A stretch of DNA of 64,000 bases. Origin: Euglena gracilis. Taxonomy: Eukaryota. Positions 1 to 64,000 of this stretch are shown piece after piece. Numbering within the stretch: the first letter of the stretch is position 1; each line of letters begins with the position of its first letter. The stretch is taken from positions 12,890,716 through 12,954,715 of the forward strand of contig CP154954.1 of NCBI GenBank assembly GCA_039621445.1, given 5' to 3'. The notes beneath the pieces were generated by a model that saw only the letters and a program-made list of their open reading frames with translations, was not told where the DNA came from and did no database searches. A program made the position numbers and the translations under genes.

Positions 1-1705
1 GGGGTCCTGATTAGTGTTTAATATCCTTGTTCTTTTGCGCCTCGCCGATACATCGTCACGCCACAGTTTAGGGGAGGGGGGCACTCCCCGCCTCCTTAAA
101 CCACAAGGGTTAGTTGGACCACCTGCCTGGCCTAGTGTCCAACATTGGGTTGGCTGCCTTGGAAACCCCCTCAAACAGTCAGATGCACTCGCCGCTGCCG
201 TCCCAGCGCAGGCGGTTGTCTTGTGTGAACAACCCGTTAGTTCCTGTTGTGCTGCTGTTGGCCGTTTTCTGGATGCACCCCGACCCAAGCCCCCATCGTC
301 AGAAGCGCATTAATGGGGCACTGGACCACTCTCTGCACAAAAAAAATTACAAAAAAAAAAAACAGCTTTTCCTGATTGGCAGAATGTGGCTTCGGTGACG
401 TGTGTGTTTCTGTGGTCGCTTCGTCAATTCACAAATCAGGTGAGTTGAGAACATTTTGAAAATGAAGATTTGCTGAAATGGATTCAAGAGGGTCGGCAGG
501 GTTATGTGCAACGACCTCCCCTCTTCTGGTCCGATGCGATCATTCTGGATACATTGGGTCCATAAATATATGTTTTTTTGTTGTTGTTTTTTGCTAATAA
601 AAGTACATAAATAAGCAAATAAAAATACACAGTGAAATGAAAGAAATAAATGAAACATGGTGAAATGACCAAACATGGAAAATATTACAATAAACTGCTG
701 AAAATTTTAATATGACTCGGAAAAAGGGCGACTCAAGATGTCAAAGTTGACGTGAATTTTTAAAAGCGGCTTGCCATTGTGCAAGCTTGCAATAAAATGA
801 CCAACAATGACTAAAAGTGGCCAGAAACGGCAAACTGGCCAAAAATGACGCTCAGACGGTCAAAAATGGCCAAAGAAATGAAATCAGTCAAAAAAAAAAA
901 CGGACAAAAAATCCCAGGCACCTGCCCCCCCCAACCCTCTCCCTGCATGCAAATTTGGCACCCCTGAAGCGTGCCCCCCTATTTTTTAACGTTTTTGGCT
1001 CACGTTGCAACTGGCCCGCTCGTTACCAGATTCCAAAACCAGAACCACAGAACCAGAACACTGATTGGGACTGGTGGTCAAACTTTTCGTGCGAAACTGG
1101 ACAGCTGACTCAGGAATTTCAACAGTGCAGACACAAAACTGAAAGACGAACCAGCAAACAGCAGAAACACACTGCAGCAGCAACAAGCAGCAGTCATTCT
1201 TTGGTGCTCCCAATGATCTCCCAAGGAAGGTGTGAGAGAGAGTGTGAGAGCTGCCAACCCGCCCCTTTTCACTCAAAAACTCCCTAAAAATAAAAATAAA
1301 ATGCAATTTTTGAAACAAGCCGCGAGGGGGATCGAACACACCCTGGGCAGGGTGAAAGATCCGACGCAAAGGGGTGCCAGCCACGGAAAAACGGAAATTG
1401 GGGTTCCAGGTACACCGATACAACATGGTTGCAGAGGTAGACTGCCCAATTTTGACTCCCCTCCAACGTGCGGTTGCGAACAACGCCAGAGGCTGTAAAA
1501 ACTGACGCTGACATGCCAGCTGCCCCAACCGCCAATACTGGGGTGGTGGAGCCAGCGGATGGCTGCTCAGCCATGTACCAACCACTGGAGACGCCAGCTG
1601 CCTTAACCACCATCGCCTCACCGACATTACAGTGCCAAAGACATGCAATGACAGCCCACTTCTAAATTTCTAAACACACAAATTTGCCCCCTGGGGTTGC
1701 CCCCC

Positions 1706-2291
1706 CAGGGCAGAACGGGAATCGGCCGAACAGCCAGGGTGGGTGCCCCCCCCCACCATCTCTTCCCGTTTTTCCGGGAGCACCAATTTTTGGACCCGAA
1801 AAAAAATTTTACCCATTTTGGGACCCATGTAGGGGGTCCCCCCAAAAACCACCCAAAACCCCATTTTTTTCACAGCTTCCAAAAATTCAACATTTTCTCA
1901 AAGTTTTGATTTTGAGAGGTTTATGAAGCAAAAAAATGCCATTGAAAGTCCAAAAAAATTCAACAAGAAAAAAAATGTCAGTAAAATTTGACTGTGCCAA
2001 TATTTGGTCCACTTTTTTTTGACCTGAGTTTTTTTCAAACCCCCCCTAAAAAGTACCAATTTTTTAGCCCTGATTTTTTTTGAGATTTTTTTTCTGAAAA
2101 AAATGTGGTTTTCCATCAAAAAATCATGTGTATTAGGTTCATTTTTTAAAAAAGATTTCAAATTTTTTCTGGCCAAAATCCCCGTTTTTCCGAAATCGAT
2201 GAAACTGCTGTGATGGGTGGGGGCGGTCGACCCACCCCCCACCTCCCGGGGGGGGGGGTGACCCCCCACCAGGCCTTCTCGTTCTGCCCTG
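1706..2291. mobile_element. hAT-like MITE
   Basis: Perfect 12-bp TIR CAGGGCAGAACG/CGTTCTGCCCTG. Absent at the paralogous site in copy B (~38775). TSD only partly matches (poly-C context). Confidence 0.7.
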
Positions 2292-4285
2292 CCTCCCCCG
2301 GTGCTGGCCTTCAATCATGGCCTGGGAGGAGAGGAAGATCACACGCGGCGATGTTTTCGCCGATCTGTGCTTTCTTCCCTCCACTTGTCTGTGGACCCCG
2401 GAATATTAACCCTTCCAAAAATGAGACCCCACAAAAAATAAGACTTATCGTGGGCCGTTCAACAGGCGGGGGGAACCGATATGTGCAATTTTCATACAAT
2501 TTACGTAATCTTTCGCAGTTTTCCCGCAATCTTCGCAATTTTTCCGCAACTGTTCCGTATTTTTTCATGTTCCACAATGAGTTCTGGCCATTCCCTGAAC
2601 GTTCCAAAAGAGAACCAAGGTTATTTTTTTTTATTTGTTGCAAATTTGCCAAGATTTGTCAAAGTTTATAAATTTTGACAAAATTTGGCGATTTCTGGGC
2701 ATTTTTAGGCTTTCCCCAATTTCTGCTGAGAATGATGAAAAAGGTTTGACTGAAAAAATCTGCATCCTGGATTAGTTTTCACCTGAGACCAAATTTTTAG
2801 ACAATTTTTTGCCGTTTTTGACTTCTTTACCAAATAAATGCCATATTTCCAGAAGTTCCAAAAGTTGTGTTTTTGGACCTTTTTTGGTGGAAAGAGGTGA
2901 ATTATGGCTCAAAATTTCCATCGATGTTGAAAACTGACCAAATTTGAGAAACCTCCAGCAGAAGTGTGTTTATTCCCAAAACCGCAATTTGTGCATTTTT
3001 TTTGCCAATTTTTCTGCAATTCCCACAATTTTTCAGCAATTTTTCTGCAATTGGTCCACCCCCCCCCCCTGCGACTGAGCAAAACTTCAAAATAAGATCC
3101 CGCAACAAGACTCCTGGTGCAAAGCGTCGGGGAGGGCCGCTTTTTCTTGAAAATTTTGGTGGTTTACCCCAACAATCTATCATGTCTTGCTCTGGGGGGG
3201 GGGGGCTGCCTAGGGTCCATTAGCTGGCAATTTTGCTGGTCACTAGGTTCCCCAGACCGTGAATCCCGCTCAATCCTTGACACAAAAATGATGAAGTTCT
3301 AGGGTTTTTTGAAGTGCAAAAAAAATGTGGTAAAATTACACCAATTTCCACATTGCGCACCGAAGGAATTTTTTTAGTGCTTTTGGGAACCTGAAAAATA
3401 ATGATTATTCTGGGCCCCGGTTGGTCAAGGAAAAATGCAAATATAGGATCTTCCCGGAACAAGACCCTGGAGGTTTCCAGCAATGGACCCAAAGTTAGAC
3501 TCAGGTCATATTTTGGGCGGGGATCACGTGAGCGTTGGTCCAGACAAACCTCCACCCCCCTTCAGACTGATGGAGGATCCGGGACCCCCCAGAAACCCAA
3601 AAAAGAAGACAACTTTTTTTTTCTCCGGTGCATTGCACCAGAATTTTTTTTCGTGTCTATTTTGGCCTATTTTTCAAGAAGAATTTGGAAAACGCGATTT
3701 TTGGGGTTTTTCAAGTCCCAAAAAATTTCCGCCTTTTTTTTCCCCGGGAGGGAGTCCAACCCTCCCTTTCGGTGGTGTCCAGACCACTCCCTTCTTGCCT
3801 GCTCATTTCGTAACCTGGTCGACCTCCTTCCTGGTCAGAGACAGAAAAATGTTTTAGCGGCTGCCTCCCTGGTGAGAGACAAACATTCATGGTTGTTGAA
3901 CAGGGATGGGAGGTTGTTGGGTGGAAAAGGACCAGCCTGGACGCAAATGAACAATGCAACCCCAGTCCTGGTGGTCAGGCTTCTTCATAAGGGTTCGCAT
4001 TCCAACCCTGGGGGGGTCGACTGAAGCTAGTCCGAGTTGGGCTTGGACCCCGGGGGGGGGGGGTCCACTTGCAGGCTTGGTGGTGGTTTTTTTTTAACAA
4101 GTCACCGGCGCCAAGCGAGAAATTTTTACTTGAACCCCAAACCTTCCAAAAGTGCCCGTCTTTTTTTTTGGAACTTTTTTGGAACAAGCCGAAAAAAACA
4201 CCCACCAAAAACCCATCCACTCGGCGCAGCCAGTTGGTGTGTGTTTTCCAGTGGATTTCCAGTGGGGGATTTTAGGGACCCGGAC

Positions 4286-4543
4286 CAGGCTTCTTTTTAA
4301 GTAAGAAGACCCCCCCCCCTGGGGGGGAGGGGGGTGGGTGGGTGGGTCCGGGCCGGCCCCCCCCCCGGGTTGGGGGCTCCTGCGCCGGAGGCGCCGGGTA
4401 TACCTTTTCGGCGCAAAGCGCCAAATTTTTTTGAAAATTGCCTTTAACGGGCCCGATTTTGGGGGTCCCCGCCCCCCCAGGGGGGTCCCGCGCCACCCTG
4501 GGTGGGTGGGGGGACCCCCCCGGGGGTCTTGAAAAGAAGCCTG
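4286..4543. mobile_element. hAT-like MITE
   Basis: TIR CAGGCTTCTTTT/AAAAGAAGCCTG. Perfect 8-bp TSD ACCCGGAC (4278-4285, 4544-4551). Empty site in copy B ~40450. Confidence 0.9.
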
Positions 4544-5110
4544 ACCCGGACTCCGGACCTCCCAGCAGAGAGTGGCCCAGTAAGTGGCTTTTCTAGTGGC
4601 AAGTTTCAGAACCCCCGGGATCTCAAGGGAAAGCCTGGCTCTGATAATGCAATAGGTGTGTGTGTGTGTGTGGTGTGTGTGTGTGTGTGTGTGTGTTTAT
4701 GCTTGTGTGCAGTTGTGTGTTTGTTTTTTTTAAATTACAGGTCCTGGTTTTCCATTGGAAATTGTCCAATCATGCTGGTTTTTCGCATCGGCACTCGATT
4801 CGGCTGCACTGGTCCTGAACCTGTACACCTGCAATCTGACCAAGTTTTTCAAAATTCACTCTCGTTCCGCCCTGCTCACTGGAGTATGGTGGTGAGAGAG
4901 CGCTTTCTTCCTACCCCCCTCATTCGTTGCACTGCAACTGCTTTGACCGTGCCACGTCTTTGCCTGTGGTAACAGAGGATGCTTTGTTTATGGGTGTCTG
5001 TGCAGTGTCAACTGAAATGCATTCCAAACCTCCACTCCACTGGTGAATGTGTAATCAAAAAAATGCTTTTTTGCGTTTTTTCTTGTTTGACCCCCTGTTT
5101 GTGTTTTGAG

Positions 5111-5444
5111 CAGGCTGAAGCACTGACCGGGGGGTGGTTGACTGGTTTTTTCAGAGTGATTGACTGGTTTTTGGCCTGGACCCCCTCCCCCCCCCCAGGG
5201 GGGTGGTCGGCCAGGAGTGGGCAAAAGTGGCTTGAGTGACCCCGGCGCCGAAGGCGCTGGATAATTTTTTTTGGCCTAAAATGGCCGTTTTTCTGGAAAA
5301 TGGAAAGTGGCCGTTTTTCTGAGTGGCCGACCACCCCCCCCCCGGGGGGGGGTAGTGGCTGGCTGGTTTTTGAAAATGAGTGACTGACTGGTTTTTAAAA
5401 AAGTGGAGTGACCCCCCCCCCGGGGGTCGGTAAAAAATTGTGTG
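5111..5444. mobile_element. hAT-like MITE, right TIR decayed
   Basis: Starts CAGGC. Perfect 8-bp TSD GTTTTGAG (5103-5110, 5445-5452). Absent from the paralog near 45330. Confidence 0.7.
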
Positions 5445-7278
5445 GTTTTGAGGTGGCTACCCCCCATGTGTGATGAACCCCCTGGCCCAATGAACAGGGG
5501 GTCCGGACTTTCCAACTTTTCATCTTTTACAGCAATGCAAATGCCCATACACTCATGCTCAAAAATTTTGCCCGATTCGGAATCCCTTGATTTTATTTTG
5601 GTGTTCATTCGGCTTGGGGGGGGTTCATGAAACATTGCTGCACAATAAAAATTAACCTCAGTTTTATGGATTCCGGATTATTTCACATTCTCCTTTGGAG
5701 AGTGGTCAACCAACGATGGTGGGTTAGGCGTGAACCGTCATTGCTTGATGGAACAAGATATCGGAAGACTTGGCACAATGCAGCTTTCATGGCATGGCCT
5801 CTTTCCAACCCATGGCAACCTGCTGAAGCGTCCCCCACTGGCTGCATCATTTGTTGACCACTGGTTAACATTTGGGGGGGGTTAGCTGCAGGTGAGATTC
5901 TCATTCAGACGGACCAATGCAATGTCCAATGTAACTCAAGCAGCTCCCCCAATTTTATATTTTGGTGGAATTTCAAGGTCCTCATCTTCCCCAATAATGT
6001 GCATTTTCTTGTCCAAAATGGACGATTTCTGGGGAAAAAAATTCTGGTTTCTCCTGCATGCCACCATGGGTTTATGTTTGAGGGGTTATGTTTGGGGGTT
6101 TTGCACTATTTTTATGTACTACTCCTGAATACCTGGGACAAGGAGGGCGTTGTCTTTCAGAAGTTGAAAGTAGGAAGTTTGACTGATTCAGCCTGCGTCC
6201 ATCAACCAACCGCTCCTGCCGACACCTGATCGTACAGCTTCCCACGCTTTCCACGGCCCATGCTTTTTCTGTTGTTCTGAAAAAAAACTGAATTTGTGAG
6301 TTAATTCTGACGTCAAACCCACTGGGTCACGAGGGTTACCTTGGCCCCCTATTACTTACATGCAAGCTTGGCCCCCCAAAGTTGGCCTTTTCTGCAAATT
6401 TGCAATCTTGGCCTTTAGTAAAGTTTTTTTTTCCCACAGATCTTGCAGAATACTCACCGAAATCTCAAGGATTCCAATTTCGCGCTATGGTTTTTCCAGG
6501 CAGGAGGAAATGCTATCTGGACCTGTTTTCCTTCCCAAGTCTGTGATGACCAAGGTGCCTGCTTTTGGGGAGGGTGTTACACAGAGTCTGGACAGAAATA
6601 CATGGGAACCAAAAATGATGAAGAATCGACAACATTGTGAGATCATCCACGTGAAAAGACAAAAAAGTAGCAAAATTTGATCTTCCTCGTGCTCGTGGGA
6701 TAAGCACAAAATATAAAACTAAAACAAAGATTTATTTCAAAGCAGTGGGTGGGAACTCTGTGGTGCAGACATTTTTTCGCTGGCTCTGCTTTCTTCTTTA
6801 CGTGGAAACAGCATGCCAGGTTGAAACAACGGGTTTTTGGCGCGCACGGGGATCCTGGACCCCCCCTCCCTGCGATGAACATTCACCGGGGAAAGGGGGG
6901 GTACCGGGCGGTGAATGTCACCATTTTGAGCGTTTGGGTGTTTTTTTTTTTTGCTTTGTCATATTTTGTTCTTTTTCCTCTAAAAATGACTATTTTGATG
7001 CCATTTGGTCGGAAATTTTGATAAAAGCTTCACCGGTGAAGTTCACCATTGGTTTATGCGAGGGAGGGAAGGTGTCCAGGACCCCCCAGTGAAGTTTCAA
7101 ACGGTGAGCCTCACCACAGGGGGGAGGTCCAAGATGACCAATACTGCCGGATCTCCAAGGCTGATGGCGGCCGGGAGTCCAAGATTCAACAGACAAAATT
7201 CTTCCCAATGCGAAAAAACCTTCTGGTCGCCTTCGGTGGCCGGCTTTTTGCAAAAAAAATTGGGGGTTGTTGCATTAT

Positions 7279-7488
7279 GGTGGGCTTCCTACTCATGACG
7301 GCGACAGGCACCGTACGCTTGGCCCGTGCGTCTTCTGGAGTAGGAGCCCTATCCTCCCCAACCAATTGATACTGGCTCGCATCCACTCTTAAAACAAATT
7401 GTTTGTCTGGATTAACGTGTTTTAGAATTAATTCATTGCACAACAGTGATTTCATTTTTTAAAATGTCACCATGTCGGATGGGTCCCA
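7279..7488 (-). pseudogene. Ty3/Gypsy Pol relic (RT connection-RNase H start)
   Basis: WDPSDMVTF/(frameshift)MKSLLCNELILKHVNPDKQFVLRVDASQY...RTVPVAVMSRKPT fits the Gypsy pattern W..AF..LK..L....L...D..KPF.L..DAS...PVAF.SRKL. The GAVL segment is missing. Confidence 0.8.
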
Positions 7489-9512
7489 AGCAGGGGTTTT
7501 TTTAGTCTTGGACCCCCTCCCCCGGGGGGGAGGGGGGGTAGGGTGGGTGGGTCCCTTGGACCCCCTCACCGGAGGCAGAGGGTGACAATCCAGCCCCCGG
7601 TGACACATCTCAAAACAGGAAAGGGCTCGCCCAGTCCAGGGATGCAATTCCACCCAGGGTTTCACCATCCATAGGCCAGAGACGCCGATACCGCGGACGT
7701 TATTGTGTCCTTGGGGGGCACACCTCTTGCAATCTGAAGTGTGCCACTGAGTCCGGGTTATATCGGACCTTCTTTCATCCCCCAACCTTGACCGCTTTGC
7801 GGGGTAGCAGTGTGCTGGCTTGACCTCGCTGAACCATCAAATGTGCTGGAGGGAGCTACCCGTGGGACACTTCACAGGCAATTTTCCGCGACACCTGTTA
7901 TTTGGTTTGCGAGAATGACAAACATTGTGTGTTGCTCCGATTTTTTCCCTTCCGATTTTAGTGGTGTATGGACCGGACATTTCCCCCTGACTATGGACAA
8001 AGAAATTGCAAGCAAAAAAGCAACGTTATGAAAGTCTCGGAAATTCAAACAGAGCCGCCATGGAGGCTTTCAAACCCACGGGGACATGCCCCACAACGTG
8101 GGAACGTGCCTTCGACCATGGCGCCTGCCATTGCAGAAGCAGAGAAGCTTTCAGAGAGATTGCATCTTGTCCACCCCCGGAACTGTCTGTGTCGGGTGTG
8201 CCGCCCCATACCCCTGTGACATGCCCCCCCCCCCCCCGGCGAAGGGCAGTGCTCGGCGAGGGGGACCTGATTTTTTAAACTATCTGACACGCATTTTCGA
8301 ATAATTTCTGTTTTTTAATATTGTTTTCTATTTTCTGCTTTTTTCAATCTGGCAACTCCGTAGTTGGCAAAGTACAAGAACCCTAGAGCGGCTCGTGCAT
8401 TGAAAATGAACAAAGAAGCAAAGTTACTGGAATACAACAGAACAGTCAACAAAAAAATAACAACAACAACAAAAAACACAAACAAATTGTATTATGAGAA
8501 AGGGCTCAAGAAACCATGTAAATGTGACATAAATTGAAACAATCAAACAAGGTAAAGCAGAATAGAAATAAACAGAGCAGCATCTGGGAGCATAATTTGC
8601 GTGCATCTTCTTTGAATTTCTTCGCATACCCCAGTTTGTGGCCTGTCGGATGGTTCCACTTTCCGCTGTCAGGAATACCTCCAATTGTCTAGCACACTTG
8701 GAAATGTTTTGTGACTTCGAAAGCAGTGTTTTCTTCAGGTGATGGCTGCGACCCACAGCCCTTTTCCAGCTAAAAATTAAGGTTATCAAAACCCAAACAC
8801 CCACCCTCAAAAACACCCACTTTTGACCATTTTTGGACCGAATTTCTCCATTTGCATCCAAAAAAAAATCCCCAGCCCACCAGTACACGGGACATCTCCC
8901 ACCCGCCCCCCACCGTAACTCTCACTCTCCATTCATTGAGGGCATTGAATTTTTTCGACTTTCCCCCTGAATTGGTCAGAAATGCCCCCAAAGGAGTGGT
9001 GGGTTCTGCTTGTGTCTCCCCTTCTCAGGGTAGTTAGTATAGAAGCTCCGCAGACATGAGGTAGATGGGGACCCCTAGGGGGTCACCCCCCTCCCCCCCA
9101 TCCCCCTTTCTAGTTTTGGAAGTGGGTCCGCCACCCCCCCTCCTCTGCGGGGGCAAAATAAAAAATCTTCCGGTGCTTCGCGCCGGGGGTGTATACTAGG
9201 ACCCACTTGAGGCTCAAAGTAATAATATGCACTCGATGGCGAGAATTTCCAGCTACCAAAACTGGAGATAGGAGGGGTGTTTGCCCCCCCTCCCCAGATT
9301 CCCAAACAAGCCTGCCCCTCCTTCTCCGGAAAATCGCCGCCGTGATTCACGCGGTCACACGCCTCCCAGTCACATCCCGTGCCCTGGGGCCCAGTGCCGG
9401 CCCCCTCACTCGCCCCCACCACGCGTGCTGCCTTCCGCCTCGGTCGCCTCCATCCCCAGGGTGGGACGCGCTGCCAGTTGCCCAGGCGCTGATGCCATTT
9501 TCCATGAAGAGA

Positions 9513-12500
9513 CCATGGAAGCTGAGGACCACCCTCGGTAAGTCTCGCGGATTTAGTCACCCCTTTTCACCCCAGGGTTTCACACTTTCTTTTTGACAAT
9601 CAACAGAAAGATTCAGGGTCCTTTGGTTAATGAAGGTTGCCCATTGTTCTTTTTTCCCCATTGGGCCACAGAGACCCCCGCCCAGGCTTATGGTTGGGAC
9701 AGTCCGTTGCGGTATATCATTTGCAGTTATAAGACGCTGTTCTTGAAACTCTTTCTTTGTTGTTGGATATTTTATTTTTGCGTCTCTTTGTTATGAGCAT
9801 GTGTTGACTTGAAAGTTTTGGTTAGAAATGATTCCGATTCAAATCTGACTTTGGGGCCAAGGTTTGATATAAGGAGGGCGTACATGGTTTAGGTGGGGGG
9901 TGTCCCGCCCACGCCCCCCCCCCCTCCTGGCCCGGGGGGGGTCCGGACCACCCCCCCACACCTGCCAGTGTGGGCCGGATCGACCCTGGGGGGGGGTACC
10001 CAGGACCCCCCAAAAGGGCCAATTTTTTCCTCCGGCGCTTCGCGCCGAATTTTTTTTGCATTTTTTGGCAAATTTTAGCCCCAAAAGTGCCCAAAAGGGC
10101 ACTTTTGGTCGGTTTGGGGGGTCTCAAAAATTTTCGGCTGGTGCTTCGCGCTGGGCCGAAAATCGGTCACTCGGGCCCCCCGCACACCCCTGTTTAGGTG
10201 GGGGGGGTGTTGTCCCCCCCCCCCCCCCCCCCTCCTGGCCTGCAGGGGGGGGTCCCAACGCCCCCCCCCACCTGTCCTTACATCGTACCCTGTTTGAGGC
10301 CCAGTTTTCAGCTGAGACCTTTTTCATTAGAAACGCGAGAAAGGGAAAAAAATATTTATTATATTATTAATTGTATTTATGTCACAACAATACAAACGTT
10401 TGGAAGTCCATGGAAGCTGAGGACCACCCTCGGTAAGTCTCGCAGATTTAGTCACCCCTTTTCACCCCAGGGTTTCACACTTTCTTTTTGACAATCAACA
10501 GAAAGATTCAGGGTCCTTTGGTAATGAAGGTGCCCATTGTTCTTTTTTCCCCATTGGGCCACAGAGACCCCCCGCCAGGCTTATGGTTGGGACAGTCCGT
10601 TGCGGTATATCATTTGCAGTTATAAGACGCTGTTCTTGAAACTCTTTCTTTGTGTTGGATATTTTATTTTTGCGTCTCTTTGTTATGAGCATGTGTTGAC
10701 TTGGAAAGTTTTGGTTAGAAATGATTGGGATTCAAATCTTACTTTGGGGGCAAGGTTTGATATAAGGAGGGCGCGTACATGGTTTAGGTGGGGGTTTGTT
10801 TTTGTCCCCCCAACCCCCCCCCCCCCCCCCCCCCCCCCCCTCCTGGCCCGCAGGGGGGGTCCGGACCACCCCCCCCACCTGCCAGGGGGGTCCGGATCGA
10901 CCCTGGGGGGGTACCCAGGACCCCCCAAAAAGGGTCAATTTTTTTGCATTTTTTGGCACGTTTTAGCCCCAAAAGTGCCCAAAATGGCACTCTTGGTCGT
11001 TTTGGGGGGTCAAAAATTTTCGGCTGGCGCTTCGCGCCGGGCCGAAAATCGGTCACTCGGGCCGCACCCCTGTTTAGGTGGGGGGGGTGCCCCCCCGCCC
11101 CCCCCACCTCCTGGCCTGCAGGGGCGGTCCGGACCACCCCCCCCACCTGTCCTTACATCGCACCCTGTTTGGGGCCCAATTTTCAGCTGAGACCTTTTTC
11201 ATTAGAAACGTGAGAAACGGAAAAAAATATTATTATATTATTAATTGTATTTATGTCACAACAATACAAACGTTTGGAAGTCCATGAAAGCTGAGGACCA
11301 CCCTCGGTAAGTCTCGCGGATTTAGTCACCCCTTTTCACCCCAGGGTTTCACACTTTCTTTTTGACAATCAACAGAAAGATTCAGGGTCCTTTGGTAATG
11401 AAGGTGCCCATTGTTCTTTTTTCCCCATTGGGCCACAGAGACCCCCCCGCCAGGCTTATGGTTGGGACAGTCCGTTGCGGTATATCATTTGCAGTTACAA
11501 GACGCTGTTCTTGAAACTCTTTCTTTGTGTTGGATATTTTATTTTTGAGTCTCTTTGTTATGAGCATGTGTTGACTTTGAAAGTTTTGGTTAGAAATGAT
11601 TCCGATTCAAATCTGACTTTGGGGCCAAGGTTTGATATAAGGAGGGCGTACATGGTTTAGGTGGGGGGTGTCCCCCCCACCCCCCCCCTCCTGGCCCGCA
11701 GGGGGGGTCCGGACCACCCCCCCCCACCTGCCAGGGGGGTCCGGATCGACCCTGGGGGGGTACCCAGGACCCTCCAAAAAGGGTCAATTTTTTTGCATTT
11801 TTTGGCACGTTTTAGCCCCAAAAGTGCCCAAAATGGCACTTTTGGTCGTTTTGGGGGGTAAAAAATTTTCGGCTGGCGCTTCGCGCCGGGCCTAAAATCG
11901 TTCACTCGGGCCGCACCCCTTTTTAGGTGGGGGGGGTGTCTCCCCCCCACCCCCCCACCTCCTGGCCTGCAGGGGGGGGTCCGGACCACCCCCCCCCACC
12001 TGTCCTTACATCGAACCCTGTTTGGGGCCCAATTTTCAGCTGAGACCTTTTTCATTAGAAACGTGAGAAACGGAAAAAATATTATTATATTATTAATTGT
12101 ATTTATGTCACAACAATACAAACGTTTGGAAGTCCATGAAAGCTGAGGACCACCCTCGGTAAGTCTCGCGGATTTAGTCACCCCTTTTCACCCCAGGGTT
12201 TCACACTTTCTTTTTGACAATTAACAGAAAGATTCAGGGTCCTTTGGTAATGAAGGTGCCCATTGTTCTTTTTTCCCCATTGGGCCACAGAGACCCCCCC
12301 CCCGCCAGGCTTATGGTTGGGACAGTCCGTTGCGGTATATCATTTGCAGTTATAAGACGCTGTTCTTGAAACTCTTTCTTTGTGTTGGATATTTTATTTT
12401 TGCGTCTCTTTGTTATGAGCATGTGTTGACTTTGAAAGTTTTGGTTAGAAATGATTCCGATTCAAATCTGACTTTGGGGCCAAGGTTTGATATAAGGAGG

Positions 12501-13872
12501 GCGTACATGGTTTAGGTGGGGGGTGTCCCCCCCACCCCCCCCCCTCCTGGCCCGCACGTGGGGTCCGGACCACCCCCCCCCACCTGCCAGGGTGGTCCGG
12601 ATCGACCCTGGGGGGGTACCCAGGACCCCCCAAAAAGGGTCATTTTTTTCCTCCGGCGCTTCGCAGCTATTTTTTTTGCATTTTTTGGCACATTTTAGCC
12701 CCAAAAGTGCCCAAAATGGCACTTTTGGTCGTTTTGGGGGGTCAAAAATTTTCGGCTGGTGCTTCGCGCCGGGCCGAAAATCGGTCACTCGGGCCGCACC
12801 CCTGTTTAGGTGGGGGGGGGTGTCCCCCCCCCACCCCCCCACCTCCTGGCCTGCAGGGGGGGTCCGGACCACCCCCCCCACCTGTCCTTACATCGAACCC
12901 TGTTTGGGGCCCAATTTTCAGCTGAGACCTTTTTCATTAGAAACGTGAGAAAGGGAAAAAAATATTATTATATTATTAATTGTATTTATGTCACAACAAT
13001 ACAAACGTTTGGAAGTCCATGGAAGCTGAGGACCACCCTCGGTAAGTCTCGCAGATTTAGTCACCCCTTTTCACCCCAGGGTTTCACACTTTCTTTTTGA
13101 CAATCAACAGAAAGATTCAGGGTCCTTTGGTAATGAAGGTGCCCATTGTTCTTTTTTCCCCATTGGGCCACAGAGACCCCCCCGCCAGGCTTATGGTTGG
13201 GACAGTCCGTTGCGGTATATCATTTGCAGTTATAAGACGCTGTTCTTGAAACTCTTTCTTTGTGTTGGATATTTTATTTTTGCGTCTCTTTGTTATGAGC
13301 ATGTGTTGACTTTGAAAGTTTTGGTTAGAAATGATTCCGATTCAAATCTGACTTTGGGGCCAAGGTTTGATATAAGGAGGGCGTACATGGTTTAGGTGGG
13401 GGGTGTCCCCCCCCCCCCCCCCCCCCCTGGCCCGCAGGGGGGGTCCGGACCACCCCCCCCCTGGGGAGGGTACCCGGGACCCCCCCCAAAAAGGGTCAAT
13501 TTTTTCCTCCGGCGCTTTGCGCCGAATTTTTTTTGCATTTTTTGGCACATTTTAGCCCCAAAAGTGCCCAAAATGGCACTTTTGGTCGTTTTGGGGGGTC
13601 AAAAATTTTCGGCTGGCACTTCGCGCCGGGCTGAAATTCGGTCACTCGGGCCGCACCCCTGTTTAGGTGGGGGGGGGTGGCCCCCCCCCACCCCCCTCCC
13701 TCCTGGCCTGCAGGGGGGGGTCCGGACCACCCCCCCCCCCACCTGTCCTTACATCGAACCCTGTTTGGGGCCCAATTTTCAGCTGAGACCTTTTTCATTA
13801 GAAACGTGAGAAACGGAAAAAAAATATTATTATATTATTAATTGTATTTATGTCACAACAATACAAACGTTT
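9513..13872 (+). repeat. Tandem array of five ~850-895-bp units
   Basis: Units start ccatg(g/a)aagctgaggaccaccctcggtaagt at 9513, 10408, 11282, 12134 and 13017. Nearly identical outside the G/C homopolymer-rich MITE part. Confidence 0.97.
9858..10292. mobile_element. hAT-like MITE in every array unit (also 10751-11167, 11626-12020, 12481-12902, 13361-13763)
   Basis: Imperfect TIR caaggtttgatataagga / tccttacatcgaaccctg. 8-bp TSD TTTGGGGC, perfect in units 3-5 and one mismatch in units 1-2. Confidence 0.85.
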
Positions 13873-16800
13873 TTACAACAATCTTTTTCGAAAGGGAAAG
13901 AGAAAATTGTGTTTCTTTTTTTAGAACATTTCAAACAAAATGAGTTTTAATGACTAATTTAATATTTTCAAAATGGAATGAGTCACTACCCTAGTTTTTT
14001 TTGGACAACTTTTTTTTTCTTTCAGAACAACATTCCAGGATTCTGCCAGAATTCTGCAAGTTCACGACCTTGACCAGAATACAACTCCGGAGGTCAAAGT
14101 GGGGGACTGAATTCCCTTTTCTCTGCCACGGCCCACAGATTTTTTTGGGGCCTCAACTTCTCAAAACCTCAATTTCTGCCGTTTTGGAGGAAAAAAATTG
14201 TCAGAGTCAGAAGATTTGGAATTTTGGGCCATTTTTGGGATCAGATTTTGACCAACAATCCCTGGACTCATTAACTCCCCATTTAGTTCATTCACCGTTT
14301 CATTGACCGATCCCAACCATGGTGTAATCACTCTGGGGCATTGTTTTTCCTCCGTAGGGACAACCCGCCTAAGAGAAAAACCAGACGAAGATGACGGAAG
14401 TTCCCGCATCACTGTGGAGGCATTTGGAGTTTCAGAGACCTCCTCCATCAGAAAGGAGTATCCACATGTGCAGGGACACCAGGGATTTCAGGGACCTCCT
14501 TGATTCGTCATTTTATCAAAGGCGGGAATCCTCACTTCCCATTGCGGACTTTCCGGAGAGTGACGCCTGCATGTAAAAAGTCCTTATTTTTCGGTTGAAG
14601 AAGTGTATTGCGACAGGAATTTTTTTTTTAAGTTAGGGACCGTCCTTCTGATCGACAGAAGTGCTTTCTTTTGCATTTCCAACTCAGACGAAATATTTTT
14701 GATGTCAACTCAGGGAGTGGGGTCATATTCCCCCTCGAGTCAGCTCAGTCTTCCCGAGTTTCCAAGTACCCCTCGGGTTTCCAAGCTCCCCACGGCCAAG
14801 AGGATCTGTGAAAACGTACGAGGCGACAGCAAAACTTTGTTGTGTTTGACTTTGACCTAATAATGATGGTGAAACCGCGGCTCGTTTGTTTCGTCCCGTC
14901 CCCCACCGCCGCTGCCGGCCCACCCTGGCGGTCTCTTCCTTCCACTGTTGTGCCTCTGCCACTTGGCTGGGACGCTCCCCCCTCCGGTCTGCACCGCCAG
15001 CGCTGACGCACCGCCAGTGCGCCGGGCCTTCCACACACGCACTCAGCCGCTGCGAGTCGCACACTCTCGGGTGACAAAGAGACCTTTCCACCCCTGGACT
15101 GACCCCGTGTGGAAAGCCACGCAAGACAACCGTTCACAAGTCTCTCTCTTTTTGCTCTCTGTTCCTGCTCTTTTCCAGGAGCAGGCATGATTATTTTTAA
15201 TGCACCTTTTCCCCGAAATTTTAAAGCATTTTAAGGCCTTTTTAAGCCTTTTTAAGGCGCTATTTTGGTCCAAGGGCTGTTGACCCTTAAAAGCGAGTAA
15301 TCCGTCAGCGTCCAGCCGCCCTTCGGGCGGCGGGAAATAAATACATCTAAGGGATGGGGGTGGAGGGGGTCCAGGGCTGCAAAAAGCTGCGGGCCCCCCC
15401 AGGTGTCAAATTTTTTTTAGGCAATAATACTTAAAAACAGCTGAAAATTTAATGAAAACTTTTCGCATTGCCAGGAACAAAATTTAAAAATTGAAAAGCC
15501 AGAACACATAAAACAAGAAAACCCAAGCAAATATGATAAAACAAAAAAAATTGCTTTCTGAAGCACACAACAAGTCAGTGACTACACAGGGAGGAGAAAT
15601 CCCTATAAAGACAGGACAGCGGGGACAGAGGGGAGAGTAGAGTACAGTTTCCCGGGCAGGTCTGGGTCAGAAGGGAAAAGAGCTGACATTTTCGTCCCTG
15701 GGGGAAAGTGCCTCACCTTCCGAAACAGCAGGGGGAGACAGCAGACAGAGCATTGACGAAGGGAAGGCTGGGGGAAGAATATCAAGGGGCCAAGTTTGGA
15801 TGCTAAGAATTTTGTTGGGCCATGAGCAAAATAACCCAAACTGTTAAAAGGTCCAAGATAACAAGTAATGCCGAGGGTCCACTTTTGGGGCAAGCCTGCA
15901 TGCAACGAGGAGGGGGCGAAACGCCCGGGGAAGGGTGTTCAGGGAAGAGATACCCCCCAAACCAGCAAAGGAAACAATCCCCCTGCTCAAAACACGGCAA
16001 GGTTTTGGGTTTGTTCTTGACACGGGCAATCAATGACACAGTGTGTGAAATAAAAGGGGGCCAAGGTATGTCTGTCCCTTGGGAAACACCTGCTTCGATT
16101 GCTAAATCCCCCGAATAAGCAATTGGTCGCCTATATTTATGTTTCTGAAAAGGGGCTGAAGGTGATTTGAATTTGGGGGTGAATGTTTCTTTCAAGCTCT
16201 CCAATGCCATTTTCATGAATATTTTCTTCACAGCACCAGGCTCGGAATGTCTTTTGTTTGGGGTTTGCTTGCATTCAGGTGTCGGCCAAAATAGTCCAAA
16301 GGGCTGCTGAAATTTGGGGGTTACTCACAAAGGGGTTGCTAACATTGGGTGGTTTTTTCACGGTCCTTGCTATGGTGTTTCCAGTCTAATTCATCCCGTC
16401 AGGCTGGCCCTGTCCACCCCCAGGTCTCTCCCTCCTGGCCAGGCATTGTTATTTTTAAGGCGGCTAGAAAAACTTTAAAATCCCTTAAAATCCTTAAAAT
16501 GGACTGGCGGAATTTTCTCTGACCGATCAAGAATCAAAGATCAAAATCTCTCCAAAACAAGCCAACTTCCGGAAGAAAAAATGATGTCTGGCATTGCTGG
16601 AACATTATCTATCCAACCAGAACTCAAAAAAATGTGTTTTCCCCTAATTCAGTTGTTTCGTCATTAGTCTTGCTTTTTTGTGGTTAAACCCCCCCATGGG
16701 TTGCTGGCTTACAACAACTGGTATTTTCATCTGGGTGGCTCGTTTGCACCCTAAAGACCATTGGAATCTTAATAGCTGTCCTGAATTAGTTTGCCCCTTG

Positions 16801-17532
16801 GTCTGTTGTTGCCAACACGAACACAACGGGGGAGCATTCAACCCCATCCCAAACTTGGACGGCATTTGCAACGTTCCATCTGCCCCCACCCCCACCTTTT
16901 CCCAGGGAATCCCTCCTCTCAACAAAATGCTCTCCTCTCTGTCGCTGCCCTGCGGTTCCGATGTGCGGGTTGAGTGGACGGGCTCCAGAGCGGCTAAGGC
17001 GGCGTGCAGGCGATTGATTGCTGCGTTTAGCCGAAGGTTGGGGTGGTAACTACCTTCCCTGTATGGGTATGCTTTTTATGGTTGCATGGGATTGTATACA
17101 ATTTGGGGGGAAAATATGAAAAAGGAGTACGCGGGCTCGGTGACCTTATTTTTGCATAGGTCTCCCACACGCCGTCGTCAAGTGCTTCCAACATCGGCAC
17201 CTCACCGGTGTCAAGAAGATGTCACGAGGAAAATGCATCATGATGTAAAAAAAGCAGCGTTTTGGGACTTCGCCTACTTCCATTCTGACCAATTTCTTTC
17301 AGCAACCAAAAAAAAGGAAGTATGGCCAACGAAACTGAATTTATCTGAGTGTCATGCAGAGATAACATTTGTTTTGTGCTTTGAAGCAGGGGTTGTCTTT
17401 AAGCCGAACCAATTCGAATCTATTCGTGGGGGGTCCAGCATCCTTTCCACAGCCTTTCTACATTTGCCCCTCCCCGGCTGGGCAGCAGACCTCCCTTTTG
17501 TTTGGAGCTTTGGTTGTTATTTGATTGAGATA

Positions 17533-17767
17533 ATGCAATTTGCATGTGATTTGATGGTGCAATTTGCATGTGATTTGATGGTCCAATTTGCATGTGATTT
17601 GATGGTCCAATTTGCATGTGATTTGATGGTCCAATTTGCATGTGATTTGATGGTGCAATTTGCATGTGATTTGATGGTCCAATTTGCATGTGATTTGATG
17701 GTCCAATTTGCATGTGATTTGATGGTGCAATTTGCATGTAGTTTGATGGTGCAATTTGCGTGATTTG
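17533..17767 (+). repeat. 24-bp minisatellite, about 10 copies
   Basis: Unit CAATTTGCATGTGATTTGATGGT(G/C); explains the MVQFACDL ORF repeats. Confidence 0.97.
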
Positions 17768-19709
17768 TGAACCATGAAGGCAGTGCCGGAAGCCATTGTT
17801 GGTGGTAAAAGTGTTTAGTGGGAACGCAAGAGCTCCAAGATTTGGAATTGCGTGTGTTGCAGACATCAAGTTGCGAAGGATAGTGGGATAGTGCATTTTT
17901 TCAAATTGTGGAAATTTTTTTTGATGATTTTTTTTTGTTTGCATTTTTTCAAAACATTTTTTTTTTGGGCATTTTTTTGAGTGAAAGTTTTAAGTTGAAA
18001 TTTGATTTTTTTTGCATTTTTTTTTTTATTTTTGATGGGTGATGTGTTTTTTTTGAGGATGATTGATTTGATTTTTTTTTCATGTTTTTTTTTTTAATGG
18101 GGTTTTTTTTTTTTGAATTGAAGGATTTTGAAAGTTGATTTGTTTTTGAAATTTTTGGAAGTTGATTTTGATTGTGAACAGTTTATAATTTTTTTCAGTT
18201 TTTTTTTTTTTGCAAGTTATTGAAGTTTAGTTTTTTGAATTTGTTGCTGTTAGGAGGCACCATTGGGGGGGGACCAGCAGGGGGGAGATGCCAGGGGGCA
18301 GGGGGGGGGGGGGGGGGGGGGGTAACCAGTGGTGTGGTTTTGCAACAGTCGTGGAGTTTTACCATGCTTTTTGAATTTTCATTTTAACTTTTTTGATTTT
18401 TTTGATTTTTTTTTTTTTTTTTTGTTTGTTGTTTTTTGTTGTTGTTTTGTTTTTGTTGTTTTTGATGTGATTTTTGTTTGTTTTTTTGCAATTTTTTTTG
18501 AAATGTTTTTTTTTTGCCTGTTTTTGGTGGTTGCAGGTGTGGGGCAATGTGTGCGTGAGGTGCATTTTTGAAGCAGCGCGATGATGGTTTGGGTGTTTGG
18601 TGTTTTTTGAAATGTTGTGGATTGAATTCTTGGTGTTGTTTGTTTTTGATTTTGAATTTTGAAGAATGTTGTTTCTGGTGATGTATTGCTGTTTTTTGAA
18701 TTAAGTGAATGATTGGGACAGGAGTTTGCGAATTGAAAAAATATTGATGAATGCAATCGAGGAAGGAACGGGGTTTTTGATGAATGGGAAAGATTGAAAG
18801 TGCTTTTTGGACTTTTGTTTTCTGAATTTCTTTGCAAGGAATGATTGACGTTTGAAGGAACAGAATTTTTTTTTTTGAATTTTTTGATTGAATGAATTTT
18901 TGAATTGTTTTTGGTGGGCATGGATTTGTTTTTGCTTTTTGTTGCAATTTGTTGATGAAATTGTTTTGATGTGGGTGAAATTTGCATTTGATTGAATTTG
19001 TTTTTGTGTTTTTGATGATTTTGGTGTGTTTTGATGTTTTGATTTGTGAATTTGCATGGTCCAATTTATTGATTTTTGATGTTTTGTTGATGTTTTTTTT
19101 GTGAAAATTTGCATTTTTGTTGGTGAAAGCATTTTTGTGGGAACACGGAAGGTGTGATTGGAGTGGTGGAGCTCCAAGATTGGAATTGTGTGATGTGAAG
19201 GATAGTGAAGGAAATAGTGAAATTGTTTTCAAATGGATAATTCCTTGAAAGTTGGAAAAAAATGGCTCACCGTGGCAAAACGGCAAAGTGACTAAAACTG
19301 GGCTTGGGGATGAATTGGCTGTTGAAGAGAAGAAAGCTTTCGAAGGCAATGTAGCTGCTTAATTGAATGAAATGCATCTTCTTTGCTTTAAATATTTTTC
19401 CAGATATTCTCACATGAAAGATTACAGTTGAGATTGCTGCTATTGAAGCTCCAGAGGGGAGGGTCCTAATCAGCTGTTGGATTGAACCGGCTTGGCACCC
19501 GAAAGCGGCAAAAAAATGCCCAAACCCACCTGCCTTGGGTTTTTTTTTCAGCCATTTTATTTAGGTGAAAACCCCAAAAACTATCAAATTTTGGGAAATG
19601 GCCATTTTTGACCATTTTGGACCCCTTGTCATCAACCTTTTTTTCGGTCCAGGCTGGTTTCACTGTCCTGCTGAGATTTTATTGTCACTCACCGGCTGGC
19701 AGGTGTTAG

Positions 19710-20625
19710 TTGGCAATTTGTTCAACCCAAGACAACCGATCCCACAAGAATACCTCCCTCTTCGACCTGAAGAAGGACGAAGACGGTGGTGGATCGGGAG
19801 GAAACAAATTTATTGGATGGCAAAATTTTCGCCTAGGACCCCGTACAAAATTTCCTGAACTTAAACCGGTGGAGTCCGAAGCAGCGCCGTCTGCAACTGA
19901 ACAGGAACCCACAACAGTTGCGTCATCCACAACGACAACAGCCAAAAGAGCAGCGAAGTCTGCAACCAAACGTTCGGAAGAACGTTTGCTACAACCTCCA
20001 TCTACACCTACAATGCCTGCGGAACATACCCCCGTATATTCTTCAGACTCGTCGTCCGTTTCGTCCTCTGGGTCCTCCGGAGTGAGGAAATGGAAGAAGG
20101 GACAGACAATGAACACAGCACACGCTTCGTCTCCTCTGCCACCATAAGTTCCCCGTGGATTTCTGGGGCTTTGGAGTGCGCGGTCTGACGCATTCCAAAT
20201 AATAATCCAAAATGTGGCCGGATTCATCGTAAGGCCTTCCCCCTCAAGCATCCTCCCAGGAATCCGACACGTAGGGAGAGGCTGCTTGATGACCTGTGGA
20301 GACATCGAACCCAACCCCGGACCAGCGGACCACCACATGGTCGACCTGGCACACGGCGCAGCCCACTGAGACGCCGCAGCGGTCATCGACCCAGCAGGTC
20401 AAGAGGTCAACCTGCGTCTCATCCAGGATTCCATCATCGTCGGCCCTCCTCGATGCCCCATTTAGGACATTCTACAAGACCGCATTCATACAGTGCGCCA
20501 TGTAACCTGCCAAATGTCAGCAAGGGGTATCGGACACTCTGGCCGACTTGACCACACACTACGCCACAACCCCAAACGACTCCAACCTCTTTGCGATTCT
20601 CGCATTCCCCAAGCTGGTCCTAAGA
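19710..20625 (+). pseudogene. Decayed non-LTR retrotransposon ORF, CRE-like pre-RT region with 2A motif
   Basis: One frame with scattered stops gives ...GRGCLMTCGDIEPNPGP... then ILQDRIHTVRHV. Skipping one base at 20505 gives PAKCQQGVSDTLADLTTHYATTPNDSNLFAILAFPKLVLR. Cut by an insert at ~20626. Clade call is from motif recall. Confidence 0.65.
20298..20324 (+). other. 2A StopGo ribosomal-skipping motif GDIEPNPGP
   Basis: gga gac atc gaa ccc aac ccc gga cca is an exact D(V/I)ExNPGP, preceded by the typical LMTC context. Confidence 0.9.
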
Positions 20626-20760
20626 ACCCGGCGTCCCAAACGCCGGTTTTACCACAAAAAGGGGGGGCGGACGCCGGTTCAGGACAGAACCAGCGTCCGA
20701 CCCCCCTTTGTTTAAAGCGGCGTTTTAGAGACGCCGGTTCAGGACAGAACCGGCGTCCCC
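20626..20760. repeat. Short palindromic repeat insert
   Basis: Two copies of gacgccggttcaggacagaacc(a/g)gcgtcc (self-complementary arms) plus ccggcgtccc. Confidence 0.6.
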
Positions 20761-21049
20761 AACCTTTGGTCAAAAGGCACTCCCAGGACCAATCTCTGAC
20801 CACTGATCTGAAATATCACGCTATTTTGAATTTTGCCAAATTCCGACGATCGCGAGCGTATATCTGGCTGTGTCAATCGTCCAGGTACAAAGTCACACCT
20901 CAATTGAAAGCTCTTTTCATCAGACGACTGGCGATCACCACCAAATTCAGCCACGCCGCTACCCTCACCCCCCCCCCTATTTGGCTAATGGCCGGGCCAA
21001 TATTTTTTTGTTTGTTTTGCCAAAGTGCGGCATTATCGTCAACGGGCAT

Positions 21050-22770
21050 GTTTTCCTCTTGCGCGGTGTCAGACGTTGTATCGAGTTCTACCTCGAAGGG
21101 TAGATGTGACCCGGCTTTTCCCGGTCACATCAGTGTAAGTTGGCGCTGGTGTGGTAGCAGCTGAGGTCTTCGCCCGCTTTCCTGATTTGTTACCACTCCC
21201 AGGTGCAGGTGGTTTTGGCTCGTTGTGTCGTTCAGCAGGTTTGCATGGGTCTGCAGGCTGCGGTTTAGGCTTAGGTTTACTGCCTTTTTCTTTCCTTTTT
21301 CTTTCTGTGGCGGAAAGGGGCGCTCTGCAGGGGACTTTGAAGCGGGTTTTGTGTTGGTGTAGTGGTAGGTGGTACGTCAGGTGCCGTCGGTACCACCTGT
21401 TCAGGTGTGTGTGTGTACCACTACGGGTGTTGTGTCGTGTGGTGGCGTTGTTTCGACCGTAGTCGATTCGGTCGTTGTCACCACTTCGGGTGTTTGGACA
21501 GTGGTTTGTACAACAGGAGTAGAGCTGGCCGCGTCTGCTGCCAGTTCTGCAGTCGAAGCCGGAACTTCTTGTGTGGGTTGTTCGCCAAGTCCCGTGTCAC
21601 GGGGACTTCACGTTGAGGAGGAAGACCTCGATCTCACCATTGTGATTATCGAAGTAAGTCATTTCGGACGCCTCCTAGGATGCGTCCTGCTGCCTGCCCG
21701 ACTTCTGGTGGTATGAGTATGAAGTCGTCTGGGTCCGCTGTAAATGCTGAATGGAAATTCACGTTGTATTTGTTCAGTCTCGTCGCGTAGTGCGATTATA
21801 TCTTCATCAGTTGCTTCTCGTCCACTTTCCCCACGTGCGGAGGTGGGTGGAACCGTGTCTCTCAGAGGCGCTGCGGCCTTTTGTAGGGTTTGCAGGCACT
21901 TCGGCCATTGTAAGTTCTGTAGGAGCGTCAGGTTCCGCGTCTGGTAATGGTGTTTGTGGTCGTGCCTGAGCAGGCGTTGTAGCTGGCATTTCGGCCCTTA
22001 CAGCTTTTTGTGCGCTGTACTCTCCGCGTTCCAGACTCCGCAGACGCCCAAATGACGAATTTTTGTGGATATGTCAGGTCGATTCCGACCACTTGGAAAT
22101 GGGGGCCGTAGTGTTCGTTCAGAAAAATTTGGTAATTGTATCAAAACATTTCGTGTGGAAGTGGGAATACTTCCCATAGCATGCTTTGTGGTCCGATTTC
22201 TCGGATATCGTCGAACATTGTCTTCAGTGCGTCAAGGGTTGATTCCCATCCGTATTGTAGACATAGATTTGGATGTGGTAGGTAGTGTCCTTTGCTGGCT
22301 GGGATTGCAAATGAGCCGAAGTTCATGCAATGGAATCTGAGCCAGAAAAGGAATTGCCAGAATCCCGGCAATTTGTGAATGCCATCCTGGCTTTCGTAGC
22401 AGGAAATTGTACCGTCGAAAAAAAGCCTCGTGCTTTTTCCTTGTACAGTTTGACCATATGTCGGTGTATTTCTGGAGCAACCACACAGGGGTGTTGCTCT
22501 TCGTAGTATTTCTGCATGATTGTGTCACATCCGTCTGAAATCCAGAACAGATGGTCAATCATGAATTGTACGTCCAGGTCGTAACCGTCCCAAACGCACA
22601 AAGGGTGCAGCCCAACGAGAATGGGCGGAGGCCCAACAACAACGAAGACTCCTCGGACACATCTGCCACAATCCCCTCGAAGTTATGGAAATCGGATACG
22701 CCAGACAAAACCACCGACAAATGCTTCTGCACGTGCAGACATTCCAATGGAGAGCACGGGTATGCTATGC
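21050..22770 (-). pseudogene. Frameshifted ORF relic of unknown family
   Basis: Homopolymer-poor block. Overlapping minus-strand frames read as a globular segment (CVWDGYDLDVQFMIDHLFW; QYGWESTLDALKTMFDDIREIG), then T/P/E-rich and K/P-rich tracts. No family motif recognised. Confidence 0.35.
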
Positions 22771-23529
22771 ATTAGAAGTCTGAAAAACGGTGGTGGCTCG
22801 CTGGATCCCAGGGGGTGGGTCCAGCTTTAGAATTTCCCTGGGATGGGGTACAGGTGTACGATGTGGCTGAAGACATCAAAAATTCAAAGCAATTGAATTA
22901 TCGAATATTCAAGTATTGTGTGTAAAAAGTATGGCATATAAGTGTGACAAAAATTCCCAGAGCTCTGATGGCCAAAAAAGGGATGTGAATGTCACAAACA
23001 TCATTGTGTGTTTTTAAATCATGGTTGTTTTGTTTTGAAATACCCTCCTCAACCTCCGGCCAATTATGTGGCCATGGCTAGGGCACCAAATTGAAACCAG
23101 CTATTAGGAGCCGTGCAAGGGACCACATGTGCACAGTTGCCTGGGGCTGCTGAAGCTCTTACAATCCCATCACCGCCATTTGGCCATCCAAGTCGGCAGG
23201 GCTTTTGCAGATTGCTAAGGTGCATTTACTATCATTGGAACTCCAAGCCTCCAAGCCAACCTTTAAAGCAATTTTATGACTTCATAATTATTATTTTCCT
23301 GATAAGAAGTCCAATCCGTCTGTGACCTAATTTCCCCCTCATTTTTTGGATCTTTCATGCCATACAGGGCCCTTAGTTTCAAAGGTACCAACTCTCTCCT
23401 GTTTTTGTTTTCCCCAGTTTGTTTGATCCCGGTTTGTGTGACCGAGCACTTTTGCAACTTTTTGATCCACCTCCCTTTTGCGACGAAAAAACCGTTGAGC
23501 ACCTCCCCCGTTTTTTTGGGTGGTTTCTT

Positions 23530-23720
23530 CCCGCCCCCCCCCCTTCTTGTCGTACGACCACCCATCATTTACAACCACGCCCCGGTCACAGGTTGCAGAT
23601 TTAGAAAATTTTAACACCACTTTACCTGCGGCCACCCCCTCATTTACGACCGCCCCCCGGTCACCGGTTGCAGGTTACGGGGGTGTTACGACCCCCCCCC
23701 GGACAAGGGGGGGCGGGTAA
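23530..23720. mobile_element. Partial copy of the MITE family at 52905
   Basis: Shares gtcgtacgaccaccc and internal repeats cccggtcac(a/c)ggttgcag with 52905-53158. Confidence 0.6.
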
Positions 23721-24026
23721 TACCGTGCCTCGTTGTTTGTTGTTTTTTCTTTATCTTTTTTGCAGCATTTCGCCACGCAAAAATGGATTACAACAAAGTG
23801 CAAAACGTTCCATGAATTCCAATCAGTCAAAGCGCGTCCATTTTACTGTTCCAAAAAGTCAAGGGCTCTTCAAGGACAAAACGACATCCCCACCGACATC
23901 TCTTTTCATGTCCGTCAGCCCCGGGCTCCATTCCCTGCCTGATATTTTCCACTGCAGTGCAGGGTTCTTCTGTAATGTAGCAGAGTTTTTATGAGGATCT
24001 CCCTCTCTCTCTCCCCCTCTGTCTCG

Positions 24027-24058
24027 CTGTGTGTCTGTGTGTGTGTGTGTGTGTGTGC

Positions 24059-24113
<55 letters not shown>

Positions 24114-24169
24114 TGTGGTTGGGTGTGCGTGTGCGTGCGTGTGTGTGTGCGTGCGTGCGTGCATGCGTG

Positions 24170-24200
<31 letters not shown>

Positions 24201-24274
24201 CTCTGTGTGTGTGTGAGAGCGTGTGTGTGTGTGTGTGTGTGTGTGTGCGGGTGTGTGTGTCTGTGTGTGTGTGT

Positions 24275-24316
<42 letters not shown>
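24027..24316 (+). repeat. (GT)n imperfect microsatellite
   Basis: Direct reading; source of the HT/CV ORFs. Confidence 0.98.
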
Positions 24317-24317
<1 letters not shown>

Positions 24318-24510
24318 AACACCTGTATGTGGACAAGCATAAATCGTTTGGGCGTCCGAAGTCGGGGCAAAGGGGCTGTTATTCTGGTGTAACCCTGGCC
24401 TCGCCTTGCACATCCTGCTCCCTCGAGCCCCGCCAGCGGTCCATTCAGCAGGAACCCTACGCTCACCCCGGCCGTGACCGCGCCACCCGTGCCACTGCGG
24501 TGGTCGTGCC

Positions 24511-25114
24511 CAGGGTTTTTTTTTTTTAGTCGTGGACCCCTGGGGGGGAGGGGGGGGGTGGGCCCGGCCGAGCCGCCCCCCCCCCCAGGGGGTCCTCCCG
24601 GAGGGGGGTGGGACATAAACTCCTCCAATCAATAACCCCCCGTTTATTTTTTGGACACTCAAAGTTGGGGTCCAGGGGGGTTATTTTTTGGGGGGGTTTA
24701 TTATTTGGGCAAAATTTTCGAAGTCAAAAGTGGACCCAAACGTTTCACTTTTTTGGCTTTCTGGGGCTTTTTTTTAAATTATTGTTCTTTTTTGTCATTT
24801 TTTGTACTCCACTTTTATCCATTTTGTTGATTTTTGCAACATTTCTGCTATTTTTTACTCATTCTTTCCCTTTGCTTTCACACCTGCGGAGGGGGTTTAT
24901 TATTTGGGCGGCCGAAGGCGGTCCTCAGGTGGGGTTTATTATTTGGGGAGGGGTTACTTTTCGGCACCTTTGCGCCGAAAATTTTTGAAGAAGTTCTATT
25001 TTTGGCATTTTTCGCAATTTTTTGGTCAATTTTGTGGGTCCCTCCGGGACCCCCAGGGGGGGGGGGGTGGGTGGGGGAGATTTCCTCACCCCCCCGTTTT
25101 TTTAAAAACCCCTG
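24511..25114. mobile_element. hAT-like MITE with a probable nested insert (~24616-24957)
   Basis: Ends CAGGGTTTTT / AAAAACCCCTG. Perfect 8-bp TSD GTCGTGCC (24503-24510, 25115-25122). Clean empty site in copy B (ggtggtcgtgccgctccatcg, ~59437). Confidence 0.92.
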
Positions 25115-25885
25115 GTCGTGCCGCTCCATCGATTGCCACCGACTCCGCCTTATCATGAAAAACACACAATTGCCAGAGTTGTTGTCCAGCAAAAGAAGAG
25201 GAAGGGATTTATCAATGTTGAGAAATTGAAAGGACACACAAAATGACGTTTTTCCCTTGCTCTTCCAAGAGTATACCGTAATGTGTTTGGTCGGGGATTT
25301 GAATATAAATTTTCTAAAATGACATGCGTGATACAACAATTGGGTATTTACAATATTGTTTGTGATAGCATATGCCAATAGTTGGAGAGAAAATGTTAGA
25401 CAAGGACCAATTTTTTTTGAAAATCTCTCAATCAGGTCTTAGGCCTTGTTACGACAGTGTGTGTGCCAAACAGATGCGTGTGTATGCCAAATGTGTGTGC
25501 CAAACAATTGTGTGTGCCAAACAGATGCGATTGCCGAATTGCATGCCACGCCACAGATAGCCCCGCTTCTTGAGGAGCCCCCCCATTTCACAGCAGAACC
25601 CTCCGACGAGGGCTGCCCCACTGAATCGTGCGACAACCAAGTTTGCTTCTGCGACAATCACGTGGTGAATGGTGCAGTGTCCCCTGGGAGTGTCTCTCTC
25701 TCCCCCCCTCTCCTTTTTCCACAAAAAGTGAGGTTAAGCACAGGGAAGGTCCCTTGAGCTCGTCCCAGGAAGGCTCACAGGCTCTGGCTGTCTGGGTGCC
25801 CGTGGGACGAAGCCCCGGGACCTGTTCCACCCGTTGTGGGGTGGCCGCGGTTACCCACGTATCTCTCTCTTCTGTCTCTTCTATT

Positions 25886-25960
<75 letters not shown>

Positions 25961-25968
25961 CTTCTATC

Positions 25969-26035
<67 letters not shown>

Positions 26036-26043
26036 CTTCTATC

Positions 26044-26115
<72 letters not shown>

Positions 26116-26140
26116 CCTAGCTATCTATCTATCTATCTTT
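25886..26140 (+). repeat. (CTAT)n microsatellite
   Basis: Direct reading; source of the YLSI ORFs. Confidence 0.98.
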
Positions 26141-26302
26141 CTATCCTCTATCTCTGGATTTGGGCGCATTTTGGCGCCAGGCAGGCCCCTGGGCTGCCAA
26201 TTGAGTCTGGGGACCAACTGCCAAGTTTGCACGTTAATAGTTGCGGCAGGCCATGCACAAAACAGGCTAAAATCCTAAAAGCCTGAAGAGGGGGGGGGCA
26301 AG

Positions 26303-26650
26303 CAAATTTTCATTTAGTGTGCCGCGTAAATTTCTTTTTTCTGCTCCGCGTGCGCCGCGGCATTAGAAATTTTGTGACCGCGTGCGCCGCGGAAGGTTTC
26401 ATTCTGTGCGCCGCATGTACCGAAGGCACAGCCATCCGAATTATCCCCTGTCCGTGCCATAACAAAAGAAGGCATGTGCCGCGGGAACGTCATTGGTGCG
26501 CCGTGGGTGTGTTGTTGGTGCGCCGCGGCAGCTTTTCAGGTGCGTCGCAGGTGTGCCGCGGCAAAAATTCAATTGTTTGCCGCGTGCGCCTCGGAAATGG
26601 ATCTTTTGTGCGACGACATACTTCGCCGCGGCGCACTAAATGAAAGTTTG
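26303..26650. mobile_element. Inverted-repeat (MITE-like) element
   Basis: 24-bp IR with 2 mismatches (caaattttcatttagtgtgccgcg / cgcggcgcactaaatgaaagtttg) and internal gtgcgccgcgg-type repeats. No TSD identified. Confidence 0.65.
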
Positions 26651-27375
26651 GGGCGAGATCACAAGCTGGGAGGCCAAGTTTGTATGCAATGAGCAGGCGG
26701 GCCAAGCGCCTGGCTCATGTGGCAGTTCGCTCCAACAAGTTTTGCCTTTGCCGGACTGGGCTGAAGGTTGCCCTTGCTTTGTATTAACAGCCCCCCCCCC
26801 CCGCAGCCGGGGCTGGCTGGCTCTCTGAAAACCAATGATCGGCATTCCCGTATTGGGAAGGCAGAAATATTTTTCCGCATGTTTCCGAAAGGCGGATTTC
26901 CACCTTCTGAATTTCTCAAAAAGGTAAAGGGGATGCCCACCCCGTCCCGCACACAGCGGGCAGGTCCGAAGACCTGGGCGGTTTCGGAACCAGCCGGGCC
27001 ATCCTTCTCAATCCACCGAAGCCCGGCCAGTGGTGGGTGACTGCCTTGGTTCTGGGCATGCTCTGTGGGTGGGCTAGTCATGGACCGAAAGGGATGGCGA
27101 CCCCGGGCCACCCACAGGTGAGTCACGTCCCCTTGGGCACCCTGGAGAGCAACTCCGCAGTCACATGGCCCTCGAGTGTGCCCCACACCCGCGGAACGGC
27201 CCGTGTGCTCCAGTTGCCAAGGGGCTTGGGGCCATGGTATGTCCCACTTCGCTTGCTGCTCTGCGGACAGGGTTGGTGGGGCACAGGCTGCCGTCCGCCT
27301 GAACATGGTTCGGTCTTGTTCCGGGAGTGGCGTGAGTGGTTGAGGCCCTTGGGGGGGGGGCATGGTGGTGGTGCC

Positions 27376-27406
27376 TGGAACCAGGGTTGTCAGCCTCCCC
27401 AATTCT
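27376..27406 (-). other. Variant 2A-like motif RIGEADNPG(P)
   Basis: aga att ggg gag gct gac aac cct ggt [t] cca. Removing one base restores NPGP and joins the long open frame of ORF 26659-27594. Confidence 0.55.
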
Positions 27407-29164
27407 GGAACTTTCGTGCCAGTCATGTGTGTGGCGCTCGAGATCCGTGGGGCGCTCAGCATTATGGGCTGCGGCGGCTTCTTGCCATTCTTGGATGATG
27501 CTTCGTTGCTGGGGGCCGCATGAGGCCCAGATTTTGTTGTGCAGGTCTGGGTCCCATGACTCGCAGATGGCCCTTCCTCGTCCGGTTTTTTCATAGTCCG
27601 TCAAACCCGCTTTCCACCCCTCGTATTTGATGCACAGATTCACAGATCAGATTGCATAAACCCCGCCACGGTGTGGTTCGGTCTATGGCTTGTGACGTCC
27701 CCCGTGCTGTTCTCAGGCCCGCCTGGGTTCACCGAGGGTGAGATCCTTGGCGGTGTCACCCCCAGTTCAATGCACAGCGTAAATTCCGCCACATGTCATA
27801 CGATGTCCGTGGGTGTAGAGGCGGAATGTGATGCACAAGACAGTTGTGCCCATGCTTCGAGCTCGGGTGCACATTCCTACAGCATGGAATCACAACGCCA
27901 ATGTAGAGAATGGTATTTCCTCACCCCAAGTTTAATGTTCAATCAGCCCAATGGGACAAAAGACTCTGCAAGGGGCAGCACAAATGCCCATCAAAAGCCA
28001 TGCGGTTCTTTTAAGCAAGCAGCATGTGGCCGTCGTTTGGGCTCGAAATGCATGGGCATACTCTTGCGTTGACGACCCACTCTTCCACCAGCAATTTGAC
28101 ACAAGGAGCCATTCCACATGTCCTCCTTGGATCATTCATAGAAAAAACTCGTCATGAAACACCCAAACCATACTTTGAATCCTACTAAGTTCAAAAATTG
28201 CCAAAAAAATGGCCAAAAACATCCCAAAATGCAAAAAAAAAATGCAACTTTATGATTTTTTTTCATTTTTTTTGTCAAGGAAAATTTTGGCAAAAATGAC
28301 CCAAAACTTGCCAAAAATGATTGAAAATGCGCGTTGAAAAAAATTTTCCAGAGCAAAACCTTGTTGGCATTTTTTTTTTAAAAAAAACCATTGTTTTAAT
28401 AATAAAAAAATAAAAAACAGCGTCCAAAAAAACAAGCTGCCAACTATGTTTGAAGGATTTCCTGTTTTAATGTTGGATGTCTTGTATCATGATTGATTGC
28501 CGTGTGTTGTCTGACGTTATGGGAAAGCCATTGACTACATCCTCACAATTTCGTTATGTATATGGTCCTGCATCCCCGAACATTCTCAAATACAGTAGGC
28601 AGTGCCGCTGGTCAGTGGATTCAGTTCGCCCCACCGTTATGTCAGAATCCAAGGTGTTAGGTATTAGGGCACTGCACATAATTAGGGCATTGTGCACTCG
28701 CTGGCCCAAATGGTGTGGGCCAGCGTTTGCTTCTGATGCTTGGGGCGTCCCCCTCTTTTGGATGTTGCATGGAGACTCGCCCGGGCTCTCCGAGGTCGGG
28801 ATTCTTAGCAGCCTCACCCCCGGGTCAAGCCATTGCTGCTTACAGGTTGGGCACACCTCACCTCTGGGGCGCCCCCCTCTCCATGCCCCGGCCAGTGGAC
28901 GGATTAGGGCACTCCCATTTGCGCCGCTTGCGATGGCGCACGCGTGACTCCCGGTCGATGATCACCGTGTCCAGGACTCGGGGTTGGGAGGTATGGGAGG
29001 CGGCGGCGGTGGGGCAAGGCGGCGGTGTCATCTCGACCAGCAGGTCGTCGATGCCCCCAGGAAAGGGTGTCGGGTGGCTGAAGACAGCGAGGAAAGCTCC
29101 ACGGGAGAGGGCATGTGGAGGGCTGTGGCCCATGGAGCTGGGGGCGTGCGATTGGGGCCAGAGC

Positions 29165-29525
29165 GGAGCCATTTCCTTGGAGAACCAGCTGCGGAGCTCA
29201 CGAACGCGAAAGTGGGTGACATTCCATCGCTGGAAGAGGAAGCGGCTCCACACGGACTGCACAAGGCGGCGTGAATACCCCCGCCGCCAGATCGCATTAC
29301 GGAGGACGTTGGCCACGGACTGCTTAAAATACCCCATGTGGCTGCAGGCCATCCGGGCGAACTCCAGGCGACCCATGATGACCCCGCCCAGCTGCTCGGT
29401 GGGAGCTGCTCGGCGTCGGTGGCCAGGGGGCAGCGGACGATGTGGTCGGGGTACTCCTCCTCGCGGTTGTGGATGGTGGTGTGCACCACCCGCTCCCCTT
29501 TTGTATGGCATTGTATATACATCCT
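29165..29525 (-). pseudogene. Penelope-like element RT thumb / C-terminal relic
   Basis: MYIQC..VVHTTIHNREEEYPDHIVRCP / (frameshift) APTEQLGGVIMGRLEFARMACSHMGYFKQSVANVLRNAIWRRGYSRRLVQSVWSRFL resembles the PLE thumb pattern T.lydKR..F...I.rfP...P.....gv...L.R....CS....F........L..rGY. The catalytic core is not present. Confidence 0.7.
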
Positions 29526-32500
29526 TCAGTCTTCAGTGATGTGGGCTGCTGCCTTTCGATGATGCTGCTCTTGCCGCGGTGGTGCTTGTTGCGGGTGGGG
29601 CTGGGGTGCCGATGGCCAGCACAGTACAGTGTGCCAGATAGTGCCTCTCTGGCCAGGTGCTGTCCATCGTGCCATTTTGATGCAGACTCGCTGCCCCCAA
29701 CTGCAGCCGTGCCCTCTGGGCCTGGTGGTGCTGATTACTGCTTTGATCAGGCATTGGACTGGCATGGGAAACTGTGCGCGCCCATGCCAGTCCCTGCGTT
29801 CCCCTGAGCAAGGCGGCCACTGCCCCAGTGTCCAGCCCCGGAAGTGGGCGTTGGTGGCTGCACACTCTCTCTTTTGTCATGAAGGTGGTCACGCCTTTGG
29901 CATGTTTTTGTCCATGGCCGCCGTCGCCGCTGCTGGGGTCTTGGTTCACCCATCAGCCCGACCACCTTCACCCAAAATGTTGCAAAGGGTCACTTGCAAG
30001 GCAATTTATGGGGAGCTTTGAACTCACCAGGGAGGTAAGAGGCTTCACCCCATGACCCTCTCCCTCTCTCCCTCCCTCTCTTTTTTTCAATTCCTGTGAG
30101 CTCGTTTTGGACAGTCTGTACCACGCAGAATATATATACCCTCACTAAATGATTTATCCCACAATGATTGTGTCTCTTATTCGAAAAATTCCCTCTCTCT
30201 CTCTATGTGTGTGCGTGCTCGCATAAATATTCATATATTTTCATTGGAAATTCAAAGGTGTTCTTAGGCAGCCCTAAATTAAAGGTTTTTTTTCCTTGCT
30301 GCCCCACAACCATTGTTTGCTCTTTGTGTCATTTTGTTCAATATCTTTATATTTTCAACGATGGGTGGAAAAACCACACTGAGATGGGTGTGTTTGGTTT
30401 TTCATAGTTTCGATTCTATCGTGTGTTCCGTTGACAGGGGTATATTCAACACTTGCGCCTCATCCCCCCCCCCAGGTCTCCCCCATGTCGTTCAACCAAC
30501 CCCTGGTCGTTGACTGCAAAACATTGGTCATATGAAGGGGGGGGTGGCTGTTGTTACCGGCGGTGGGAAGGACTTGAGCTGCTGTCACTGTCCATTTTGC
30601 TGCAAGGTTGGCAAGACAAATTTAGCATTTGGGGCATGTATTTCGCCTGCGGTTGTCAGTCATAGCTTCAGGATTTACTCACCTTTCCCTGGGGTCCTCT
30701 GGACAACTGGGAAATGAGGTGCTGGTTTGTTCCCCTGGAGGGGGAAATTCAATGGGGTCCAGCCCCAGCAACTGGTACCCCAAAAGCAGCCCAAATACAA
30801 CTGGGTTGGCATTTTTTTTCACTAAAATTTGCAGCCGAAAACCCCAAACCCGCAAAAAAAATGCCATTTTGGGATTTTGTGGGCTATTTTTCGCCCTTTT
30901 TTCAAAAATGTTGGTACGCCTGGCTTCACTGGGTGGTCGGTGGGCCCCCTGTGGGGTCCACAGCCCACCTGGGAGGGCTGGCTGCTGGATGGCTGGCTGG
31001 ACCCCCCCGAGGGCAGGGCCCATCCGGCTTAAGAAAATCCTTGCATACACTACTCCAGTGGCATTGTTCGTTCATTCGTTTTGTTTGAGCAGTTGTAGTT
31101 GGTCCGTTTGCAAGTTTGGTGCCATTCCACTCAGCAGGACGGACAGTGAAGCGGCTTGCCAGTGATAGCCAGTCTCCGCCTTCTACCCATGCCCTTGGTG
31201 CACATGCCACGCCTCTACCAATTGCAAGCCATTCCTTCGTTCATGATCCCTATTCTTTCAAAGGTCCCTGGTTTAATGCGAAGAGAATCCTTCGTTTTCT
31301 TTTCAGAGGAGTCTTGGCAAACCAGACAAAAGAATGTGAACCATGTTTGTAAAGCGGTTTTATTGTCACCCACCCACCCACCAGCCCAACGCACAGGAAA
31401 AAGTTCTTTTTTTCATTTCTTAAGTTTTTTGTGTGCACCATTCCTCTGCAAGCGGTTAGCGACTTTTTGCAGTTTTGTTTTGTTTTTTTCTCAAAAATGA
31501 ATTTGAAATCATTGTGTTCAATGTGTTTTTTCAGGTTCGCTTGGAAAATTATTTTGCAAAATTTTTATCACATTGAATCCAGGGACTGCGCCAATGGACC
31601 CCGTGCCATATGCTGACACCTCCCAGCATCTTCCTCCCAGCCTGAGAATGGAACGCGAAGTCAAAACTCTTTGTTATCAGAAAGTTTTGTCACCAAAGAT
31701 ATTGCCTGAGCTAATTGATTGAGACATAATCAAAAAAGGATTGGACCATGGACTATTTCCCCCCAAATTTGAGGTTGTACACCTTACATTAACAGCTTTG
31801 GAGCAACATTTCTGCCTCATTGTGCAACTTGTGTAACCCCCCCAAAAAAGCACCAGGAAAATTCAGTGGGAATGTGCCCTGTGTCCACAAGCCCCCCCAT
31901 GGATGAGTAATTCGTTTTTGGCCCAAACCCTTTGGGGGGTCAGCAAAAAACAACAACATTGAAATGACCCGGGAAATTTTTGGTGTTTTTTGATTGTGAT
32001 CAATTTGGATTTAGAGTATTTAGGTCCAGAGTGACCAACCCCCCGGGCCTGGGGGGATTATTGACTGGTTTCTTTTTTTAAAAAAGATGACCGACTCGTC
32101 GTGGAAAGAGTCGAAGTAACAATGCCAGGGCCTTTCTTAGGTGACGTAACTTGCATTTAAGGAATTTGCCGGTGTGTGCGAATTCTCACAACGTTTTTCA
32201 AAAATCAACCACTGCATCTGGGGAAACAAATATCTGCTTGTTTCACGCCTCTCGATACTGATAATGTATATTGCAAAAATTGGTGCCCCCACTCAGAGGT
32301 GGGGGTGGGGGGTGGGGTGGGGGGGTGAATCCAATAATAATTTCCTTGTTTCTGTGTGCATTTTTCGCTGTGAAATGTGCTTTCTATATCGGGGAACTGT
32401 TTGGGTAAAAAAAAACGGGAAAAATTCTTTGCACAAAAGGGTATGAAAGTGGCATTTTGAGTTTTATTTGAGGGGGGCGGGGGAAGGGGAGATCCAGGGG

Positions 32501-34769
32501 TGGGCAGCCCCTCCCCCGGGTAAAGCCAAAAAAATTCACATTTTAGAACCATTTTTCAGGGGGGAAAACATCGAAGAATGTGAAGTTTTTGAAAAGGGGG
32601 GATTAGTGGGGGGCAGGGGGAGAGGGGAGGTGCAGCCCCCTCCCCCCCTCAGCCAAAAAATCACTTTTGCCATTTTCAAAACAAATGGCACCCACGCGCG
32701 CGTCAGTGGGGGGTGGGGAGGGGTGAGGGAACGATGGGGGGGGGTAGGGTGGGCGGGTATGCGGGTGGTGTGGGGGGGGATGTGGGGGCAAATTGCTCGT
32801 GGGGACACTAATTTTTGCAGTATTTCCGTTTTACATCACGGAGGTATCTGCGCAATACGGGCGGAGCGGCAGATTCGCGTCTTTGTCTGTGAAACGGGTG
32901 GATTGTACACGCCGGCTGTGCGGATGTTGTAATTGCAGGTTGTCAGGTGCTGCACACAGGTTTCATGACGATGGTTTCATATGATTTGGACGATGTGATG
33001 TGCAGCTAGAGTATATTATGATTGCGACATGAAAAACACACCTCCGAAATATTGTATGTTAAAATTTGGGCACATCGACCATTTGTGTGTTTTTGCAAGT
33101 AAAAAGTACACAAGTGGTCGATGTGTGCAAATGCAAACATCGACCATTTGGCAAAAATATTCAGGTAGTCGGTGTGTGCAAATGCACGAACTGACCATTT
33201 TGCACAGATCCACAAATGGTTGGCGTATGCAAATATGCACGTGTTCAGTGTACCGCAATCCATCTCTTCAGCTGAAGTTGTGGAAAAGATCTTTTTTTTT
33301 GCCTCATAAAAAGTTAAAAGCTGCCTTTTTTTGTTTTCAGCTGGTCAAATTGTTTAAGGTTTGTGAATGGGAACAGTGTGCAATGTGCGACGAAGAACGG
33401 TTGCAAACGTCCCTCTGTTTTTTTTTTAGCATTTTGACGGTTTATGTAAACCGACATGAAAACGATTGGAGGTAGGAGATAAGACATTCATTGCCCATGG
33501 AGCGGAGGCAATCGTTTTGTCACAGAACGTGACCTACCGAACAGGATGCACTGCCAGAGACCGGAATTTCTTCCCCGTGTAATCATTCAGCATCCACAAT
33601 GTTTATACAAAAAAAAAAAAAACAAGTTCCAGAATTCAAAGTGTGCATCTATAATCTTCTGGTTACCTGGGTCTGGAGCCGGTTTCCCATTTTTTACACC
33701 GTGCTGTTTCAAATCAAATCTCAAATATCTGTATCCAAAACACCACCTTTTTGTTGCTCTTGTGGCTACATTGTGATGATGCCAGTTTTCTATGGACCTG
33801 TAGCATGTCCCCCCCCCAATACTGATTACCCGGTCGTAGAGGATAACGTACCAGCCTCGGTGGTGGTTGTTGACAGCCTGGTGGCTGCCAGAACGCCATA
33901 ACCTGCAATCATGTAATGTGACGGCTGCGGCCAAACGAAATCAATGGGACGAACGGCAGGGGCTTTTGAGGATTAACCATCGACCCATTGGCGCGGGTGA
34001 GCGTGAGGCGCGACGTGCTCTTGGTTAACCGCATACCAGAGGTCTTTGTCTCCATTTTCACCTGGCCCCTGAAACACCTCCTTGTAGAGCAGAGGATGTG
34101 GCAGCTGGACTCGTGCAAACCCGAAGATACCAATGCCGGTGGTGGTTGGGGCGGCATACGATGTGGTCTGTTTGAAGAAACACATCCCCATTATGGACCA
34201 TTTCCCCTGCGGCCTGCACACAACTTGACAAACACCCCAGACACGCCCTCTTTCCCTCTCCTAAACCCCCCATCATTTTTAAATAAGATGTTTATCACCC
34301 CTGATCCCACTATGGGTATGAAAACCGAATTGCACAAAAAAAAGATTTTTTCCCGTTTTCATCCCCAAACAAAATAACAAAATAAATTATTTCACCCCCA
34401 CACCCCCCCCCCCAATGCTCCTTCAGAAAGAAAGTTGTTTTTACCCCACAACCCGTGAGGGAAAATTATTTGTGGGGGTGTTGAAGACGTATTTTTGGGA
34501 TCATTTTTTTCATTATCGTTCGCGACAATTAATTTTCCGTTACATTTGATGAATAAAATACAATTCTACTGCAGCTCAATTGGCAGAGTGTCTATTTTGT
34601 GTGATTTTCAGATTACATGAGGCACCTGGCTCCTCACTCGAGCCTCCTCGAGCCTCCTTCAGGAGACCTCCTCGGCCGGGTTCCATTTTTTTTTGGAGAC
34701 CCCAAGGCAGGAAAAAACAAAAATGTCTGTCAAAATTCCGAGGAGAAGCGGAGAGAAAAACCGGGTGTT

Positions 34770-34808
<39 letters not shown>

Positions 34809-34847
34809 TGTGTGTGTGTGTGTGCGTGTGTGTGTGTGTGTGTGTGT
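34770..34847 (+). repeat. (GT)n microsatellite (shorter tracts at ~4656-4696 and ~35050-35078)
   Basis: Direct reading. Confidence 0.95.
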
Positions 34848-37106
34848 TCCAAGCCTGCCGTGCATGCCGGGGATTTTGTGCCATCCAGAAATAAAAAACA
34901 GCTCGAAAAAAAAACAAGAAATCGGTCAAAGCAGGATTGACAGCCCCCAAAGAAGAGAATTCGCTTGGATCTGTCACACTCGTACTCCCCATCGATCCAA
35001 GTCCGCGGAGTCCTGGAAGTGCTGTCGAAGAAATCAAATTCCAGAAGTTTGTGTGCGTGTGTGTGTGTGTGTGTGTGTTTGCCCACACCAACCAAAAGAA
35101 GTCTATGTGCGAGTTACACCAGCCCACCACCCAAGTCAGTAAAAAATGTGTCGTCGTGGCATTTCAAGTCAGTTTGGCACCCCGCCACCCACCCACCCAC
35201 TGCTGGAAAGGGCTGTTGTGTCCAATGTGGCTTTGGCCTTTAATCTTTGGCCTTTAATGGCCATTCCAGTGTCGGCCATTCCCATGTTCTCACTCCCACA
35301 TCACAGCCATATAGCCACTGTGTGGGCCATGTTTGCCGCATTCTTTTTAGTTTACACCTCCTGCTACAAGTTCATATGTGCTGCTTCTCTTTTCCAGATA
35401 TTTTCATTTTCATTCACCCTTTCTCAACTCACCCCATTCTCTTTTTGATTTCTGATTCTGATTCTTTATATATATTTTTTATTGAACTTGAACACCAGAA
35501 AAATGGACAACCTCAGTGAGATGTGAAGAAACCACGACTCTTTTTGGAAGGGTATTTGGAAGGGCAACTCACATACACACATCAAAAATCTCTCTGAAAT
35601 GATACGGATGAATCTGGGGTTGTTCCATTGGAACTGGTTGCTCCAGCATAGCAAGTGCGTTGCAAGTATGTTGCTGAGATAGACAGACAGGTAGGCACCC
35701 AAATAATGCGAAACACAAAGAATGAGAGGAAGGGGCAGGGTTGGAGTGTCTACCCAGGGATTTCGGGAACCTTCAAAACCCAATGTGTGATGTGTGATGG
35801 GTGGTGTGTGGAGTGGTAGACCCCCCACCCCCCAGCCAGGCCATATTATTGGGACTGGCAGTGGGCTTGCCGGTTTTTAGATCGGAATTCCCACCAGTCT
35901 TCCCGTGCGCCCTTCCCCCCCCCTCTTAGGGGGCACCCACAAGACTCTTGGGGTCCCCTGCTGGAGGCGGGGTTTTGGCTATTTTTGGCACGAGGCACCG
36001 ACTTTTTTTTACCCTCCAAATTACCTCCCAAAAGTGGGTCCCCAGACCTGTCTCTCCCCAGAGTGGTGGGGGTGGACCCCTGTGCTGGTATCCCTGGCTG
36101 GGGGCTGGGGGGGAACCGGGACCCCCCCCTGGTCTTTCAAGAAAAACCCTGATTTATATGCAAGAGAGAGAGGCAGATATTAGCGATTCCGGAGAGGCAG
36201 ATATTGGTTGTTATGTACATTGCATTACATTTTGTAATTCCATTTTTGTCATCCTCTGACACGAATCAACCAAATATTCCTAGGGCATGTCATTTTGCAA
36301 CTCACAGCTCCCAATTCTCCCAATATATAGTTTGCTTGTTATTCGGTTCTGAGTTAGGAACACAATATGATTTCGTCCATTTTCCATCCTTGTCTGTTGC
36401 CTGTCAACAGAACCTTTATTTGTGCCGTTGCTGCTGCAGCAGGTCATTTTTTTTTCCACTCAGTCCATCGCCGTGGAATACTGATGCAACTGAGTAATTG
36501 CGAAGTCCGCTGGGTGAGAGGGAGGGAGGAACGTTTGCCCTGCCCTGTTGTTGCCAGTCAGCCTTTGTCACAAACAGCCCAGACGCTGCAGAACGAGGGG
36601 GCCACACAGTAATGTTCACCTCACGTTTCCAAACAAAGGCCATCCTGAAGCAATAATTTCCCGGATTGTCGCTGTTTTTAATTTGAAATTAACCCAAGCG
36701 AACCAGCGCCTCTTTTCACCGTTTTTATATGCATACCTCGCACACAAAAGTACATTCATAGAACACAGGAGCAGTCGACGTGGCGATATTTGTGAATGTT
36801 GAAAGTTGATAATTGGACAAAGGTCCCCCCTGAAATTATAATACCAGAGATTTTCAATCCAGAGGAGAGTGGAGAAGAACGGAAGTCCAGATAACTCCGT
36901 GTACCACGGTGTTTATTTGATATATGTTCCAAGAATGAGACCGGTGAAATGGAGCAGGAGCACACCACGCTGCGGACCAGTTCCTTGGAGCCTTTTTGCT
37001 CCAAGGTTGTAGTAGAACCTCCCCCCTCGTGATAGCTGACCTTCAACCTCAGCCACAAGACAAGGAGCCTGGCTTCTGGTTCTGTAACATATGATTCATA
37101 TATAAT

Positions 37107-38112
37107 GGGGATGCCCACCCCGCAGTGCCGGCACTGCGTGGCACTGCATGGCACCGCGTGGCACTGCGTGGCACTGCGGGCCGTTTACAGGGAGGGGCAA
37201 AATATGCACCGTGCAGTTTTTGCAGTTTTTTGCAGTTTTCACATTTTGGGTTTTTTGCAGTTTTTTGCAGTTTTTTTGCAGTTTTTCTGAAAAAAAACTA
37301 CACACGTGCAGTTTTTTGCAGTTTTTTTTGATTTCAGTTTTGAGGAAACCTGAGGTGCTCATTTTTTGGTGCTCTGCGCCTTGTTACGCTGTATATATTG
37401 TTTGAAGGGTGTTTCTCAAGAAAAAGTCTCTCTCAAGAAATCTCTTCATGAGTTGTGATGTGTACAGTAATCCCGCCAGTTGTCTTGATCCAACTGTTTG
37501 CGAGATTCGTGGAGACGCAAAGGAGCACGAGCTTTGCAGAAGATTGGGCCTTGTCCCAAGCATTTTGGCCAAATATCACACAAGCCAAATGCTTCAAAGA
37601 AGTCATCCTTATTTGCAAGAAATTCCCAGACCATTCGGCAATCCCCTAAAGACAGTATTCAAAGTTTGTGATGGTTGTTGTAGATTTTTTTTTAGTTTCG
37701 TAGATTTTTCTGCATCGTGACATGGGTGAAGTTCACCAGGTGATGGACCAAATGTTCCAAAACTGAACATCCCATTCATGAATTAAAAGCATAGAAACTT
37801 TCTGCATATGGGTATGTGCATTTTATTATGTGAACCAGCATCCAAACCAAACACATGACGTGTGTTCGACATTTCTAGCCAGATGTGGCAAATTGGCCCA
37901 AAAAGGCAAAAAGTTGCACAAAACAACCACAATTGCCCTTGATGGCCCTAAAGTTCCAATGATGCAAAAACTAGTTTTAAGGGCCCGCAGTGCCACGCAG
38001 TGTGACGCAGTGCCACGCAGTGCCACGCAGTGCCCACGCAGTGCCACGCAGTGCCACACGCAGTGCCACACGCAGTGCCACGCAGTGCCGGCACTGCCGG
38101 GTGGGCATCCCC
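37107..38112. mobile_element. TIR DNA element with subterminal 10-bp repeats
   Basis: Left end ggggatgcccaccccgcagtgccggcactgcgtggcac; the right end is its near-perfect reverse complement. (GCACTGCGTG)n arrays face inward. TSD unclear. Confidence 0.8.
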
Positions 38113-38939
38113 AAAGTCAATTTCCCACACAGGGGATTTCTTAAGGACCCCGGGGGGGTCCAGCCTCCGGCTGGAAAAAAGGCCGCTCACAGCCATTTTT
38201 GTGATTGTCATTCAGCCATTTGGCTATTTTTTTTTTACTTGGTTTAGTGTTTTGTGCATCTTTTTTTTTTGGCTGCTTTGTTACTTCTGCCATTACTTTC
38301 TGGCTGATTCTGGCTGACTCGGTCATTTTTCAGTGACATTTTCCTTGTTGTTGGCATTTCTGAAGCGATATTACGATCAATCTTTCTGTTTTCATTGGTT
38401 GCAGCAATTTCTGGGTGGATCTCCCCAGTCGGCGCAGTCATTGTCAAATAATTACGGATAATTATGGATCGCAACAAATGGTGCCCCATGCTCTGATTGT
38501 TGTCTTATTGACCACCTCTCAATAGCGATGCGAGGCTTGCAGCTGTCATTCAGTCTCCGCCTAAGACCCCGTGACCTGGTTGCTGTTGCCGTGCCCACGC
38601 CTGACGTAAACACCCCATCTCCTCACCCGTGACCCATGACCCATATCTATTCACTCCGTACTTTGTTTGACGAGGTGTCTCTCGCATTCCAAGCAGGGAG
38701 CCGCTTAAGCCGAAGGGCGCCTCATCCCCAGGCCCACCAAATTTCTAAACGTACAAAGTTGGCCCCCTAAGGTTGCCCCCCGCCTTTCCTTCAATCATGA
38801 CGTGGTTCACATGTGTCGAAGTTGAAGTTTTCGCCGTTCCGGGTTCCCCACTTGTCTGTGGACCCCGGGGTATTAACCAGGTTTTGTGCAGTGCTGAGCC
38901 CCTGACGTTGCCATTGCTGCAGCAAATGTTTGAGGCTTG

Positions 38940-39155
38940 TGGCCAGGCCCAGCGGCCCGGCCCGGTCTGGTGGCACGGCCGGTAGCCCGGCCTGGCAGCC
39001 CACCGCTTTCCCGGCCTGGAAGCCCGGCGGCCGGCCCGTCCGGCAACCTGGCGGCCCGGCAGCCCGGCCCGGCCCGGAGGGCACCCCGGCAGCCTGGCCC
39101 GGCTGGCAACCCGGCGGCCGGACTGGCAGCCCGCGTGGCCTGGGTCCGGGAGGCC
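38940..39155. repeat. GC-rich degenerate (CCGG/GGCAGCCC) repeat
   Basis: Direct reading; lies in a copy-B-specific insert. Confidence 0.8.
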
Positions 39156-40931
39156 CAAAAAGATTGTTTTGGGCAATTTTTTTTCGATTCTTTTCGACAT
39201 TTTGGACCCGGAGTTTTATTCGACTTTTTTGACCCGGAAATGACCCAAGGTGCTGGGAAGCTGGCGGGTCGAACAGCGTTCATTTACCCCTGGGAAAACA
39301 GCTTTTTGGCCAATAACATGGTTCTGGGCAAAAAAAGAATTTTTCCGCTCGCTGCTTTTTTTTAAGCCCCGAAATGGCCGAAAACGAAGGAAGCCTGCCA
39401 CGCTGTTTTGGGCCGTAAATTGTTCATATCTCGCGCTGGTGGGGATTTATGGGGAAGTCAAAATATCATTAGATAGAGCGTTCCAAGGGCTTCAATTTAG
39501 GTCTCCGGATATTTCCTTTGATTTTGCTTCATTTCCAAGATATTTTTGAAACCTCGATATTTCGGCCCCGAAAACAGCCCAAGATGGCCCCAGAAACAGG
39601 CAAAATTGGCCGGAAAATGGCTGTAATTTGGGCTGCACGAAGAGTTTGGGTTCAGTAAAACATTGTTGGATAGGGCATTCGAGGGCGTCATTTCTGGACT
39701 GTGGACATTTTCTTTTGTTTTTCTTGATGTATTTCGAAGGAAAATCGGTTTTTTTGACCGAAATTCGACCCCAAAAAAAAAACTCAGGCGGGACATCTCG
39801 CACTTGAGATTTTTTTCTTTGTTGATGTGCACAATTGCGCACATTGACATCTTTCAGACATCTTTTATGAAAATGACATGATATAACCCCTAAAAACCGA
39901 AAATGTGAACAAGATGTGATGGGGTGCCCCAAGACGCGGAGGTGAAAACAGGGATTTTAGTCGAGAGGATGCCCAGGAGCAGGCATCACTGTGCTCCCCA
40001 GGTGGAAATGGTCATTTTGTACTTTGCCTAGTTTTGTTCCATTAAAAAGTTCCAAGTATTGCAAAACGGGCAGTTTTGGCAGGTTTTGGGGGGGGGGGGT
40101 CAAATAAAAAAATTCCGGTGCTTCGAGCCGGTCACTTGTAACAAAACCACCACCAACCTGCAAGCGGACCCCCCTGGGCCCAAGCCAAATTTGGTTTCTG
40201 GTGGCTTGCAAAATGGCTAGCTAGTGGATCCAGCAGGGATAGATGGGAAGTCCTTCAGCTTTGAGTAGGTGGTGGGAGGGTCCAGACCTTCCTGGGGGTG
40301 ACGTGCCACCCCCCAGATGTTGGGAGGGAGTGGCCAGACCCCCACCCCCCATCCTTTGCTGGTTTCAAAAGTAGCGAAAAAATTTCCTCCGGTGCTGCGC
40401 CCAAAGACAGCCCAGCAAGACACGAGGGCCAGTTGGGGGAGATTGGGGGACCCGCACCTCGGACCTCCCAGGAGAGAGGGGTCCAGTTAGTAGCTTTTCC
40501 AGTGGCGATTTTGCAGACCGCCCGATTATTACAGTTCCTCATTTTTCATGACAAATCGTCCCATCATGCTGTTTTTTTTTTTGGTATTGGCGTTCGATTC
40601 GCCGCCCCTGGTCCTGAACCTTTGCAATCTGACCAAGTTTTACAATAATCATTTTTTGTTCCGTCCTAGTTAGTTTGTATGTTATAGTAAGACAATATTT
40701 TCCTTCCCACCTCATTCGTTGCACTGCAACCACTTTGACGATGCCGTGTCTTTGCCTGTGGTGACAGAAGGTGCTTTGTTTGCAGCTGTCTGTGCAGTGT
40801 CCACTGAACTGCACTGCAAGAGTGTGAAATTTGTTGTTTTTTTTGTTTTTTTTTTTGTTTGGCTCCCTTTTTACTTTTTTGGGCACTTTCCCCCCCCCCC
40901 CATGTGTTATGAACCCCTGTACAGGGTTCAT

Positions 40932-42084
40932 AACCTTCCAGTTTGTCAGCTTTCACAGCATAGAAAAAGCCCATACACCCGCGCTCAAAGAATTTACCTA
41001 ATTCGGACTCTCCAGATTTCAATTTGGTGTCTAATCAGCTTGGGGGGGGGGGAAATACATGAAATAAAAATTAACCTGCGTTTTATGGATTCCAGACCAT
41101 TTCACATTCCCTCATTGGAAAGTGGTCAACCAACGATGGTGGGTCATAAATTGTCACTGCGTGACAGGACAAGGTATCGGAATATTGGCACAGGGCTGGC
41201 CCCTTTCCAACCCATTTGGAACCATGCAACGTGCTGTAGCGTCCCCCAATGGCTGCATCATTCATCGAACATTATTATGCTCCTGCAACTTTGTATTTTG
41301 GTGGGATTTCAAGACCCTCAAGGGGGGGGCTTTACAGAATTTACAAGTTTCGGAGGGGAATTCAAGCTTATCTGGGTGACCTATGCAAGATTTGCTGTGT
41401 ATTCCTATTTTCCTCAATAATGTGCATTTTTCTGTCGGAAACGGACGTTCTCTGTTGAAATTCTTGTATCCACCCGAAATTTTTTCAACTTTCTTCTGGA
41501 GGACTCCATTGAGGGGCTTCGTGTTTTTTTGGGGTATTTTGGGGGTTTTGCAATATTTTTGTGTACGACTTCCTGAATTTCTGGGACAAAGAGGGGGTTG
41601 GCTTTCAGAATTTGAAAGTAGCAAGTTTGACTGATTCAGCCTGCGTCCATCAACCAATCGCCCCGCTGACACCTAATTGTACAGCTTCCCACGCTTTCCC
41701 CTGCTTCGAGCCCAGGCTTCTGCAGTTGCGCTGAAATGCTAAATTGGTGTAAGGAGAATGGGGGGCAAGCGCCTGGGGGTGGTGGGGAGCTCCCCTCACC
41801 GTGTTCAAAAATTACGACATGTGCGCAGAATCGGCACATTACCCACGCCGGGGGGGGGGGGCGCAAGCTCCGGGGTGAGTGGAATCCAGACCAAAGCTCG
41901 GTGTGCTTCGGAGAAAAGAACCGGAAGCCTTTTTTTCCGCAGAAGTCTCTCCCCATTCCTTTGGGAGTCCCTCCATGGAAGCCGTGCGGCAAGCTTGCCA
42001 CCATTGAGGTGTTGAAGTGGCGCAAGTCGAGCCCCGCTTCATCTTGCAGCCCCGAAGCTGGTTGTTGCTGGCCCAGGGTGAGGT
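40932..42084 (+). repeat. Recent ~1.15-kb direct duplication, first copy
   Basis: Nearly identical to 45909-47055, from aaccttccagtttgtcagc to ggcccagggtgaggt. Confidence 0.95.
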
Positions 42085-45000
42085 CCCCTGGGCCCAAGAA
42101 AACGTTTGGTGGTGCTTTGCCAATTATTTGGCACAATGCAATCACCCTCGCCTACGCACCCAATGACCAACCTACCTCTCTGCATTTGAGCTTCGAAATG
42201 GTAACCGATACCGCTGACGTTATTGTTTCCTTCGGGGGGCACACCTCTTGCAATCTGAAGTGTGCCACTGGCTGAATGACTCTCCTTCCCAGCCTGCCAT
42301 AGGGTGGACTCTGGCCTGAATCGCCCCTGACCGCCTTTAATTTTACCTCCCTGAACCATCAAATGTGCTGATGAGCTACCGCAGGTAGGAGGTTTCGCAG
42401 GCGAATTTCCGTGATTCCAGCAATGATTGCTTTGTTCTTGTTCCAATTATCGGGAAGTCGTTAGCTGAATATGAAACAAACATTTCCGCCTGGCCATGCA
42501 AAAGATAACTGCAAGCAAAAGAGCGATAAAAAAAAATCTCAGTAATTCAAACAGAGCCGCCATGGATGCCTTTCAAACCGACGGGGAAAATGAAAATGTG
42601 TGTGAGTATTAAGTGTTTTCTTGAGGAACCCAAAGTCCGGCTGCCAAGGTGCTGGCTGGACCCCCTTTTTTCAGCTAAAAAGGTAATAACACCCGCCCTC
42701 AAAACACCCGCTCTTCACCGACTTTTTTATATACCAAATTTCATTTATTTGCATCCAAAACAGATCCCCCAGCCCACCTTCGCCCTGGGACCTCTCCCCC
42801 CCTCTCCCACCCCCCCCCCCCCGTCACCCTCACTCTCCGCCTGTTTTTTGATTGCATTTGCATTTGGATCTTTTGTTTCCCACCTGAGTTGGTCTGAAAT
42901 GTATGCTTATCTTTCCTTCTCCTCCGTCCGCCATGGGGCCCACACAGTCAGACGCCCCCCAGTCTAGTGCGGTGCCCCGAGGCGCCGTCCCCTCACTCGC
43001 CACCGCACGTGTGCCGCATTCTGCCTCGGTCGCCTCCATTCCCAGGGTGGGATGGGCAGCTGGTTTGCCCAGGCGTGGGGATGCCATTTTCCAGAAAGGG
43101 ACCATGGAAGCTGAGGATGGGGGAGCACCGGAGCTCCCCCAGGTTTTCACCTCGCATTTTGCTTTTTGACACGAAGATCAGGCTGTATTGTCGGGTGACG
43201 ACCCCACCCGGGGGGGCTGCCTGTCTGGGCACTCCAAGGCACCCCAAATCTGACCTGAGTTTTGAAGGCTTTTCCAAAGTTTCCAATGCCCCCCACCGGG
43301 ATCTGTGAAAACTGTCGGGGCGCCAGCAAAACTTTGTTGTGTTTTCATTTTTTTAAATAAAAATGTTTAAGCCGTTCGCTTTTGGCGTCCCATGCTTTGC
43401 TGGCGCTGCCGGCCCACCCTGGCGGTCTCTTCCTCCCGCCGTTGTGCCTCTGCCACTTGGCCGGGACGCTCCCCCCTCCGGTCTGCACCGCCAGCAAGCT
43501 CCTACAGTAAAAATGGCCGAAAATGAAAAAAAAGTTTCTTTGGTGGATTCTGGTTGAAGTTGATCTACTCTCAGAAAAAAGAAGCCTATTCCCAAAACCT
43601 TGCATTTGCATATTGTAACAAAAACTCTTTGAATATTTTTAATTTCTTGGATGTGTTTACATGAATGATCAAATGCATTGTTGGCATGCAGGGATTTAAA
43701 GGTAACTTTACCCCCACCTATAGGAAAAAATCGCCGAAAATGGCCGAAAATGGCAAAATTCTGGGGTCAACTGTAGGTGCTTGACCTGACTGCACCTCCA
43801 GCGTGCCGGGCCTTCCACGCGCGCTCAGCCACCGCGAGGTGCTGACTCTCAGGTGGCAAAAGGACCTTTCCTCCCCTGTGGAAAGCCACGCAGGACAAAC
43901 AACAAGAAGTGGGTGGTTGGTGTGTGCAATTGCACACGTCAACCATTCAAATGTTCAGAAATGTTGATTGTTCCACAATTTCAGGACTGAAGAACTGCAA
44001 TTTTATATTCAGTTCTTCAGGATGAAACCTGGAAATGTTGTGTATTTGTTGTTCCAGGGGCTAAGAAATGGTTTTTCACAGCTTCGATTGCCGTTGTTCA
44101 AATTTAGGCGTGCAGGCTGGTCCTTTATATGTATTTAAATTCTGCAAATACCTCTGAATATTCATATATTTGTAACAATCACATAACCATTTGTACAATG
44201 TACAAACTCATCATTTTTGGCTGGCGCATCCACTGTTCACAATTGCACAAACGGTTGGTGTGCATATTTGCGTTCACCAAATCGTTCAGTCAATATCCCA
44301 GGTTAATGAGACAACCATTGCAGGTTTATAAACACACCTGCTGGATGTTGGTGTACGTTTTGACTAAAAATATAGGAAAACGCGATTTTTTGGGCCTTTT
44401 TCAAGTCCCAAAATTTTCCCGCACATTTTTTCCCCCAGGAGCATTTTTTCCCCCAGGAGAGAATCCAACCTCCCCCCTCTGGAGGTGTCCAAACCACCCT
44501 GCCTACTAATTTCATAACCTGGTCGAACCCCCCCCCTGGTCAGAAACAAAAATAAATGTTTCTGCGATTGCCTCCCTGGTCACAGACGAACATTCATGGT
44601 CGTTGAACAGGAGGGATGGGAAGTTGTTGCGGGTTGAGAAAACGTCGAGATCTGGACGATGATGAACAATGCAACCAATTCCTAATGATCACGCTTCTTC
44701 ATGAGTTTTCACAGTTCAACCCTGGGGGGGGGGGACTGCAGCTAGTCCAAATTTCCCTTGAGGGCGGTCCGCAGGTTGGTGGTGGTTTTTTGATACAAAA
44801 CTGAAGAAAATTTTTATTTGACCCCCCAAAATCAAAATTTGCCAAAAATGACCGTTTTGCAATTTTTGGAATATTTCTTGAAAGAAACCAGCCAAGAAAC
44901 GAACTCACCAAAAACCCATTTCCATTGTGTGTGTGTGTGTGTGTATGTGCGCACGTGTTTATGGTTGTGTGCAAATTGTCCCATCATGCTGGCTTTTCGT

Positions 45001-45908
45001 ATTGGCATTCGATTTCACTCCACTGGTCCTGGACTTTTGCACCTGCAATCTGACCCAGGTTGTCAGAAATCATTTTGTTCCACCCTACTTGTTATATGTG
45101 TTATAGAAGGAGAACGCTTCCTTCCTTCGTACCTCATTCGTTGCACTGCAGCCACTTTCACCGTGCCATGCCTTTGCCTGTGGTCACGGAGGGTGCGTTG
45201 TTTGTGGGTTTCTGTGCAGTGTCAACTGAACTGCACTCCAACCCTCTCCGCTGGTGAGAGTGTGTTCAAAACCTGGCTTTTGCTTTTGTCGTTTGTTTGA
45301 CTGTTGTTGTTTTGTTTGACCCTCTGTTTGTGTGTTGCTTACCCCCCCCCATGTGTAATGAACCCCCTTGCCCAATGAACAGGGTGTCCGAACCTTCCAG
45401 GTTCAGGTATGTGCCGTCACTGCTTTGACGGGGCAACGTATCGGAAGATTTGGCACAATGCTGCTTTCGGCATGGCCCCATTCCAACCCGTCATGGAACC
45501 ATGCAACCTGCTGAAGAGTCCCCCACTGTCTGAATCTTTTGTTGAACACTTGTTGCATTTTTCTCCACATCAAAATGCATTACACGTCGTGTTTTAAGTT
45601 TCTGTCCCCCAAACATCCACTCCTATCGACAGAAGTGCTTCTTTTGCATTTCCAACTCAGGCAAATTATTTTTGATGTGAAGTGAAGTGGGATCGGCTTC
45701 CCCCTCAGGTCTCCCAATCTCCCCTCGGGTTTCCAGTCCCCCCCACACTGTCTGTGGAAACTGACGGGGCGACAGCAAATTTTGTGGTGTTTGGAAATGA
45801 AATGTTGAAGTTTTCAAGTCCCAAAATTTTTCCCGCACATTTTTTCCCCTAGGTGCATTTTTGCCCCCAGGAGAGAATCCAACCTCCCCCCTGAACAGGG
45901 GGGGTCCG

Positions 45909-47055
45909 AACCTTCCAGTTTGTCAGCTTTCATAGCATAGAAAAAGCCCATACACCCGCGCTCAAAGAATTTACCCAATTCGGACTCTCCAGATTTCATT
46001 TTGGTGTCTAATCAGGTTGGGGGGGAAATACATGAAATAAAAATTAACCTGCATTTTATGGATTCCAGACCATTTCACATTCCCTCATTGGAAAGTGGTC
46101 AACCAACGATGGTGGGTCATAAATTGTCACTGCGTGGCAGGACAAGGTATCGGAATATTGGCACAAGGCTGGCCCCTTTCCAACCCATTTTGAACCATGC
46201 AACGTGCTGTAGCGTCCCCCAATGGCTGCATCATTCATCGAACATTATTATGCTCCTGCAACTTTGTATTTTGGTGGGATTTCAAGACCCTCAAGAGGGG
46301 GGCTTTACAGAATTTACATGTTTCGGGGGGGAAGTCAAAGTTATCTGGGTGACAAATGCAAGATTTGCTGTGTATTCTTATTTTCCTCAATAATGTGCAT
46401 TTTTCTGTCGGAAACGGACGTTCTCTGATGAAAATTGTGTATCCACCCGAAATTTTTTCAACTTTCTTCTGGAGGACTCCATTGAGGGGCTTCGTGTTCT
46501 TTGGGGTATTTTGGGGGTTTTGCAATATTTTTGTGTACAATTTCCTGAGTTTCTGGGACAAAGAGGGGGTTGGCTTTCAGAATTTGAAAGTAGCAAGTTT
46601 GACTGATTCAGCCTGCGTCCATCAACCAATCGCCCCGCTGACACCTAATTGTACAGCTTCCCACGCTATCCCCTGCTTCGAGCCCAGGCTTCTGCAGTTG
46701 CGCTGAAATGCTAAATTGGTGTAAGGAGAATGGGGGGCAAGCGCCTGGGGGTGGTGGGGAGCTCCCCTCACCATGTTCAAAAATTACGACATGTGCGCAG
46801 AATCGGCACATTACCCACGCCGGGGGGGGGGGGGCGCAAGCGCCGGGGTGAGTGGAATCCAGACCAAAGCGGTGTGCTTCGGAGAAAAGAACCGGAAGCC
46901 TTTTTTTCCGCAGAAGTCTCTCCCCATTCCTGTTGGAGTCGCTCCATGGAAGCCGTGCGGCAAGCTTGCCACCATTGAGGTGTTGAAGTGGCGCAAGTCG
47001 AGCCCCGCTTCATCTTGCAGCCCCGAAGCTGGTTGTTGCTGGCCCAGGGTGAGGT
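45909..47055 (+). repeat. Recent ~1.15-kb direct duplication, second copy
   Basis: Nearly identical to 40932-42084. Confidence 0.95.
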
Positions 47056-47245
47056 AATGCGGACTGCCCTTCACCTTAGGTCTCGGTGTTTGAAGACAGA
47101 ACTTTTTTGCAAGACGAATTGGGTCCCAGAAAATCCTCATTTTTGGTTACCTGGAGCCTCCAGGGAGGCTTCAGGGAGGCTGGTTACCTGAGCCTTCCTG
47201 GAGCCTCCCTGGAGCCTCCCTCTGGGGAGCCTCCCTGGAGGCTGG

Positions 47246-47479
47246 TATATATATACATATATACATATATATATACATATATATACATATATATGTACAT
47301 ATATATGTATATATATATATATAAAAATATATGTAGATATATACATATACATATATATACATATACATATATATACATTCCTATATATATATATATTATA
47401 TATAATATATATTATATACACACATATATATGTATATGTATATATATGTGTATATATACATATACATATACATATATAC

Positions 47480-47523
<44 letters not shown>
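47246..47523 (+). repeat. (TA)n/(TACATA)n then (GT)n microsatellite
   Basis: Direct reading. Confidence 0.97.
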
Positions 47524-47528
<5 letters not shown>

Positions 47529-48062
47529 ATTTACGCCATGACCGCCAATGGCAGAATTGGTTGAAACATTTATCCATTAGCCACAACGACGCCATGTCCG
47601 CCTGATTTTGCTTTTACCGTTTACCCGTTTGCTATTTACGCTTTGTCCGCCAAATTTTGACCACACAAAAGGATGTTGTTATTGGGGAGCAGGGGAGGGG
47701 GGAGTGGGGTAGGGGAGAGAGGGGAAGGGGGGGTGGGGGGGGGCATGGGGGGAGTACGCGGGGGAGGGTGGGAGGGGGAGTAAGACGGGAAAAAGAAACA
47801 AACTGGACAGACACCAAAATACTGTTCCTACACCCCCGCGCCCCGGCCCCCCTCCCCCCGGGCACAGTGTTTACGTTGGTCGTCACCACCCGCCGTTGGA
47901 CGGCCACGGGGCAGCTCATACTGCTTGCCGTGGCACGCCCTCAGGCGGGGAACTACACCCAAGGTCCGGCCAACCAGTGTCTCGTCCTTGGGCGCAGTTA
48001 CACGCGCCAGTCGATCCCCGCGGTATGCCCTCTGCCCGTACGGGATCGACCAGGACTCACAC

Positions 48063-48135
48063 GGCGGGACCTGGGTCTCGAACCCACGACCTCCCGTGTG
48101 TGAGCCCAGCACCTTACCGAATAAGCTACTCGAGC
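48063..48135 (-). ncRNA. tRNA-derived module inside LTR (not a functional tRNA)
   Basis: GCTCGAG-TA-GCTTATTCGGTAAGGT-G-CTGGG-CTCACAC-ACGGG-AGGTC-GTGGG-TTCGAGA-CCCAG-GTCCCGC. A box TAGCTTATTCGG and B box GGTTCGAGACC are at tRNA spacing. D and T arms pair; acceptor and anticodon stems do not. Confidence 0.8.
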
Positions 48136-48200
48136 GATACTCGGCTTGGTACTACGCGCCGGCTACCAACCTCCGTAGGATCTCCCGTCTGCCGCACACA

Positions 48201-48210
48201 CTCCCCTCCC
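48201..48210 (-). promoter_or_regulatory. Polypurine tract GGGAGGGGAG (also 48892-48901)
   Basis: Plus strand ctcccctccc directly abuts the LTR end. Confidence 0.9.
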
Positions 48211-48753
48211 AAGAGCCTTACTACATTAGCCCACTGCGTCACTATGGCCGTGGCCCCTGCAGCTCGGGTTATGCCTCACACGGCCCTAGTTGGCTGAGTG
48301 CTTCTCACGAGTACTGCGTCACCAGGCTGCCGACCCCTGCAGCTCGGGTTTGCTATTGCCGGCAGTTTACGTATTGTCGATTTCCACGGGCTCTGCCGCC
48401 TTGGAGCGTCCCCCTTTTGCATCGGCTTGAGACTTTGGAACGGTGTAGGAGTTTCAGTCGCCCTAGACTCGGCGCGTCCGCCTCCGCCTTCCGGGCGCCG
48501 TGGGGTCAGGCTCTGATTTCCCGGTTCGTGTGGCATTAGACGGGTTCCTCTGCTACCATGTTTACGTTGGTCGTCACCACCCGCCGTTGGACGGCCACGG
48601 GGCAGCTCATACTGCTTGCCGTGGCACGCCCTCAGGCGGGGAACTACACCCAAGGTCCGGCCAACCAGTGTCTCGTCCTTGGGCGCAGTTACACGCGCCA
48701 GTCGATCCCCGCGGTATGCCCTCTGCCCGTACGGGATCGACCAGGACTCACAC

Positions 48754-48826
48754 GGCGGGACCTGGGTCTCGAACCCACGACCTCCCGTGTGTGAGCCCAG
48801 CACCTTACCGAATAAGCTACTCGAGC
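48754..48826 (-). ncRNA. tRNA-derived module inside middle LTR
   Basis: Same sequence as 48063-48135. Confidence 0.8.
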
Positions 48827-49236
48827 GATACTCGGCTTGGTACTACGCGCCGGCTACCAACCTCCGTAGGATCTCCCGTCTGCCGCACACACTCCCCTCC
48901 CAAGAGCCTTACTACATTAGCCCACTGCGTCACTATGGCCGTGGCCCCTGCAGCTCGGGTTATGCCTCACACGGCCCTAGTTGGCTGAGTGCTTCTCACG
49001 AGTACTGCGTCACCAGGCTGCCGACCCCTGCAGCTCGGGTTTGCTATTGCCGGCAGTTTACGTATTGTCGATTTCCACGGGCTCTGCCGCCTTGGAGCGT
49101 CCCCCTTTTGCATCGGCTTGAGACTTTGGAACGGTGTAGGAGTTTCAGTCGCCCTAGACTCGGCGCGTCCGCCTCCGCCTTCCGGGCGCCGTGGGGTCAG
49201 GCTCTGATTTCCCGGTTCGTGTGGCATTAGACGGGT

Positions 49237-49249
49237 TCCTCTGCTACCA
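49237..49249 (-). promoter_or_regulatory. Primer-binding site TGGTAGCAGAGGA, initiator tRNA-Met (also 48546-48558)
   Basis: Plus strand tcctctgctacca equals the 3' end, including CCA, of eukaryotic (e.g. vertebrate) initiator tRNA-Met. Directly follows the LTR CA. Confidence 0.92.
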
Positions 49250-49444
49250 TGTTTACGTTGGTCGTCACCACCCGCCGTTGGACGGCCACGGGGCAGCTCA
49301 TACTGCTTGCCGTGGCACGCCCTCAGGCGGGGAACTACACCCAAGGTCCGGCCAACCAGTGTCTCGTCCTTGGGCGCAGTTACACGCGCCAGTCGATCCC
49401 CGCGGTATGCCCTCTGCCCGTACGGGATCGACCAGGACTCACAC

Positions 49445-49517
49445 GGCGGGACCTGGGTCTCGAACCCACGACCTCCCGCGTGTGAGCCCAGCACCTTACC
49501 GAATAAGCTACTCGAGC
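49445..49517 (-). ncRNA. tRNA-derived module inside 5' LTR
   Basis: As above, with CTCACACGCGGGAGGTC at the one variant site. Confidence 0.8.
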
Positions 49518-50008
49518 GATACTCGGCTTGGTACTACGCGCCGGCTACCAACCTCCGTAGGATCTCCCGTCTGCCGCACACACACAGCCAAATGAACACC
49601 ATTTTGGATTTCAAGTGACCCTTTTTTTGCACGGCAAATAATTTAGGTACAATTCTGGCCGAATAAATTCATTTTCGGTTTTGATTAAGCTCTACGTTGC
49701 CTCCCAGCCTCCCATTACACCCATCTTGGCTTTTTTGGGAAAATGTTTTGTACTTTTTTTGCTAATTTGGGCTATTTTGCATTGATTTGGGCAAATATTG
49801 GGCTAATTTGGGTCAATATGAACACCGTTATGGCATTTTTGGTCATTTTGTGCCATTTTGATGATTTTGGGGATTTTTGTGGATTTTTGTGAAAATTTTT
49901 GTGGATATTGTTGGCATTTTGGGCTATTTAAGGTTATTTGAAGCTATTTTAGGTCATTTGGTTGCTCTTTGGGGCTTCTGTGGTCATTTTGGCTCGGTTG
50001 TGAGCCAA

Positions 50009-50640
50009 TGGATGCAGGCATCAGGCAAGATGCAGATATGGATGGACAAGGTGCAGATGCCGGACAAGATGCAGACGCTGGACAAGATGCAGTGGATGCA
50101 GATGCTGGACAAGATGCAGACGCTGGACAAGATGCAGACGCTGGACAAGATGCAGTGGTTGCAGATGCTGGACAAGATGCAGACGCTGGACAAGATGCAG
50201 ATGCTGGACAAGATGCAGACATTGGACAAGATGCAGACGTTGGACAAGATGCAGATGCTGGACAAGCTGCAGATGCTGGACAAAATGTAGACGCTGTACA
50301 AGATGCAGATGCTGGACAAGATGCAGTGGCTGGAGATGATGAACAGGATGCAAATTCCAGACAAGATGCAGTGGATGCATGGACGAGATGCAGATGTTGG
50401 ACAAGATGTAGATGCTGGACAAATTGTAGATGTTGGACAAAAGAGGACAATATTGGACAACATGCAATGGTTGTAGATATTGGACAAGATGCAATGATGC
50501 AGGTACTGGACAAGGTGTAGATACTGGACAAGGTGCAGAGACCACACAACATGCAAATACTGGACAAGACGTTGACACTTGACAAGATGCAGACGCCGGA
50601 CAAAATTCAAATGCTAGTCAAGATGCAGATGTTGTCCAGA
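50009..50640 (+). repeat. 18-bp minisatellite GATGCAGA(T/C)GCTGGACAA (reads DADAGQ)
   Basis: Regular core ~50060-50330, decaying on both sides. Confidence 0.9.
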
Positions 50641-50804
50641 TGTTTCACATCTCTTCTTCTTGTGCATAGATATGCCTGCATTATACCATTTATGCATGTC
50701 ACATCAACGGCGAGCAAGTGCTGATTAATGCATTTTGAGTCTAGAACACCACAGATTACATCACAACAAACGACCTGTCCCACTGTCGTCCTGTGCACAA
50801 CACC

Positions 50805-51017
50805 GGTTACCCGAACCTCCCTGGAGCCTCTATGGAGGCTCCCTGGAGGCTGGTTATCTGAGCCGCCCTGGAGCCTCCCGGAGGCTCCCTAAAAGGGAGC
50901 CTCCCTGGAGGCTGGTTATCTGAGCCTCCCTGGAGCCTCCCTGGAGCCTCCATGGAGCCTCCCTGGAGCCTCCCCGGAGCCTCCCTGGAGCCTCCCTGGA
51001 GCCTCCGGCAGGTAACC
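50805..51017. repeat. 11-bp CCTCCCTGGAG repeat element bounded by GGTTACC/GGTAACC; related copy ~47145-47245
   Basis: Direct reading of tandem units and short terminal inverted repeat. Confidence 0.75.
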
Positions 51018-52904
51018 TCCAGGGCAGGATTCTATTTTTGCGGTAGACTCAAATGAATGCAAAGTTACAATCATTTTCAAAGCCATGTGCGAGTTAGGCG
51101 GCCTAAGACAGCGAAACCTTGTGTTTGATTATTTTCCAAGAAAAATGGTGATACTGCGGCTGGTTTGTTTCATCCTATTGTGGGCTGGTGCCGCCAGCCC
51201 ACCCTGGCAGTCTCTTCCTTCCACCGTCGTGCCTCTGCCATGGCCCGATACGCTCCCCCCTCCGGTCTGCACCGCCAGCGCTGACGGCACCTCCAGCGCG
51301 CCGGGCCTTCCCTCCCCTGGACTGACCCCGTGTGGAAAGCCGTGCAAGACAACTGTTTGCACGTCGCTTTCTTTTGCTCTTTGCCATGAGCAGGTATTAT
51401 TATTATTGTGTATTTTTTTCGAAATTTTGAGGCATTTTAAGACATTTTTTTGAAGACTTTTTATGGCATTTTAAGGTGTTGTTTTCCAGGGTGGTCCAAG
51501 GGTTATCGAACCAATGTTTTTGATTTTGAATGTTCCCCAAAATCAAAACGTCAAAAAACACTTTTTTTTGAGTTTTAGGACAGTAATGTTCCAGCGATGC
51601 CAGAAAATTTTTTCTTCCAAGATTTGGCTCGTTTTTGGCGAGATTTTGCGCTTTGATGCTTGTTTGGTTGGAGAAAATCCTGCCAGTCCAAACTGTTTAA
51701 GGCATTTTCAGACATTTTCAAGAATTTAAAGGTATTTTGGCAACATATTTTCAGGCGCTTTTTAAGGCATTTTAGGTTTTTAAGGCGCCTTAAAAATAAT
51801 AATGTCTGGCCAGGAGGGGGTTGCAGGTGGACAGGGCCAGCTAGACGAGATCAATAAGACAGGAAACACCACAGCAAGCCCCATGAAAAAAAAATAGCCA
51901 CCCAATGTAATCAACCATTTTGTGAGTAACCCCCAAGTTTCAGCAACATTTCGAACTATATTTTGGCCCGACAGCAAACCCCAAACAGAAGGAACCCCTG
52001 GCCTGATGCTATGAAGATAATTTTCATGAAAATTGCATTGGAACGGCTGAAAGAAGCATTCTTTAAATTTGGGCAACCCCCAAATTTAAATCACCCTAAG
52101 CCTTTTTTCGGAAACAAAATATAGGTGACTGAACTGCTTATATTTTTGGGGATTTTGCAATCACAGCAGGTATTTTCCAAGGGACAGGCATTCCTTTCTA
52201 AGACAGAACGTGTCATTGGTTGCCCCTGTCAGGAACACCCAAAACCTTGCTGTGTTTTGAACAGGGAGGTGTTTTCGTGTTGGTTCAGGTGAGGTGTCTC
52301 TCCCCTGAAGCACCCCCCAAGGCTTTTTGTCCCCCTCCTCCTTACATGCACGCCTCCCCCTTGTCACCTTGGACCCGTATTTTAACATTCTGCCTTATCT
52401 TGCGCAAGACCCAACAAAATCCTTAACAATACAGATTTGGCCGCTTATGGTTCATCCCTGGCCCTCCCTTCATTTGTGCCCAGGCAAAGCGCCGGGTGGG
52501 GGGGGGAGGTTACGTGCAGAAAACACTGCAATTTTGACAAGGGGGAGTGCAAATTTTTGCACTGCGATGGTTTACATTTTTTTGCAGAGTCCAAAATCGT
52601 AATAATTTAATTTTTTGCATCTTTTTTCGACTTTTTTTTGTGCACGCGACAAAATGAAGTTGCATAAAACATATTTTTAGATCAATTCCATCAGCAGTAA
52701 TTGCATAAGAATGCAATTGGGCAAACCAACAATATCTTTTTTCAAATTCGCGTCACGTGTTCTTTTGTTGCAGCATTTTTGGTGTTTATTTGATTGCTTT
52801 TTTTGAAGAAAAAAATTGCAATAAAATGTCCTTGTTTTTTTTTGTGTCCTTGAAGAGAAAAGTGCAAATCATTGTCCGAAAATGCACCGTGTTCGCATAT
52901 GGTA

Positions 52905-53158
52905 CCCCCCCCCCCCTAGTCGTACGACCACCCCTCATTTACGACCACCCCCCGATCACAGGTTGCAGGTTATGGGGGTGTTACGAACAACTCCACCGGG
53001 CACAGGTTGCAGGAAAATTTTAACACCACTTCACCTATGACCGCCCCCGCATTTACGACCACCCCCGGTCACAGGTTGCAGGTGATGGGGGTGTTACGAC
53101 CACCCCCCCCCCCCCGGTCAAAGGTTGCAGGAACCCGGTCGTATGACTAGGGGGGGGG
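52905..53158. mobile_element. TA-flanked MITE (Tc1/mariner-like)
   Basis: TIR (C)n-TAGTCGTACGACC / GGTCGTATGACTA-(G)n with TA on both sides (52903-04, 53159-60) and internal direct repeats. Confidence 0.75.
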
Positions 53159-56100
53159 TAATGGCTGGTTTGCAGCATTTACACACACACACCAATCACC
53201 CAAAGACACCAGCAATATTTGCGTCCTGTCCCGAGACTTTTTACGAATGGGAACGAGTTTTTACGTGATGGAAATCAGGGGGGGGGGGGGGGGGGGCCCC
53301 CCCAAGGCTCCATCTCTAGAGGAAAGCCCAGGTTAGTATTTTTTGTTTTTTTTGGATTTTATTGAAAAAAAAGTCTTGCACTTTGTTTGATTTTCTTTGT
53401 AAAAAGGTATTTTTGAAAAAATTCCAGCCTCTTGGTCTGAAAGAAAGGGTCATTTCATTTATCATCCCCTGCTTGGTCAGTTTTTTATTTTTGTTTTTTT
53501 TTCTATTTTTTAGTTGTTGGCCCCCTAAAGCCATGTCATCGCTGTCCTGAAGGGCCCCTTGGTTTTGTAGCCACCCCCCATTGTAATTTCAGACTTTTTA
53601 TTTTTTCGAATGGGTTTTTGCATCCACCCGCTTTTGGCCCCACCCTCTTTTGTTAGCCTACGGGGAACAAATGGGTCGTTCCGCTTTTTTGGTTGTGCCG
53701 TTGAGGGGGGGATAGAGGGGCCGCGCTCCGGGCCGCCCCTTTGGGGGGTTGGGGGGCGTGGGGTTTTTAATGGTATTTGGTTGTTGGATTGGGTAGTACA
53801 TGGATGGGCGGCCGACCGTTTTTTTTTTTTGCAAATTCAAGTTTTCCCAAAATGCCGATACATGAGCAGCTCAGGGGTCTGCCCCAATACATCTCTGATG
53901 CAGAAAAGCCCAAAAGGGGTTATTTTTGTCAACTTTTTTGGATTTTCGCAAAAAAAAAGGTCAATTTCAAGCACATTTGCCAAAAAGTGATGTTTGAAAC
54001 TTTCCAAAAAAGGTCAATTTTGAACACTGTTCCAGCCTCTTGGCTGAACCCCCCGGGTGTTCATTTATCATCCCCTGATTCAGTTGTTTTGCCATTAGCT
54101 TTGCTTTTTTTTTTTGCTATTTTCATTTAGGTGGCTCGTTGGCCCCCTAAAGACCATGGCGTCTACATCGCTGTCCTGAAGTTTGCCCCTTGGTCTATTG
54201 TGGCCAACACGAACACAAGAAGAGAGCATTTAACCTCATCCCAGACTTAGACAGCATTTGCAACGTTCCATCCGCCCCCACCCCCTCCTTTTCCCAGGTT
54301 AGCCATACTTTCAACAAAATGCTCTCCTCTCTGTCGCTGCCCTGCGGTGCCGATGTGCGGGTTGAGTGGACGGGCTCCAGAGCGGCTCGGGCGGCGTGCA
54401 GGCGATTGCCGTGTTTAGCCGAAGGTTGGGGTGGTATCAACCTTCCCTGGATGGGTATGCTTTTTATGGTTGCATTGGATTGCATACAATTTGGTAATAT
54501 GCAGCAAAATAGTACGCAGACTCGGTGACCGTGTTTTTGCATGGGTCTGCTGCACGCCATTGTCAAGTGCTTCCACCAGAGAGTGATTTGCAGAAATACA
54601 TACAGATACTCAGGTCAACAATAAGCATTTTTTTTTCAGTTTCATGTCTTTTTTTTACCCTGGAAATTTTATCTTCTTGAAAAGTGCTATAACAGTGAGT
54701 TATTCCCGACCCCACTGTGGGAATAGCTCGGACGGGGGGGGGGGCTGCTCGGGGGGAGCTCCTGTTGGGGGGAGCATTGTTGTTGCTTCAAAAGCATTTT
54801 TTTGATTTGTGTATTCTGGCTTTTCAATTTTTCAAATTCTGTTTTTGGTAGTATGATAAATTTTAATTATTTTGGCAGTTGTGTTTCATTACAATTCAGT
54901 TCAGGGCGTTGCTTAATAAAGTTTGACCCCCCGAAGGGTCCAGCCAGCCAGCAGCCTTTTCCTTGCAGCCTTTTTCCAGCCCCGGACCTCGTTTCCCCCA
55001 TCAATGAAACGTTAACGGACTTTTAGATGTACGGAAGTAGGCTAAAATGGGTCGGAAAAAAGTTGTCTAGGCTCAGCTCCAGCCCAGGACCGTCAGCCTG
55101 CAGCCTTTTTCCAGCCAGCCCAAATTGTTGTTGTCGTTTGGGTGAAGCTGTTTGGGGGCACCATTGGCCTAGTCGGCCCGACCAGGGCAGACTGGAGTCA
55201 ACCAGGGCCGATTTTCAGATCGCCGTAGGTGGGATTATGACCAGGGCGGGGGGAGACGCTGCAGGGGGGTGGAAAATATGCACCGTGCAGTTTTTGCAGT
55301 TTTTTGCAGTTTTCACGTTTTGGGTTTTTTGCAGTTTTTTGCAGTTTTTTGCAGATTTTTTTCTGAAAAAACTGCACACGTGCAGTTTTTTGCTTTTTTT
55401 TTGATCCAGTTTTGAAGCAACCTGAGATGTTTATTTTGTTGTTTTGGTGACAAGTCCACAATTAAACCCCACCCACTTGTAGACCCCCCGGGGTTTATAG
55501 GATCCGTCCCCTTCCTCGGTGGACGTGGACGTCCTGTCCGATGGCAGCGATGATGAGCTGGTGGATGGGGTGTCAAAGACTGAGGAGAGAGGGTGACAAA
55601 ATTGTGCCTCATCCAAAAGACATCTCAATTTGCTGGACAGCACGCTCTGCCGTCGTCATTCGAGGTGCATGAGTGGGTGGACCGATGGATGAATGCAGGT
55701 TCCCACAGAATCTTGTATGTAGGGACCTGCCAGAGACAGCACAGGGTTTCAGTGGCAGCCGGAAGCCAGAGAAGCCAGAGACACGGAGTGGATGTTGAGG
55801 AATTGGGTGCCCGCCTGGAGGGCCGTGCCGAACCAGGTGGTGTGGTCTCAGACGCTGCCACACCACGCGCACCTCGTGCGGCACCGCGTGCACCGCGTCA
55901 CTGTGTCTGCACAGTGTTGGAAGGTTCACTCATTTCCAGCATTTGTTGAATTCTTTTTCATTTTGGCACCTTTGGCCGCTTTTAAACTCCTTTTTCATCT
56001 TTGGTTGTTTGTTGCCAAATTTTGGCTTTTTTGCTTTTTTGAACCATTTATGATGCTACTGTTGGTCATTTTTTTGGTCATTGTTTTGCAATTTCAACAA

Positions 56101-58496
56101 TATTTCAAATTTGAACCTTTTTTTTCAGCCATTTCTTCTGACCTATTGCGGTGGTTGCAGTATGGTGGCATTGGAGTGCCGCTCGTGGTGCATTTGCGGC
56201 ACCATGCGGTGCACAAAACATGTGTCACACGCATTGCTGAAGCGTCCCCACCGCCAAATATGAAAAAAATCAGCTAATTTGTTGTTAGTGAGTGTGAAGC
56301 TTTTCTGCCCCGTTCCTTATCCCACTCCCCATTCTCTGATTTCTTGTTGACACTGCAAGTGAATCTTGTGAAGGGAATAAGCCTGCTGGTGTTTGAAACA
56401 GTAGTGCTGTATATCTAAAAAGTATTGCTGAATATCGATGAATTTAAAATGATGGCATTGTTGATCAGGAAGAGCCTCTCTTACAGGGCGGTGCAGAAAA
56501 TGTGTCAAGTGTCAAGAAGATGCTGTGAGGAGAATGCAAAGATAAAAACATGATTGAAAAAAAATGCAGCTATTTGTTTTCTTTCTTCCCCAAAGGGGGC
56601 TGTTTTCTTACTTCCTGGACGTTCAGAAAGCCAAAAAAAAGGAGATGTGGCCAACAAAACTGAATTTGTCTCACGGTCATGTAGAAAAAGCATTCGTTTT
56701 GTGCTTGAAGCAGGGATTGTCTTACATACAATATGCATGTGATTTGTAAACCATCAAGACAGTGCCGGTTGAAGCCATTTCTTGGTGGTAATAGAGTGGT
56801 AATAGAGTGGGAACACACGGACACCAAGATGGCTCAGATGGAGCAAGTTTTGAAGGATGGGTTAATTTGTTTTCAAATTCAATTTGCAAAAATTCTTTGA
56901 AAGTTGTTGGAAAAAATGGCTCACCGTGGCAAAATGGCAAAGTGGCAAAAAGGGCTAAAATTGAACTCTGGGGATAAATCCTTCTTTCAAATCGTTTTTC
57001 CAGAAATTATATTCATGAAAATTAGACAGTTGGGTTTGTTGTTGTTGAAGCTGGAAAAACAGTGCTGGCTGGACTCCCTGGAGGGTGGGTCTCTGGACCG
57101 GTCTGCACCCAAAAGGAGACAAAAAAGCCCAAAGCCATCTGCCTTGGGTTTTTTTTCAGCCAGTTTATTGATTTAGGCGGCGTAAATTGCCCAAAATTTC
57201 TGACGCTCTGTAAACGGCAAAGGAAGCGGAAATCCGCTTCCAAAAAGGGGCCGGATTTTTTAAGTTTCTTTCAGAGGTCCCGATTTCGGCCAATTTCAAT
57301 GGACGTTTGGTTTGCAGTAACAAAGTCCTATAAAGTCGAAAATGCACCCAAAATGACCATTTTTTTCTCAAATTGTATGAAAATGAACGAAATCGGTAGG
57401 GAAAATACAAAAAACAAAAGGAAAGTTCAGATTCACACCTGGTTTCTGCTGTCGTCGGCGTGGAAAGAACGCAAACCCCCCTGCAAAGAGGGGAAAACAG
57501 AAAAACACAGAAACAGGAAGCGGTAAATATTGCATTGCGCTCAAAAGCTGGAGATGTGCAACGGAAAGTGAACACAAGCAATAATATGTGATGTAATGTG
57601 GACAAAATATATGCATATTTTTCGCAAAACAAAAACCACTTTGAAAAGCATCAGAAAATTATAGTGTAAAATGGAATATTGATATCTGACTCCAACCAAA
57701 CAATATTTTATTATTCAAAATATCGTGTGCTAAAAAAGTAGATAGCATGGTACATTCTCATTCTCAGACAAATTCCCAGAGCTCTGATGGCCAAAAAATG
57801 AACGAGAATGTCACAAGCATCATTGTGTGGTTTTAAAGCATGATTGTTTTGTGTTGGCATACCCTCCTTAATTATTTGCTGGCTAGCGCCGACCATGGCT
57901 GGAGCACCAAATTCAGAATGAACAATGGAGCTATCAGGAGCCATGTAAGAAACCACATGCACAGTAGCCTGGGGCTGCTGAAGCTATTGCAATCCCATCA
58001 CCGCCAGTTGGCCGTCCAAGTCGGCAGAGCTTTTGCAGATAGTTGGTACGGTGTATTTAGGTGTATTTAATGGCATTCAATTTTGTTTTGATCTTTTATG
58101 CCATACAGGGCGTTTCAAGGTGCCAACCTGCTTTGATTGACCCAGTTCGATTGAACCCAATGTCTGTGATTGAGCATTTATGCAACTTTTTGATACGCCG
58201 CCGTTGTGTGACGAAAAAATTTGCCTTCCCGTTCAAACGTGTCTCGTTCTTGGTTTCTTTGTGTATTTTTTGTAGCATTTCGCCGGGCAAAAATTCATTA
58301 CAGCAAAGTGTGAAACGTTCCATGAGTCATCCCCATTTTATTGTTCCAAAAAAGCAAGGGCTCTTCAAGGACAATAGGACATCCCCACCGACAGCTGATT
58401 TCATGTCCGTCAGCCCCAGGCTTCATTCCCTGCCTGATATTTCCCACTGCAGTGCAGGGTTCTCCTGTGATGTAACAGAGTGGTTATGAGGATATC

Positions 58497-58503
58497 CCTC
58501 CCT

Positions 58504-58590
<87 letters not shown>
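58497..58590 (+). repeat. (CT)n microsatellite
   Basis: Direct reading. The paralogous site in copy A has a short CT tract and a long GT tract instead. Confidence 0.97.
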
Positions 58591-58592
<2 letters not shown>

Positions 58593-61500
58593 CCTCCTTT
58601 CTCATTGTGTGTGCGTGTGTGTGTGTGTGTGGTATATGTACGAACATAAATAGTTTGGGCATCCAAAGTCGGGGGACAGGGAGCGCACACTTTGGGAGGT
58701 TCATTATTTGATAAAAAAAATTCATATTGAAAATATTGATTATCCGCACCTTTTGATATTAATTTCATTTTTTTCGATATTTCCGCTTTTTTTGTGAAGA
58801 AGATTGATGTTTTCCCCATTTTTTTTTTGCTTCCCTGTCAGGGGTGTGGGGGAATAAAATTTGGCAAACAAAGTCCCTGACCAGGGTCCATTATTTGGGG
58901 ATATTTGGAAGGGGCGGGCATGGTGGTGATGAATGGTGAAGTTAATTCATAATTATGTGGCAGGGTGACGTTTGTGCCCCCCAAGGTGGTCTCAGGTTTA
59001 TTGAAGGATAGTGTCACGGTTGCAACTTTCTAAGGTCTAAGAGTTCTTTGTAAATTTCTGGACAGCAGTATTTTATAAAAGTTCTGTATGAATTGCACAG
59101 AATGTTTATTCTCGAAAGGGGCAGGTGATTGGTTAGGAACAGGTTTAGGGTTCCCCCCCGTTGGCATTCTTCCCTCCTAGATTTGCTCGATGTCAGACTG
59201 GTTGAGTTCTTGCCAACAGTGTCAGGACAATAAGAATTCATAACAGTAATAGCAATTGTCTTGTGTCAGAAGCAGGCGGCTATTCCATACATTGGGAGCA
59301 GAATGACCCTGTCCTCGCCTTGCACACCCCACTCCCTCCAGCCCCGCAAGCTCAGACAGCAGTGTCGGGACCCACGGCCCATTCGACAGGAGCCCTCCAC
59401 TCACCCCAGTGGTGACCGCACCACCCGTGCGTCCACGGTGGTCGTGCCGCTCCATCGATTGCCACCGACTCCGCCTTATCATGAAAACCACACAACTGCC
59501 AATACTGGAATGCTTGAAGAAATGGAAGGGATTCTTAATTTGAGAAATAGAAAGGCAATGGAGAAATAACTGGTTTCCTCTTACGCTTCCGGGTGCATAC
59601 AGTAATGTGCAGTGTGCAGATGTTTTATATTAAAAAATTTATAATAATATTTCATATCAATTAGTTATTTACAATGTTGTTAGTGATAGCATATACCAAT
59701 TGTTGGAGGAGTGAATTTGTCAAGGACCGTTTTCAGTCAAGGTCAAACCTTGCCTTCTTTGCTTCCGTACTGACAAGTTTTTTTCATCTTTTTTTGAATA
59801 TTTTTTTTCAGGCTCTCAATCAGGTCTCAGGCTTTGTTACGACAGTGCAATTGTGTGTGCCAAACAAATGTGATTGCCGAATTGTATGCCACGCCACAGA
59901 TAGCCCCCCTTCAGGAGAAACCCCCCCATTTCACAGCAGAACCCTCTGACGAGGGCTGCCCCACTGAATTACAAAAAAACCAGGTTTGCTTCTGCAGCAA
60001 TGGTGTCCTGAATCGTACAGTGTCCCCTGGGAATCTATCCCGCCCCTCTCTCTCTCTCTCTATGTGTTTGTGTGCCTGCGCGCATAAGTATTTCTTTCAT
60101 TTGTTGGGATTTCCAAAGTTATCCTTAGGCCGCCCTGAATTAAAGATGTTATTTTCTTGCTGCCCCGAAACGCTTTTTCGATCTCTTTGTGTCACGTTGC
60201 TGAATTTCTTTTCATATTTGATGGTGGGTGGGAAACCCACACTCAAATGGTGTCTTTTGTTGTCATTGCTTTCATTCTCTCGCATGTTCCGTTAGCAGAG
60301 TATATTCAACACTAGCATTTCATCCCCCCCCTCATCATGTCACCCGCATGTCGTACGACCCTGGACTTTGGACTGCAAACCATTGGTCGCATGAAGGGGG
60401 GGGTGACTGTCGTTATCGTTGGATGTGGTGGTGGGAAGGATTTGAACCACCTATTGTGCAATATGAAGTTGAAGTTTTTTTGTTTCTTTCAAATTGATTA
60501 TTTTTTTTAAAGGATGATGGGATGCAGAGTGTCGGATAACAAGGTGTGAAATGGAGCAATTGCAGGATGGACAGCGAAGCGGCCTGCCGCTGATAGCCAG
60601 TCTCCACCTGCTCCCCATGGCCTCGGTGCCCATGCCAGGCTTCTGCCAACCACAACCCTTTCTTTCGTTCATGACCCCTATTCTTTCAACTGTCCCTGGT
60701 TTGATGCCAAGAAAATTCTTCAATAAGAAAATTATTAATGCCAAGTAACTGTCAATATTTCTTGCATTTGAGGAAATAATGAGAATCATTTTTGTAAACT
60801 CGGTTCTATTGTGGCCCAGCCACCCACAACCCCCACCCCAAAAGAAGTTTGGCCAGCTCTTTTCCATTCTTTTCCATTTTTTTACGCCCAGTTGCATGGC
60901 CGTTAGGACATTTGTTCTTTTAATGTATGTTGAAATTGGTATGCCGTTATGCACGTTCCTTTGCCTGCTGTTTAGCGACAGCTCTTCGCAGTTTTTTTTG
61001 TTTTTTTTTATTATATTTTTTCTCAAACAGGAATTTGAAGTCGATTCATTCAGTATTATTTTCAGGCTTGCTAGGAAAACAATTTTCAAAGATTTTATCA
61101 CATTGATTCCAGGGACTGCGCCAACGGACCCCGTGCCATATGCTGACGACACATCCCAGCATCTTCCTCTCGGCCTGAGAATGGAACGCGAAGTGAAATT
61201 TTTATGTTATCCGAAAGTTTTGTCGCCAAAGACATTGGCTGGGCGATGGATAATTCAATAAGGGATGCTCAAAAAGATTGGACATAATAATGTCCTACTA
61301 AAGTTGTGATTGTACACTTGACCCACAACCGCCTTGGGGCAACATTTCGACCTCATTGTGCAATGTGACCCCCCAGGATGTGTATTTGGTTTTTGGCCCA
61401 AAGATTTTGGGGTTCAGCAAAAAGCGTTAAAATGACCCGGGAAAATTTTGTCCATTTTTTTTTCTTTTTTTTTTTTATTGAATTTGGAGTGCTTAAACCC

Positions 61501-64000
61501 AGAGTGACCGACCCCCTGGAGGGATGACTGATTCCTTTCTCTAAAAAACAAGTGACAGACTCGTTGTTGAAAAAGAGGAAGTAACACCCCCAGGTCCGGT
61601 CTTAGGCGGCGCAACGGAATTTTATTTTGCAGTTATGTGCAAATGTTCCCAGCGTTTTTCTGCTAAAATCACTTCCCGCATCTGGGAAAACGCGATACCC
61701 GCTTTAACACTGCAAAAATTGACGCCCCCACTAGCCTTAGTGGGGGCGGGGGTGTGGGGGGGGGGGTTGTGGGGAGGAGTTGGGGGGGGGGGGAGGGGGG
61801 TGTGGTGAGAAACCCGAAATAAATTTTCTCTGTTCCTGTGTGTTTTTTCGGAATCGCTGTGAAATGTGCTTTTTTGGGGGGGTCATTTTTGGGGTCAAAA
61901 AACAATAAAAAATTTGCTCATCAGAGTCCAAAATTGGCATTTTGACTGTTCTGCTGGTCAACTTGTTTCAGGTTTGTGAATGGGAACAGTGGGCAATGTG
62001 CGACGAGGAACGGTTGTATGCAAATGCAATACTGATTTTTTCATCATTTTCACAGTTTATGTAAACCGACATGAAAATGATCGGCCTTCAGAGATTATGT
62101 TCCCACCCGTATGTGTTTCATTTCGGCTTTTCGGCTTTTTGCCATTTTTCTCACATTTTGCTTTTTCGCCGTTTTTCCGACAGCAAAAAAAAAGCTGTTT
62201 CGCCGTTTTCACCGATGGCGAAGTGATTTTTTCGCCGTTTTGACAAATAGCCATTCTGAAAAAAATCGGATTCTGATGGGTGGGAACTTAAGTCATACAA
62301 AATTGCGCATGGTGTGGAGACAAATTTTTTGTCACAGTACGTAATTTACCGAACAGGATGCATTATCTGAGACCGGAGTTTCTTCATTATGCAATAGTTT
62401 GCAATAATCCAGTATTCACAGTGGTTGGTGTGCAAATGTGCGCGTGAATTGTATTTTGAAAAACAACGAGTTCCGGAATTCAAAGTTGCGCATCTGTGAT
62501 ATTCCTGTTAACTGGATCAAAATACCGGCTTTTGTTGCTCTTGTTGCTGCATTTTTGCATTTGTGATGATGCCAGTTTTCCATGGACCTGAAACATGTCC
62601 ACCCCCCCCATTCTGACGACCCAGTCGTAGAGGATAACGTACCGACGACCCCCGGGGGTTGTTGGCAGCCTGGTAGCTGCCAGAACGCCATCACCTGCAA
62701 TTGTGTAACGTGACTGTTGCGAAATCCAGGGGACGAACGGCAGGGGCTTTTGAGGATTTACCATAAGCCTAGTGCCGCTGGTGGGCGTGGTCCGCGACGT
62801 GCACTTGGTTAACCACCTACCAGAGGTCTCCGTTTGGAAATGGACCTGGACCTGAAAAACCTGGTTGTTGGGAAGAGGGTGTGATAGCTGGAGTTGTGCA
62901 CACCCGAAGAAGCTAATGCCAGTGTTGGTTGGGGCGGTACCTGATGGGGTCTGTCTGAACTGGACCAGGTTTTGAATGGTGTTGAGCTCTTAATGGGACT
63001 TGCACGTAATGGACGGCCGAAAAGACTAGCATTGCAAATTTCCCATAAATTATTATTTACAAATTCCACACCTGCAATTTACTGTTACTTACAGTAATCT
63101 TTGAAAGGTTAAGAGGTCAGCGACCCCCTCCCATACCCCTACACCCTAGACACCCCTTTGCGACCGAAAACTGGAGGTTGGAGGGGGGTCCTCCCACCCC
63201 CCCCCTCCCCCGAGATTCCCATACAAGCCTGGGGGTGTTATTCGCTGCCACACTTTACGGATTGGGCCGGAGCCAAGGTCCACAATCTGGCTGAGGTGTC
63301 TCAAGATCAATCCGCTTTTAGTTGTAAAAATTTGATTTTTTTTGATCCTCAATCAAGTTTTGTGGGCAACAAAATTTTTTCTGGACACCCAAAAATTTTT
63401 TGTGGTTCACCTGTGGACACCAAAAAAATTTTGTGGTTCACATGTGGACACCCCAAAAAATTGTGGTTCACATGTCTTTTGTGAACCACACTAAATGTGA
63501 AGGGGCTCATCCCCGCGGCAAATTTGGGGCAGACTCCCGGCCCTTCCCGGGACTCCGGGCCCTTCTCTCCGCTGTGGACCATTTCCCCTCCAGTCTGCAA
63601 CGCCTTGATAAACACCCCAAACACACACTCCTTCCCTCCCATAAACCCCCATCATTTTCCCCTCCAGAAATCACCCAAACAAAATGTAAAACCCGAGATC
63701 TTTGGAGAACGAAGATGGACCGTTTATTCCTCCTCATTTCACCCGTCCTCATTCCTGCTGACGGTGACGAAAACCGAAATGCAACAGAAAAGAGATTTTC
63801 CCCCATTTTCATCCCCACACAAAAAAAATAAAATTCATTTGACCCCCACACCCCACACATGCTGCTTCAGAAAGTAAAAAGAAACTTGTTTTTGCCCCAC
63901 AGCCCGTGCAGAATTTTTCTGTGGTGGCGTTGAAAACATATTTTTGAGATTGTTTTTCATTTTCGTACACGACAGTTTAATGAACATTTTTTTTACAAAT

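Follow-up and report, generated by a model that had tools for sequence, protein, structure and literature searches.

A stretch of DNA 64,000 nucleotides long (the window) carries on its minus strand a compact array of LTRs, each with a tRNA-shaped sequence near its 5′-end, and this raises two questions: what kind of element the array represents, and whether the tRNA-like sequence works as its promoter. The element is very probably a TRIM with a tRNA-derived module in its LTRs, for which the anatomy of the locus provides the first evidence. The element occupies 47868-49582 of the minus strand, which is its sense strand, and is arranged as LTR-I-LTR-I-LTR (I, internal domain) over 1715 nt (Table 1). 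Repeat-family detection finds three copies of the LTR, spaced by 691 and 691 nt; all three are 333 nt long and both internal domains 358 nt, so that a single LTR-I-LTR unit amounts to 1024 bp. LTR2 and LTR3 are identical and LTR1 differs from both at one of the 333 positions, LTR nt 104 (window 49479), and pairwise comparison of the two internal domains gives no mismatch over 358 nt. Each LTR has TG..CA termini, with TGTGTG at the start and AAACA at the end. The PBS, TGGTAGCAGAGGA, abuts the LTR end and the PPT, GGGAGGGGAG, abuts the start of the next LTR; the former is presumably the complement of the 3′-end of initiator tRNA-Met. By direct reading the array is flanked by a 5-bp TSD, CACAG, whose boundary is slightly ambiguous owing to the (CA)n-like LTR end, a duplication of more than 5 bp being impossible. 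An earlier reading made from the letters alone (the sequence-only reading) had described the same tandem arrangement, termini, TSD and PPT and the near-identity of the copies, and in all these points it is borne out. Sequence comparison within the 64-kb window found no further copy of the element, and a search of the window for a paralogous empty insertion site found none.

Table 1. Features of the element and its borders (window positions; minus is the sense strand of the element)
Feature	Positions	Strand	Basis
TSD CACAG, upstream side in the sense of the element	49583-49587		Direct reading; same as 47863-47867
LTR1 (5′ LTR in sense orientation), 333 nt, TG..CA	49250-49582	-	Repeat detection and comparison
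tRNA-derived module of LTR1 (LTR nt 66-138)	49445-49517	-	Rfam RF00005 and A/B pattern
Box A-like TAGCTTATTCGG of LTR1	49510-49499	-	Pattern match
Box B GGTTCGAGACC of LTR1	49466-49456	-	Pattern match
PBS TGGTAGCAGAGGA, directly after LTR1	49237-49249	-	Direct reading
Internal domain 1, 358 nt, non-coding	48892-49249	-	Comparison, Pfam, RNA fold
PPT GGGAGGGGAG, directly before LTR2	48892-48901	-	Direct reading
LTR2 (middle LTR)	48559-48891	-	Repeat detection; identical to LTR3
tRNA-derived module of LTR2	48754-48826	-	Rfam RF00005
Internal domain 2, 358 nt	48201-48558	-	Comparison
Second PPT copy	48201-48210	-	Direct reading
LTR3 (3′ LTR in sense orientation)	47868-48200	-	Repeat detection and comparison
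tRNA-derived module of LTR3	48063-48135	-	Rfam RF00005
TSD CACAG, downstream side	47863-47867		Direct reading
First sense-strand TTTT, about 50 nt past LTR3, in the flank	47816-47819	-	Putative Pol III stop after read-through

The tRNA-like module lies at LTR nt 66-138 in each of the three LTRs, where the Rfam tRNA model RF00005 matches the minus strand over model positions 1-71 of 71 with 15.8 bits; the gathering score is 29, and a degenerate head is expected to fall short of it. The corresponding E-value is 0.67 for 161 nt searched against 4227 families and, by our own arithmetic, about 1.6e-4 for a single family named beforehand. Within the match, box B is perfect and box A good, and the two stand at a tRNA-like spacing, in sense orientation and near the LTR 5′-end. 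The pattern TAGCY-N3-8-YGG-N25-45-GGTTCGANNCC occurs in the 64 kb only in the three LTRs, and none of 100 shuffles contained a match. The sequence-only reading had placed a tRNA-shaped module, complete with A and B boxes, at an offset of 66 nt in each LTR on the sense strand, and the model and the pattern both agree with it. Rfam at gathering scores returned no match in the whole window. ARAGORN called no tRNA at default settings, so the stretch is to be regarded as tRNA-derived and not as a tRNA gene; a 'tRNA-Pro' (agg) that the program reported at 80% thresholds is implausible and in a different register, and was set aside. Judged by its sequence, LTR nt 66-138 is thus a degenerate, tRNA-derived stretch. 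As for other transcription signals, the LTR and the internal domain read in the sense direction contain neither TATAAA nor AATAAA, and the sense strand has no T run of three or more across the 1715-nt element. The absence of T runs is non-significant, with a probability of zero runs of 0.107 in mononucleotide and 0.467 in dinucleotide shuffles, and T-run avoidance was therefore dropped as an argument for Pol III.

The element is non-coding. Pfam gave nothing above cut-off for its two longest ORFs (best E 0.054), and for a 188-aa sense ORF none of the 262 word-sharing candidates among proteins of 103-329 aa reached E ≤0.001; the earlier statement that no credible ORF is present is upheld by both searches. 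Eight ORFs of the window outside the element likewise gave nothing above the Pfam cut-off, and a scan of the window for the YxDD motif found a single match, which has no reverse-transcriptase context. The microsatellites of the window are mostly AC, and CpG o/e outside the element is 0.61; together with the eight Pfam-negative ORFs these values hint faintly at an animal host.

The LTR RNA is predicted to be strongly structured on one strand. The sense LTR folds at -176.1 kcal/mol (z -6.88; none of 100 shuffles equally good), the antisense fold is much weaker (z -2.84) and the internal domain has a z of +0.73. Such a strong, sense-only predicted fold is compatible with function of the LTR as sense RNA. 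Covariation was considered as support for the fold and set aside: of the 12 variable sites, eight are paired, and five of these keep the pair and three break it.

Sequencing runs indicate how widely the element has spread. In the DNA run X2, 2938 contigs match the element, 1087 at 99% identity or above and 1851 below 99%. Immediately beyond the LTR border at 49582 lie 20 loose ends that agree at only 0.39, which points to many insertion sites. The summed depth in X2, which is not a copy number, is about 2.2 times higher over the LTR than over the internal domain and about 20 times higher than over the flank (own arithmetic). By these comparisons the family is very abundant, very young and recently active, its youth following from the single difference among 333 LTR positions and from the share of contigs that are at least 99% alike. 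Deletion variants also occur in X2, each represented by one contig: all six listed skip joints that touch the LTR spare the leader and the tRNA-like module (LTR nt 1-137) and take out only sequence beyond nt 137 on the downstream side, and a seventh joint lies within the internal domain. Twelve LTR sites vary at 10% or more in X2; two are in the module and none in the 23 letters of the boxes, a comparison of box conservation that has no power at about 0.8 expected. The element sequence also turns up in a metatranscriptome (RNA-seq) and in runs whose RNA origin is a guess, the matches being contigs that give no transcript start, strand, cap or expression level. In the RNA-type runs X20 and X15 the contigs appear as flankless, circularly permuted versions of the 691-nt unit; reading this missing flank cover as transcript ends was discounted, since contigs show neither start nor strand. 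In metagenomes, a 19-nt stretch from the LTR end and PBS matched three loci that have nothing else in common with the element and were rejected as chance matches, and a 29-nt stretch of the tRNA-like module had no match in a metagenome scan. One of the three loci is a gene-dense, bacterial-looking contig, with the 19-nt match inside an ORF.

An element of this kind has been described. Helenus comprises TRIMs with tRNA-derived sequence in their LTRs and, together with Cassandra and Ajax, makes up TRIMp3; the original paper records it from fungi, six animal phyla and one plant (Kojima, 2024, Biology 13:119; PMC10886601). According to the same paper, its boxes read TRGCY..YGG (box A) and GGTTC (box B), its size ranges from 311 to 1263 bp with a longest LTR of 323 nt, and one family, LTR-11_DR, combines high copy number with tandem arrays (PMC10886601). 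Insertion of a SINE into an LTR is proposed there as its origin, and Pol III transcription of Helenus is given as unvalidated (PMC10886601). The suggestion of the sequence-only reading that no family of this type had been described therefore fails, an outcome which that reading had itself listed as refuting, because Helenus/TRIMp3 is the "tRNA analogue of Cassandra", tandem arrays included (PMC10886601). Its broader proposal of a SINE-like promoter on an LTR chassis, recently mobile, is consistent with all tests made of the anatomy, the module and the abundance and falls on novelty, in which Helenus precedes it. Conceptual novelty is none: the locus is a new example of the kind published in 2024 as Helenus and no new class. 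Taken as a whole, it is likely a tandem, abundant, recently active, non-autonomous TRIM of the Helenus (TRIMp3) kind that uses the mechanism proposed below.

That the tRNA-like module is a working promoter is a claim whose chances we put marginally above even. If so, TFIIIC and Pol III would act on the internal A/B promoter, with initiation at around LTR nt 55-66 (on the minus strand, window about 49517-49528). From there the transcript would cross the remainder of the LTR, then the PBS, internal domain and PPT, and finally the 3′ LTR, and would stop in flanking DNA, read-through into the flank being expected because the sense strand is without a T run. An autonomous partner would package this RNA and copy it in trans; the partner is probably Copia-like, since the TSD is of 5 bp and the PBS is taken to be of the initiator-tRNA type. 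The repeated LTR stretch would serve as R for strand transfer, the R/U5 boundary being undefined because the LTR has no canonical Pol III terminator. Unequal recombination between LTRs may have produced the tandem form, or else reverse transcription may have done so through template switching or read-through; routes of that sort have been reported for Cassandra and LTR-11_DR.

The same structure could belong to an ordinary Pol II TRIM with a TATA-less promoter in its LTR. The tRNA-like stretch would then be the inert remains of a SINE or of a tRNA fragment that inserted into an ancestral LTR and has been copied with it ever since. This reading is rather unlikely and has several observations on its side. 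The tRNA-likeness is weak (15.8 bits against 29, with no default ARAGORN call), the LTR has no Pol III terminator, and neither the non-significant T-run absence nor the powerless comparison of box conservation tells against it; in addition, Helenus is proposed to have originated by insertion of a SINE into an LTR, and its use of Pol III is unvalidated (PMC10886601). Against it stand the quality of the two boxes, box B being perfect, and their tRNA-like spacing and sense orientation close to the 5′-end of the LTR, which recall Helenus; TATAAA and AATAAA are both absent. Retention of the leader and module in six of the six listed LTR-touching deletion variants also speaks for a role, and in a family this variable, in which 1851 of 2938 contigs fall under 99% identity, an inert stretch should show some decay of its boxes, which the data have little power to reveal.

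Doubts of another kind concern the array itself. Near-identical copies are where assemblers err, and a single LTR-I-LTR could have been expanded by mis-joined repeats, leaving the element real and the tandem form an artefact; short contigs cannot tell one unit from two, and a joint that goes back 691 nt is expected either way. We nevertheless hold such an artefact to be improbable, since LTR1 is one position off LTR2 and LTR3, which fits a true recombinant array, and since arrays of three LTRs are common in Cassandra and tandem arrays are known for the Helenus family LTR-11_DR. A period of 691 repeated for 2.5 units might also suggest a satellite or segmental tandem repeat that mimics LTR features. 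This is extremely improbable: the array is bounded exactly by LTR ends with the 5-bp duplication on both sides, the PBS and PPT abut the LTRs, and the 20 loose ends in X2 at the LTR end lead into differing flanks. A further reading turns on RNA processing. A retrozyme has a self-cleaving hammerhead ribozyme in each LTR, and in a retrozyme-like element the LTR RNA would be processed and circularised, with the 691-nt LTR+I unit as circular RNA. The exceptional stability of the sense LTR RNA (z -6.88) and the flankless circular permutations in X20 and X15 would suit such a cycle. Yet on both strands of 47700-49700 no Rfam ribozyme family matches at E ≤10, and the CUGANGA core of the hammerhead is absent from either strand of the element, for which reason membership among the retrozymes was rejected; moreover, a de Bruijn assembler gives a circular contig for any LTR-I-LTR, and the DNA run X2 has the same joint. 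The retrozyme-like reading is accordingly very improbable, and we are equally doubtful of its variant, in which the LTR does more than carry a promoter, its sense RNA being folded into a highly ordered domain of several hairpins, and a retrozyme-like element driven by Pol III passes through circular or concatemeric RNA in the absence of any known ribozyme. Should the host be an animal, the locus may instead be the first animal Helenus of Copia type, with a 5-bp TSD, a presumed initiator-tRNA PBS and an LTR without a Pol III terminator, a possibility that we rate a little under even and that is much more likely than the one with circular RNA.

On the preferred reading as a Helenus-like TRIM, the locus matters for several reasons. 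A young and abundant family is a candidate test system for Pol III-driven LTR retrotransposition, and an active one suits a Pol III experiment because validation of such transcription is still lacking for Helenus as a whole. For annotation, such elements yield many false tRNA-like matches and also tandem arrays that assemblers may collapse. Its distinctive traits are an LTR without a Pol III terminator and an LTR RNA whose strong structure is confined to the sense strand.

Among known systems, the tRNA-derived SINEs (SINE2) are, like the element, non-coding and present in very many copies, and they too have a degenerate tRNA head with A and B boxes, but they have no LTR, PBS or PPT and depend on LINE machinery through a LINE-like or A-rich tail. 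Membership in SINE2 was rejected, since the tRNA head is here combined with LTRs, PBS, PPT and a TSD of 5 bp, and a tail is missing. Retrozymes share a non-autonomous LTR chassis, highly structured RNA and LTRs unlike those of autonomous elements, but differ by the hammerhead ribozymes in their LTRs, whereas the element has neither a hammerhead nor another Rfam ribozyme. Section 4.2 of the Helenus paper mentions them (PMC10886601). The animal TRIMs PbTRIM of ants, those of bivalves and ta-TRIM of taeniids are likewise short non-autonomous LTR elements; their abstracts, however, mention no small-RNA-derived promoter. Ajax, a nemertean TRIM, represents the TRIMp3 concept in an animal and has 5-bp TSDs, but its promoter is (partially) 5S-derived and its PBS is that of tRNA-Leu.

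Cassandra is close in plan. It is of similar size and carries a small-RNA-derived internal promoter (putative in the present element) in sense orientation in each LTR, it forms arrays of about three LTRs with internal domains between them, and its PBS, TGGTATCAGAGC (PMC7215508), has 10 of 12 letters in common with TGGTAGCAGAGGA. Unlike the element with its tRNA type 2 promoter (A, B), Cassandra has a 5S type 1 promoter (A, IE, C), and no 5S family is among the 17 Rfam matches at E ≤10 in 47700-49700; membership in Cassandra was rejected, because 5S-derived LTR sequence is absent and the module is tRNA-like. Cassandra terminates in the 5S part of its 3′ LTR, which yields an R of 18 nt, whereas the LTR of the element has no T-run terminator. 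It is also known only from plants and its Pol III transcription is validated, whereas Pol III use by the element is inferred.

The closest likeness is to Helenus, compared here by its published description. Both are short non-coding LTR elements with a PBS, a PPT, box A and box B and a non-functional tRNA-like part, the high copy number and tandem arrays have their counterpart in LTR-11_DR, and the unit of 1024 bp lies inside the range of 311-1263 bp; at 333 nt the LTR exceeds the published maximum of 323 nt, and the unit slightly exceeds the classical TRIM limit of <1000 bp. The paper gives animal Helenus 4-bp TSDs and Gypsy-type PBSs (Lys, Leu, Trp, Arg, His and others), and fungal and plant Helenus a Copia-like pattern with a 5-bp TSD and an initiator-tRNA PBS (PMC10886601). 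The element thus departs from the animal members in its TSD (5 bp against 4) and in a PBS presumed to be of the initiator-tRNA type rather than Gypsy-type, and in both respects it is like the fungal and plant members. It thereby joins a tRNA module to Copia-like hallmarks, a pairing that the paper reports only for fungal and plant Helenus (PMC10886601).

A repeat search resolved positions 47868-49582 of the window into 2.5 units with a period of 691 nt, its three copies lying at two intervals of 691 nt. Read on the minus strand, the order is LTR-I-LTR-I-LTR, I being the internal domain. LTR2 and LTR3 are exactly identical, LTR1 differs from both at one of 333 positions (LTR nt 104), and the two internal domains show no differences. 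Each LTR starts with TGTGTG and ends with AAACA, and the PBS is presumably the complement of the 3′-end of initiator tRNA-Met. Sequence reading and repeat comparison thus confirmed the array, the CACAG TSD, the PBS, the PPT and the near-identical copies described in the sequence-only reading. The absence of a credible ORF was also borne out: Pfam gave nothing above cut-off for the element's two longest ORFs (best E 0.054), and a search of proteins of 103-329 aa found no homologue of its 188-aa sense ORF. Neither a further copy nor a paralogous empty site was found within the 64-kb window. The structural reading, a miniature LTR retrotransposon (TRIM) with a tRNA-derived LTR module, is held with high confidence.

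Features of the tandem element and its downstream flank
Feature	Window position	Strand	Basis
LTR1, LTR2, LTR3 (333 nt each)	49582-49250, 48891-48559, 48200-47868	minus	repeat comparison
Internal domains (358 nt each)	49249-48892, 48558-48201	minus	repeat comparison
PBS TGGTAGCAGAGGA	gapless, right after LTR	minus	sequence reading
PPT GGGAGGGGAG	immediately before next LTR	minus	sequence reading
TSD CACAG, both sides of array	47863-47867 and 49583-49587		sequence reading
First TTTT on sense strand, in flank	47816-47819	minus	T-run scan

Two smaller repeats lie inside the element. Within the internal domain, a 38-nt stretch is directly but imperfectly repeated (48233-48270 and 48313-48350), the two copies being 79% identical and 80 nt apart; this pair recurs in the other internal domain (48924-48961 and 49004-49041). 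At LTR nt 33-39 (49544-49550 on the minus strand) the leader reads TGGTAGC, the first seven letters of the PBS; by our own arithmetic ~0.02 such matches would be expected in 333 nt, and this one may be due to chance. Two of the common population variants, at LTR nt 33 and 37, fall within it.

A tRNA-shaped module with boxes A and B had been placed 66 nt into each LTR on the sense strand, and was found there at LTR nt 66-138, where the Rfam tRNA model aligns in all three LTRs over model positions 1-71 of 71. The match is full-length and scores 15.8 bits, below the gathering score of 29, and ARAGORN at default thresholds reported no tRNA in the element. The E-value is 0.67 over 4227 families (161-nt search), or about 1.6e-4 by our own arithmetic for a single pre-named tRNA family. 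The D and T arms are intact and the acceptor and anticodon stems are broken. Box B, GGTTCGAGACC, matches the consensus perfectly, and box A, TAGCTTATTCGG, fits the form TRGCY..YGG of Helenus, the TRIMs with tRNA-derived LTR sequence (PMC10886601). The combined A/B pattern occurs within 64 kb only in the three LTRs, which are copies of one event, and 0/100 shuffles had any match. Because the full-length match is sub-gathering, ARAGORN makes no default call and both boxes are kept, the module, judged by its sequence, derives from a tRNA without being a tRNA gene, and it has preserved the components of a type 2 Pol III promoter. Complementarity between PBS and module is absent (longest common stretch 6 nt). 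ARAGORN at 80% thresholds made one call, which was rejected as implausible and lies in another register than the module.

Parts of the stretch are present in 20 of the 24 public runs listed, and at least half of its words in 14; 17 studies are represented. Window 48880-49750, which spans an internal domain, an LTR and flank, was compared with the contigs of four runs. In the DNA run X2, 2938 contigs were placed, 1087 at ≥99% identity, 1008 at 95-99%, 747 at 90-95% and 96 below 90%; mean summed word depth, which is not a copy number, was by our own arithmetic ~818,000 for the LTR, ~372,000 for the internal domain and ~40,000 for the flank. Twenty contigs depart from the window immediately past the LTR end (49582), with an agreement of only 0.39, indicating many different insertion sites. 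CpG observed/expected is higher in the LTR (1.07) and the internal domain (0.85) than in the remainder of the window (0.61), which fits a young insertion into a CpG-depleted genome. In X2 the right-hand flank of the element is repetitive, too (summed depth 15,000-68,000).

Pol III would initiate shortly upstream of box A (~49517-49528, minus strand), and its transcript would leave the LTR through the PBS, cross the internal domain and the PPT, and continue past the 3′ LTR into flanking sequence, the common LTR portion acting as R. The 5-bp TSD and the PBS type point to a probably Copia-like autonomous partner, which would package and reverse-transcribe this RNA and integrate the product. The tandem form could have arisen by unequal LTR-LTR recombination, or by read-through or template switching; in a recombination, the LTRs that share the nt-104 variant would place the crossover downstream of that position.

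That the module is a working promoter is slightly favored on the sequence evidence; the main rival, Pol II transcription with the module as an inert relic, is rather unlikely. On its sense strand, the 1715-nt array contains neither a run of three or more T nor TATAAA or AATAAA. The lack of T runs would enable Pol III to read through the array, and is not significant in itself (P(0) = 0.107 in mononucleotide and 0.467 in dinucleotide shuffles). Seven skip joints are listed in X2. The six that involve the LTR each delete parts downstream of LTR nt 137 and retain the 65-nt leader and the module; one variant has its LTR reduced to nt 1-137 plus the last 3 nt. As each variant is a single contig, these deletions hint at, but do not prove, a requirement for the module in spread. 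Twelve LTR sites vary at ≥10% in X2; two of them fall in the module, and the 23 box letters, where ~0.8 would be expected, contain none, so that this test of box conservation has no power.

Expression of the element is possible, judging from assembled contigs, which carry no transcript start, end or strand. In X20 (a metatranscriptome labelled leaf litter) and X15, the full 691-nt unit forms a circularly permuted contig without flanks, whose joint goes back 691 from 49570 to 48880; any LTR-I-LTR repeat comes out of a de Bruijn assembler as such a circle, and the same joint occurs in X2. A third run, X16, has a 739-nt contig over 48897-49582, comprising LTR and internal domain and breaking off 5 nt before the PPT end; in sense orientation a T7 run and unrelated sequence follow, so that this copy or transcript is devoid of a 3′ LTR. 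X15 is labelled as a second organism (B), and both of its contigs carry the unit at ≥99% identity over 48880-49570; B may be a close relative, the run may be mislabelled or contaminated, or the element may have been transferred.

The sense RNA of the LTR is predicted to fold at -176.1 kcal/mol, versus -142.4 ± 4.9 for shuffles (z -6.88; 0/100 as good), with z -2.84 for the antisense (2/100) and +0.73 for the internal domain (75/100). In the predicted structure, five hairpins are closed by pairing of the 5′ with the 3′ part of the LTR, and box B sits at the tip of one long hairpin. No covariation was found for this fold: 8 of 12 population-variable sites are paired, of which five keep the pair and three break it. 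No known RNA family was found for it, no Rfam ribozyme at E ≤10, and no hammerhead core.

Elsewhere in the window, microsatellites are AC-dominated, and none of eight ORFs tested outside the element matched Pfam above cut-off; along with the CpG observed/expected of 0.61, these are weak hints of an animal host. Some 460 nt away from the element is a minisatellite (50043-50440; 18-nt unit TGGACAAGATGCAGATGC, ~22 copies, 9/45/63-nt sub-periods). Towards lower coordinates from the insertion site (47246-47523, 47684-47862) there are a (TA)n tract of 248 nt, a (TG)n tract, then G-rich and C-rich tracts; the G-rich 47684-47754 faces the C-rich ~47835-47862, giving weak microRNA-precursor-like hairpin matches, all far below gathering. 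Another repeat has two copies (40674-42275 and 45941-47009) with near-identical ORF translations on both strands, and a further family with proline-rich translations lies at ~9.9-13.8 kb.

The idea that this type of family might be undescribed does not stand, because Helenus is already described (Kojima, 2024; PMC10886601); a tRNA-type Pol III module on an LTR chassis was right in kind, the kind being already described. Helenus elements, 311-1263 bp long with conserved boxes A and B, occur in Pucciniales, some Agaricomycetes, six animal phyla and Selaginella, form tandem arrays in the family LTR-11_DR, and together with the 5S-type Cassandra and Ajax make up TRIMp3; their Pol III use is not yet validated (PMC10886601), and later papers, in their accessible parts, merely cite that work. 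By its sequence, the element belongs to this described kind, Helenus/TRIMp3. It is of value as a candidate, both active and abundant, for supplying the experimental proof that Pol III-driven LTR retrotransposition still lacks, and for its unexplained, sense-specific LTR RNA structure. Set beside the named families by published description, it has every defining Helenus feature tested. Animal Helenus families, however, have 4-bp TSDs and Gypsy-type PBSs, whereas the element has a 5-bp TSD and a PBS of presumed initiator-tRNA type, and its 333-nt LTR exceeds the longest reported for Helenus, 323 nt. Cassandra terminates within the 5S part of its 3′ LTR, giving an 18-nt R, whereas the element has no T-run stop in the array; the element's PBS and the one given for Cassandra in PMC7215508 have 10 of 12 letters in common.
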